Source: Candidatus Micrarchaeia archaeon
GTDB taxonomy: Archaea; Micrarchaeota; Micrarchaeia; Anstonellales; Anstonellaceae
Reading direction: 5' to 3'
NCBI GenBank assembly: GCA_041671345.1
Contig: JBAZBT010000001.1
Location: forward strand, 1-30,677
Length of the DNA: 30,677 nucleotides
The translations under genes were made by a program, and so were the position numbers. The notes under the pieces were generated by a model that saw nothing but the letters and a program-made list of their open reading frames with translations, was not told the DNA's origin and did no database searches. This document shows positions 1-30,677 of the stretch, piece after piece. Within the stretch, counting starts at the first letter, position 1, and the number at the start of each line of letters is the position of its first letter.

Positions 1-136
1 CCCCTTTCACAAGCGGGAAATATCCATGGCCCCGTCCGCGCGCAGGCACGTGCAAATTGTCCAGCGCGCCCGCCTGCACTAGCCTTACCCTCGCCCACTC
101 GGCTTCCTCTTGTTTCACCTTTGCGCAGAGCACCAT
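1..136 (-). CDS. 5' part of a probable Trm5/Taw2-type tRNA methyltransferase (runs off the window)
   Basis: Manual translation MVLCAKVKQEEAEWARVRLVQAGALDNLHVPARGRGHGYFPLVKG resembles the N-terminal D1 domain of archaeal Trm5 (xxKVxxxxAExxRxxLxxxGxLD...YFP); AT-rich promoter-like region at 158-175. The catalytic domain is not visible. Confidence 0.5.
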   Translation of the reverse strand, partial: MVLCAKVKQEEAEWARVRLVQAGALDNLHVPARGRGHGYFPLVKG

Positions 137-218
137 ACGCTTCCTTCCCCCTCCAGCTTTTATAATAATGCTCATCATGAAAGATACTTTTTTATAACCA
201 TTCTATAAGAATGGCAAC

Positions 219-848
219 ATGCTCAAGCTGAACATTTTCCACCCGAAGCGCGCACTGCCCCCTGCGCAGGCGTTTTCAAAAGCCGAGAAGGACAGGCAGG
301 AGGCAAGGGAAAATCTGCAGGATGCTGGCAGAATTCTTAAAAGCGCAAAGCAAGATGCCAGCGCAGAATCAGGCTCCATCTGGCTGGCTTTCGGCAATCC
401 AAAAAAAGACGCGAACAGCCTGTCCGTGGCAATCAGGCAATTCCATAAGGCATTTTCCCTCTCCCCTGCCAGCGCTGACTTTGTATTTGGCGATTATATC
501 TCGGTGTGCATCCTGCTTGCTCATGCCGATTTCCAGCGCGGCAAGCGTTCCAGGTCCCACCGGGAGTTGTCAAGCGCCATCCGCATGGCTGAAAATGCCC
601 TCAAGAGGGACATCCCTGAAGCCACTGCCGATTCCCTGCAGAAATACCTTATAGACGCCTACGTATTGCGGGCTTCGTGCGCGGAACGCCTCCTGGCGAA
701 TGATTCATTTTTCATTGATGCGCTGCAGCCTGCCATTGACCGCGCAGCCGCAGTCAAGCTGCTCCGCTCCATAGGCGAAATCGACGCCGCAGCCAGGCTT
801 GAAGAGTTCAATGCCCGCAATATACTGCGCCAAACCGGATTCATTTAG
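219..848 (+). CDS. hypothetical alpha-helical (TPR-like) protein, 209 aa
   Basis: ORF with TTTTATAA box at about 189-196 upstream; helical A/L-rich pattern; stop overlaps the leuS stop (convergent). Confidence 0.6.
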   Translation: MLKLNIFHPKRALPPAQAFSKAEKDRQEARENLQDAGRILKSAKQDASAESGSIWLAFGNPKKDANSLSVAIRQFHKAFSLSPASADFVFGDYISVCILLAHADFQRGKRSRSHRELSSAIRMAENALKRDIPEATADSLQKYLIDAYVLRASCAERLLANDSFFIDALQPAIDRAAAVKLLRSIGEIDAAARLEEFNARNILRQTGFI

Positions 849-3651
849 CTTATCATTATGGATGGCTTCCCAGGCAGGGCGAACTTCGCCTTGGGCACAT
901 TTGACTTTTCCTCAAGCAGCACGCTTACAACGCATCCCAGCTCGTCCTCAAGCAGCTTCTTTCCCGACAGGAGCGCAGCCATCTCGGCTTCCGCGCTTTC
1001 AGTGTCCCCCAAGTCTCCCGCATTCTTCATGTAAGCCATCAGCACTTTCGCAACTTCCGCAGCGTGCGGCTTGATTTCCGCATCCGCCATCGCAGCCTTC
1101 ATGGCAACATCGAACTTGCGCTCTTGCGCGGCAATCCCGCGCAGCTTCCGCTTCCACGAGGCAGCGACAAACAGCTGCACGCTTGCGGGCTTTTCCTTCC
1201 TGATGAGCTTGAGTATGGCGCCTATGTCCTCCCTCACGCGCAGTATGTAATCTTCCGCAGCCTCCAGCTTCCCATCCACCCTCTTCCCGTCGCCTTCCGG
1301 CAGCCCGGCAACCGCCACGAACGGCGCCTCCTTCACATAATGCTTACTGCCGAGCTTCTGCCACATCTCCTCGGAAAAGTGCGGCACAATGGGCGCGACA
1401 AGCGGCACCACATCTCGAAAAATTCTCGCAGCTGCGGCTTTTGCGCGCGCTTGAGGTACCACTGCAGGTCATTGAAAGTGTTGTAAAGCAATTCCAAGGA
1501 AAGCTCGCGCAGCTGGAAATTCTCATACATGGCAGGCGCAGCGAGCGCGCGCTTGTGCATGCGCGAAAGCAGCCACTTGTCGGCAATGTCATGCCCGTCC
1601 CTATTTGCCGCGCCTTCTCCATCTCCTATGCCATGCGCTGCATCATCATCCTTTGCCTTCGCATACTTCTCCATAGTCTCTTGCATGAACCTCAAGCGGG
1701 AAAGCACTCCCTCCACCGCAGGGCGGTTGAAGTCGGTGTCGGATGACAAATCCGCGCCGGAGACCACCACGAAGCGAATCGCGTCCGCGCCGAACTGCTT
1801 CACCGCCGCGCGGATGGGGATGATATTGCCCATGGACTTGCTCATCTTCTTGCCGTCCATCAGCACGAATCCGTTTGTCACAATCTGGCGCGGCCACATC
1901 TCGCGCGGGAAAATCGCCACATGGTTGAAGATAAGGAACGTGAGGTGGTTATGCACCAAATCCGTGGCAGAATGCCTGGAATCCAGCGGGTACCAGTAGG
2001 AAAATTCCTTGCGCATTTCCTTTGCCTGCGCAGGAAGGCCGCCCGCCTCCCCCTTGCCTAGGAACACGTAATCAAACAGCTTTTCCGTGAGCTCCTCCGG
2101 CTTCATCTTCATTGCAATGTGCGAAACCGCATAGAATGCCATGTAGATGGTGGAGTCGGACAGCGCCTCAATCATCTTCGTCCTGTCCAGCGGGAAGCGC
2201 GTCCCCAATCCCGCGGAGCGCGTGCACGCCTTCTGCTTGAGCCACTCTATCGTATACTCATATTCATGGCGCGTCTTCTGCGGAAGTATATTCATGCCAG
2301 CCAGGCACTCGCGCACCCTTGCCTTCCACTTCTCGTCGCCATAGTCTATGAACCACTGGTCGCGCACTATTTTCACGCCCACCAGGCCGCCGAAGCGGGA
2401 ATAAATGGGGGAATTTGAAATCTCATACATGGCAAGCGCGCTCCCTTCGCTAATCATCTTTGCGCGTATCTTCTCCTTTGCCTCCATCCCTAGCATGCCC
2501 GCAAACTCGCCCACAGCCATCACGCCTGCGTGCGCCTCCTTCTTGTAAAGCTCGGCAGTCGCCTCTTCAGCCCTGGGGTCTGCCTGCGACTTCACGCCCA
2601 TCCTTTCCACAAGCTCCTTTGCAGGGAACGAGCCAAAGCCTGAAAGCGTGAGCACCTGCGCCATCTTCACCTTTCCTTCCAAGCCGGCGTCGCGGAGCGC
2701 AAGATAGTCCTTGGGCGCATGCGCAGGCACGGACATCACCACGCCCGTGCCGTGCTTGGGGTCCACAAACGTCGCGGGGAATATTGGGAGAGCGGCGTTG
2801 GTGAGCGGGTTTTTCGCACTCTTTTTCATCATCTCTTTCGCGCTCATCTCGCCTTGCACAGAATGCGGCATCTGCATGGAAAGCGTGCCAGCCGCCTCTT
2901 TCGCTATATAATATATGTTGCCGCTTGCTTCAGCCTTCACTTTCACATATGTTGCGGACGGATTCACCCAGATATTCGTAACGCCATAGATAGTCTCAGG
3001 CCGATAAGTGGCGCACACCAGCTTGCCGTCTTCAAACGGGAAAAGCACGCCCGTGATTTCCTCTATCTGCGGGTCCAAATCCCCTTTCGTGTCATGCGCG
3101 CCAATCGCGGTCTGCCCAATGGGGCACCACGGCACAGGGTGCTCTCCTTTAGTAATATAGCCTGCAGCGGCAAGCGCAGCAAAATGCCACTCTATGAACT
3201 TGTTGAACTGCGCGTCGTACGAGTAGAACTTGCGGCGCCAGTCAATGGAATAGCCCATCTCGCGCATGCCAGCCTCGATTTCGCGCGAAAAGTACGCGAC
3301 AAGCTCGCGCGGGTCAGTCAAGCCCGCGGAAACATCGCGCGGAATGCCATATATCTTTTCAAATATTCCCAGGATTTCCTCGTCCTTCTCGGCAATCCTT
3401 TTCGCCATTGCAAGAATCGGCGTGCCAGTGACGTGGAAGCCCATGGGGAAAAGCACGTTCTTCCCGCGCATCCTCTGGTAGCGCGCGTAAATGTCCGTGG
3501 TGGTGTAGGTCCTTCCATGCCCTATGTGCTGGGGCGAATTGGGGTAGGGGAATGCCGCGGTGAGGTAGAACTTCTCCCCCTTCCCGGCAGCAGGCGCGAA
3601 CACGCCTGCCTCCTGCCACTTCCTCTGCCATTTCACGTCAAGGTCGTGCAT
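845..3651 (-). CDS. leuS: leucyl-tRNA synthetase, archaeal type, interrupted by a -1 frameshift at about 1408
   Basis: HIGH motif (PQHIGH), KMSKS and editing domain in ORF 1333..3651; the anticodon-binding/C-terminal part (VPLVAPIVPHFSEEMW...ALPGKPSI) continues in ORF 845..1462. Confidence 0.95.
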
Positions 3652-3730
3652 GCATCTGTTCTCTTGGAAAAAGAATAAAAAGCACCCGCGCGCGTTCCCC
3701 CTGCCCGCTTTCCTGCCCGAGCCAGCCCGC

Positions 3731-5221
3731 CTACAACCTCCCCTTCCTGCTTATCTTCGACATCAGCTTGCGCCCGCCATCCTTCACTATCTCCCCTGTC
3801 GCGGCAAAACCCTCGCGCAGCATCTCGCCCGAGCCCTCGGTGCCCCTGCTTACAATCTTCCGCGTGAAGTCCCAGCCGTCCATCACGTGCGCGACCGCGC
3901 CCTGCGTGGGGTAGACCGCCACGAGCTTGAATATCATCGCGCGGTCGGCAGTTGTATTGGCGATTTCCTTGCTTGAGGCAAGGTGCGGGGTGAATGCGAG
4001 CGCGACTGCCAGCCTCATCGCCCCCGACAGCAGGAACACAAGCAATATGCCTGAGAAGCCAAGCAGTCCCGCGCCCGGGTACGCCATGAGGAAATAGCCG
4101 CCGGCAAGCGCGCCAGCGGCGTTCGCGATGCACGAGAACGCGTTGTATTTCGAGATGAACGACGGGCGAAGCTCCCTGCTCACAAGCGAGAGCGACGAGT
4201 TGAAGATGGACAGGTCATATCCCGCCCAGATGAAGCCCGAGAAAACCTGGAAGAGCGCCAGCATCCAGACGTCGCCGGAAAAAAGCCAGAGGAGCGGCAC
4301 GAGCGGCGCCATGAAGGCGGTGGTGATAAGCACCGTCCTGTTCGAGAAGCGGTCTATCGCCTTGCCCCAGTACGGGAAGCAGATTATCTTGGTGATTATC
4401 GAAATCGCAGTGAGGATGCCCAGCATCCCGACGTCCATCCCAAGGTCATGGAGCATGTATGGCGTGAAGAACGGGGAGGAGAACTGCACCGCGAAATTCA
4501 TGAGCGCGACGAACGCCAGGAACCACAGCTCGTTCTTGTAGGATGGCAGCAGGAACAGGTGCTTCATCTTTATCTCGTTCATGAGCTTGATTTCGTATGG
4601 CACGCCCGCGGTCCTTGCATGGAAAATCACGGTGGCCGCGCGCGCTGCGAACGACGCGCAGAAAACAATGCCGAATGCCGCCGCGGCTGCCACGTGCAGC
4701 TGCAGCTGCCCCACCATGATGCCTCCCCCGAACGTGGCCGCGAACAGCATCACCTGCATGAGGCGGTTCCTGTTGGCAAAAAAGCGCGCGCGGTCGTTCT
4801 GCTCCACGATGTCCGCAACCCAGCTCGACCACACCGGGTTTATCAGAAGCGAGGTGCCTGCGCCAAGCGAGAAGAAGAATATTATGAGCGGCACGGAATA
4901 GGCATTCGGCCACAGGAGAAGGGCAATCACCGGCAGCCAGGTGAGCGCCTGGAAAGCGGAGCCCGCCATCACCAAAAGCTTCCTGTCCTTCGCAAGCCGC
5001 AGGGCGGACAGCGAGAAGGCCTGCGCAATGCCGCCGAAAAGCTGGGGCAGCGCGGTCAGCATGCCTATCCAGAAGTTCGTCGCGCCCAAAAACACGAGCG
5101 CCGCGGGCAGGTATGCGTCGCCAAGCCCGGCCATCACGGAATAAGCCATGCCGTCCGCGGTGATGTTCCCCATCGACCCCTTTCTCTGCTCAAAGCTGAG
5201 GTTGCCGGATTTTTCTTCCAT
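3731..5221 (-). CDS. MFS transporter (about 12 TM), 496 aa
   Basis: Two hydrophobic 6-TM halves with loop motif WGKAIDRFSNR. Start chosen at MEEKSG (5221); the ORF track extends to 5302. Confidence 0.85.
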   Translation of the reverse strand: MEEKSGNLSFEQRKGSMGNITADGMAYSVMAGLGDAYLPAALVFLGATNFWIGMLTALPQLFGGIAQAFSLSALRLAKDRKLLVMAGSAFQALTWLPVIALLLWPNAYSVPLIIFFFSLGAGTSLLINPVWSSWVADIVEQNDRARFFANRNRLMQVMLFAATFGGGIMVGQLQLHVAAAAAFGIVFCASFAARAATVIFHARTAGVPYEIKLMNEIKMKHLFLLPSYKNELWFLAFVALMNFAVQFSSPFFTPYMLHDLGMDVGMLGILTAISIITKIICFPYWGKAIDRFSNRTVLITTAFMAPLVPLLWLFSGDVWMLALFQVFSGFIWAGYDLSIFNSSLSLVSRELRPSFISKYNAFSCIANAAGALAGGYFLMAYPGAGLLGFSGILLVFLLSGAMRLAVALAFTPHLASSKEIANTTADRAMIFKLVAVYPTQGAVAHVMDGWDFTRKIVSRGTEGSGEMLREGFAATGEIVKDGGRKLMSKISRKGRL

Positions 5222-5281
5222 TTGCGTCGCCGCGTGCCATTTCTGCAAAAAGATTAATAAGGCGGGCTGAGAATGGGTGGC

Positions 5282-5713
5282 ATGGACCTGAAGTTCCGGC
5301 ACGCGCTCTTTGCGGCCGGCGCCGCGCTCATCGCCATCGGCGCCCTTTCGCTCATCGCGGACGTCCTTTCCTCCGCGCCAGACCCGGGCGCGCTCGAGGC
5401 GTTCTCAAGGGGGTTTGACACGATTTTCGTCGCCATGTTCTCCGGGGTGCTCATCGGCATAGGCATTGCGCTTGTGGGCAACGGGTTTGTCCTGCACCTG
5501 CTGGGCAACAAGAAGCACATCCTCCTATGCGCGCTCTTTTCCATCCTGTTCCTCTCGCTTTCCACGCTTTCGGTCCTCTTCCGCGACTCCAGCCCGCTTC
5601 TCGCCATTGTCTCATTTTTCACCTTCCTCTCGGCGTCCGGAGCCTTCCTCGCCACCGCCCTCTGGTATGCGCTCTCCAGCGCCGCGCGGAAGTACATCCT
5701 CGAAATAAAGTAG
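5282..5713 (+). CDS. hypothetical 4-TM membrane protein
   Basis: Four hydrophobic stretches; GC3-rich coding pattern. Confidence 0.7.
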   Translation: MDLKFRHALFAAGAALIAIGALSLIADVLSSAPDPGALEAFSRGFDTIFVAMFSGVLIGIGIALVGNGFVLHLLGNKKHILLCALFSILFLSLSTLSVLFRDSSPLLAIVSFFTFLSASGAFLATALWYALSSAARKYILEIK

Positions 5714-5741
5714 GCTGCGCCCCCCTTAGTCCGGCATGTGC

Positions 5742-5792
5742 CATTTTTCGGCGAACCGAAAAATGCATATGCAAAGTGCATCGCACTTTGCA
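5742..5792. repeat. two adjacent perfect 10-bp hairpins
   Basis: CATTTTTCGG-cgaa-CCGAAAAATG (5742-5765) and TGCAAAGTGC-atc-GCACTTTGCA (5770-5792). Confidence 0.8.
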
Positions 5793-5852
5793 CACCGCCC
5801 AAACCCCCCCGGCTGCAGCAACCTATTTAACCTCCCCATCCAAATTTTTGCC

Positions 5853-6347
5853 ATGCGCCGCACAGACACGCACAAATGCACCGGCAATTCCCTCCATCAC
5901 TGGCACAAGGTGAGAAACCCATTGCGCGTCTGCATCAATTTCCTTCTCATCTACGCCGCGCGCTATTCCCCCTCGCTCTCGCTCAAGCGCTTCCTGCTGC
6001 GCGCGGCAGGCGCGCGCGTGGAGCGCGGCGCGGCGTTCGGCCTGGGCGCCACCATCGACATTTTCTTCCCTGAAAACATCAGCGTGGGGCAGGGCGCCAT
6101 CATCGGCTACAACACCGTGCTTTTGGGGCACGAGTTTCTTCAGGGGGAATACCGCACCGGCAAGGCGGAAATTGCGCGCGGAGCAATGCTCGGGGCGAAC
6201 TGCACCGTGCTTCCTGGCGTCAAGGTGGGCGCGGGCGCCTCGGTGTCAGCCATGTCGCTGGTGAACCGCGACATTCCGGCAGGCGAAACGTGGGGCGGCG
6301 TTCCAGCCAGGAGAATCAGCGCCCGCCCTGGGAAAAGGGGCGATTGA
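5853..6347 (+). CDS. left-handed beta-helix O-acetyltransferase, YvoF-like
   Basis: MRRT...NSL..W...N.LRV..NF..I..ARYSPSLSLK...DIFFPENISVG..AIIGYNT.LL.HEFL..EYR.G matches my recollection of Bacillus YvoF; hexapeptide repeats; TATTTAA at 5824-5830. Confidence 0.8.
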   Translation: MRRTDTHKCTGNSLHHWHKVRNPLRVCINFLLIYAARYSPSLSLKRFLLRAAGARVERGAAFGLGATIDIFFPENISVGQGAIIGYNTVLLGHEFLQGEYRTGKAEIARGAMLGANCTVLPGVKVGAGASVSAMSLVNRDIPAGETWGGVPARRISARPGKRGD

Positions 6348-6947
6348 ATGAAGCACGGCATCGACTCGGCCCTTTTCCTGATTGCCATATCGCTCAACCT
6401 GCTTGCCATCTATTTTGGCGCCAATGTCTATGCCGACCAGTTCGCGCTGCATCCACCCTACCTTGCCATCTTCGTGCCCGACTGCCCGCTCTATGCCTTT
6501 CTTGCGCTCCTGATAATCCTGGGCGCGGTGAAAAACGACCTCTTCTCATTCATCGTGTCAATCGGCATGGTGAAATACGGGCTTTGGACCGTCTTCGTGC
6601 TTTTCTTCCACTCTGGCTACTATTTTGCGCCGGGCCTGTTCAACATCTCAGCCATATTCGTGCTCGGGCACATCGGCATGGCGCTGGAGGGGCTCGCGCT
6701 CCTTCCCAAAAAGCAGCTCGCGCTGCCGGCGCTTGCGCTGGCCATGGGCTGGTTCCTCCTGAACGACTTCTCGGACTACTTTTTGGGGACAGTGCCGCTC
6801 ATCCCGCCTGGCGGGCTGGACACATTGCGCAACCTCACCATCGCATCGAGCATCCTGCTTCCGCTCGCGATTTTCGCATTTTCAGCGGGGATAGGCAAGA
6901 ACGCGCTTGTCGCCTGGCTGAGGCGCATCCTTTTCAGGGCGGGCTGA
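6348..6947 (+). CDS. DUF1405 (YpjA-like) membrane protein
   Basis: Motifs IFVPDCP, KYGLW and GHIGMALEG; ATG directly abuts the upstream TGA. Confidence 0.75.
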   Translation: MKHGIDSALFLIAISLNLLAIYFGANVYADQFALHPPYLAIFVPDCPLYAFLALLIILGAVKNDLFSFIVSIGMVKYGLWTVFVLFFHSGYYFAPGLFNISAIFVLGHIGMALEGLALLPKKQLALPALALAMGWFLLNDFSDYFLGTVPLIPPGGLDTLRNLTIASSILLPLAIFAFSAGIGKNALVAWLRRILFRAG

Positions 6948-7095
6948 TGCTCTTGCCTTTCAGGGGCGGCTAGCCCTGCATGAAAAATAAAGGGGCAAGG
7001 AAGCGAAAAAGCCAGGCTTAAGGAATAAATGAAAAAGGAAAACAAGGCAAGGGAAAAAACAGAGAAAACAGGAAAAAATGAAAAAGGAAAGGCGG

Positions 7096-7572
7096 CTACT
7101 TTTTCTTTCCCTTCCTTGCCCCGTCCGGGCTGGCCAGCCCCTGCATCTTCCACGCGCTGAATGCCACTATGGCAATTGAGGCGAGCAGGAGGGGCATGGA
7201 CCACTCTATGAGCAGTATCTCTGTGTTTATCGCCGAAAGTTCCATCTCGGACAGGGCTTTCCTTCCCTGGAGGATGTCTGACACCGCCTTGGTGTATGCC
7301 GGCACTTCCGCCCTGTCCACAACATTGCCGATGAACGGCACTGCCGCAAGCTGGGTGGCTGACTTGTCGACACTTGCCACGAACGCCTGCACGCTGGAGT
7401 ATGCCGCGGAGTGCGTTATGTCATATGTGGTCTGGGCATACCCTCTCATGCTGACCAGCTGATTGTAGGTGGGGCCCATCGCGACCTGGATGGCTCCGAA
7501 CAGAAGCGCGCTTGCCAGGAAGAATCCCATGAGCAAGCCGTAGCAGAATTTTTTGTCATTGCAGCATTCCAT
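7096..7572 (-). CDS. hypothetical membrane protein (N- and C-terminal TM helices), 158 aa
   Basis: ORF from MECCNDKK; two hydrophobic segments; lies downstream of gyrA on the same strand. Confidence 0.7.
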   Translation of the reverse strand: MECCNDKKFCYGLLMGFFLASALLFGAIQVAMGPTYNQLVSMRGYAQTTYDITHSAAYSSVQAFVASVDKSATQLAAVPFIGNVVDRAEVPAYTKAVSDILQGRKALSEMELSAINTEILLIEWSMPLLLASIAIVAFSAWKMQGLASPDGARKGKKK

Positions 7573-7695
7573 CAAACAACCTCCTGGCCCGCGCGGGCCT
7601 TCTCTGAGGTGCATTCGGCGTCAAGCATAATAAGGCTTTTGTTTTTTCGCCTGTGGAAAAGCGCCGTGCGGCTAAGCAGCCATGCCGGCGGCCGC

Positions 7696-10302
7696 TCACG
7701 CGATTATGATCGGGGCAATGTCTTCCTTCTTTTCCTTCCCGCCCTTCTTCCCCTTCGCTTTCGCGCTTTCCGCTTCCTTTTGCGGAGGGGCTGGCGTTCC
7801 GTCGGGCCATGCGTGTTGTGCAGGCGGAGGTTTTGGCGGCTCGCCCTTTTTCATCCCGCTGCCTTCCCCGTTTTCTTCCGCATCCGCGGCGACCTTCTCA
7901 AGCGCGACCACTTTCTCGCCCTCGTCCAGCTTCATGAGCCGCACGCCGCCCGTGTTCCTGCCTATTATGCTGACGTCCTTCACGAACAGGCGTATCATCT
8001 TGCCGCCCGAGGAGACAAGCAGGAGCGAATCGGAATCCACCACCGGCGCGATTCCCACAACCTTGCCGTTCCTTCCGTGCGTCTTGATGTTGATGACGCC
8101 CTTGCCGCCTCGCGACTGCAGGCGGTACTCGGAAATGTCCGTCCTCTTGCCATACCCGTTCTCGGTCACAATCATGAGCGTTTCGGTCTCGTCCGTGGCC
8201 ATGCCGACAACTTCGTCCTTGTCCTCGAGGCGTATGCCTATCACGCCCTGCCCTGTCCTCCCTATCTCGCGCACGTCATCCTCCTTGAAGCGGATGGCAT
8301 TGCCTTCGGCTGTGGCGAGTATGAGCTCGCGCCTGCCGTCCGTCTTCTTGGCGTCGATGAGCGCGTCGCCGTCCTTGAGCGTGATTGCGATGATGCCCCC
8401 GTTCCTCGGGCGCGAATAGTCCGCCATGCTGCTCCGCTTCACGATGCCGTTCTTGGTGAGCATCACCAGGAATTCCTTGTCCGAGAAAGTGCGCGTCTTT
8501 ATCCATGCCGCGATTTTCTCGCCGGAAAGCGAAAGCAAATTCACTATCGCCTTGCCCATGGCATACCTTCCGCCCGTCGGTATCCTGTACACCTTGAGCC
8601 AGTGCACGTCCCCCTTGTCGGTGAAGAACAGCAGGTGGTCGTGGGTGGAGGCAAGCAAAATGTCCTTTATCTGGTCCTCCTCCTTCGTCTCGCTCCCGAT
8701 GACGCCCCTGCCTCCGCGCCTCTGCGCGCGGTACTCGGAAATCGGCACGCGCTTGATGTAGTCGTCCTGCGTGATTATGACCGCGACGTCCTCCTCCGCA
8801 ATGAGGTCTTCCATTTCCACCTCGCCGTCGTCGTCTATTATCTCCGTCCGGCGCTTGTCGCCGTACTTCTGCTTCACTTCGGACAGCTCCGCGCGTATCA
8901 GCCCGTATATCTTCCTCTCGTCCGCAAGCACCCCTGCAAGGTATTCAATCGTTTTCGAAAGCTCCGCGTCCTCGTCTTTGAGCTTCCCGGACTCGAGCGC
9001 GGACAGTTTCCGTATCTTCATCTCAAGTATCGCCTCTGCCTGCTTCTGGGAGAGCGAGAACTCGCGCATGAGCGCCTCAAGGGGCACTTTCGCGGTCTTC
9101 ACGGTCCTTATGATTGCGTCGATTTTCGCAACCGCCAAAAGCAGCCCCTCCACCAGGTGCTTCCTCTCCTGCGCCACGCGAAGCTCAAAAGCGCTCCTCC
9201 TCTTCACCACGGCCTTGCGGTGGGCAAGGAACTCGGTGAGGAGCTGCGGCATGGAAAGCGTCTTGGGCTCGTTGTTCACGAGCGCCAGGTTGTTTATGCA
9301 AAACGTCCCTTCAAGCTCCGTGTGCGCATAAAGCTGGTTGAGCACCACGTCGGCATTCGCATCCTTCTTGACGACTATCTCCACGTGCATGCCTTTCCTG
9401 TCCGACCTGTCCGCAATGTCCGCGATGCCCTCCAGCTTCTTGTCGCGCGCAAGCTCCGCCACGTGCTTGATGAATTCAGCCTTGTTCACCTGGTAGGGCA
9501 TTTCCGTTATCACAATCTGCGTTCTCTTCTCTTTTGCCGTAATGATTTCCGCCTTGCCTCTCACGCGGATTATCCCCCTGCCGGTGGAGTACGCATCCGC
9601 AATGCCCCGCCTGCCTACGATGTAACCTCCTGTCGGGAAGTCCGGGCCGGGTATGAGCGCGCGCAGCGCCTCCGGGGGCATGTCCGGCTTGTCAATCATG
9701 GCGACAAGCGCGTCCACCGTCTCCGACAGGTTGTGCGGCGCCATGTTGGTCGCCATGCCGACCGCAATGCCCGACGAGCCGTTCACGATGAGGTTGGGCA
9801 CGCTGCACGGCATCACCGTGGGCTCCTTGAGCGTGGCGTCGAAGTTCGGGGTGAAATTTACAGTCTCCTTTTCAATGTCAGTCAAAATCTCCTCTGCAAA
9901 CCTGGACAGCCTTGCCTCAGTGTACCTCATGGCGGCAGCCGCGTCCGCATCCACCGAGCCGAAATTCCCCTGCCCGTCCACGAGCATGTAGCGCATGGAA
10001 AAGTCCTGCGCCATCCTCACCATGGAGTCGTAAATCGCGACGTCGCCGTGCGGGTGGAATTTACCCAATACTTCCCCCACCACGCGCGCGGACTTCTTGT
10101 GCGGCTTGTCATGCGTGTTTGACAGCTCGTACATTGCGAAAAGAATCCTCCGGTGCACCGGCTTGAGCCCGTCGCGCACGTCCGGGAGCGCCCTGCCCAC
10201 TATCACCGACATGGCATAGTCTAGGTAGGAGGTGCGCATCTCCTTTTCCACTGCGCGCGGCAGTATCCTGCCGTGCTGGTATTCCCTGTTTTCGTCAGCC
10301 AT
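7696..10302 (-). CDS. gyrA: DNA gyrase subunit A
   Basis: FHPHGD, catalytic [11 protein letters not shown], GyrA-box QRRGGRG, six-blade CTD repeats; 64-aa Pro/Lys-rich tail. Confidence 0.97.
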
Positions 10303-10362
10303 TCAAATTCCCCTAAGCATCAAATCCATTTTCTTCGCTTAGCCATCCCTGCATTCCAAACC

Positions 10363-13869
<3,507 letters not shown>

Positions 13870-14050
13870 CTACGACGTAAAATCAACACTATTGTTATCC
13901 CAAAATAGCTTTATATAGGTATGCCTGCCGCCATCCGTTTTCCATGCTGCCGAAACGGGCGCATTTCCTTCCCAAAAACCGTTTTGAACCCATCCGCATC
14001 ACCGCGGGAAATCCGCATTTGAGCCAAACGCTGGCATCCGCGCGCAAAAA

Positions 14051-14764
14051 TCAGCGCGCAAGCAGGTCGCGGTTGATTTCCATCCTGGCCTGCGCGAGCA
14101 CGTCCGCAGCGTTGCAGTGCAGCCAGTCCAGCTCATGGCGCCCCTCGCACATTTCCATGCACTTTCGGGCGCATTCAATCGCCTCCTCGTCCTTCCCCAT
14201 GCCGTACTTGGCAAGCGCGAGCCGGTAAAGCGCCTTGGCATGGTCGCGGCTTGCGCTTCCCAGCCTCTCCCACCGCCTCACCGCGCCATGCAGGCTTTTC
14301 TCGGCAACGCAGATGCAGGCGTCCTCGCTCCCGGCAACGAACAGCTTCAGCGCCGCAGTGCCCCTTTTCTTGAGCGCAAGCGCCTCGCCCTCCAATCGTG
14401 CCTTTTCCCAGGCGCCCAGGCTCTCCCCCTCGATTTTCCCGTCCTTCTGCGCATTTTCCAGCAGCTCGCCCAGCCTGTCAATCCTCGCCCGCAGCTCGTC
14501 GGGCTTCTCCACCATCCCCATTGCGCGCGAGTAGCCCATCTGCGCAATCACCACTTTCTTTTTCTGGCTCTCGTCCAAAAGCGGGAAAAGATGGTCGCGT
14601 ATATAGCGGCACGTGGCGTTTTCCCTTTGCGGCACCTGCCCGGATGAAAACCATGGCATTTTTTCCGCAAGGTACTCCAGCCTCTCGAGCTGCGTCTTCA
14701 TCCTGTGCACGCTGAGCACGGGCGCGCCGCCCTGCGTATCATTTGCAACAACCGCAACGGCCAT
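14051..14764 (-). CDS. hypothetical protein with C-terminal TPR-like repeats, 237 aa
   Basis: SD GGAGGTG just before ATG 14764; C-terminal AKALYRLALAKYGMGKDEEAIECARKC is TPR-like. Confidence 0.65.
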   Translation of the reverse strand: MAVAVVANDTQGGAPVLSVHRMKTQLERLEYLAEKMPWFSSGQVPQRENATCRYIRDHLFPLLDESQKKKVVIAQMGYSRAMGMVEKPDELRARIDRLGELLENAQKDGKIEGESLGAWEKARLEGEALALKKRGTAALKLFVAGSEDACICVAEKSLHGAVRRWERLGSASRDHAKALYRLALAKYGMGKDEEAIECARKCMEMCEGRHELDWLHCNAADVLAQARMEINRDLLAR

Positions 14765-14892
14765 CCCCCCACCTCCCAAAACTAGAGCCAACTGTTGGTT
14801 TCCCGCCTGCGCTATATACGCCTTTTGTTCCACGCGGGACAGTTTTCCGAGGTTTAAAAAGGGCTTAAAATGGCCGGTTTGCCCCGCCCGCT

Positions 14893-15864
14893 TCACTGTA
14901 TCTTTATCTTTCCCACGAGCTCCTCGAGCATGTCGTCCATGGTGAGCACGCCCACGAAATTCTCGCGCTCGTCCACCACGATGGCAAAGTGCCTGTTTGC
15001 GGCCTGCAGGTGCGAAAACGCCTCGTTGAGCTTGTCCGTGCTTTTCACGCGCACGGTCGGGAGCACCACCTGCTCCACGCTCCAGTTCGGGTTGTCCTCC
15101 GTGGCCTTGGCAAGCGCGCGGATGTTCACCGTGCCTATCACCTGCCCGCCTTTCACCACCGGGAAGCGGTAGTACAGGCTGTGGAGCGCCTTGTGGAGCG
15201 CGTCTGACGCCTTGGTGCCTGCCACAAAATGCACCACGCGCGCCTTGGGCGTCATCACGTGCGCCACCGTCTTGTCGTTGAACTCCAGCACGTTCTCGAT
15301 GAGCTCGCGCTCCATCTCGCTTATGCTCTTGTGCGCCGCCCCCAGCTTGACCGCCGCCTTCACCTCGTCCTCAGTGAAGCGCTCGATGCCTGTTGCGCGC
15401 GAATACACGCCGGGGATGAGGCGGTTGATGAACTCGAAGAAGATGACGAGCGGGGTGAGCGCCCAGTATACGCCTTCCACGATGGGCGCGCACGCGAGTA
15501 TTATCCTCTCGCCGTAAGTGGTGGCGAAGCTTTTCGGGGCGATATCCCCGAAAGTGAGCATGAGGAACGACATCACGCCGATTGCGATGCCCAAGCCCTG
15601 GTCCCCGAACAGGGTGATTGCGAATGTGGTGGCGACCGCGGATGCCGCGATGTTCGCCACGTTGTTGCCTATGAGGAGGGCGATGAGCACGCGCCTCCTG
15701 CTCTCGCGAAGGCGGTGCAGGCTCTGCGCGCCAGGCGCGTTGCGCTCCACCAGCTGGTGGAGCCGTATCCTTGTGACTGTCAGGAAAGAGGTCTCGCACG
15801 CGGAGAAGAACGCCGAAATGGCAATGAGCGCGGCAAGGACCGCGGCATCCAGCAGTAGTTCCAT
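14893..15864 (-). CDS. CNNM/hemolysin-family protein (DUF21 + CBS pair; Mg/Co homeostasis)
   Basis: SAFFSACETSF, LLIGNNVANI, FGDIAPKS, VMTP, FPVV, VVDERENFVGVLTMDDMLEELVG. Confidence 0.92.
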   Translation of the reverse strand: MELLLDAAVLAALIAISAFFSACETSFLTVTRIRLHQLVERNAPGAQSLHRLRESRRRVLIALLIGNNVANIAASAVATTFAITLFGDQGLGIAIGVMSFLMLTFGDIAPKSFATTYGERIILACAPIVEGVYWALTPLVIFFEFINRLIPGVYSRATGIERFTEDEVKAAVKLGAAHKSISEMERELIENVLEFNDKTVAHVMTPKARVVHFVAGTKASDALHKALHSLYYRFPVVKGGQVIGTVNIRALAKATEDNPNWSVEQVVLPTVRVKSTDKLNEAFSHLQAANRHFAIVVDERENFVGVLTMDDMLEELVGKIKIQ

Positions 15865-15913
15865 GGCACACTTTCCGCGCAAGGGAAATTAAAAGCTATT
15901 GCCCCGGCCCGAA

Positions 15914-18499
15914 CTAGGCGGCGCGCCTGTTTGCAGGCTTGGGCCCGATTATAGGCTTTGGAACCGCCTTCACTGTTTCGTTTGCCCCTGCCGCTTCCAC
16001 TGCCGTGCCGTTGTTCAGCCCGGGCTTGGGATGCAGCATCGCTGCGCCGTTGAAGTAGAACGGCGTGAGCGGGGCGTAGTCGACTGCATTGCCCGTTATC
16101 TTGCCCTGCGAGGTGCTCGCGCTGTATGGGAAGCCTGTTCCGTTCCTGCCGATGTAGAGTGAAGGGAAACCGCTTGACGTCTGGTTGCCCTGCACCTTCA
16201 CTGCGCCCGACAGGACGTTTGCGTAGATGTTGCCCTCCTGATTGCCGTTTACGCTTGCGTTGTAGGAGTTTCCGCCCGCCATGTCGTTGATGTAAATATT
16301 GCCGCCTGTGAAGTTGTTCCAGTAGAACGTGTTGCCGCTTGCTGCCCCCTGGATTTTCACCAGGCTCCCGCCTGATGCGAGCGTGTTGTTCACAATCACG
16401 TTGCCCGTGCTGCTGCCGGAAAACGAATCGATTGTCAGCGCCGCGCCGCCCGTCGAAATCATTGTGCTGTTCTCCACCCTGTTGTTGCTGGCATCCTCTA
16501 TCAAGAGCGCGCCCGCGGTTCCCGTGAACCTGCTTGATTTGACAACCGTGAAGCTCGACGAGGTTATCCAGTTCCCCTTCAGCATGCCTCCCCCGGTGCT
16601 GTTTGCATTGCAGGCGTCCAGGACCGTATTGTTGCTGGCATATGCGCCAAAGCCCGCCGACCCGATGGCGCTGCAGTTGACAAGCAAATTGCCGCTTGAG
16701 AGGTCCAAGGCAATTCCCACGTCGTATGCTGAAATGCCTTTTGTATTTGAAAGGATGTTGTTGTTGCTTGAAGCCGATATCGATATCCCTGGCGCATCAT
16801 TCGTTATCGTGCCATTCATCGTGCCTATGCAGCTTTCCAGCACGTTGTTGCTGCTGCCGTGCATCAGCACTGATGGCGAACTGGCGCCCGGGTAATGGCG
16901 GTTGGTCCCATTCACTCCCACGAGCCGGTTGTAGTTCGAGTGTATGGTGTGCACTGCGTTATTCGATGCGGCGCCATTCTCGCCAATGTCAAAGCTGGAC
17001 GATGAGATATTGTTGTAATCGCTATTGTCCAGCCAGAGCGCATCGTCTCGGGTGGTCGCCTTGACTTTTGAAATCGTGTTGTATTGGCTTCCAATAAGCC
17101 TGACTCCTGAGCTCCTGAAATACTGGCTGGACGAACTGTCGATGCTAATGTTTTCCACATTGCTGAAAGTTGCGGATTGGAGCACTATTCCGTATGCAAA
17201 TGCGTCTAGCCTGCAGTTTCTCATCCTGGTGTTGGACCTGCCTGTGGCGTCTATCCCGGTCCCTCCGCTGCCAATTTCCGTTATGCTGTGCCCGTTGCAC
17301 TCTATTGTCACGTTGTCCGCCGCCACGGTAAAGCAAGTGCCTGTGCTGTTTAGGTTTGAAGTCACGTTGCACACATAGTTCGGCGCATTCAGCACCCCGC
17401 ACTGGCATCCCTGCGCAGGCGCCGTGGTGTTGTTGAAGTAGAACTGCGTGAGGGGCGCGTAATCAATCGCGCTGCCCACTATCTTGCCCTGCGATGTGGT
17501 CGAGTTGTACGGGTAGCCGGTTCCATTCATGCCTATGTAAAGCCCCTGCCCGTAGGCCGAGGAAACATTGCCCTGCACCTGCACGGCTCCGCTAAGCACA
17601 TTGGCATAGATGTTGCCCTCCGGCCTGCCGTTCACCAGCTTGGTGTAATAGTTGCCGGGTGAGCTGTCATTGATGTACGCGCCGCTTGTTGCGGTGAAGT
17701 TGTTCCAGTAGATGGTGTTCATTGGCGATGAAGGGTTGAGCGCCAAGAGGCTATTGGACGCGCCTCCGGAGACGAACGTGCTGCCGTATATGCTGTTGGA
17801 GAAGGCGGAGGAGAGCGACGCCACGCCGCCTGACGAGGAAGTGAAGGTGCTGTTCGCTATCGTGTTGCCGTTCCCGCCCGTGATTGCGAGGGCGGCGCCC
17901 GAGGCTGCGGTGACGCGCGCGTTTGAGACTGTGTTGGAGGCGGCCGTGAGCAGGTACAGCGCCATCGTGCTCGAGCTTGCGGTGAAATCGGAGAGCCTGT
18001 TGTCGTGCGGGCCCCCCTGCAGCACTATCTGCCCGCTTGCGTTGAAGTTGGAGAGGGTGTTGTTGGCCGTCGAGAAAATCATGTAGATGCTTTTCTGGCC
18101 TGATGCGGTGAAGCCTGCCAGGGTGTGCTGCCCTCCTGCGGCAATCGTGATGCCAGCCCCGGCTGGCGAGCTTGCCGCCGTGCCCTGCAGAAGCGCGCCT
18201 GTTGCGCCGTCGAGGTAGACGCCGGTGCTGAAGCCGTATACCATGCAGTTCCTGACCGTCGTGTTCTGCTGGTTGGAGTGGATGCCGTAGCCCGCGCCTA
18301 ACCCTGTCACGGAGTGGCCCGCGCAGTCTATCTCGACGTTGGGCGCAGCCACGGTGAAGCACGTCCCGTCTGCCTGCACATTTTGGGCAAGGGTGTAAAT
18401 GCCGGGGGATGATAGCGTTTGGCACGCCGAAACATCCACTGCGAAAGCGCTTCCTAAAAGGGCAACAAATGAGATAACGAGCATGAAATTATTCCTCAT
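15914..18499 (-). CDS. secreted right-handed parallel beta-helix (PbH1/NosD-like) surface protein with two tandem modules
   Basis: Signal peptide (MRNNFMLVISFVALLGSAFA), many NNxxxN repeats, duplicated N-cap and C-cap motifs; TTTATAAA at 18536-18543. Confidence 0.85.
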   Translation of the reverse strand: MRNNFMLVISFVALLGSAFAVDVSACQTLSSPGIYTLAQNVQADGTCFTVAAPNVEIDCAGHSVTGLGAGYGIHSNQQNTTVRNCMVYGFSTGVYLDGATGALLQGTAASSPAGAGITIAAGGQHTLAGFTASGQKSIYMIFSTANNTLSNFNASGQIVLQGGPHDNRLSDFTASSSTMALYLLTAASNTVSNARVTAASGAALAITGGNGNTIANSTFTSSSGGVASLSSAFSNSIYGSTFVSGGASNSLLALNPSSPMNTIYWNNFTATSGAYINDSSPGNYYTKLVNGRPEGNIYANVLSGAVQVQGNVSSAYGQGLYIGMNGTGYPYNSTTSQGKIVGSAIDYAPLTQFYFNNTTAPAQGCQCGVLNAPNYVCNVTSNLNSTGTCFTVAADNVTIECNGHSITEIGSGGTGIDATGRSNTRMRNCRLDAFAYGIVLQSATFSNVENISIDSSSSQYFRSSGVRLIGSQYNTISKVKATTRDDALWLDNSDYNNISSSSFDIGENGAASNNAVHTIHSNYNRLVGVNGTNRHYPGASSPSVLMHGSSNNVLESCIGTMNGTITNDAPGISISASSNNNILSNTKGISAYDVGIALDLSSGNLLVNCSAIGSAGFGAYASNNTVLDACNANSTGGGMLKGNWITSSSFTVVKSSRFTGTAGALLIEDASNNRVENSTMISTGGAALTIDSFSGSSTGNVIVNNTLASGGSLVKIQGAASGNTFYWNNFTGGNIYINDMAGGNSYNASVNGNQEGNIYANVLSGAVKVQGNQTSSGFPSLYIGRNGTGFPYSASTSQGKITGNAVDYAPLTPFYFNGAAMLHPKPGLNNGTAVEAAGANETVKAVPKPIIGPKPANRRAA

Positions 18500-18561
18500 C
18501 AAACCACCACAAACGACAATTCTGCTGCGAAGGTTTTATAAATCGCGCGCGCCCTGCCGCT

Positions 18562-18590
18562 GGGCAAAACAAATAAAAAAGGAAGAAAAA
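18562..18590 (-). terminator. oligo-T terminator after the displaced nrdJ end
   Basis: Minus strand TTTTTCTTCCTTTTTTTATTTGTTTT starts about 12 nt after the displaced TGA. Confidence 0.6.
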
Positions 18591-18602
18591 GGCGGCGGGC
18601 GT

Positions 18603-18659
18603 TCAGCTGCATCCAGTGGTCTCCCCACAGTCGATGCAGACTTGGCACGAGCCGTTCTG
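18603..18659 (-). repeat. displaced original 3' end of nrdJ ([18 protein letters not shown])
   Basis: Encodes the same 18 aa plus stop as 18719-18775 with 16 synonymous nucleotide differences; followed by a T-tract. Confidence 0.95.
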
Positions 18660-18718
18660 CCCCTAGGGGGCATTGGCTAGCCATCAGATCCCCCTGATGG
18701 TTCACCCCCACATGCTTC

Positions 18719-21700
18719 TCATGAGCAACCTGTAGTTTCACCGCAGTCTATGCACACTTGACAAGATCCATTTTGTTTTACTTTCATGGAGCTGCAGGCA
18801 AGGCACTGCGCGCCCGTGAAGCCCTGCTCCTTCGCGGCTTTTGCGCGCGTCTCGTATTCCTCGCTTTCGCTGCCCGTGTCCTTCTCGGCAGGCGCCTCCA
18901 CTAGCTTCCCCTGCGCCTTCTGGTCCTCGATGCGCGGGACGGGCGGGTGCTCGCCTGCCGCGTGCGCGCCGTGCGAGTCGCCGTTCACGGGCTTCACATG
19001 GACAAAGTCAGTCCTCTGCAAATACTCGTACCCCAGCACGCGGAACACGTAGTCCACGATGGAGGTGGCGTTCTTCACGGCATCGTGCCCGGTGACCACG
19101 CCGGCAGGCTCGAAGCGCGTGAAGGTGAACGTGTCCACGAACTCGTCGAGCGGCACTCCGTACTGCAGGCCCTTTGACACCGCGATTGCAAAGCAGTTCA
19201 AAAGCGAGCGGTAGCCCGCGCCTTCCTTGTACATGTCTATGAATATCTCGCCGAGCGCCCCGTCCGGATATTCCCCCGTTTTCAGGTACACCTTGTGCCC
19301 GCCCACCCTCGCCTCCTGGATGAAGCCGCTCCTGCGGGTCGGAAGCTTGCGCCGGTTTATCCTGCCCACTATCTTGCTCTGCATCTGCGCAGGCCCGAAC
19401 GACTCGTCTATCTCGTCGCCAAGCCCGAAAAGCTGCGCAAGCTCGTCCTCGTCGACATCCGCGGTCGCATTGAGCGGCTGGGAGAGCTTGCTGCCGTCGC
19501 GGTAAAGCGCGTTCGACTTCACCATCTGCCTCCAAGAGAGCATGTACGCCTCCTTGATGTCCTCGATGGTGGAGTCGGAGGGCATGTTCACGGTCTTTGA
19601 AATCGAGCCTGACAGGAACGGCTGCGCCGCCGCCATCATGCGTATGTGCGCGGTGTACGGGATGAACCTCTTGCCCTTTTTCCCGCACTTGTTCGCGCAG
19701 TCGAACACCGAGTAGTGCTCCTGCTTGAGGTGCGGCGCGCCCTCGATTGTCATGGTGCCGCACACGTATTCGTTCGCCTCCTCCACCTGCTGCTTGGAAA
19801 AGCCCAGCTTCGACAAAAGGTCGAACTTCGGGTCGGCGAGGTCGGCATCGGCAAACCCGAGCCCCCTCATGAAGTCCTCGCCGAGCACGTACTTGTTGAA
19901 TGCGAACTTTATGTCAAACGCCTTGGGGAGCTGCGCCTCCACCTTCGCGATTTTCTCGGCGGTGAATCCCTTTGCGGCAAGCGCCTCGGCATTCACGTGC
20001 GGGCAGCCCGAAAGCGTGCCCCTGCCTGCGGAATAAAGCTCGATGTCCCTGACCTGCGCGGCTCCGTAGCCGAGCTTGTGCAGGGCCTTCTTCACCGAGT
20101 TGTTCACAATCTTGAAGTACCCGCCCCCTGCGAGCTTCTTGAACTTCACGGTGGCAAAGTCGGGCTCGATTCCCGTGGTGTCGCAGTCCATCTGCAGGCC
20201 TATCGTCCCCGTGGGCGCAATCAGCGTGGTCTGGGCGTTCCTGTAGCCGAATTCCTCGCCGAGCGCATACGCCCTGTCCCAGCATTCCTGCGCCGACTGG
20301 AGCATGTACTCCGGGCAGTGCGTGGGGTGTATCCCCGTCGGCTTGACCGACAGCCCCTCATACTCGTTGTCCGCCGCGCTGTGCGCCGCCCTCCTGTGGT
20401 TCCGAATCACGCGCAGCATGTGCTCGCGGTTCCTCTCGAATGCGGGAAAAGCGCCAAGCTCGCGCGCCATCTCCGCCGATGTGGAATATGCCTCGCCCGT
20501 CATTATCGCCGAAATCGCGCCCGCCATGGCAAGCCCCTGCGGGCTGTCGTACGGCACGCCCATCACCATCAAAAGCGTGCCCAGGTTGGCGTATCCCAGC
20601 CCGAGCGTGCGGAACTCGTAGCTTTTCCTCGCAATCTCCTTGGAGGGGAACTGCGCCATGAGCACAGAAATTTCGAGCACGATTGTCCAAAGCCTGCTTG
20701 CGTGCTTGAATGCCTCGACGTTGAAAACGCAGGTCTCCTCGTTGTAGAACTTCATCAGGTTCATGCTGGCGAGGTTGCACGCGGTGTCGTCAAGGAACAT
20801 GTACTCCGAGCACGGGTTGGACGCGTTTATCCTGCCGTCTATCGGGCAGGTGTGCCACTCGTTTATGATGTCGTCGAACTGCAGCCCCGGGTCGGCGCAG
20901 CTCCACGCCGCGAACGCAATAGTGTCCCACAGGTCGCGCGCCTTCATCCTCTTCATCACGCTCCCGTCGGTCCTTGACAGAAGCGTCCAGTCGGCGTCGT
21001 TCTGCACCGCCCAGACAAACCTGTTGGAGAGCCTTACCGAGTTGTTGCCGTTCTGCCCTGCAACCGTGACATACGCCTCGGACTCGTAGTGCGTGTCGAA
21101 AACCGGGAAGTCGATGTCGGTCTTGCCCTGCTTGACAAGCGCGAGCGTGCGCAGTATGTAGTTCATGGAGACGTTCTTCGCAAGCGCCTGCACGACCGCG
21201 AGCTTGATGCGCTCGTTCTTCAAATCCGTGCTCTGCTCCTCCTTTGCCACGCGCATTATCCTCTTGAGGGATTTCGAGCATGCCTTGGTGCCTGCGACGA
21301 GCGCCGCCACCTTCTGCTCCTCCCTCACCTTCCAGTTCACGAATTTCTCGATGTCCGGATGGTCGACATCCACGATGACCATCTTCGCGGCGCGCCTTGT
21401 CGTGCCGCCGGATTTTATGGCGCCCGCCGCCCTGTCGTATATCTTGAGGAACGACATCATGCCTGACGACTGCCCGCCGCCCGAGAGCCTCTCCCCCTCG
21501 CCCCGCAGGCACGAGAAGTTGGTGCCCGTTCCCGAGCCGTACTTGAAAAGCCGCGCCTCGCGCGTCACGAGGTCGAATATGCCGCCCTCGTTCACGAGGT
21601 CGTCCTTCAGCGACTGGATGAAGCACGCGTGGGGCTGCGGATGCGTGTAGGCATCCGTGGACTGCTTCACCACGCCGTCAGCCGGGTCGACGTAATAGTG

Positions 21701-22216
21701 CCCCTGCCGGTTCCCCGTTATGCCGTACGCGTGCGCAAGGCCCGTGTTGAACCACTGCGGCGAGTTGGGCGACGCCATCTGGCTTGCCAGCATGAACTTC
21801 AGCTCGTCCTCGAACGCGTCCGCGTCCGATTTTGACTGGAAGTACCCGTATTTCTCGCCCCAGCTGCGCCAGCAGCCCGCGAGCCTTCCCACCACTTGCC
21901 TGACCGTTTTCTCGCTTCCGGTGACCGCCTTGCCGTTGCTGTCCTTGAGGGCGTTCCCCTGCTTGTCGTATTGCGGCACGCCGGCTTTCCTGAAGTATTT
22001 CTGCGCCACGATGTCGGTTGCCACCTGCGACCAGCTTTTCGGCACCTCGACGTCGCGCATCTCGAAGACGACCGAGCCGTCGGAGTTCCTGATGACCGAG
22101 GTGCGAAGCTCATATTCCACTGCGTCCAGCGGGTCGGCCCCCTCTTCAGTAAAAAGCCTCTTTATCTTCATTCCGCCCTGCCTGGTCGCTTGTTTTGCCA
22201 CACTCGCCTCAGCCAC
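18719..22216 (-). CDS. nrdJ: class II adenosylcobalamin-dependent ribonucleotide reductase with C-terminal TSCPD domain and Zn ribbon
   Basis: [23 protein letters not shown] (thiyl Cys), ACNLAS, APTGTIG, GIEPD; C-terminal CxxC...CxxC; GTG start with SD GAGGTG. Confidence 0.95.
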
Positions 22217-22383
22217 GTCCCCACCTCGTTTGCTCCTTGAAGTCCTGCAAGCAAAAGAGGCGCGCGAGGGCGTATTTCCTGCGAAATTCGTTAGATTGGA
22301 ATTTCGGTGCCCATTGGCACCTCATTCCAATGCAGGCAAAGCCCGTTTGCGGGCTTTGCCACACATGTTCGAACCCTGAAAAA

Positions 22384-22431
22384 CCACAATATATGGTGTT
22401 TTTAGGGTAAGCCAACCACAACCTGTTGCGC
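22384..22431. promoter_or_regulatory. tandem NrdR-box-like operators upstream of nrdJ
   Basis: CCACAATATATGGTGT (22384-22399; 14/16 to consensus acaCwAtATaTwGtgt) and CCACAACCTGTTGCGC (22416-22431), starts 32 bp apart. Confidence 0.75.
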
Positions 22432-22454
22432 TTGCAACGGATATCGGGCGGACA

Positions 22455-22472
22455 CATTTATATAGCTTCTTT
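22455..22472 (-). promoter_or_regulatory. BRE/TATA promoter of nrdJ
   Basis: Minus strand AAAGAAGC-TATATAAA-TG; predicted TSS at about 22434, immediately upstream of the NrdR-like boxes. Confidence 0.55.
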
Positions 22473-22496
22473 TGCGCGCGAAAACAACGGCGAGGT

Positions 22497-22670
22497 GGGC
22501 AAAACCTGGGAAGATTTTTTGCCCGCCCACTTTTTGCTTGGAGCAAAGGCTCCACTCCCAGGGCAAAACCTGGGAAAAATTTGCCAGAATTGCAAGCGCA
22601 GCTTGCACTCGGATGGGAAAACCTTGGGGTGGAAAATCGCCTGCCACTGGGCGAACCGGGAAAACCTGGG
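22497..22670. repeat. four-copy GGG(C)AAAACCT(T)GGG array with nested palindromes
   Basis: AAAACCT cores at 22501, 22565, 22618 and 22661; the first two copies share an identical 16-mer GGGCAAAACCTGGGAA. Confidence 0.85.
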
Positions 22671-22673
22671 CGG

Positions 22674-22713
22674 TTTTGCATGGCTCACAATACTTTTGCA
22701 TGGCTCACAATAC
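22674..22713. repeat. perfect 20-bp tandem duplication
   Basis: TTTTGCATGGCTCACAATAC x2 (22674-22693, 22694-22713). Confidence 0.95.
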
Positions 22714-22745
22714 ATTTAACTACCTTTCGCAACACAGTTTGACCC

Positions 22746-23720
22746 ATGTTTTACCCTATGCGCTCTGGCAAGCCGCCCAAGCCCAATGCACGGCTGGAAA
22801 GGGAGCGTCTCCTGCGGGACAAGCTCGAAGAGTGCGAGGGCGCATTCCCAAGCCTCACCCCTGAAATGCGCAAATGGTTCAATTATTACCGGCAAGGCAA
22901 AGGGTTCGAGCAGCTGCCTGAAGACATGCAACGGGCGATGCGGAGGCTCAACAGCAGGCTGAAAAACGAGTTTGGCGCCCGGCTTCCCCGTTCCAGCCCA
23001 GAATCCGCAGCCGACGGCTCCTGGCTCGCAGACGGCGCCGCCTGCAGCAAAGCGAGGAACAGGCCGGCTGGCGCGCCATATGACAAGGAGATGGCGGCAA
23101 TCGTGAAGGCGGACGTCGTCGCATTCAGCTCCGAAATCACAAATTACTGGGCAAAGCTCCTCCTGGACCATGGCGCATTCCAGGGCGGGAACAGGCGCGC
23201 GCCGTCCATGGATTCGGAAAGCGAAGATGAAAAAAGGCTGGCGTACGGGCATGGCTGCTGCCTCAAGCTTGCAATGCAGGGCAAGCTTCCCTTTGAAACC
23301 GAGCTTATCCTCAAGAGATTCACCCCCGACTTCGACCTTGTCGGGCTATGGGCGCAAAGGCTGGAGATGCGCGGGGGCATCATGGCGGAAACCGGCAGCA
23401 TCCCCTCCATTTCCATCGCATCGCAGCGCAACCTTTCCTTTTGGCTATACACCGTGTCCAACCTCATTGCCGACGGCAGGCTGCCAACGGCGGCGGCATG
23501 GCTATCCGAGAACTTCAAGCCCATCTGCGCGCTTCAGGGGTATTTGGCATTTGCCCGGTCAATCGGCGGCGAGGAAAACATCCGGCCCGATTTGGGCATC
23601 CACGAGGCAACCCGCCTGTCCGCCTGGCGGGAAGAAATGCGGGCCCTCCATGCCGAAGGCGGGCTCTCCCCGCACGTTATCGTGCAAATGAAGGACAGCA
23701 CCAAAATCCTGGGCGACTGA
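22746..23720 (+). CDS. hypothetical protein with about 3 degenerate helicase-associated (HA)-like repeats
   Basis: W...G..P......L..W......G.L pattern, e.g. WAQRLE...ETGSIPS...RNLSFWL...DGRL and RLSAWREEMRALHAEGGLS; TTTAAC at about 22715-22720. Confidence 0.6.
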   Translation: MFYPMRSGKPPKPNARLERERLLRDKLEECEGAFPSLTPEMRKWFNYYRQGKGFEQLPEDMQRAMRRLNSRLKNEFGARLPRSSPESAADGSWLADGAACSKARNRPAGAPYDKEMAAIVKADVVAFSSEITNYWAKLLLDHGAFQGGNRRAPSMDSESEDEKRLAYGHGCCLKLAMQGKLPFETELILKRFTPDFDLVGLWAQRLEMRGGIMAETGSIPSISIASQRNLSFWLYTVSNLIADGRLPTAAAWLSENFKPICALQGYLAFARSIGGEENIRPDLGIHEATRLSAWREEMRALHAEGGLSPHVIVQMKDSTKILGD

Positions 23721-23828
23721 ACATTTTTTTCGCCGCCTTCGGCTTGCCGCCCCCATGCTGCTCGGCAGCCGGCTGGCCGCCCATCGGCAACCTGCTGATT
23801 TATTAACTCTTTGAACACTTTTTACAAC

Positions 23829-24230
23829 ATGAAAAAGTTCAACCTAGTGCCCTCATTCCAGTGGGTTTCGGCATCAACATTCCCATTCCAGCACGGGCGC
23901 CCCACCCCAACCTCCGGGAAGCTGGTGCGGGTCGCGCCTGAGTTCCTCAGCGTGCAGCCGCTCAAGCGGGAACCGCCCGCCCTTCTCTCGCGGCAGGAAA
24001 GCAAATGGTCCTTCACGCTCATGGGGTTTGTTGATTTCGTCTCCGGGCATGAAGGCTCGTTTCCCAGCCGCAAAAGCGCAGACAAGCACGAGCGGGACCT
24101 TGCCAATTGGTGGCGCCTCCAGGCTGAGAAGTTCAATGCTGGCAGGCTCAGCGCATACCAGGTGGGCGCGCTGGTCGACGCAGGGCTGGCTTATTACTAC
24201 AAGCCCAAGCCAGTCGCCGACCTGTTCTGA
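23829..24230 (+). CDS. stand-alone helicase-associated (HA) domain protein, 133 aa
   Basis: WSFTLMGFVDFVSGHEGSFPSRKSADKHERDLANWWRLQAEKFNAGRLSAYQVGALVDAG fits the HA-domain pattern (W...l..f...hG..P....e..L..W...Q...f..G.Ls..qi..L...G). Confidence 0.65.
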   Translation: MKKFNLVPSFQWVSASTFPFQHGRPTPTSGKLVRVAPEFLSVQPLKREPPALLSRQESKWSFTLMGFVDFVSGHEGSFPSRKSADKHERDLANWWRLQAEKFNAGRLSAYQVGALVDAGLAYYYKPKPVADLF

Positions 24231-24302
24231 TGCCTATTTTTGCGCACCCACCGCAAGCTATTTAACCTGAACTCCGTATCTTCGGTGGGAAGGGTGTTTT
24301 AC

Positions 24303-25223
24303 TTGAAAAAATCTCAGTCACAACCTCAGAACGCGCAATCGCCTGCAGTCGGGACATTCGCGGTGAAGGCAGGCCTCGCCCAGATGCTCAAGGGCGGCGT
24401 GATAATGGACGTGATAAACGCCGAACAGGCAAAGCTTGCAGAGGACGCGGGCGCTGTCGCGGTGATGGCGCTTGAAGCCGTGCCAGCGGACATCCGCCGG
24501 CTTGGCGGGGTGGCGCGCATGAGCGACCCGCGGCGCATCAGGGAGATACGGGCGGCGGTTTCCATCCCGGTCATGGCCAAATGCAGGATAGGGCATTTCG
24601 TGGAGGCGCAGGTGCTGCAGTCCCTCAAGGTGGATTACATCGACGAGAGCGAAGTGCTCACCGTCGCGGACGCGGCCCACCACATCGACAAATGGTCGTT
24701 CTCGGTGCCTTTCGTGTGCGGCTGCCGCGACCTTGGCGAGGCGCTGCGCCGCATATCCGAGGGCGCGGCGATGATAAGGACAAAGGGCGAGGCGGGCACG
24801 GGCAACATCATCGAGGCAGTGCGCCACATCAGGGCGGTGAACGAGGAAATCGCCGGCCTGAAGGGCATGGGCAGGAAGGATTTGGTGCGGGCCGCGCACG
24901 ACATGCGCGTGCCGGCATCGCTTGTGGAAAAGGTGGCGCAGCTGGGCAGGCTGCCCGTGGTGAATTTCGCGGCAGGCGGGATAGCGACGCCTGCTGATGC
25001 CGCGCTTTGCATGCAGCTTGGCGTGGACGGCGTGTTCGTGGGCAGCGGGATATTCAAGTCGTCCGACCCAGAGAGGCGCGCGCAGGCGATTGTGGACGCG
25101 GTTGCGCACTACGACGAGCCTGACAAGATATGCGCAGCGTCCGAAGGCTTGGGCAAGCCCATGGACAGCATGGACGTCAACACCCTCAAGCCGGAAGAGA
25201 GGCTTTCCAGGCGAGGCATCTGA
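24303..25223 (+). CDS. pdxS: pyridoxal 5'-phosphate synthase lyase subunit
   Basis: [58 protein letters not shown]; likely TTG start at 24303. Confidence 0.96.
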
Positions 25224-25225
25224 TT

Positions 25226-25819
25226 ATGGCCAATCCCGAACGAATGAAAAAAATCGGAGTGCTCTCATTGCAGGGCGGGGTGGAGGAGCACATCAACGCG
25301 CTTCTCTCAGCCTCTGCAAAATGCTCGCTGCCGGTCCAGGTGGTGGAAGTCCGCTCGCAAGAGGACGCCGAAGGGCTTGACGGGATAATATTGCCCGGCG
25401 GCGAGTCCACATCGATTGGCCGTCTCATGGAGCGCGAGGGGCTGTTCCCGGGCATATTGCGCGTGCGGAAAATATTCGGCACGTGCGCCGGCGCCATCAT
25501 GCTTGCAAAGAACGTGGAGGGCGCGGTGCCGGGGCAGCGCTTCCTCTCGCTCATGGACATAACGGCCTCGCGCAACGCATACGGCTCGCAGCTCTCATCG
25601 TTCGAGGCGCGCCTCACCACGGTGTTCGGCACCATAAACGGCGTGTTCATCCGCGCGCCCAAAATCGCGCCCACATCCAAGGACTGCCAGCCCATGGCGT
25701 TCCACGGCGAAGAAATAGTCGCGGCATACCAGAAGAAGGGCGAGCGCCATTTCCTCGCGTCCTCGTTCCACCCCGAGCTCACCACGACGAAATTCCACGA
25801 GTTCTTCCTTAAACTCTAG
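25226..25819 (+). CDS. pdxT: PLP synthase glutaminase subunit
   Basis: IGVLSLQG, LPGGEST, GTCAG, RNAYGSQ, FIRAP, SFHPEL. Confidence 0.95.
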   Translation: MANPERMKKIGVLSLQGGVEEHINALLSASAKCSLPVQVVEVRSQEDAEGLDGIILPGGESTSIGRLMEREGLFPGILRVRKIFGTCAGAIMLAKNVEGAVPGQRFLSLMDITASRNAYGSQLSSFEARLTTVFGTINGVFIRAPKIAPTSKDCQPMAFHGEEIVAAYQKKGERHFLASSFHPELTTTKFHEFFLKL

Positions 25820-25883
25820 CTTTTCCATCTTTTACCACTCTATTTAAATACTTTTTGTGCCACAATGAATAACGGGTGGTGCT

Positions 25884-26546
25884 TTGAACTTCAAAACCTT
25901 TATTGAAAAATTCAAGCCGAAAAGCAAGGAACAGCGCGAGCTTGAGCTCCGCAAGGGCGACTTCTCTGAAAAAGGCCTGAAGAACGCGCTTGACAAGGCC
26001 TTCCAGAGGATGCAGGAAAGCGGAGTGGATCGTGTTGTGCTCAGCGCCGTCCCGCTTCCGGCCAATGAGCCGTCGAGCGGGGAGAAGCACCCGGGCAATT
26101 ATTACCCCGCGGAATCGCTTACTTCTGTTGAACGCCCATATATCAAGGAAAGCGAGCACAAGCCATACCAAGTGGTTGCATTGCTTGCGGATGGCGCAGA
26201 AAAGCTTTCTGGCAACTCTATAGAAGTCGTTGACAGGGTGCCATTCTTTGTCTTCAGCCTTGTCGAGCCGCATAGGTTTTCCAAAGCCAGGACAGTTTTC
26301 AACGGCGAGCAGGAGATAGATGCATTCGTCAAAATTGCCAGCGTGCAAAAAGGGATTTCGGCAGGCGCCACACTCGCGGCAGTCGAGCCGCAGATAGCGG
26401 AGTACAAGCAGATAACAACCCGGCTCTTTGAGAAGTCAGGCGTCTACGAGGCGGTGGAAAAGCTTGCTGCGCGCGAATTTGCCAACGAAACAGACAAGTT
26501 TCTGTTTAGCATAAGGGAAGCCATTGCTTCTGCGAAGAAGGATTAA
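25884..26546 (+). CDS. hypothetical protein, 220 aa
   Basis: ORF with TATTTAAATA at about 25842-25851 and a TTG start; no recognisable motif. Confidence 0.6.
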   Translation: MNFKTFIEKFKPKSKEQRELELRKGDFSEKGLKNALDKAFQRMQESGVDRVVLSAVPLPANEPSSGEKHPGNYYPAESLTSVERPYIKESEHKPYQVVALLADGAEKLSGNSIEVVDRVPFFVFSLVEPHRFSKARTVFNGEQEIDAFVKIASVQKGISAGATLAAVEPQIAEYKQITTRLFEKSGVYEAVEKLAAREFANETDKFLFSIREAIASAKKD

Positions 26547-26548
26547 GC

Positions 26549-26583
26549 CTGCGTCCCCTTCGCGCAGTCGTTGCAGACAAAGC
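26549..26583 (-). repeat. displaced copy of the Zn-finger gene 3' end (direct repeat 1)
   Basis: 34/35 identical to 27347-27381; reads FVCNDCAKGTQ, then A and a TAA stop at 26543-26545. Confidence 0.95.
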
Positions 26584-26598
26584 TCCAAGGGGAGTCCC

Positions 26599-27303
26599 TC
26601 AAGCTTTAGGCGTTTCTGTTATCATGTCGAATTCTTTCTCATACTTGCCTCTTAGAAATACCTCGAATATGGCGATGGCAAATGGAAGCAAGATTGCATA
26701 TGGCGCCAGCAAAACCGTTCCGGCAAGAGTCAGCTTGCCGATGAATTTTTTCAATGATCTGCCCGTGAACTGGTTGTTCTTTTTTAAAACAGCGGCATAT
26801 TCCCCCTTTCCGATGATTTTCGATGCAAGAATGTCTGTTCTTGCCTCGATTTTTCCAATAAAAACAGCAAGAAAGACGTTTACTGCCGCAATCGTGCCAA
26901 TTGCCAGCCCGGCCGATTTGGTGGCTATCGAATAAATTATAGCTGCGGCTTCCAAGGCGTATGCAAGATAGATGGTCGCCCCGAACTTTTTCACGTCTTT
27001 TTTATAGTAATGGATGAACTCATGCGCTGAAACAGCATTCACCGTGCCCTTGTCCGCAATGCCCAGATAGGGAACTGAAAAGGAAACAGCGCCTTTCCAC
27101 GTGTTGCTGGCTTGCGGAAACGGCAATTTATGCAATTCCATCCTTGGCGGGGCAATTCCAAACATTTTGGACAGCTTCCGAATCCTGTCTTCAGCCACTG
27201 CCGCATTCGCCACGGCTTTTTTAGAATAAGCCCCGCCTGTAACCGGCTCCCGAAACAAAGACTGTTTTGTTGCCCGCATAGGATGGAATCTATGCAGAAG
27301 CAT
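26599..27303 (-). CDS. M48/M56-like membrane zinc metallopeptidase (cassette cargo)
   Basis: HEFIH motif, two TM helices, then EARTD (third-ligand position); AT-richer than host genes. Confidence 0.7.
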   Translation of the reverse strand: MLLHRFHPMRATKQSLFREPVTGGAYSKKAVANAAVAEDRIRKLSKMFGIAPPRMELHKLPFPQASNTWKGAVSFSVPYLGIADKGTVNAVSAHEFIHYYKKDVKKFGATIYLAYALEAAAIIYSIATKSAGLAIGTIAAVNVFLAVFIGKIEARTDILASKIIGKGEYAAVLKKNNQFTGRSLKKFIGKLTLAGTVLLAPYAILLPFAIAIFEVFLRGKYEKEFDMITETPKA

Positions 27304-27340
27304 TTTTAAAAGTAGCCAAAAGTGGAACTGCGCGAGAGAG

Positions 27341-27481
27341 CTACTGCTGCGTCCCCTTTGCGCAGTCGTTGCAGACAAAGCCCGTCTTGCAGTTCGGCCT
27401 TCCGCAGTTGCCCTTCCCGCACGCGCGGCAGGTCTCGGTCGCAGTCCTCCCGCAAATCGCGCACAAACCAGCAATGTTCAT
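27341..27481 (-). CDS. small Cys-rich zinc-finger protein, 46 aa (absent from the ORF track)
   Basis: MNIAGLCAICGRTATETCRACGKGNCGRPNCKTGFVCNDCAKGTQQ* has three CxxC motifs plus 2 Cys; TTTAAATATA box about 30 nt upstream. Confidence 0.85.
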   Translation of the reverse strand: MNIAGLCAICGRTATETCRACGKGNCGRPNCKTGFVCNDCAKGTQQ

Positions 27482-27509
27482 AAGAATCACTTCAACGGGA
27501 ATTGGGGGG

Positions 27510-27521
27510 CTATATTTAAAA
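27510..27521. promoter_or_regulatory. shared TATA element between the divergent Zn-finger and ACT genes
   Basis: CTATATTTAAAA sits about 30 nt from ATG 27481 (-) and about 21 nt from ATG 27542 (+). Confidence 0.55.
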
Positions 27522-27541
27522 TTTGTCGCCCAACTTGGCGC

Positions 27542-27928
27542 ATGGCAGGAAAAAACCTTCTCCCCGCGCTTTCGGACGGAAAGTATTTCGTCGGCTCATT
27601 TTCCGAGGCTCAGATGATGGGGCTGGCAGGCTACCTGCAGCACATAACCTGCATCTTCCGCGAGGAAGAGGGGCTCACCGTTGTATTCTCTGGGAATGCA
27701 AAATCCGCCCTGGAAATATACACCGAGAAAAAGATGCAAGGACCGTTCGCGCTCATCACATTGCGCGCGCCAACTTCCCTTCTCGACGTTGGCATAACTG
27801 CGGCGTTCTCATCCGCGCTTGCGCGCGAAAAAATCCCGGCAAACGTGTATGCCGGCTACCACCACGACCACGTGCTTGTCCCGTACGAAAAGCGCGAGGC
27901 TGCGCTTTCGGCGCTGAAAAAATTGTAG
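27542..27928 (+). CDS. ACT-domain protein (DUF2241/CASTOR-like)
   Basis: FREEEGLTVV, LLDVGITAAFSSALAREKIPANVYAGYHHDHVLVP. Confidence 0.85.
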   Translation: MAGKNLLPALSDGKYFVGSFSEAQMMGLAGYLQHITCIFREEEGLTVVFSGNAKSALEIYTEKKMQGPFALITLRAPTSLLDVGITAAFSSALAREKIPANVYAGYHHDHVLVPYEKREAALSALKKL

Positions 27929-27937
27929 AAATAATGC

Positions 27938-28693
27938 CTAAGCGGTTTCCTGGGGGGGATTAAGCTTCTCCTCCAAGTCTGCAAGCCTGGCTAATCTCTT
28001 CTTCAAAGTAGGATGCGTGCTGAATATCGGGTGCTTTTCCCTCCACCGCAAAAATGACAGCTCGGCGCTTCCCTTCAGCGTGCCGTATCTGCCTTCCCAC
28101 AGGAACGATGCAATATATTCAATAAGCGGTTTCGCACTCCCGTTGAGCGTTGCTGCGTATTTATCGGCGCTTATTTCACATACTCTCGAAAACCATTTCC
28201 TGGCAAGCCATGCCGCCAGCATGCATGCGCCTATCGCCGGGGCTTTTTGGGCAAACGACTCAAATGCATCTGGAAAAGCTGCAAACAGCTTTAGCACGCC
28301 TGTTATTAGCAAAGTCGCAGCCGCAATCCCGAATGCTATCTTCTTCATGATGTGTTTCTTTGCAATGTGCCCCAGCTCGTGCCCGATTGCGCCCCTCACG
28401 GCGTTTTCGCTGAAGGTGCCGAGCCTTTCGCCCACAACTACTGTGGTGAACCCGGACGCGGCGCCATACGCAGAGGCTGCCCTTCTTTTACCCTCTTCCT
28501 TCCTGACATATATGCTGCTTAAGCCTGCCTTTATGATGAGCTCCCTTGCAATGTTGCCGATTTCCGCATCAGTCAGCTCTTTCTTCTGCTTTCCAATAAG
28601 CTTGGGCGGGGTGTCGCCCTTTCTTTTCCCAAAAGCTGCGCTATGCCTTTTGCTTGCAACCTGCAAGTATGGCACTAGCAATGCCTGTTTCAT
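27938..28693 (-). CDS. M48 family (HtpX-like) zinc metallopeptidase
   Basis: HELGH, EISAD, STHPTLKKR; two TM helices; own TATA (TTTAAAAA at about 28715-28722). Confidence 0.85.
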   Translation of the reverse strand: MKQALLVPYLQVASKRHSAAFGKRKGDTPPKLIGKQKKELTDAEIGNIARELIIKAGLSSIYVRKEEGKRRAASAYGAASGFTTVVVGERLGTFSENAVRGAIGHELGHIAKKHIMKKIAFGIAAATLLITGVLKLFAAFPDAFESFAQKAPAIGACMLAAWLARKWFSRVCEISADKYAATLNGSAKPLIEYIASFLWEGRYGTLKGSAELSFLRWREKHPIFSTHPTLKKRLARLADLEEKLNPPQETA

Positions 28694-28752
28694 AATTCTC
28701 TTATGCTGGCTAGACTTTTTAAATGTTGCCTAAAATGAGTTTTTGTGCCATG

Positions 28753-28800
28753 TCACTTCAGCACGCCGTAGCCCGGCAATCTCCGCCGTTGGCCAAAGCG
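28753..28800 (-). repeat. displaced, decaying copy of the aIF2gamma 3' end
   Basis: Reads RFGQRRRLPGYGVLK* versus active RLGQRWRLSGYGVLK* (29299-29346). Confidence 0.9.
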
Positions 28801-28814
28801 CCCGCCTAATCACT

Positions 28815-29264
28815 TCAGTATATGTACTCAATTTTCACTCCTGGGAAATCCTTTGCCGTGGGCACATAATCGCTCCTTACGAAGCTGACAATCCTCGTTC
28901 CATCCTTGAACTGGAAACGCATCCATGTGCTCCTCGGGCCCCTTACGGCTTGGGCCAAAGGCTGATGGAATTCCACTTTTTCCAGCCGTGCAATCAAGTA
29001 TTTTTTCGACGTCTGCGCGGCAAGCGGTTTTTTGGTCAGGAATTCGATTGTCCCACTGGCGCTTTGCACGCGGACTTCCCTTTCAGTCGCAAGATCCATC
29101 ATGGCAAATGCAATTATGGCAAAGAAAACTGCTCTAAATACTGGGGTAACCCATCCTTCCGCGGGGTCTACAAAAAAATAAAGAAGGCTGAATAAGCAGC
29201 ACGCAAGCGCTAGGGCCACTGCAACATCAAATATCCGTTGATTGGAATTTTTCCTCGCCAACAC
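28815..29264 (-). CDS. 2-TM membrane protein with beta-rich (PH-like) cytoplasmic domain (cassette cargo)
   Basis: Two hydrophobic helices followed by a beta-strand pattern; AT-richer; SD-like AGGGTGA upstream. Confidence 0.6.
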   Translation of the reverse strand: MLARKNSNQRIFDVAVALALACCLFSLLYFFVDPAEGWVTPVFRAVFFAIIAFAMMDLATEREVRVQSASGTIEFLTKKPLAAQTSKKYLIARLEKVEFHQPLAQAVRGPRSTWMRFQFKDGTRIVSFVRSDYVPTAKDFPGVKIEYIY

Positions 29265-29298
29265 AATGCAGTCTTTTTCTTTCGTGTCTTCACCCTGT

Positions 29299-30495
29299 TT
29301 ACTTCAGCACGCCGTACCCTGACAATCTCCATCTCTGCCCGAGCCTGCGCGTGATTGCCATCTTGTTGCCCTTCTCGGCGCAGACGGGGCGCTTGAGCTT
29401 CAGCGTCACCGTGGTGCCCTTGAGCTTGACAATGACGCCAAGCGTGGTCGCCGTGCCAGACGAAACCACGAGCGGCTCCGCGGCTTTCAGCGCAGGATTG
29501 TCAAAGCCTTCGCGCGCAAGCAGCTTGTAATCAAGCACAATCTCCGAAAGAATGGGCGGAAGCGTCCCCTTTTTCCCGATCAAATTCCCGACGAGGTGGT
29601 CCGACTTCGCAACCGCGGGGTCAAGCCCTGTTGCAACGCCGATGAGCCCGCCCGGGTGCGCCTCCTGCACCGACTGGCTGCCCGCCATGAGCGCGGTCAC
29701 TTTCAGGACAAGGGGCTCGGTGCTTTCCTTGTCCTTTATCTTCTTGGAAATGCCCGGGGCGATTTCAATCTCGTCGCCCACTTTCAGGGTGCCCTGTATG
29801 AGCGAGCCGCCCACCACGCCCCCCTTCAGCTTCAATATGTCCGCGCCCGGCTTGTTCACGTCGAACGAGCGCGCCACGTACATGCGCGCGGGAAGCGAGG
29901 TGTCCCTCTTCGGGGTTGGAATCGTCTTCTCAATCGCCTCGATGAGCTTGTCTATGTTCGCGTTGTAGTTTGCGGATATCGGGACAATGGGCGCGCCCTC
30001 GGCAGTGGAGCCCTTGAGGAATTTCTTTATCTGCCTGTAGTTCTCCATCGCCTTTTCCTTGTCCACCAGGTCTATCTTGTTCTGCACCACCACGACGTTT
30101 TTTATGCCGAGGATGTCCAGCACCTGCAAATGCTCCTCCGTCTGCGGCTGGGGGCAAACTTCGTTCGCGGCAATCACCAATACCGCGCCGTCCAGTATGG
30201 AAGACGCCGATATGGTGGTGGTCATGAGCGTTTCATGCCCTGGCGCGTCAAGGAAGGAAACATAGCGCGCGACTTCCCACTTGTCCTTGTCCTTTGCCGC
30301 CTCTGCCTCGGTGGCATACCCTGTGCCGTCCTTGCCCTTGTAAAAAGTCACGTCCGCGTAGCCTATCTTTATCGTGATGCCGCGCTTGAGCTCCTCGGAG
30401 TGCGTGTCCGTCCACTTGCCCGTAAGCGCGCGCGTTAAGCTAGTCTTTCCGTGGTCGACGTGCCCGACCATCCCGATGTTCACTTCAGCTTGCAT
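29299..30495 (-). CDS. eif2g: translation initiation factor 2 gamma subunit (aIF2gamma)
   Basis: VNIGMVGHVDHGKT, EELKRGITIKIGY, DAPGHE, QPQTEEH, NKID, RSFDVNKPG, GGVVGG. Confidence 0.97.
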   Translation of the reverse strand: MQAEVNIGMVGHVDHGKTSLTRALTGKWTDTHSEELKRGITIKIGYADVTFYKGKDGTGYATEAEAAKDKDKWEVARYVSFLDAPGHETLMTTTISASSILDGAVLVIAANEVCPQPQTEEHLQVLDILGIKNVVVVQNKIDLVDKEKAMENYRQIKKFLKGSTAEGAPIVPISANYNANIDKLIEAIEKTIPTPKRDTSLPARMYVARSFDVNKPGADILKLKGGVVGGSLIQGTLKVGDEIEIAPGISKKIKDKESTEPLVLKVTALMAGSQSVQEAHPGGLIGVATGLDPAVAKSDHLVGNLIGKKGTLPPILSEIVLDYKLLAREGFDNPALKAAEPLVVSSGTATTLGVIVKLKGTTVTLKLKRPVCAEKGNKMAITRRLGQRWRLSGYGVLK

Positions 30496-30526
30496 CAAAT
30501 GCCTCAATTGATTGAATCAGAAAAAA

Positions 30527-30677
30527 TTACCTCTTTTTCTCGTCCTTCTTGCCTTCGCCTGCCGCAGCCTTGGGGAATATTTCCTCAAGCGGCTTGCTTC
30601 CCGCTGTGACCACTTTCGTGTTCACCTGGACTATCTGGTCGGATATGATGTTGCCGCGCACATTCCTCTTCGCGCGC
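30527..30677 (-). CDS. rps6e: 30S ribosomal protein S6e, 3' part
   Basis: RAKRNVRGNIISDQIVQVNTKVV...; conserved archaeal rps6e-aIF2gamma gene order. Confidence 0.85.
   Translation of the reverse strand, partial: RAKRNVRGNIISDQIVQVNTKVVTAGSKPLEEIFPKAAAGEGKKDEKKR

Follow-up and report, generated by a model that had tools for sequence, protein, structure and literature searches.

The window that we analysed, a 30,677-nt stretch of the genome of a Candidatus Micrarchaeia archaeon (GCA_041671345.1, hereafter G000; a groundwater Micrarchaeota, 0.96 Mb, 72% complete), carries three essential genes, nrdJ, a 46-aa zinc-finger gene and aIF2-gamma, each with a second, untranslated copy of its last 13-18 codons and stop lying downstream. 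All three tail duplications are on the minus strand. A first-pass annotation had read them as insertion-type events that supply a replacement 3' end, and this much is supported at each of the three genes. We compared G000 with 22 congeners (23 genomes in all), to which the labels G003-G022 refer.

Three displaced gene ends

nrdJ (18719..22216, minus strand) encodes, by its ORF and translation, a class II ribonucleotide reductase of 1165 aa. Its new tail, the last 18 codons, occupies 18722-18775 (minus strand), and downstream of it a stranded old tail of 18 codons and TGA lies at 18603..18659 (minus strand), beyond which come a T-rich terminator and the next gene's promoter region. The two tails are identical at 18/18 amino acids; they differ at ~16 nucleotides, with no amino-acid change, and pN/pS between them is 0.04. 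The longest identical stretch is at most 8 nt, and within each copy the codon style is uniform, with no hybrid structure. Orthologues are present in 19/22 congeners, and the last 60 nt of nrdJ have an identity to close relatives of 0.67-0.78, versus 0.93 for the adjacent window; the best match of these 60 nt is the distant congener G017 (0.85). G006 carries an empty allele, a homologous T-rich region following its nrdJ stop directly. G022 has an independent nrdJ tail event, also diverged as coding sequence.

aIF2-gamma (402 aa; 29299..30507, minus strand; Pfam GTP_EFTU and eIF2_C) has 95% amino-acid identity to that of G018. Downstream of its new tail copy (29302-29346, minus strand) lie, all on the minus strand, cargo 1, an ORF for a 149-aa predicted membrane protein (28815..29264), the stranded old tail of 15 codons and TGA (28753..28800), which is decaying, and an M48 peptidase gene (27938..28693; PF01435, E = 2e-19). 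Across the last 15 codons the new and old tails are identical at 12/15 amino acids, the repeats have 16 identical nucleotides in common, and the old tail departs from the genus consensus by 3-4 amino-acid changes. The new tail has the codon pattern CGC AGG CTC GGG, as in G018, G022 and G012, and the old tail has AGG CGC CTT GGC, as in G021 and G003. The DNA 3' of the old tail's stop matches the DNA 3' of the aIF2-gamma stop in G022 and G021. These two genomes have the empty allele, in which M48 follows aIF2-gamma directly, ~60 nt away in each; M48 of G000 is 85% identical to that of G021 and 61% to that of G022, and the ACT gene is 89% identical to that of G006 versus 65-67% to those of G021 and G022. 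A Pfam scan of cargo 1 gave no match, and the sole homologue found among 121 genomes of the order (~30% identity) is in G006, where it occupies this position with no duplicated tail beside it.

The zinc-finger gene (27341..27481, minus strand), with four CxxC motifs and a 'QQ-type' end, is conserved genus-wide and sits directly 3' of aIF2-gamma in distant genus members. Its new tail repeat (27347-27381, minus strand) recurs in a stranded old tail with a 'QA-type' end and TAA (26543..26583, minus strand) as a repeat of 35 nt with 1 mismatch (97% identical; identical runs of 22 and 12 nt). Cargo 2, an HExxH membrane protein gene (26599..27279, minus strand), precedes the old tail; it would encode 226 aa from the second ATG (27279) or 234 aa from the ATG at 27303, and the second is probably the start, the database gene call also being 226 aa. 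The cargos had been thought to lack promoters of their own, yet a TTTTAAAA box at 27311-27304, centred ~28 nt upstream of the 27279 ATG, gives cargo 2 a plausible one. Its Pfam scan returned a weak DUF5700 match, and its database clusters are only two, itself and a 71% relative.

The QQ end and the next 63 nt are identical to G006. The stop of the old tail overlaps that of a convergent 220-aa gene (hyp220), and a QA-type end beside convergent hyp220 is the arrangement of G018 (contig C42) and G022. In a G018-like strain cargo 2 lies between the zinc-finger gene and pdxT without the old tail; the last 10 nt of cargo 2 are the reverse complement of a pdxT 3' end, and pdxT is 95% identical to that of G022.

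Chance, assembly and recurrence

The first-pass annotation had proposed looking for genome-wide enrichment, for empty alleles in relatives, found as described above, and for chimeric assembly. We scanned 1.14 million same-strand pairs of stop-anchored 13-aa tails at most 4 kb apart and found 24 real tail pairs with at least 11/13 identity; among 1.14 million random tail pairs, none exceeded 9/13 apart from 34 self-picks. A second scan, of 808 long ORFs, found a downstream tail copy for five and an upstream head copy for ten, versus 0 of either kind in each of five flank shuffles. Chance is excluded as the source of the tail duplications. Nor did assembly create them: 18300-19136 and 28021-29418 are covered by Logan contigs of run X1, and 26110-27305 and 27820-29364 by those of run X2, from a different study and year, all with zero differences. 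Chimeric assembly of co-occurring strains is close to refuted. Several congeners do co-occur in the same groundwater, as variant contigs, and slot 2 is present in two versions in the G018 MAG; but these independent k-mer contigs, which come from two studies, run across the joints, the identical bases common to the copies are too few to have confused a de Bruijn graph, and the five-contig genome G020 has the same pattern.

About seven more G000 genes have displaced ends, most without cargo. Recoded tail copies lie 45-110 nt 3' of the amidohydrolase, aconitase-family, NAC and 550-aa genes, and the spacers tested at these genes (4/4) are unique in the genome; more decayed copies lie downstream of ProRS and a KH-domain gene. 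Amidohydrolase tail copies are also present in G018, G003 and G012, two further cases came from 396 kb of G020, and the 5' ends of genes and the tRNA genes of the genus bear like scars. Across cases the direct repeats are 7-69 nt long, the inserts measure 45-800 nt and contain no integrase remnant, and possible microhomology at the joints is just 1-3 nt, the aIF2-gamma joint having a 9-nt CTGAAGTGA repeat besides. The fixed spacings of 34-37 nt and 14-15 nt around the cargos, on which the idea of a cassette had leaned, do not extend further: the distance from new stop to old end is 0-56 nt in other cases, and the cargo149-like ORF of G006 could start 7-14 nt past the stop.

For nrdJ, aIF2-gamma, four other G000 genes and the independent G022 nrdJ event, pS is 0.6-1.2 and pN/pS is 0-0.25, which neutral decay after local duplication cannot explain. 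Most pairs differ almost exclusively at synonymous sites, and the copies thus diverged in different lineages.

Element E, enzyme searches and known systems

Element E, a 49-nt hairpin by single-sequence folding (18661..18709, plus strand, antisense to nrdJ), separates the new stop of nrdJ from the stranded tail. A supposed remnant SD and ATG at 18684 falls inside this conserved element and is no cargo remnant. E is found in 22 of the 23 genus genomes at 1-14 copies each (0 matches for a reversed-pattern control) and forms tandem arrays; no Rfam family matched it. It makes up the bulk of the intron of a tRNA-Arg(TCT) on contig C126, placed at position 37/38 by ARAGORN and Rfam. Judged by its interruption of an anticodon loop and the tRNA restored upon its removal, E appears to be an archaeal tRNA intron; in at least eight congeners, by-eye reading suggests that removal of T-loop inserts restores a canonical T-arm. 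At G000 nrdJ, G020 uvrA, G018 tRNA-Cys, G011 tRNA-Asp and a G007 locus, the CCCTAGGG end of E lies 0-1 nt from a truncated fragment and the intact gene begins 1-29 nt past its other end. The uvrA locus has three 100% identical gene-head copies, a 118-nt repeat unit and two E copies. E is absent from the aIF2-gamma and zinc-finger joints; the latter has a CCCCTTGG motif resembling E's end. Partial tRNA duplications on G000 contigs C85 and C92 carry other hairpins.

No nuclease, integrase or terminal inverted repeats had been seen in cis, and our Pfam and repeat searches agree: flanking inverted repeats do not exceed chance at the loci, and no insert holds an endonuclease ORF (Pfam scan of both cargos; the nrdJ insert is 116 nt). 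The first-pass annotation had also suggested looking for such genes elsewhere in the genome. PF00589 (tyrosine recombinase/integrase; 14/14 control genomes positive), PF01797 and PF07282 (Y1 HUH transposase, TnpB) and PF01867 (Cas1) each had no match in G000, which is only 72% complete, so that a trans-acting enzyme may be unassembled; a free-standing LAGLIDADG gene is present on contig C12, and a LAGLIDADG intein on C7. A casposon does not fit, with no Cas1 match in the 72%-complete genome, no flanking inverted repeats above chance and repeats of 35-57 nt versus a 14-15 bp target duplication; nor does an IS200/IS605-type or REP/RAYT element, PF01797 and PF07282 having no match in this incomplete genome. 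For a free-standing homing-endonuclease cassette, the recoded end upstream and original downstream were found, and the endonuclease ORF was not.

In atp6 of Allomyces (fungal mitochondria), a mobile endonuclease ORF reportedly brings a foreign C-terminus, and free-standing phage homing endonuclease genes are said to do likewise. There, as here, a recoded replacement end lies upstream of the insert and the original is stranded downstream, but no insert here has an endonuclease gene, and most are too short for coding. Minimal mobile elements, or flexible-gene hot spots between conserved genes, occur in Neisseria and other bacteria; they too place differing genes in one slot between conserved flanks, swapped by flank recombination, although the classical exchange is a clean double crossover in which the flanking gene end is not duplicated. 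With integrative elements of archaea, a portion of a tRNA or protein gene becomes duplicated (att), for example the Caldiarchaeum tRNA-Thr (PMC3293823), leaving a partial copy on one side and an intact gene on the other. The tRNA genes of this genus have the same layout, but here no integrase was found, there is no identical core at nrdJ, and the inserts are tiny.

Like REP, MITE and RPE hairpins and mobile archaeal tRNA introns (Fujishima 2010; ARMAN endonuclease, PMC3239211), E is short, structured and multi-copy; its copies occur at the 3' ends of genes and also within tRNA genes, where they occupy both canonical and non-canonical intron positions. It differs in having no known partner transposase and no fixed target-site duplication, and a link to long gene-end duplications is not described for these families. 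C-terminal displacement at Rhs, CdiA and T6SS loci (Jackson 2009; Kirchberger 2017, PMC5361080) leaves a conserved part, a new 3' end with its gene, and the displaced old 3' end with its gene; it draws on relatives, involves no locus recombinase, and is proposed to need one homologous anchor and an illegitimate joint, the topology at T6SS and Rhs loci being ascribed to homology-facilitated illegitimate recombination (PMC5361080). In G000 we likewise found a conserved body, a foreign new 3' end and an old end displaced with its own neighbours. The tips there are differing toxins with immunity genes, in selected arrays, whereas here, in a DPANN archaeon, we found no such tips: both ends encode one and the same housekeeping peptide, one cargo is a membrane protein and the other an HExxH protein, and many events involve no gene.

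Proposed recombination at gene ends and its alternatives

G006 carries, without duplicates, the haplotypes aIF2-gamma-cargo149-like-ACT and ZnF(QQ)-cargo233-like-pdxT, and G018, G022 and G021 carry aIF2-gamma-(M48)-ACT and ZnF(QA)-hyp220-pdxT. In G000 the two stand in tandem, and only 13-15 codons remain of the second copy of the gene. As read from gene order and sequence, its aIF2-gamma and zinc-finger layout is the overlapping union of two haplotypes found separately in sister species, for which ordinary recombination with one illegitimate joint suffices and no dedicated machine is needed.

We put at about an even chance that the duplications mark joints left by recombination between diverged members of the genus, at hypervariable slots that would begin where the conserved gene ends. 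The route we infer is a homologous crossover and an illegitimate join, by homology-facilitated illegitimate recombination or by strand invasion and copying with end joining. DNA of another lineage would pair with the resident chromosome inside the conserved gene and cross over there. Past the stop codon the lineages would differ by a cargo gene, a small hairpin element or a few dozen bases, and because they carry different DNA there, the far end could not recombine homologously; its joining would be illegitimate, at a point a few codons short of the resident stop. The product would be the gene with one lineage's tail, stop and downstream DNA, followed by the other lineage's last 7-18 codons, stop and downstream genes, and either side of the joint may be the incoming one. 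Only events leaving one intact gene end would survive, and in a compact genome visible scars would concentrate at gene ends; the stranded end, untranslated, would decay, as at aIF2-gamma.

Coding-style divergence, empty alleles, the haplotype union and gene-scale mosaicism (ACT, M48, pdxT) support this crossover, as do the new nrdJ tail being nearest a distant congener, recurrence without cargo or repeats, the failure to find a recombinase, and the amidohydrolase tail copies in congeners. It is weakened because none of the 22 congeners yielded a donor haplotype of nrdJ followed by E, and because the nrdJ patch seems mixed, with a G017-like tail and an E copy of G000's own clade type. Joint microhomology is weak or absent, and stranded ends are consistently 7-18 codons, an outcome not expected of a purely random illegitimate join. 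One-sided illegitimate recombination is not known from any DPANN archaeon, which also counts against it.

In several cases a small hairpin lies exactly at the joint, always with the same polarity, a hint of an element-driven step. Palindromic repeats of the genus, E among them, might insert near gene ends, making or carrying a long target duplication, with recoding arising later by interspecies overwriting of the functional copy; the cargo cases would either stand apart from this or use degenerate element ends. The abutment of E on truncated fragments at five loci, its multiple copies and arrays, the hairpins on C85 and C92 and the E-end-like motif at the zinc-finger joint fit such insertion. 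We nevertheless consider it unlikely: four recoded cases have unique spacers and no repeat element, repeats of such varied length are unlike a fixed target-site duplication, two joints are without E, no transposase family was found in the incomplete G000, and two events (insertion, then allele replacement) are invoked where one is enough. A dedicated trans-acting system of homing type, in which a nuclease would cut conserved ends and repair would copy in a cassette with a recoded, cleavage-immune end, seems quite improbable. The synonymous recoding does begin at the insertion point, as homing immunity predicts, nrdJ tails show unusually high silent-site divergence among close relatives, with remnants in G022, G012 and possibly G021, and besides the LAGLIDADG genes on C7 and C12 there is a probable intein (a ~1-kb in-frame insert) in nrdJ of G018, G021, G022 and G012. 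But that silent divergence equals the ordinary between-species level, neither cargo is a nuclease, spacings and joint sequences are unconserved, the majority of cases have no cargo, G006 has cargo-like genes at both positions without scars, and many specificities would be required for at least ten genes plus 5' ends and tRNA genes.

Decay of integrative elements, whereby a tyrosine or serine recombinase element would have entered a gene end (att duplication) and its integrase would since have disappeared, is very unlikely. Although the 35-nt zinc-finger repeat and the 16 identical nucleotides at aIF2-gamma could be att cores, and partial tRNA duplicates are classic archaeal integration scars (PMC3293823), no more than 8 identical nt are common to the nrdJ copies, which are not hybrid, the inserts hold no integrase remnant, and PF00589 has no match in the 72%-complete G000. 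The cassette system of fixed architecture put forward by the first-pass annotation is not supported: spacings vary, one cargo has a plausible promoter, most cases are cargo-free, G006 has its cargo-like genes (~30% identity) at both positions without duplication, and scars extend to 5' ends and tRNA genes. The displaced ends look like patchwork-recombination scars between related species, with no new gene-cassette machine and a putative enzymology.

It is doubtful, though conceivable, that DPANN archaea, and perhaps CPR bacteria, have an undescribed enzyme-driven insertion of DNA into the ends of essential and tRNA genes, with hairpins such as E and occasional cassettes entering together with a replacement gene end. 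If true, it would amount to a 'gene-end-complementing' class of mobile DNA and would also explain the movement of archaeal tRNA introns, with E as a mobile tRNA-intron family.

Duplicated gene ends in the window and across the genome

The window is one entire contig of the G000 assembly (0.96 Mb, 128 contigs, 72% complete), and the sequencing runs that contain this contig are groundwater metagenomes. On the minus strand, aIF2-gamma (30507..29299) is followed by a 149-aa membrane ORF, an M48 peptidase gene, a convergent ACT-domain gene, a 46-aa zinc-finger gene with four CxxC motifs, an HExxH ORF, the convergent gene hyp220, pdxT, pdxS, two orphan genes and nrdJ (22216..18719, also minus). Duplicated 3' ends had been reported at three of these genes in the first-pass annotation, and we found all three. 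A second copy of the last 18 codons of nrdJ lies 116 nt downstream and differs at about 16 nucleotides with no amino-acid change (18/18 identical). The final 15 codons of aIF2-gamma have a counterpart 546 nt downstream with 12/15 amino acids identical, and a 35-nt stretch of the zinc-finger gene reappears, with one mismatch, 798 nt downstream. We refer to the in-gene last codons and stop as the new end, to the stranded, untranslated copy as the old end, and to the ORF between them (the 149-aa ORF at aIF2-gamma, the HExxH ORF at the zinc-finger gene) as cargo.

Such end duplications exceed chance and do not stem from assembly artefact. Of 1.14 million same-strand, stop-anchored pairs of 13-aa tails no more than 4 kb apart, 24 were identical at 11 or more of the 13 positions, and no random 13-aa tail pair exceeded 9/13 when self-picks were set aside. 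The claim of recurrence also held genome-wide: 5 of 808 long ORFs had a copy of their tail (7 of 8 aa) in the 260 nt that follow, and for 10 a head copy lay upstream, compared with no matches in each of five flank-shuffle controls. Independent Logan contigs from two runs of two studies (2018 and 2022) match the window exactly across the nrdJ joint, along the entire aIF2-gamma cassette and at the old end of the zinc-finger gene. No excision joint between the two copies of any pair was present in the contigs of groundwater runs X1 and X2, a type of assembly that drops rare variants.

Recoded tail copies also occur 45-110 nt downstream of an amidohydrolase gene, an aconitase-family gene, NAC and a 550-aa gene, and more decayed copies follow a ProRS gene, a KH-domain gene and a GTPase gene. 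None of these seven further cases has a cargo gene, and all four of the spacers tested are unique in the genome. An amino-acid-kinase gene (C2:24238-24320, locus L066) presents the 5' mirror image, with a recoded copy of its first codons (MLVLKIGGS) 71 nt upstream of the real start. The last 9-10 codons of the amidohydrolase are duplicated downstream in four species (G000, C4:14942-15028, and orthologues in the congeners G018, G003 and G012; loci L167-L172), with spacers of 12-56 nt that are partly homologous among them and, in G000, a third copy with an internal deletion. Scars mark about 1% of G000 genes, and the five-contig congener genome G020 has two more recoded tail copies in 396 kb. 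Tandem duplications of 47-92 nt, exact or nearly so and of about 2.5 copies each, also run across gene ends in G000 (C4:7728-7860, C15:10040-10200, C36:7700-7870, C26:8560-8800 and C18:1990-2300), one of them adjoining a GT4 glycosyltransferase gene.

Two architectural features that the first-pass annotation had ascribed to the cassettes did not hold up. The spacings had been described as fixed, and the distance from new stop to old end is 0-56 nt in other cases. The cargo had been thought to lack a promoter; the HExxH ORF has a TTTTAAAA box centred about 28 nt upstream of its second ATG, most likely the start given a 226-aa database gene call, so a promoter of its own is plausible. We also rejected mobility of the cargo beyond the clade, as 5.8 billion proteins contain only one further cluster for the HExxH ORF and 121 genomes of the order one distant homologue of the 149-aa ORF, and a motif or repeat family shared by the aIF2-gamma and zinc-finger joints, where there is only a weak CCCCTTGG resemblance.

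Comparison with congener genomes

The order aIF2-gamma, slot 1, ACT, zinc finger, slot 2, pdxT-pdxS and, further on, nrdJ and slot 3 is common to 22 other species genomes of the genus. As the proposal of gene insertion implied, empty alleles exist in relatives: nrdJ of G006 has no insert, and slot 1 holds M48 alone in G021 and G022. Slot 1 is empty in G018, contains a homologue of the 149-aa ORF (~30% identity) without a duplicate in G006, and in G000 contains the 149-aa ORF, a truncated aIF2-gamma end and M48. At slot 2, G018 (contig C42) and G022 have the convergent hyp220 and one variant of the zinc-finger end, QA-type. The other variant, QQ-type, is followed by the HExxH ORF in G006 (~30% identity; the 63 nt past the stop are identical to G000) and in a G018-like strain (71% identity). 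G000 has the QQ end, the HExxH ORF, a truncated QA end and hyp220. The sequence 3' of its old aIF2-gamma end matches that past the aIF2-gamma stop in G022 and G021, and the Arg/Leu codon pattern is of G021/G003 style in the old end and of G018/G022 style in the new end. G000 thus combines, with an overlap, two haplotypes that occur separately in sister species. Since the HExxH ORF ends in 10 nt that read as the reverse complement of a pdxT 3' end, the piece from the first haplotype extends from the zinc-finger gene right up to pdxT. The nearest relative differs from one neighbouring gene to the next (ACT, 89% to G006; M48, 85% to G021; pdxT, 95% to G022), which indicates gene-scale mosaicism around the slots. 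The G018 assembly itself contains two versions of slot 2, pdxT-hyp220-zinc finger (C42) and pdxT-HExxH ORF at a contig end (C135; loci L050, L051), pointing to strain heterogeneity exactly at this slot.

The two copies of an end diverged as coding sequence: pS is 0.6-1.2 and pN/pS 0-0.25 (Nei-Gojobori) for nrdJ of G000 and G022, aIF2-gamma and genes on C13, C4, C128 and C107. Local tandem duplication followed by neutral decay was therefore rejected for these genes, since the changes are almost all silent; local tandem duplication is still a plausible origin of the exact tandem repeats at C4:7791, C15 and C36 and of the pairs at the ProRS, KH-domain and GTPase genes. The nrdJ protein of G006 is 93% identical to that of G000 yet has no insert. 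Thus, the silent divergence could not have arisen in place, and one nrdJ copy derives from another lineage; for the same reason, splicing of the insert from the mRNA, with both tails translated, is unnecessary. Use of the second copy through stop-codon read-through or frameshifting was rejected as well, as copies occur in all three frames with stops between. The new nrdJ tail of G000 is 0.67-0.78 identical to those of close relatives, compared with 0.93 for the stretch just upstream, and its best match is the distant congener G017 (0.85). G022 and G012 have their own independent remnants of the nrdJ end downstream of the nrdJ stop, the one in G022 interrupted by a 55-nt two-hairpin insert. The aIF2-gamma relic carries 3-4 amino-acid changes relative to the genus consensus, so it is an older relic in decay.

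Two further observations concern nrdJ. An X2 contig covering window positions 18718-19307 includes the nrdJ tail of a co-occurring congener, with no listed differences from the new tail of G000 over the last ~33 nt, 9 third-codon differences just upstream and complete divergence past the stop. In G018, G021, G022 and G012 (loci L050, L052, L053), nrdJ is interrupted in frame, near residue 197, by about 1 kb of extra sequence, giving open frames of 1490-1614 aa; this insert is probably an intein, and nrdJ of G000 and G006 is without it.

A hairpin element at the nrdJ joint

The nrdJ spacer consists of 9 nt and a 49-nt hairpin element, E (window 18661-18709, plus strand), which reads CCCTAGGGGGCA, about 20 variable nt, then TCCCCCTGA(G/T)GG(T/C)TCACCCCC. 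What had been taken for a remnant SD and ATG sits within this conserved element. E is found in 22 of 23 genomes of the genus at 1-14 copies each (in G000 also at C126:772-820, C115:2685 and C124:2699; loci L091-L125), a reversed-pattern control had no matches, and no Rfam family matches it. E makes up most of the tRNA-Arg(TCT) intron in the anticodon loop, forms an intron-like insert in the tRNA T-loop in at least 8 genomes, and also lies 1-2 nt past tRNA 3' ends, in some cases as tandem arrays. At five loci direct repeats of a gene end lie on either side of E, and at all five the truncated fragment adjoins its CCCTAGGG end. At the start of uvrA in G020 (C1:390200-390500, loci L089/L090), the first 13 codons are present three times with 100% identity, and two copies of E, plus a 29-nt leader, stand between them (repeat unit 118 nt); this is a fresh mirror image, at a 5' end, of what is seen at nrdJ. 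The tRNA-Cys gene of G018 and the tRNA-Asp gene of G011 are arranged similarly. Other hairpins lie between 2-3 tandem partial copies of tRNA genes in G000, comprising promoter and 5' part at C85:2760-3140 and the 3' part at C92:1980-2360, with repeat periods of 117 and 113 nt. Restriction cutting at CCTAGG, at the end of E, was rejected: CTAG is ten-fold under-represented genome-wide (381 observed, ~3500 expected), and the scarcity of CCTAGG is no greater than follows from this. GGATCC, found 12 times against 300 expected, is also strongly depleted.

Proposed displacement of old ends by one-sided recombination

One homologous crossover inside a conserved gene plus one illegitimate joint is the simplest account of all cases, and we give it an even chance of being correct. 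Each event would involve a single crossover within the gene, and the other joint, formed illegitimately a few codons before the resident stop, would displace the old end. Selection would remove any event that leaves no intact gene end, the compactness of the genome would place joints within gene ends, and quick loss of relics would leave most surviving ones still codon-perfect. Displacement of an old end, as in our reading of G000, has been proposed for T6SS and Rhs loci (PMC5361080).

An element-driven mechanism seems unlikely to us, though the consistent polarity of E at the joints lends it some weight. We are more doubtful still of a dedicated homing-type system, and decayed integrative elements are the least probable of these. 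The LAGLIDADG domains of G000 are confined to a C7 intein and to a free-standing 261-aa gene (C12:598-1383, locus L058) that has AT-rich codons, apparently adjoins rRNA-like sequence and possibly lies within an rRNA intron. Searches of the 72%-complete G000 turned up no tyrosine recombinase, Y1 transposase, TnpB or Cas1, extending genome-wide the lack of an integrase first noted in cis, and the lack of terminal inverted repeats was borne out, the one 14-nt pair being at chance level. A diversity-generating retroelement was rejected, as differences between copies are not adenine-specific.

If the reading of one crossover and one illegitimate joint holds, displaced ends would be a readable footprint of one-sided interspecies recombination in an uncultured DPANN genus, each scar marking the end of a foreign tract and the lineage that supplied each side. 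The scars would also show how genes can be added beside essential operons without integrases in ultra-small, compact genomes. Finally, the presence of E at the nrdJ joint ties the scars to tRNA introns, so that the long-standing question of how such introns spread in archaea can be put to a direct test in this genus.

Follow-up and report, generated by a model that had tools for sequence, protein, structure and literature searches.

Two 3' ends of nrdJ flank a 49-nt genus-wide repeat in a groundwater Micrarchaeota genome

Introduction

How can a gene come to possess two 3' ends that encode the same peptide in mostly different codons, and where did the second end come from? The question is raised by nrdJ, the gene of a class II ribonucleotide reductase, in a stretch of DNA of 30,677 nucleotides, analysed here in full (the window) and belonging to the genome of a groundwater member of Micrarchaeota (G000). 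A first-pass annotation had interpreted the arrangement as the scar of a homing-type element that supplied a cleavage-resistant gene end and subsequently lost its cargo.

Several known systems are relevant to such an arrangement. Integrative elements that enter the 3' end of a gene and bring a replacement end are exemplified by phage 21 and e14 at icd of Escherichia coli. In streptococci, cis-mobilizable elements devoid of an integrase are flanked by attachment sites and show tandem accretion at one site. In Thermoproteales, tRNA introns of the bulge-helix-bulge (BHB) type have been reported to transpose among tRNA genes, and how archaeal BHB introns gain new positions is an open question. SSV1- and pNOB8-type elements insert at archaeal tRNA genes, and the model of Sugahara et al. 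(2012) explains the gain of a tRNA intron by a mobile element whose attachment site carries the intron (PMC3293823).

Results

Anatomy of the locus

The nrdJ gene (18719..22216, minus strand, as identified from its open reading frame and translation) encodes a protein of 1165 aa with a Cys-rich C-terminal tail, and homologues are found in 19 of the 22 genus genomes. All features described below lie on the same strand unless stated otherwise. The active end of the gene, c1 (18719..18775), and a second end stranded downstream, c2 (18603..18659), each consist of 18 codons and a TGA stop. Translation and alignment reproduced the earlier description of the pair: the two ends encode an identical peptide and differ at 16 of 57 nt, in 14 codons, with all differences synonymous, while the offset from c1 to c2 is 116 nt, with a spacer of 59 nt (18718..18660). 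The stranded copy is out of frame with nrdJ and is preceded, two codons upstream, by an in-frame TAG; there is no nrdJ homology upstream of it, which argues against a truncated second nrdJ paralog. Downstream of c2 follow a native T-rich tract, a probable archaeal terminator (18560..18592), and intergenic sequence that is conserved in relatives.

The spacer can be accounted for completely. It consists of a 9-nt linker of the type found 3' of nrdJ (GAAGCATGT, 18710..18718), resembling the nrdJ flank of other lineages, a complete 49-nt copy of a genus-wide repeat, here named E (18661..18709, antisense to nrdJ, with the E-sense on the plus strand), and one junction base, G (18660), which could belong to E or to its neighbour. 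The insertion preserves the nrdJ reading frame and lies between Lys and Gln, at a distance of 18 codons from the stop. In the direction of the gene, the foreign block thus comprises 116 bp: foreign 18 codons and stop, 9-nt foreign flank, and antisense E with the junction base. The hairpin, the GGGGG and the CCCCTAGGGG motif that had been noticed in the spacer as separate features are all present, but all three are parts of the one E copy. Likewise, the proposed gene start, a Shine-Dalgarno-like GGGGG followed by ATG, dissolves into the repeat, as GGGGG is invariant in E and the ATG lies in its variable loop. No nuclease, integrase or open reading frame was found at the site, where the 59-nt spacer is too short for an open reading frame.

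Native and imported ends

Judged by synteny and composition, c2 is the native nrdJ end, as had been proposed, because its flank and T-tract align with the sequence 3' of the single nrdJ ends in three relatives (L005, L009 and L067) and its GC3 (0.78) is host-like. In addition, the active nrdJ tails of the close relatives L067 and L068 agree with it in all of its first 20 nt. Composition and comparison with other tails likewise mark c1 as foreign: its GC3 of 0.28 is an outlier against 0.85 for nrdJ overall and 0.50 for the lowest 18-codon window of the gene outside the tail, it is closer to the tails of other species than to c2, the nearest being those of low-GC genus members (8 differences to L020 versus 16 to c2), and its 3' half together with the next 6 nt matches the second strain present in G014. 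After the nrdJ stop, GAAGCA occurs in that strain (G014:C67), GAAGGA in L066 and GAACAT in G012; at least one 6-nt match among about 25 flanks is expected by chance with a probability that we roughly estimate at <1%. This agrees with the earlier proposal of an active end that replaced the native one and was brought in along with the DNA between the two. It is at the imported end that the NrdJ protein now stops, and the native end and its terminator are best explained as having been left behind as untranslated 3' sequence.

The lowest-GC3 window of nrdJ starts at the codons AAA GTA AAA (K V K; 18776..18784), an AT-rich extension directly upstream of c1. These codons may represent either a co-conversion tract or native sequence, and the two readings cannot be told apart because the closest relative, G006, carries the same three codons natively. 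Among species representatives, G014:C67 is the sole match for the 3' half of c1 with its flank, and IMG/VR yielded none. The extra nrdJ end in G014:C67 was considered as an element-borne copy and rejected, as the bin contains a second strain to which it belongs (87% identity across 176 nt).

The alternative that c1 arose by duplication in situ followed by neutral divergence has been rejected. Only about 20% of the single-base changes in c2 are synonymous, none of 200,000 simulations that introduced 16 random changes into c2 kept the peptide, and c1 resembles the tails of other species more closely. A diversity-generating retroelement was rejected as well, given that the differences comprise all base types and are all synonymous and that reverse transcriptase was not found in G000.

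Support for the assembly

An assembly artefact or strain chimera in a low-coverage metagenome-assembled genome (MAG) might be suspected, since the depth is about 5x, the spacer is a repeat, and the bin of one relative does hold two strains. However, the reads of the source run were also assembled independently, and the resulting Logan contig of 1047 nt extends across the locus, stranded copy included, and reproduces the 800 bases of 18300-19100 with zero differences; given the shared reads, this check is independent of the assembler and not of the sample. The junction between E and the native end should not be able to arise from a k-mer common to the repeat and the intact gene, and equivalent arrangements are found in independent samples, L091 and L092 included, in several unrelated MAGs and metagenome contigs. 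An artefact is therefore extremely unlikely. A further run, X2, contains the organism, and its contig ends short of the nrdJ tail region.

The E family

The consensus of E reads CCNTAGGGGG, followed by a variable loop of about 20 nt and then by CCCCCT(G/A)ANGG(T)TCACCCCC. The copy in the window can be aligned from end to end and agrees with the family alignment (A1) at each of its 26 invariant columns, with 82-86% identity to other copies in BLAST comparisons; the spacer thus belongs to the E family. In the stem of the alignment, one pair covaries and is seen as C-G, G-C and A-T. Copies occur in 22 of the 23 genus genomes, with 1-14 per genome, and the 68 genomes searched from 31 further genera of the order yielded none, so that E is present in one of 32 genera sampled. 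On these grounds, E is a 49-nt structured repeat confined to this genus among those searched. No Rfam match was obtained at the gathering score or at E-values up to 0.1 and no C/D box arrangement was seen by eye, and E has accordingly been rejected as a box C/D sRNA or a member of another known RNA family.

Copies of E sit at the starts of tRNA introns, where they form the 5' module of BHB introns, or at tRNA 3' ends. T-loop introns with E fit the BHB motif as read from the sequences by eye, and the G-U pairs of E form in the tRNA sense only. An archaeal BHB intron in the nrdJ mRNA was rejected, as E is antisense there and the predicted fold of the sense RNA contains local hairpins only.

The same layout at other sites

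The order functional end, 0-30 nt, E, stranded end is found at six E sites in the genus, with the same polarity at all six, which is the number of loci on which the polarity rule is based. In addition to nrdJ, these are the 3' end of a protein-coding gene (L260; 24-nt copies with two synonymous differences), the 5' end of uvrA, which occurs three times in a tandem array with E (L257; copies identical at 41/41 nt), the 3' end of tRNA-Asp (L043), the 5' end of a tRNA (L053; flanking copies identical at 15/15 nt) and a tRNA promoter (L040). The flanking copies measure 15, 18, 24, 24, 41 and 57 nt. At the level of sequence comparison, both the recurrence and the polarity of the layout are evident. 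At nrdJ, E is seen in one genome only.

In the relatives, stranded nrdJ ends are associated with other small hairpin elements (G022/L068, G005/L077, L082, L091/L092 and L167), and in L082 three ends stand in tandem. The event is thus not unique to this genome, as it recurs at nrdJ in relatives. In several of these cases, there is no spacer between the new and the old end, and such cases may have a different origin because nothing lies between the two ends.

Candidate insertion enzymes

Some features of the nrdJ insert would suit a tyrosine integrase: the 57-nt direct copies flank the linker and E, and one of them rebuilds the target. An integrase in the element or the genome would then be expected as well; no tyrosine recombinase (PF00589), Y1 transposase or reverse transcriptase was detected in G000, which is 72% complete. 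In the genus, PF00589 is present in 12 of 23 genomes, and the number of integrases does not track the copy number of E. Intact integrase genes lie 90-140 nt downstream of E at two tRNA types, on the same strand; within 10-40 kb of them, no repeat (attR) was found that would delimit an element on the other side. An 11-nt repeat beside the SRP54-adjacent integrase was rejected as an element end, as it lies inside another gene. A link of integrases to E in this genus is tentative. The junction octamers at the nrdJ insert agree at six of eight positions, and E occurs at many different targets, a spread that is unlike a classical integrase with a single attachment site. A classical IS or MITE was rejected, as the flanking copies vary from 15 to 57 nt and the inverted repeat is internal to E.

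Discussion

The nrdJ event probably represents the insertion of a small mobile element that carries no cargo and replaces the end of its target gene. According to the mechanism that we propose, E would spread as DNA and in one fixed polarity: in E-sense, the stranded target copy adjoins its 5' end, and a short flank and the functional copy lie on its 3' side. The gene-end copy appears to travel with E, because the functional copy and its flank are on the E 3' side at all six sites; insertions would survive only where the travelling copy rebuilds a gene end. In the case of nrdJ, end, flank and E would have been transferred jointly from a different genus member. Candidates for the joining step are a trans-acting tyrosine integrase, which would cut at the 5' boundary of E, and host recombination or end joining, either of which would capture a copy in linear or circular form.

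A history in two steps would dispense with such a travelling end. First, E would have entered while the native tail was duplicated in situ, or beside a neutral tandem duplication over the stop codon, and later homologous recombination with a diverged genus member, anchored in the nrdJ body and in E, would have overwritten the active tail and the 9-nt flank. Identical flanking copies at uvrA and at the tRNA 5' end are what in-situ duplication predicts, tandem duplications are common in this genome, and the synonymous divergence of nrdJ tails is saturated even where the relatives are close: between L066 and L067, it is 0.12 for the nrdJ body and 0.56 for the tail, and in close pairs, the last nine codons reach 0.59 versus 0.19-0.45 in other windows, an elevation that allows for such a history. 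Against it, the left edge of the foreign tract would have to fall by coincidence within 0-3 codons of the c2 start point, a donor allele with E in the corresponding place would be required, and none carrying E 9 nt behind the nrdJ stop was found, while the pristine state of c2 would make any earlier step very recent. Taken together, we consider this history unlikely. Less likely still is the origin proposed in the first-pass annotation, in which an intron, an intein or a free-standing nuclease gene brought a cleavage-resistant end and then lost its reading frame. Ribonucleotide reductase genes are known homing targets, a recoded end beside a stranded native end is what homing predicts, and nrdJ frames of 1500-1600 aa in some relatives suggest inteins elsewhere in the gene. 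However, flank, intact repeat and junction base explain the spacer wholly and leave no room for the scar of a deleted cargo. Neither a nuclease reading frame nor a remnant of one was found at the site, and the search of related nrdJ 3' regions for alleles with an intact reading frame between the two ends returned none in about 170 loci; alleles bearing cargo were likewise not detected in 22 genus genomes, 80 metagenome loci and 76 genome loci. Moreover, the layout is shared by tRNA ends, a tRNA promoter and the uvrA start, with no common cleavage site.

It could also be imagined that both ends are functional, the tRNA splicing endonuclease splicing the mRNA such that the downstream copy is usable and hence kept intact. 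In tRNAs, E does serve as a module of BHB introns, the downstream copy carries no coding damage, and the Micrarchaeota splicing endonuclease is broad in specificity (PMC3239211). Yet the nrdJ mRNA contains E in antisense, in which the G-U pairs of E would not form, the folded sense RNA (z-score -1.07) has no helix between the two copies, and spliced and unspliced mRNAs would yield the same protein. In the relatives, the stranded copies decay, with a Cys codon turned into a stop in L082 and L111 and a 1-nt deletion in G022. Such a dual use is very improbable.

The insertion of a small mobile element, as favoured here, shares with the integrative elements of gene 3' ends the direct repeats that flank the insert, one completing the gene and the other stranded, and the inheritance of mismatches between element and host. 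Unlike these elements, the nrdJ insert measures 59 bp and has neither integrase nor cargo, and no integrase was found in G000; the E family occupies many unrelated targets, each with its own repeats of 15-57 bp; and the crossover would fall exactly at the edge of E. The model of Sugahara et al. similarly brings together integrative DNA with BHB introns and stranded fragments of genes, and in this genus, intact integrase genes follow closely on tRNAs with E, in the same orientation, an order that is a hallmark of pNOB8-type elements. That model, however, concerns one tRNA locus and a 1.8-kb recombinase element, whereas the 49-nt E is also found at the ends of protein genes. As with the introns of Thermoproteales, tRNA genes share one conserved intron sequence whose position differs from gene to gene; unlike those introns, E is also found outside tRNAs, in either orientation and with flanking target duplications, which points to movement at the DNA level. 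The cis-mobilizable elements of streptococci resemble E in being small non-autonomous inserts bounded by repeats, and the uvrA array is reminiscent of their tandem accretion, but they belong to bacteria, measure kilobases and are restricted to one attachment site.

A much more tentative generalization, which we regard as rather doubtful, would be that E and its analogues in other Micrarchaeota, here named F and two-hairpin elements, constitute a new non-autonomous class, in which each copy carries the gene end of its own target and inserts there in naive genomes, with the break or crossover at the E 5' edge, becoming a BHB intron when placed in sense inside a tRNA and an end replacement at a gene terminus. 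If true, this would provide a DNA-level route for archaeal introns into new sites, protein genes included. One conserved module is seen in two roles, as a working intron of tRNA genes and as inserted DNA, accompanied by target duplications, at the termini of protein and tRNA genes, and fresh, datable cases are at hand in the pristine stranded nrdJ end and the identical uvrA copies. The link between integrative DNA and intron gain thereby becomes testable in a defined genus, and the cassette layout at other genes may reveal how such tiny elements spread.

The conserved Cys-rich tail of class II ribonucleotide reductase emerges as a recurrent landing site in Micrarchaeota, and in the annotation of these small genomes, stranded gene ends and foreign-looking terminal codons are to be expected. 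Besides nrdJ, the window contains two end duplications that do bear cargo, and two more are present in the same genome (contigs C13 and C21). A genome-wide scan produced 37 tail-duplicate matches, versus 0 with reversed-tail controls.

Two ends of nrdJ encode one peptide

The class II ribonucleotide reductase gene nrdJ (22216..18719, minus strand) encodes 1165 aa, and its last 18 codons with the stop codon (active end, 18775..18719, minus strand) are followed by a downstream copy that encodes the identical peptide and stop (18659..18603, minus strand). The two copies are offset by 116 nt, the downstream one being out of frame with nrdJ and preceded, two codons ahead, by an in-frame TAG. All 16 differences between them, over 57 nt, are synonymous. 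About one fifth of the possible single-base changes in the downstream copy are synonymous, and the peptide was kept in none of 200,000 simulations in which this copy received 16 random changes; the synonymous-only pattern is not due to chance. The pair of ends described in the first-pass annotation is confirmed. Logan assembly of the source run, and so of the same sample at low depth, gave a contig that covers 18300-19100 with zero differences; the arrangement is therefore not produced by a single assembler.

The finding at the nrdJ end is real, and it is more than the oddity of one gene. Insertions that replace a gene end are an already known kind to which the nrdJ case belongs; it stands out by being minimal in size, linked to a tRNA-intron module and recurrent over loci and lineages.

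The downstream end is native and the active end foreign

Past the downstream copy come a T-rich tract and then an intergenic motif that is conserved; this region aligns with the 3' flank of the single nrdJ ends of close relatives (L005, L009 and L067). The downstream copy shares its first 20 nt with the active tails of L067 and L068. Its GC3 (0.78) is close to that of the whole gene (0.85), which together with the flank alignment bears out its earlier identification as the native end. GC3 of the active end is 0.28; outside it, the lowest 18-codon window of nrdJ has a GC3 of 0.50, and tails as AT-rich are found in only 1.6% of the 574 long ORFs of this genome. The active end shows 8 differences from the tail of L020, a low-GC member of the genus, versus 16 from its own downstream copy. 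A second strain in the G014 bin has an nrdJ end that matches the active end over the 3' half and over the six-base GAAGCA past the stop, and similar flanks are found 3' of the nrdJ stop in L066 and G012. The low GC3, the closeness to L020 and the flank match agree with the foreign origin proposed earlier, and the active end with the first bases past its stop is, by these comparisons, a fragment of nrdJ from another lineage. The codons AAA GTA AAA just upstream, which the closest relative also carries, may be either native or imported with the rest.

The G014 bin contains two nrdJ ends, on contigs C38 and C67, with 87% identity across 176 nt, indicating a mix of two related strains.

The spacer is a complete structured repeat

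The 59 nt between the nrdJ ends are not a degenerate remnant: they comprise a 9-nt flank, a 49-nt structured repeat (E, 18661..18709) oriented antisense to nrdJ, and one junction base. The hairpin, the GGGGG and the palindrome CCCCTAGGGG noted in the first-pass annotation are present but are not separate features, as all lie within E. Two further copies occur in this genome, and E was found in 22 of the 23 genomes of the genus (1-14 copies per genome) and in none of the 68 genomes searched in the rest of the order (31 genera); an Rfam search returned no matching family. Across 27 aligned copies, the ends are invariant and the loop between them varies; covariation is seen at one stem position (C-G, G-C, A-T), and the tRNA-sense strand alone forms the G-U pairs.

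For most E copies, the start coincides with the 5' splice site of a tRNA intron; these introns interrupt tRNA-Arg(TCT) at position 37/38, several tRNAs in the T-loop, and Ser/Cys-type tRNAs. Other copies lie directly 3' of a tRNA end. In the T-loop introns, we read a conserved 3' module as pairing with the T-loop, which would form a motif resembling a bulge-helix-bulge.

Long introns (20-180 nt) interrupt most of the tRNA genes detected in this genome, frequently two or more per gene. In a tRNA shared by L251 (G003:C47) and L041 (G006:C1), the T-loop introns occupy an identical position but have unrelated contents, one holding E and the other a different hairpin element. Dispersed through the window's genome is another small palindromic repeat, with GCATCAGAC, which is nested in the E copy on contig C115.

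Six E sites share one layout

Read antisense to E, the order is the same at six sites: gene body with functional end, a flank of 0-30 nt, E, the stranded copy and the native flank. The duplicated segments are the 3' ends of nrdJ in the window (57 nt, 41/57 identical), of another protein gene at L260 in G020 (24 nt, 22/24, both differences synonymous, the new copy AT-richer) and of tRNA-Asp at L043 (22/24); the first 13 codons of uvrA at L257 in G020 (three copies in a tandem array, 41/41); a tRNA 5' end at L053 (15/15); and a tRNA TATA region at L040 (17/18). In 6/6 sites the stranded copy adjoins the 5' end of E, the extra flank and the functional copy lying on its 3' side; under random orientation such agreement has a chance of roughly 3%, a rough figure from six loci only. 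The flank beside the functional copy is unlike the flank past the stranded one, as expected if the copies come from different alleles.

In the uvrA array (G020:C1, ~390.3 kb), the repeats are separated by a 30-nt linker and E.

Recurrent replacement of nrdJ tails in relatives

Elsewhere in the genus (G022/L068/L071, G005/L077 and L082/L111), a partial old end follows the active nrdJ stop with zero spacer and is split at TGC|GGG by a ~55-nt two-hairpin element with compensatory changes in its stems. At L082 (metagenome contig Ga0247842_10000126), three tandem ends lie just past the stop; the second and third, the latter heavily decayed, carry the two-hairpin element at one shared codon boundary. 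In L066 and G012, only a hairpin and the last four nrdJ codons remain. In another genus (L091/L092 and L167), a different G-rich hairpin element (F) lies between the new and old ends, at two different codons. Stranded copies have decayed by conversion of a Cys codon to a stop (L082 and L111) or by a 1-nt deletion (G022); as such copies decay with time, the pristine copy in the window marks a recent event. Synonymous divergence of the nrdJ tail is high even among close relatives, a contrast that is modest and drawn from non-independent pairs.

The nrdJ frames of G012, G022, G021 and G020 span 1500-1600 aa versus 1165 aa in the window, which suggests that the gene body holds inteins or insertions of another kind in these relatives.

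Possible origin of the replacement

In-situ duplication followed by drift is excluded for nrdJ, since the unconstrained copy would hold most of the changes, and these would be mostly non-synonymous. The first-pass annotation had read the arrangement as the scar of a homing-type element that supplied a cleavage-resistant end and then lost its cargo, and had proposed searching related nrdJ loci for an ORF between the ends. None was found at those examined, and the spacer consists of a flank and full-length E, so that the reading of a homing nuclease with lost cargo is not supported. The simplest account is that the active end, the 9-nt flank and E came together from another member of the genus, possibly joined by capture of a copy beginning precisely at the 5' end of E; a two-step history, in which E acted as a homology anchor, is also possible.

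The genus commonly encodes tyrosine integrases, and some E-bearing tRNAs have one as neighbour, as in a model of intron gain through integration that has been published (PMC3293823). No tyrosine integrase was found in the window's genome, E copy number does not track integrase number across the genus, E uses many different targets, and a search for a second attachment site for the E-adjacent integrases found none. Reverse transcriptase is rare in the genus (3/23 genomes).

Some genus members have 11-17 tyrosine integrase genes, many just downstream of tRNAs; one integrase gene lies directly past the SRP54 stop codon, and one subfamily has a conserved ~20-nt motif with GGTCTGATGC ~300 nt upstream (observed in G003, G018 and at L247 in G022:C5).

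Other duplicated gene ends in the same genome

A wider scan for tail duplicates in this genome yielded 37 matches, several of them repeats in spurious frames, versus 0 with reversed tails. In a 49-aa zinc-finger gene (26547-27490, minus strand), the new end and stop are followed by a ~765-nt insert that encodes a peptidase-like HExxH protein and has 35-bp repeats at both sides, the old end being such a repeat that carries a single synonymous mismatch and a stop of its own. A 149-aa membrane-protein ORF separates two copies of the aIF2-gamma end (28755-29345, minus strand), and the non-synonymous changes in the decayed old copy (W to R, S to P) point to an older event. On contig C13, a 550-aa ORF (minus strand, ending at 10671 in reverse-complement coordinates) has MENSWGFII* repeated past a 37-nt hairpin spacer with four differences, all synonymous, and on C21 the near-identical old end of a 151-aa ORF (plus strand, ending at 5059) is interrupted by a 57-nt two-hairpin element.

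Follow-up and report, generated by a model that had tools for sequence, protein, structure and literature searches.

A probable recombination scar that stacks two variants of a gene slot beside a zinc-finger gene in a Micrarchaeia archaeon

How did the end of a small conserved zinc-finger gene (ZnF) come to lie twice on one contig of a groundwater Candidatus Micrarchaeia archaeon, with a peptidase gene between the two copies? The question arises in a stretch of 30,677 nt (the window; GCA_041671345.1, contig JBAZBT010000001.1), whose relevant features are collected in Table 1. An earlier note had proposed that the copies resemble attL/attR of a recent site-specific insertion, by which a non-autonomous element carrying the peptidase entered the ZnF gene and rebuilt its 3′ end. 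DPANN archaea have tiny genomes and the routes by which they gain genes are poorly understood.

Table 1. Map of the slot between pdxT and the ACT-domain gene (positions in the window)
Feature	Position	Strand	Remarks
pdxT (glutaminase subunit)	25232..25819	+	Conserved gene bordering the variable slot on the left; congeners share 65-95% aa identity (tblastn)
AT-rich spacer and geneA promoter region	25820..25883	+	In geneA-type loci only; GC 36%
geneA, 220-aa ORF	25884..26546	+	Convergent on ZnF; alternative slot occupant
ZnF 3′-end relic	26543..26583	-	12 codons and QA-stop, without start codon; repeat copy 26549-26583
Junction filler, 15 nt	26584..26598	.	Homology to neither locus type; proposed site of the illegitimate join, 26583|26584
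Divergent M48/HtpX-like membrane zinc peptidase (predicted), P0001	26599..27279	-	226 aa; HEFIH at 86-90; other slot occupant
Intergenic segment	27280..27340	-	TATA-like TTTTAAAA ~25 nt before the ATG of the peptidase (read from sequence)
Live ZnF gene	27341..27481	-	46 aa, 8 Cys; repeat copy 27347-27381
ACT-domain gene	27542..27928	+	Conserved right flank; Pfam ACT_7 at 1e-11

The direct repeat itself is real. Its two 35-nt copies are identical at 34 positions, start 798 nt apart and enclose an insert of 763 nt. Both correspond to the final 12 codons of the ZnF gene and are translated on the minus strand as FVCNDCAKGTQ, the sole mismatch (26561 C / 27359 T) being synonymous (GCG/GCA, both Ala). 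Such a match was found in none of 100 dinucleotide-preserving shuffles, and a search of the 958-kb assembly allowing up to 3 mismatches returned these two copies only, which sets aside a repeat dispersed over the genome. The live gene ends in QQ-stop (TAG, 27341-27343), and the distal copy has retained its own QA-stop (TAA, 26543-26545), which overlaps by 2 nt the TAA of the convergent geneA (26544-26546). Between the copies lies a single ORF, that of the peptidase, with a GC content of 46.8% compared to 58.3% for the genome (within the lowest 1.7% of 681-nt windows). The single synonymous mismatch, the overlapping stop of the old copy and the one AT-richer HExxH peptidase ORF had all been described in the earlier note and were confirmed. 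The left junction is not an assembly artefact, being bridged by contigs of two groundwater runs, each from a separate study (X1, 26110-27305, with 0 differences; X2, 26248-26728, with 1 difference). The layout recurs, with 100% identity over 25460-27350, in a metagenome contig from JGI (L037/L060). One of these three data sets is possibly the source of the window itself.

We compared the locus with 22 congeners (23 genomes including the present one, G000) and 16 metagenome contigs. Throughout this set the gap between pdxT and ZnF is a hypervariable slot, found empty, occupied by geneA, by a peptidase-family gene, by a large M48-like gene or by a HEMIH protein, or flanked by proC. In congeners pdxT always adjoins the slot, as judged by tblastn, and the neighbour gene called in the ENA contig L036 carries Pfam SNO. 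The ZnF gene, which matched no known family, is present in 20 of the 22 congeners and lies near pdxT or the ACT-domain gene in every locus examined; the ACT-domain protein shares 89% aa identity with that of G006 and 77% with that of G018:C42. As occupants, geneA is convergent and the M48/HtpX-like peptidase co-oriented. No significant Pfam or NCBIfam family was found for geneA, whose homologs in the same slot share 54-55% aa identity (G022 and G018:C42), with a distant one in G003. Relatives have the order pdxT-geneA-ZnF or pdxT-peptidase-ZnF. Here the order is pdxT-geneA-[ZnF end relic]-peptidase-ZnF, and among the congeners and metagenome contigs compared this lineage alone holds geneA and peptidase together. 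It is also the only lineage, among the 23 genomes and 16 contigs, with two ZnF-end copies: within 3 mismatches, one copy was found in 6/22 congeners and in 15/16 metagenome contigs, and two in 0/22 congeners.

Each half of the locus is colinear with one of the two locus types. On the pdxT side, the stretch 26154-26581, covering geneA and the relic, aligns with geneA and the real ZnF end of G018:C42, and 26373-26583 with those of G022. The flank upstream is colinear with the same loci from 25701 to 25855 (G018:C42) or 25876 (G022); homology to peptidase-type loci (G006, G018:C135) ends at 25818/25819, and that to geneA-type loci extends on to 25855-25876. The QA-stop tail of the relic is the same in many congeners. 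A tie between tail type (QQ or QA) and slot type was considered and fails across the metagenome contigs. On the other side, 27923-26601 (ACT-domain gene, ZnF, QQ-stop tail, promoter and peptidase) is colinear at 81.6% with L036, in which the end of the peptidase overlaps pdxT and neither geneA nor the relic is present. G006 matches 27276-27560 at 92.6%, with 100% identity over 27277-27350. This latter segment is conserved in L036 as well; in either relative it stands before the slot gene and no relic is present. Homologs of the cargo beside the same ZnF gene, for which the earlier note had suggested a search, do exist: the peptidase orthologs (L036, G018:C135) and more distant homologs (G006, L057) adjoin ZnF, where tail and promoter are of the kind seen here. 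They do so without the repeat, which speaks against a discrete mobile peptidase cargo. Loci of both types, geneA and peptidase, occur within one G018-like population, and their right flanks are 99% identical over 701 nt, up to exactly the end of the repeat; exchange anchored in ZnF therefore does occur.

Homology to the two locus types stops at 26583 and 26601, respectively. The filler in between is unique in the genome up to 2 mismatches. As a decayed pdxT 3′ end or a microhomology, its best match (ACAAAGCTCCA versus ACGAAGTTCCA, 9/11) is at chance level, being equalled in 556 of 2000 shuffles when compared with the pdxT end of peptidase-type loci. An illegitimate join at this point is deduced from the absence of homology, no donor near enough to trace the filler having been found.

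Could the two halves have been joined in silico? A G006-like relative does co-occur in X1 (joint 25815 to 27276, depth 9.8) and has the 74 identical nt of 27277-27350 in common with this genome, and it is within this segment that the X1, X2 and JGI contigs break or switch allele. Yet the junction of relic, filler and peptidase end belongs to neither parental type and is spanned by error-free contigs from two studies as well as by the JGI contig, and the layout is unchanged whichever ZnF allele follows 27350. A chimera of co-occurring strains is thus barely credible. The same is true of a local duplication of the ZnF end without gene gain, which would not give the copies different tails colinear with different locus types.

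The best reading of the 35-nt copies is that they would be two versions of one gene end, one from each slot architecture; the difference between their tails (QQ-stop and QA-stop) points to two gene-end alleles and not to a target-site duplication. We propose, with a probability of about 0.6, that the locus arose by homology-anchored recombination with a relative's DNA, accompanied by a single illegitimate join at 26583|26584. A related Micrarchaeota lineage would have supplied DNA that entered by one ordinary homologous crossover in a conserved flank (ZnF/ACT or pdxT), and the second end of this DNA would have been joined illegitimately. Because of this second join, the incoming version would have been added instead of swapped, leaving the resident one in place and stranding the ZnF end as a non-coding copy of 41 nt. 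The process would be homology-facilitated illegitimate recombination (HFIR), which, to our knowledge, has been shown experimentally in bacteria only. The relic would be functionless by itself and the peptidase would retain its own promoter. Either order of arrival is compatible, the peptidase onto a geneA locus or geneA onto a peptidase locus; since the relic is part of the geneA half, it may just as well have been geneA with the relic that was added. Each half is colinear with one locus type, and the stacked form is unique and found in independent assemblies; the recombination mechanism behind it is what we infer from these sequences. Of the earlier proposal of a 3′-end insertion rebuilding ZnF, the added DNA, the intact gene and the stranded old end are supported and the discrete mobile cargo is not.

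Two further genes of the same contig, aIF2gamma and nrdJ, display the same arrangement of new end, cargo and old end, each with its own gene's end. The three repeats are mutually unrelated in sequence and all three sites lie within 11 kb. The same layout with unrelated gene ends favours a homology-driven process, and a homology-dependent process appears to be the only simple account of this likeness. Three such scars in 11 kb are many for a rare accident, which weighs against HFIR; a recombinase acting in trans is possible, congeners being rich in tyrosine integrases and the genome 72% complete. In a genome-wide scan for gene-end relics, 31 matches were obtained compared to 0.33 expected from shuffled peptides; these were mostly generic repeats or tandem paralogs, and one of them (C11) proved to be a set of pilin-like genes in tandem. 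A dedicated Micrarchaeota system for gene gain at the 3′ ends of conserved genes is a doubtful prospect. It would consist of small non-autonomous units with the target's last 12-18 codons and a co-oriented cargo, which would rebuild the target gene and strand its old end; ZnF, aIF2gamma and nrdJ would then be three of its products, possibly with integrases or nucleases acting in trans.

The three sites also bear on a site-specific origin, in which a non-autonomous cassette would have been inserted by a recombinase in trans using the 35-nt ZnF end as attB/attP. The layout is that of e14 in icd, with the gene rebuilt and the old end stranded (PMC6379469), and the slot beside the ZnF 3′ end is hypervariable. 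As noted earlier, the 798-nt unit has no recombinase of its own and holds the peptidase ORF only. Tyrosine integrases occur in 12 of the 22 congeners, and an integrase could be missed in a genome that is 72% complete; no integrase, resolvase or Y1 transposase (PF00589, PF00239 and PF01797) was found in the 958-kb assembly at that completeness. Against such a cassette, an attP-like second copy occurs in 0/22 congeners and 0/15 other contigs, and all other slot occupants, peptidase orthologs included, are free of the relic. The reading of the repeats as attL/attR is therefore not supported, since relatives carry the peptidase without the repeat and no second attP-like copy was detected in this set. 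Within the repeat, conservation at synonymous sites does not exceed that of the remaining ZnF sequence (variable third codon positions, 7/11 versus 21/33), so that nothing hints at a conserved DNA site embedded there. With three unrelated repeats on the contig, one recombinase cannot serve all three sites. CCCCTWGG, a supposed motif common to the junctions, is at chance level: when triples of 21-nt windows were drawn at random, 22.6% of them shared an 8-mer at 7/8 or better. Taking both sides, we consider a site-specific cassette quite improbable.

Other signs of mobility were sought at the same ends. The 798-nt unit has no terminal inverted repeats. Neither a 798-nt skip nor a back-joint was observed in the Logan contigs of 4 runs, contigs which drop rare forms. 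The X1 joint from 25815 to 27276, a candidate empty site, proved to be the boundaries of the co-occurring G006-like relative's own slot gene. A transposon or MITE with target-site duplication does not fit, the tails being different and each colinear with a different locus type; nor does an integron gene cassette, given that there is no inverted repeat at the cassette boundary and that no tyrosine recombinase was found in the 72%-complete genome. The recent date claimed for the insertion is not supported either. Near-identity of the repeat is no clock, since seven species with about 85% identity over other sequence show only 0-3 nt of difference here, and dating the event from it was given up. 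The locus does not reveal a new mobile element.

A small circle carrying the ZnF 3′ end, the promoter and the peptidase could also have been inserted, Campbell-type, by a single crossover in the ~35 nt. It could have come from a circularised fragment, from a vesicle- or plasmid-borne piece or from an excised circle of a relative. The topology is exactly that of a single crossover, with the repeat flanking the 763-nt insert and a circle of 798 bp, and aIF2gamma and nrdJ share it. To form the circle, ZnF codon 36 and the 3′ flank of the peptidase would have to be joined illegitimately once, which makes this route no simpler than the one proposed above; nor do peptidase-type relatives have a second repeat that would allow such a circle to be excised from them. 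From one SNP in the repeat the crossover point cannot be read. The contigs of two runs showed neither a circle junction nor an empty site; this is weak evidence. A circle thus seems unlikely.

The peptidase P0001 is predicted to be an M48/HtpX-like zinc peptidase, as judged by sequence and model. Its HEFIH motif is followed by hydrophobic helices and by a downstream acidic motif, EARTD at residues 146-150, as in M48/HtpX. P0001 itself remains below Pfam cut-offs; P0003, its ortholog, shares 71% aa identity with it, and P0004, a 30%-identical homolog, matches PF01435 at 7e-7. The nearest Atlas clusters to P0001 are M48. With an AF2 model of pLDDT 82, the best 30 matches in AFDB Swiss-Prot were all HtpX (30/30; TM by query 0.36-0.57), the predicted fold matching HtpX residues ~66-290, and the top matches in the PDB were minigluzincins and the HtpX domain, with weak E-values. 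A PDB sequence search with the family profile gave nothing significant, the best hit being HtpX (E 0.22). Unlike HtpX, P0001 is without the N-terminal transmembrane part. The family is tiny (5 matches with E ≤ 0.001 in 1.84 billion representatives, counting the query itself), and its G006 member has lost HExxH (AIQLCQ).

If read as a recombination scar, the locus keeps a "before" and an "after" version of the slot in one chromosome with their junction intact, and would be a rare natural record of an exchange between related lineages that adds a gene instead of swapping it. Taken with the comparable scars at the two nearby genes, it suggests that these organisms regularly gain genes through recombination anchored in the ends of conserved genes; scanning for stranded gene ends can test this.

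Three known systems offer comparison. As in flexible islands and replacement slots, pdxT and ZnF/ACT flank mutually exclusive, low-GC genes, mostly for membrane proteins, and two locus types occur in one population with 99%-identical flanks. Ordinary slot replacement is scarless and leaves one occupant; here both occupants and a gene-end relic were kept. The locus also resembles e14 and phage 21 in icd and elements in tRNA genes, where the gene receives a new 3′ end followed by the insert and the stranded old end, the two ends being near-identical with synonymous or conservative differences (PMC6379469). In contrast, those elements encode an integrase, have attP on the free form and excise, none of which was found here in contigs or assembly, and they recur at one site in many strains with both att copies, which was not found either. 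The closest likeness is to HFIR, described experimentally (de Vries and Wackernagel 2002; Prudhomme et al. 2002; Jackson et al. 2009; all cited within Kirchberger et al. 2017, PMC5361080), and to the displacement model which the last authors give for T6SS effector-immunity arrays and rhs C-terminal tips. The present host is an uncultured DPANN archaeon, the anchors are not toxin genes but housekeeping or small conserved ones, the protein end specified by the new copy is unchanged and not a new toxic tip, and the mechanism is read from comparative anatomy only. As in T6SS-rhs displacement, no dedicated recombinase would be involved and the event would be rarer than plain replacement. On the anchor side, the added DNA is continuous with the homologous anchor gene as in the donor-type locus. 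In both cases a conserved gene would serve as a one-sided homology anchor, adjacent non-homologous donor DNA would be added, and the resident sequence would be shifted downstream as an orphan, taking part of the old gene end with it.

The 35-nt direct repeat pointed out in the earlier note (26549-26583 and 27347-27381, 798 nt from start to start) is real: its copies agree at 34 of 35 nt, the single mismatch is synonymous, and the old copy keeps its own stop, which overlaps the stop of the convergent gene. No similar match arose in 100 shuffles of the window, and only these two copies are present in the entire 958-kb assembly (128 contigs, 72% complete) with up to 3 mismatches allowed. Contig C1 of that assembly is covered by the window from end to end. 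Both encode FVCNDCAKGTQ on the minus strand, with Ala at the mismatch in either case (GCG/GCA). The proximal copy belongs to a zinc-finger gene (ZnF), while the distal copy, a relic, lacks a start codon and terminates in QA-stop (TAA at 26543-26545). ZnF has no family in Pfam or NCBIfam. It was found in 20 of 22 congeners and adjoins pdxT, an ACT-domain gene or both at every locus examined; every named relative of the locus is a Candidatus Micrarchaeota/Micrarchaeia MAG, from groundwater or lakes. The best reading of the repeat is a scar that recombination left in a flexible gene slot, not the termini of a mobile cassette carrying the peptidase.

Coordinates of the ORFs discussed
Feature	Positions	Strand	Description
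ZnF	27341-27481	minus	46 aa, 8-Cys; proximal repeat copy is its end; terminates in QQ-stop
geneA	25884-26546	convergent on ZnF	220-aa ORF; its TAA and the relic TAA overlap by 2 nt
Peptidase ORF	26599-27279		226 aa; sole ORF between the repeat copies; HEFIH at 86-90
Membrane-protein ORF	28815-29264		149 aa; between the aIF2gamma end copies

Each half of the region aligns to one locus type: the left half is of the geneA type, and the right half, joined to it, of the peptidase type. On the left, geneA plus relic aligns to geneA plus a real ZnF end in two congeners (26154-26581 with contig C42 of G018; 26373-26583 with G022), and both alignments stop at the repeat end. On the right, an ENA metagenome contig (L036) aligns unbroken to 27923-26601 at 81.6%, through the ACT-domain gene, ZnF, the QQ-stop tail, a 61-nt promoter spacer and the peptidase; in L036 the peptidase end overlaps that of pdxT, with neither geneA nor relic. 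The congener G006 matches 27276-27560 at 92.6%, likewise without relic. Positions 26584-26598 (15 nt) resemble neither locus type. The repeat is the portion of the ZnF end common to both halves, bounded on one side by the divergence of the two tails and on the other by the putative illegitimate join. In a G018-like population, the right flanks of C42 (geneA-type) and L036 (peptidase-type) are 99% identical over 701 nt, this identity runs up to the final base of the repeat and no further, and between the pdxT flanks identity is 95%. ZnF-anchored exchange thus takes place.

The gap between pdxT and ZnF is a hypervariable slot. It is empty, pdxT abutting ZnF, in G004, G013 and G017; it holds geneA alone in G022 and G018:C42 (distant geneA forms in G003 and G009), a peptidase-family gene in G018:C135 and G006 (the latter copy without HExxH), or other HExxH proteins in G012, G020 and G021; and it is flanked by proC in G016, G001 and G007. 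A similar picture emerged from 16 metagenome contigs bearing the ZnF end (6 empty, 2 geneA, 1 peptidase-like, 2 large M48-like, 1 HEMIH). Among the congeners and these contigs, two occupants with two ZnF-end copies were found in the lineage under study only. The G018 MAG carries the geneA-type (C42) and peptidase-type (C135) loci on separate contigs with pdxT duplicated, which indicates two co-binned populations, polymorphic for the slot.

The stacked layout is present in other assemblies. In two groundwater metagenome runs, which belong to different studies, contigs cross the diagnostic left junction, one spanning 26110-27305 with 0 differences (run X1, where a G006-like relative co-occurs) and the other 26248-26728 with 1 difference (run X2). 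A JGI metagenome contig (L037/L060) is also stacked and 100% identical over 25460-27350; all 8 differences of L037 are confined to 27351-27400, where its sequence is the G006 allele. Our genome and G006 are 100% identical over 27277-27350 (74 nt, ZnF tail and peptidase promoter), against about 85-88% in the rest of the genomes and only 27% aa between the slot genes. The allele switch at 27351 is either a recombination breakpoint from recent exchange or an assembler path switch, and under both the peptidase is followed by an intact ZnF gene.

The earlier note had likened the repeat to attL/attR and proposed a recent, non-autonomous insertion, a reading that the tests of site-specific integration did not bear out. 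No second, attP-like copy occurs in congeners or metagenome contigs. Third-codon positions vary as much within the repeat (7/11) as across the remaining ZnF (21/33), hence no conserved DNA site overlies it. The 72%-complete assembly yielded neither a tyrosine recombinase nor a resolvase nor a Y1 transposase, terminal inverted repeats are absent from the element, and no excised or empty form appeared in the contigs inspected. Tyrosine integrases are present in 12 of 22 congeners, with 0 to 17 tyrosine recombinase copies per genome (17 in G003, 11 in G018). Near-identity of the copies does not establish recency either, because the stretch varies by just 0-3 nt among seven species.

The peptidase ORF has a GC content of 46.8% (genome, 58.3%), within the lowest 1.7% of equal-sized windows. 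Its product is predicted to be a divergent M48/HtpX-like membrane zinc peptidase. The protein itself scores under Pfam thresholds; a homolog 30% identical to it (P0004) matches PF01435 at 7e-7, and the nearest ESM Atlas clusters are M48. With its AlphaFold model (pLDDT 82), the top 30 Swiss-Prot models matched were HtpX only (TM by query 0.36-0.57), and PDB comparison gave weak matches to minigluzincins and the HtpX domain. It is a very small family (5 matches, query counted, at E <=0.001 among 1.84 billion representatives), with one ortholog, P0003, 71% identical. The G006 slot gene (P0007, L016 687-1433) reads AIQLCQ where HExxH is expected and is probably a catalytically dead pseudo-peptidase retained in the same slot.

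The simplest account would be homology-facilitated illegitimate recombination, with a homologous crossover within a conserved flank at one end and an illegitimate join (26583/26584) at the other. Campbell-type insertion of a circular fragment would give an identical product, but still requires one illegitimate join, and we consider it unlikely. Under homology-facilitated recombination, either order of events yields the structure equally well: the peptidase may have joined a geneA locus, or geneA and the relic a peptidase locus. The identities of the segments form a mosaic (ZnF-ACT nearest G006, peptidase nearest G018, pdxT protein nearest G022 at 95% aa, with nucleotide identity barely separating relatives) and favour neither direction.

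Two further gene ends are duplicated in the window. The last 13 codons of aIF2gamma occur twice (28755-29301, minus) as a live end, GQRWRLSGYGVLK-stop (29299-29301), and a diverged relic, GQRRRLPGYGVLK-stop (28755-28757), 546 nt downstream. From this relic through the promoter that follows it, the sequence is colinear with G021, where it corresponds to the actual aIF2gamma end and the region upstream of M48; two slot types are stacked here as well. For nrdJ, a second copy of the final 18 codons lies 116 nt downstream (18605-18721, minus), with the same amino acids and fully recoded synonymous sites. The 58-nt insert there bears a small element (CAGGGGGATCTGATGG ... TGCCCCCTAGGGG) also seen on C115, C124 and, on C126, within a tRNA-like gene's intron (uncalled by ARAGORN). 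This element, of roughly 50 nt, matches sequence in or beside tyrosine-integrase ORFs of two congeners (G006:C1:116329-117428, G018:C105:4196-5296), as might be expected of an SSV-type att site or a tRNA fragment; nrdJ may thus have an integrase-linked history, different from that of ZnF. A junction motif common to the three sites, CCCCTWGG, was rejected as chance level. The three repeats are mutually unrelated in sequence, each being the end of its own gene, a pattern expected of a homology-dependent process and beyond the reach of any one site-specific recombinase; a dedicated gene-end-replacing system seems quite improbable.

A genome-wide scan, too noisy for statistics, gave a few further short tandem-type duplicates of gene 3' ends, offset by 63-110 nt (C2:5786/5849, C13:1786/1719, C4:15028/14942, C107:2276/2166). 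They show synonymous differences and no cargo between copies, and possibly represent minor outcomes of the same process. A candidate relic at C11:2400-3100 was a false positive: the genes there are pilin-like, arranged in tandem, and encode archaeal class III signal peptides (RGQGATEYLVLL...).

The ZnF layout mimics that of e14 in icd, an integrative element (PMC6379469), without the defining features of such elements that were looked for here. Homology-facilitated illegitimate recombination is experimentally known in transformable bacteria and has served to explain stacks of T6SS immunity genes as well as orphan rhs tips (PMC5361080 and references therein). The ZnF locus, with two companions nearby, would be a well-preserved example, from a DPANN archaeon, of gene gain via homology-anchored recombination.

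Follow-up and report, generated by a model that had tools for sequence, protein, structure and literature searches.

A Duplicated, Recoded aIF2-gamma Gene End in a Micrarchaeota Genome and Its Possible Origin in Out-of-Register Recombination

Results

Gene Content of the Locus

The window analyzed here is a 30,677-nt stretch of DNA from a Candidatus Micrarchaeia archaeon (GCA_041671345.1, contig JBAZBT010000001.1, positions 1 to 30,677). The host genome is a fragmented metagenome bin of 128 contigs that is 72% complete. An intact aIF2-gamma gene of 402 aa lies on the minus strand at 29299..30507. Its GTPase domain, domain II, and eIF2-gamma C-terminal domain all score above the Pfam cut-off (GTP_EFTU, 1.7e-33; GTP_EFTU_D2, 2.1e-09; eIF2_C, 3e-20), and the protein is 93–95% identical in amino acid sequence to its counterparts in the four closest genomes listed, all of them Micrarchaeota MAGs. 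The last 15 codons and the TAA stop codon form what we call the active tail (29299..29346, minus). A 34-nt spacer (29265..29298, minus), present in a single copy in the genome, separates this stop codon from the GTG start of the next ORF, a 149-aa membrane protein gene (28815..29264, minus) whose product is predicted to have two transmembrane helices and a PH-like beta domain.

Between the stop codon of the membrane protein gene and the next feature is a 14-nt filler (28801..28814, minus) that we presume to be an illegitimate joint; it has no second copy or match elsewhere in the genome. The filler is followed by a stranded aIF2-gamma tail (28753..28800, minus), which lies in an 18-codon open frame ending in TGA. 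A spacer of about 60 nt (28694..28752, minus) then leads to an M48-family peptidase gene of 251 aa (27938..28693, minus; Pfam Peptidase_M48, 2e-19). The A/T-rich box TTTAAAAA, located about 30 nt before the ATG, may be a promoter element. The right edge of the variable region is marked by a convergent ACT-domain gene on the plus strand (27542..27928; Pfam ACT_7, 1.1e-11) that is 91.5% identical to G006 at the nucleotide level. Beyond it is a sister case (26543..27490, minus) composed of a 49-aa Zn-ribbon gene, Znr49 (27341-27490), an HExxH membrane protein gene (26599-27302), and a stranded Zn-ribbon tail (26543-26583) matching at 34/39 nt.

The Two aIF2-gamma Tails

The last 48 nt of aIF2-gamma (29299-29346) recur on the same strand at 28753-28800 as a non-functional copy, 546 bases downstream of the active tail. 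The two are identical at 35 of 48 nucleotides and 12 of 15 residues, their stop codons are in register, and they share an exact 16-nt run, TACGGCGTGCTGAAGT (29301-29316 and 28755-28770). The initial annotation had described this duplicate, and its positions, 16-nt match, and residue count were all recovered from the sequence. The similarity begins about 48 nt upstream of the stop codon and ends at the stop codon. As a control, we generated 200 sequences from a first-order Markov model with base transitions taken from the window itself. In these sequences, the 48-nt stretch most like the active tail matched it at 26.3 positions on average and never at more than 31, and the second-best real match within the window was 26. 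The similarity of the tails, at 35/48 against a simulated maximum of 31, therefore exceeds chance, as had been expected. The 9-mer CTGAAGTGA (28810-28818), once offered as additional evidence of a repeat, fared differently: its score of 18 falls inside the shuffle range (median 16, 95th percentile 20), so it lends no support. We also considered a third, degenerate tail copy near the membrane-protein stop codon and rejected it, as its score was no better than those of shuffles.

Logan contigs from two runs, belonging to two studies, span 28300-29364 and 28300-29418 with zero differences from the window; one of these runs may be the source sample. Because contigs of two studies bridge the duplication without a single difference, the arrangement is not an assembly artifact. 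Only short related pieces were found in run X3, from lake water, which was left out as evidence of habitat. No contig contained a joint that skips the insert, and the contigs say nothing about pop-out in the population.

Ten of the 13 nucleotide differences between the tails are synonymous. When substitutions were placed at random, at least 12 of 15 residues were retained in about 1 in 1000 trials (P about 1e-3). The synonymous excess indicates that each copy diverged as a functional allele in a lineage of its own. The remaining changes in the stranded copy, W>R, S>P, and L>F, fall on residues that are invariant in 24/24 relatives compared. All three are real, and the first two had been noted previously. 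The accompanying proposal that an old copy is decaying explains these three differences, but not the ten synonymous ones, which random change rarely produces. The stranded tail is thus a functional allele of another lineage that has since acquired three decay changes.

Comparison of the first 30 nt of each tail agrees with this. The active tail matches G018, G006, and G022 at 26–28 of 30 positions and represents the usual allele of the clade. The stranded tail matches G021 and mg65 best (23/30 each, ranks 1 and 2 of 24), and the window's own active tail at 18/30. The M48 genes closest to that of the window are also those of G021 and mg65. Both tail copies use the rare Tyr codon TAC, which among the relatives is otherwise found only in mg58.

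The Membrane Protein Between the Tails

The sole ORF between the tails does not encode an integrase. A Pfam search with the 149-aa protein gave no match, and a word-based protein search returned only the protein itself. In its predicted structure (pLDDT 84), a pair of transmembrane helices at the N-terminus precedes a PH-like beta sandwich; a single-sequence fold was too poor for use (pLDDT 56). With the former model, Foldseek retrieved membrane PH proteins of the PH/YcxB/DUF304/YdbS type at TM 0.4–0.6, and nothing below E 1e-3 in the PDB. The family is small, with about 11 representatives among 1.8 billion proteins, and its alignment has conserved C-terminal motifs.

Members of this family are always found immediately downstream of aIF2-gamma: in G006, mg56, mg57, mg60 (two copies), L077/L078, L079, L080, and an ERZ1426829 contig, they begin in most cases 8–12 nt past the aIF2-gamma stop codon or overlapping it. 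Together, there are at least eight other Micrarchaeota loci with this arrangement, nearly always without a duplicate tail. Because the family keeps its position behind aIF2-gamma in other genomes, the gene is a resident neighbor. The initial annotation had called it a membrane-protein cargo, which the conserved neighborhood does not support. The 149-aa protein is a resident, fast-evolving partner of aIF2-gamma rather than a mobile cargo. The window and mg56 are the only loci in which this gene and the M48 gene occur together, and both carry a tail remnant between the two genes.

Empty Alleles and the Ancestry of the M48 Block

Alleles without the insert had been predicted, and we found them in G022, G021, mg55, and mg65. 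In these genomes the spacer and M48 gene that, in the window, remain attached to the stranded tail come straight after an intact aIF2-gamma gene. A locus comparison of relatives also confirmed the expectation that different genes occupy the site in different genomes. The interval from aIF2-gamma through Znr49 to pdxT contains different genes in nearly every genome, including those for an M48 peptidase, a PH-like membrane protein, a methyltransferase, Fic/DOC, TauE, a cupin, an AlbA_2 regulator, and a CAP-domain protein.

The two sides of the duplication differ in ancestry. In 60-nt bins, the M48 spacer is 87–95% identical to G022, mg55, mg56, and mg65 and 72–75% identical to G021. The M48 gene is 83–91% identical to that of G021, with patches of 97–100% identity, whereas aIF2-gamma is about 76% identical to G021. 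The similarity to G022 is reversed relative to this pattern. These opposite rankings indicate a change of ancestry, or import boundary, across the joint, and the M48 ancestry is mosaic and different from that of aIF2-gamma. A sliding identity plot over the last 600 nt of aIF2-gamma revealed no sharp breakpoint. Since the ancestries differ, either side may have been the inserted one. The stranded piece travels with the M48 block, and nothing indicates a dedicated element.

Search for Mobile-Element Machinery

In agreement with the initial annotation, our searches found no Cas1, PolB, or inverted repeats of an element at the locus. The Phage_integrase profile had no match in the 72%-complete genome, and a control search was positive in 14/14 known genomes; the Cas_Cas1 profile likewise had no match in this genome. 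There were no terminal inverted repeats at the ends of the insert, and the region 28700-29400 contains only two inverted repeats, both internal. Neither junction has an attC-type imperfect palindrome, and a tyrosine recombinase match was absent from the genome. All four inserts examined (aIF2-gamma and Znr49 in the window, G009, and mg56) are without an integrase. The 16-nt exact repeat is similar in size to a casposon target-site duplication (TSD), yet diverged coding sequence continues the similarity upstream of it, and this stretch is conserved throughout the clade.

Other Stranded Gene Tails

Recoded tails were detected by a peptide scan anchored at stop codons. Nucleotide self-BLAST of the genome missed the recoded cases and returned mostly terminator-like repeats, a tRNA fragment, and paralogs. 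Inside 11 kb of the window, three genes or more have the layout of new end, insert, and old end, and four further gene ends with stranded tails were found on other contigs of the genome. The density of recoded stranded tails is about 7 per Mb. All duplicated tails seen here are short (18–55 nt). The stranded Znr49 tail encodes the ending of its relatives, ...GTQA*, and, as in G018, directly adjoins the convergent orf220. For 66 nt past the active Znr49 stop codon, the window does not differ from G006, and the gene bodies behind are only 28% identical in amino acid sequence. The nrdJ tail duplicate retains 15 of 15 residues with only 32 of 45 nucleotides identical, so all differences are synonymous (0/13 change a residue). 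The repeat in the nrdJ spacer and insert has a relative at another place in the genome, within a tRNA intron. For aIF2-gamma and Znr49, junctions and spacers alike share no motif and have no extra genomic copies, and the junctions of the aIF2-gamma, Znr49, and nrdJ cases have no common motif above chance.

Among relatives, the aIF2-gamma gene of G009 also has a stranded tail, with unrelated genes in between that include a Schlafen AlbA_2/HATPase_c_4 regulator and DUF2283. When applied to loci of relatives, about 0.6 Mb in total, the peptide scan detected no case beyond G009. By tblastn, the G009 AlbA_2 gene has homologs at other loci in G022 (87% aa) and G003 (77% aa), where homology stops at the gene borders and there are no flanking tails. 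The G009 CAP-domain gene has no close ortholog behind aIF2-gamma in other genomes, so an empty counterpart of the G009 locus did not emerge. Between active and stranded tail, the core matches at 16/16 nt in both the window and G009 and at 17/18 in mg56.

Discussion

We lean toward the view that the stranded tail is an out-of-register joint left by homology-facilitated illegitimate recombination (HFIR) between two haplotypes. The region behind aIF2-gamma in this Micrarchaeota genus is a hot spot with alternative versions, one in which aIF2-gamma is followed by the small membrane PH-like protein gene and another in which it is followed by the spacer of about 60 nt and the M48 peptidase gene. In the lineage of the window, both versions may have been concatenated instead of exchanged. 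DNA of a related species would pair with the resident chromosome through homology on one side. On the other side, homology would end near the aIF2-gamma stop codon, and illegitimate joining would occur about 48 nt out of register. The expected product is an intact aIF2-gamma gene with its partner gene, the 14-nt filler, and the final 48 nt of the other allele together with that allele's own spacer and M48 gene. Such a joint would be harmless and persist because an intact gene end with a stop codon comes first. Joints inside genes would be purged, so that only those at gene ends survive.

Several results favor HFIR. The differences between the tails are allele-like, and the stranded tail is nearest to G021 and mg65, is still attached to the spacer and M48 gene of the empty alleles, and lies at an ancestry breakpoint. 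The 149-aa family is a fixed neighbor of aIF2-gamma, with a remnant only where that gene and M48 co-occur. The same topology is seen at Znr49, nrdJ, the G009 locus, and four other gene ends without a shared motif, and there are no Phage_integrase or Cas1 matches in the 72%-complete genome, no terminal inverted repeats, and only single-copy junction sequences. However, the exact core occupies the same 16–18 nt, from an F/Y codon to the stop codon, in the window, G009, and mg56, and in the window and G009 it has no wobble differences even though 4–7 of 10 differ just upstream. This would be expected of a crossover or att-like core, yet the stretch is unusually conserved clade-wide. The uniformly short tails also weigh against HFIR, as random illegitimate joints could strand longer pieces, and recombination is expected to be inefficient between alleles that are only 60–75% identical.

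One alternative is a dedicated system that replaces gene 3' ends with small or promoter-less cassettes, using a recombinase supplied in trans and the 16-nt core as the crossover site; each cassette would bring or regenerate the gene end and leave the old one stranded. Common core boundaries at three aIF2-gamma loci, uniformly short tails, the repeated layout of new end, insert, and old end inside 11 kb of the window, and the recurrence of the nrdJ insert repeat within a tRNA intron would all fit. We nevertheless consider this unlikely. No recombinase was found, in a genome that is only 72% complete, and the aIF2-gamma, Znr49, and nrdJ junctions have no motif in common above chance. The supposed cassette genes occupy the same place in other genomes without a duplicate, and the copy at aIF2-gamma that looks foreign relative to the gene body is the stranded one, not the active one. 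The 66-nt junction shared by the window and G006, with unlike genes behind it, indicates that end and cargo travel separately. More broadly, a mechanism, either independent of a recombinase or acting in trans, that time and again places foreign DNA exactly at the last 20–55 nt of genes and regenerates the gene end, with recoded tails as its footprints, seems to us rather improbable. A remnant of a tyrosine-integrase element with its att site in the gene 3' end, as for e14 and phage 21 in icd, would account for an insert flanked by direct repeats with an identical core and for the replacement gene end, which are characteristic of such elements, and for the accessory-type genes of the G009 insert. 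We regard it as quite improbable, since integrase and most other genes would have to be lost from all four inserts by deletions that spared both att sites every time, the insert at aIF2-gamma is one 450-nt gene with conserved synteny, and the 72%-complete genome has no Phage_integrase match.

In-situ duplication, whether as a target-site duplication or by replication slippage, with the downstream copy then decaying neutrally, would explain why changes fall on invariant residues and why both copies carry the rare TAC codon. It is very improbable in our judgment: under free decay we estimate that about 57% of differences would change a residue, against the 3/13 observed (P about 0.014, binomial calculated by hand) and the 0/13 of the nrdJ sister case, and the stranded copy is nearer to the alleles of other genomes than to the active copy beside it. 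The fragmented state of the bin speaks for chance similarity or for a chimeric assembly of co-existing strains, but we find either scarcely credible. The match surpasses every simulated sequence and is in register with the stop codon, novel junctions cannot arise from a chimera, contigs of two studies agree base for base, and the independent assemblies of G009 and mg56 have a similar structure.

If HFIR is correct, stranded tails physically mark the ends of imported DNA. Uncultivated, tiny DPANN archaea would then exchange chromosomal DNA between species of one genus, with some exchanges resolved illegitimately; this locus has patches of 97–100% identity between genomes that share about 76% identity in their backbone. 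A recoded copy of a gene end shortly downstream of the original could be a simple sequence signature with which to map gene flow and hot spots in metagenome bins. It also calls for caution, as not every duplicated gene end marks a mobile element's att site. Were the minority reading of a dedicated or trans-acting process true, the tails would point to a new gene-insertion mechanism, a hitherto undescribed route by which genes come to lie behind essential ones.

Comparison with Known Systems

HFIR was first shown in Acinetobacter, S. pneumoniae, and P. stutzeri (as cited in PMC5361080) and has been proposed for displaced 3' ends in the T6SS effector-immunity arrays of Vibrio cholerae and in Rhs loci (PMC5361080). 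As in those displacements, a conserved upstream gene would act as the homologous anchor, the incoming DNA would bring a working 3' end together with new downstream genes, and the old 3' end would be pushed downstream with its former neighbor still attached. An element-encoded recombinase is unnecessary in both settings, and orphan-free haplotypes coexist. The present host differs in being a DPANN archaeon of the Micrarchaeota, for which we infer HFIR. The anchor is an essential housekeeping gene rather than a toxin, the stranded pieces are only 18–55 nt, and the encoded end is unchanged, a synonymous allele with no new toxin tip.

Prophage e14 and phage 21 integrate in the 3' end of the E. coli icd gene and carry a replacement end. 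The aIF2-gamma locus resembles theirs in its duplicated gene end with many synonymous differences, its identical core in both repeats, and its intact gene ahead of a stranded pseudo-end. It differs in lacking an integrase, an element body, and att arms. What lies between its repeats is a conserved neighbor gene, and it is the stranded copy that looks foreign, whereas the active tail is the usual allele of the clade. Casposons of family 1 in Nitrosopumilus target the 3' end of aEF-2, and casposon target-site duplications are 14–15 bp. The translation-factor target is a point of likeness, and the 16-nt repeat is near that size. However, Cas1, PolB, and terminal inverted repeats are absent from the locus, its insert is 0.5 kb whereas casposons are many kb, and its repeat continues upstream of the core as diverged coding sequence. 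Unlike integron gene cassettes, the junctions have no attC-type palindrome, and the genome has no tyrosine recombinase match. The variable interval between conserved genes resembles the accessory-gene recombination hot spots of prokaryotic pangenomes, although in contrast to the usual reports of such hot spots, the joints here are visible as stranded gene tails.

Structure of the aIF2-gamma locus

Downstream of aIF2-gamma (30507-29299, minus strand), the same strand carries a 34-nt spacer and a 149-aa ORF (29264-28815). Filler of 14 nt separates the ORF from a second, 48-nt version of the end of aIF2-gamma (the stranded tail, 28800-28753), and a 59-nt spacer leads on to the gene for an M48 peptidase (28693-27938). 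Beyond M48 come an ACT-domain gene in convergent orientation (27542-27928) and a Zn-ribbon gene encoding 49 aa (Znr49, 27490-27341). The stranded tail matches the last 48 nt of the intact gene (the active tail) at 35/48 nt and 12/15 residues, with a 16-nt exact run (the core) and the stops in register. The likeness begins about 48 nt ahead of the stop and ends at the stop. In 200 simulated sequences, the best 48-nt match never exceeded 31/48, so the duplication proposed in the initial annotation is confirmed as being above chance. Independent assemblies of two groundwater runs, belonging to two studies, yielded contigs that also agree, with zero differences from the M48 start through the stranded tail and the ORF to the active tail. 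The recurrence of a 9-mer, also proposed initially, scored no better than chance.

The host genome is 0.96 Mb in 128 contigs and 72% complete, and the window is one entire contig. The four nearest aIF2-gamma genes (93-95% amino acid identity) belong to groundwater and lake bins of Candidatus Micrarchaeota/Micrarchaeia. In a comparison of 22 genomes of the genus with 15 metagenome contigs, the shared backbone consists of pdxS-pdxT, then Znr49 and aIF2-gamma on the opposite strand, and in the simplest genomes the latter two almost adjoin. The entire content of the interval between them varies among the genomes compared. Depending on the genome, it includes an ACT gene, M48, the 149-aa family, a methyltransferase, a Fic/DOC protein, a TauE exporter, a cupin, a weakly PAD-like 494-aa protein, or an AlbA_2/HATPase_c_4 regulator with a DUF2283 protein. 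The interval is an accessory-gene hot spot, and the expectation that different genes would occupy the site in different genomes was borne out.

The 149-aa membrane protein

For the 149-aa protein, an exhaustive HMMER search of 1.8 billion proteins turned up no more than about 11 cluster representatives. All members with readable context lie immediately 3' of aIF2-gamma on the same strand (G006, mg56, mg57, mg60, L077/L078, an ERZ1426829 contig, L079 and L080), separated by 8-12 nt or overlapping it, with a tandem pair in some loci. They are only 27-43% identical to the window protein, and the adjoining aIF2-gamma genes are about 90-95% identical; C-terminal motifs are clearly kept. A structure model built with the family alignment (pLDDT 84) predicts a pair of transmembrane helices and a domain of seven strands, which would resemble membrane-anchored PH-like proteins (YcxB, DUF304, YdbS; TM 0.4-0.6). 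Nearly all family loci have no second tail, their best 3' match to the last 20 nt of aIF2-gamma being at most 15/20; the three positive loci match at 18/20. The protein is a fast-evolving operon partner of aIF2-gamma rather than the cargo it was initially taken for. In L060 (mg60; 1737-2745) and L080 (1935-2832), aIF2-gamma is followed by a diverged tandem pair of genes for this small membrane PH-like protein. Many family members have long acidic N-terminal extensions, which the window's copy lacks.

Ancestry of the stranded tail

The spacer 3' of the stranded stop is nearly equal to that after the intact aIF2-gamma stop in two relatives' genomes (G022, G021) and two metagenome contigs (mg55, mg65), where the next gene is M48. 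The empty alleles that had been sought were therefore found. Over its first 30 nt, the stranded tail is closest to G021 and mg65 (23/30, the top two of 24) and matches its own active tail at only 18/30. The most similar M48 genes are also in G021 and mg65. The window M48 is a patchwork in which 60-nt bins swing from about 60% to 100% identity among different relatives. Some stretches are 97-100% identical to G021 (100% in the bins over 28051-28140), whose aIF2-gamma is only about 76% identical. The ranking is opposite for G022, with a close aIF2-gamma (84-89%) and a distant M48 (68-75%), and the stranded tail therefore lies at a change of ancestry. These comparisons indicate that the stranded tail is another allele, part of the M48 block.

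Other stranded and recoded gene ends

The window's gene order recurs on metagenome contig mg56, where a family member with 35% identity lies between aIF2-gamma and M48; the 18-nt core alone separates the stop of this member from the spacer of M48. In G009, the genome's own aIF2-gamma tail recurs 1.9 kb downstream (38/48). Its exact run has the same position as in the window and a different sequence, and the intervening genes are unrelated.

A second copy of the window's Znr49 tail (34/39) follows the gene for an HExxH membrane protein, 798 nt downstream of the active one. This copy encodes the relatives' ending and adjoins the convergent orf220, as in G018. Comparison of window 27271-27346 with L040 (G006; about 7700-7780) gave 100% identity over the Znr49 tail and the 66 nt that follow the active stop, as far as the next ATG. 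Beyond it, the next genes share 28% protein identity, and the split appears to be a very sharp recombination breakpoint at the start codon.

The last 15 residues of nrdJ (18 by eye; 18603-18790, minus strand) are encoded again 116 nt downstream. The copies are identical in protein and 32/45 in DNA, with about 30% of nucleotides changed, all synonymously, and the active copy is AT-richer. A stop-codon-anchored peptide scan of the whole genome found four further gene ends with a recoded copy of 8-10 residues plus stop 63-110 nt downstream: C13:1717-1831 (minus; the repeated unit includes about 20 nt of 3' UTR), C2:5741-5851 (plus), C4:14940-15073 (minus), and C107:2164-2321 (minus). Assigned by eye from C-terminal sequences, these genes include amidohydrolase-like, NAC/UBA-like, and GTPase-like ones. 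The aIF2-gamma and Znr49 junctions have no sequence in common with each other or the rest of the genome. Among the junctions and spacers searched, only the nrdJ spacer has relatives; it recurs in part within a tRNA intron of contig C126 and also on C115.

Other repeats were also seen. At C92:2092-2242, beside a run of N, 38 nt of a tRNA 3' half are repeated exactly at a distance of 113 nt, which may reflect either an att-type remnant or an error of scaffolding. Direct repeats at 16049-16294 and 17432-17677 (71-80% identity, 1383 nt apart) lie inside an 862-aa ORF (15914-18502), which suggests a repeat-domain protein.

Origin of the duplication

An artefact is scarcely credible given the agreement between studies. 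Duplication in situ followed by decay is improbable, since 10 of the 13 tail differences are synonymous (two being double changes between Arg codons), whereas we estimate that, with only the active copy under constraint, about 57% would alter residues. Random substitutions left at least 12/15 residues in about 1/1000 trials. The initial view of a decaying old copy holds for the three residue changes (L>F, W>R, S>P), which are genuine decay because these positions are invariant in 24 relatives; it does not extend to the synonymous majority.

A dedicated or trans-acting cassette system is doubtful, and a degraded integrase element more so. Neither integrase nor Cas1 had a match in the genome (72% complete), and the insert has no inverted repeats at its ends and no element genes. 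Crossover at a defined site would be consistent with the identical limits of the exact core in all three aIF2-gamma cases, the lack of even wobble differences within it in the window and G009, and the shortness of every stranded tail. However, no other nucleotide stretch of the tail is as conserved in the clade as the core, and the window and mg56 may share descent from one event.

The observed order starts with an intact gene end, continues with foreign or alternative DNA, and closes with the other allele's end, still joined to its former neighbor. Homology-facilitated illegitimate recombination between two versions of the locus would give such an order, and we somewhat favor reading the stranded tail as a scar of this process. 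One end of the incoming DNA, either the membrane-protein block or the M48 block, would recombine by homology, and the other, past the limit of homology, would be joined illegitimately. We propose that scars occur at gene ends because joints within genes would be eliminated by selection, while those repeating the last codons behind an intact copy would be neutral. Three scars in 11 kb would fit one mosaic import.

The structure is real and well documented. Read as a displacement scar at a hot spot of recombination, it is of an ordinary kind. Its setting is unusual, since it lies behind an essential translation factor in DPANN archaea and several recoded tails occur together in a single small genome. 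For Rhs loci and Vibrio T6SS arrays, where the counterparts of the stranded gene end described here are orphan 3' ends, the same recombination model has been put forward (PMC5361080).
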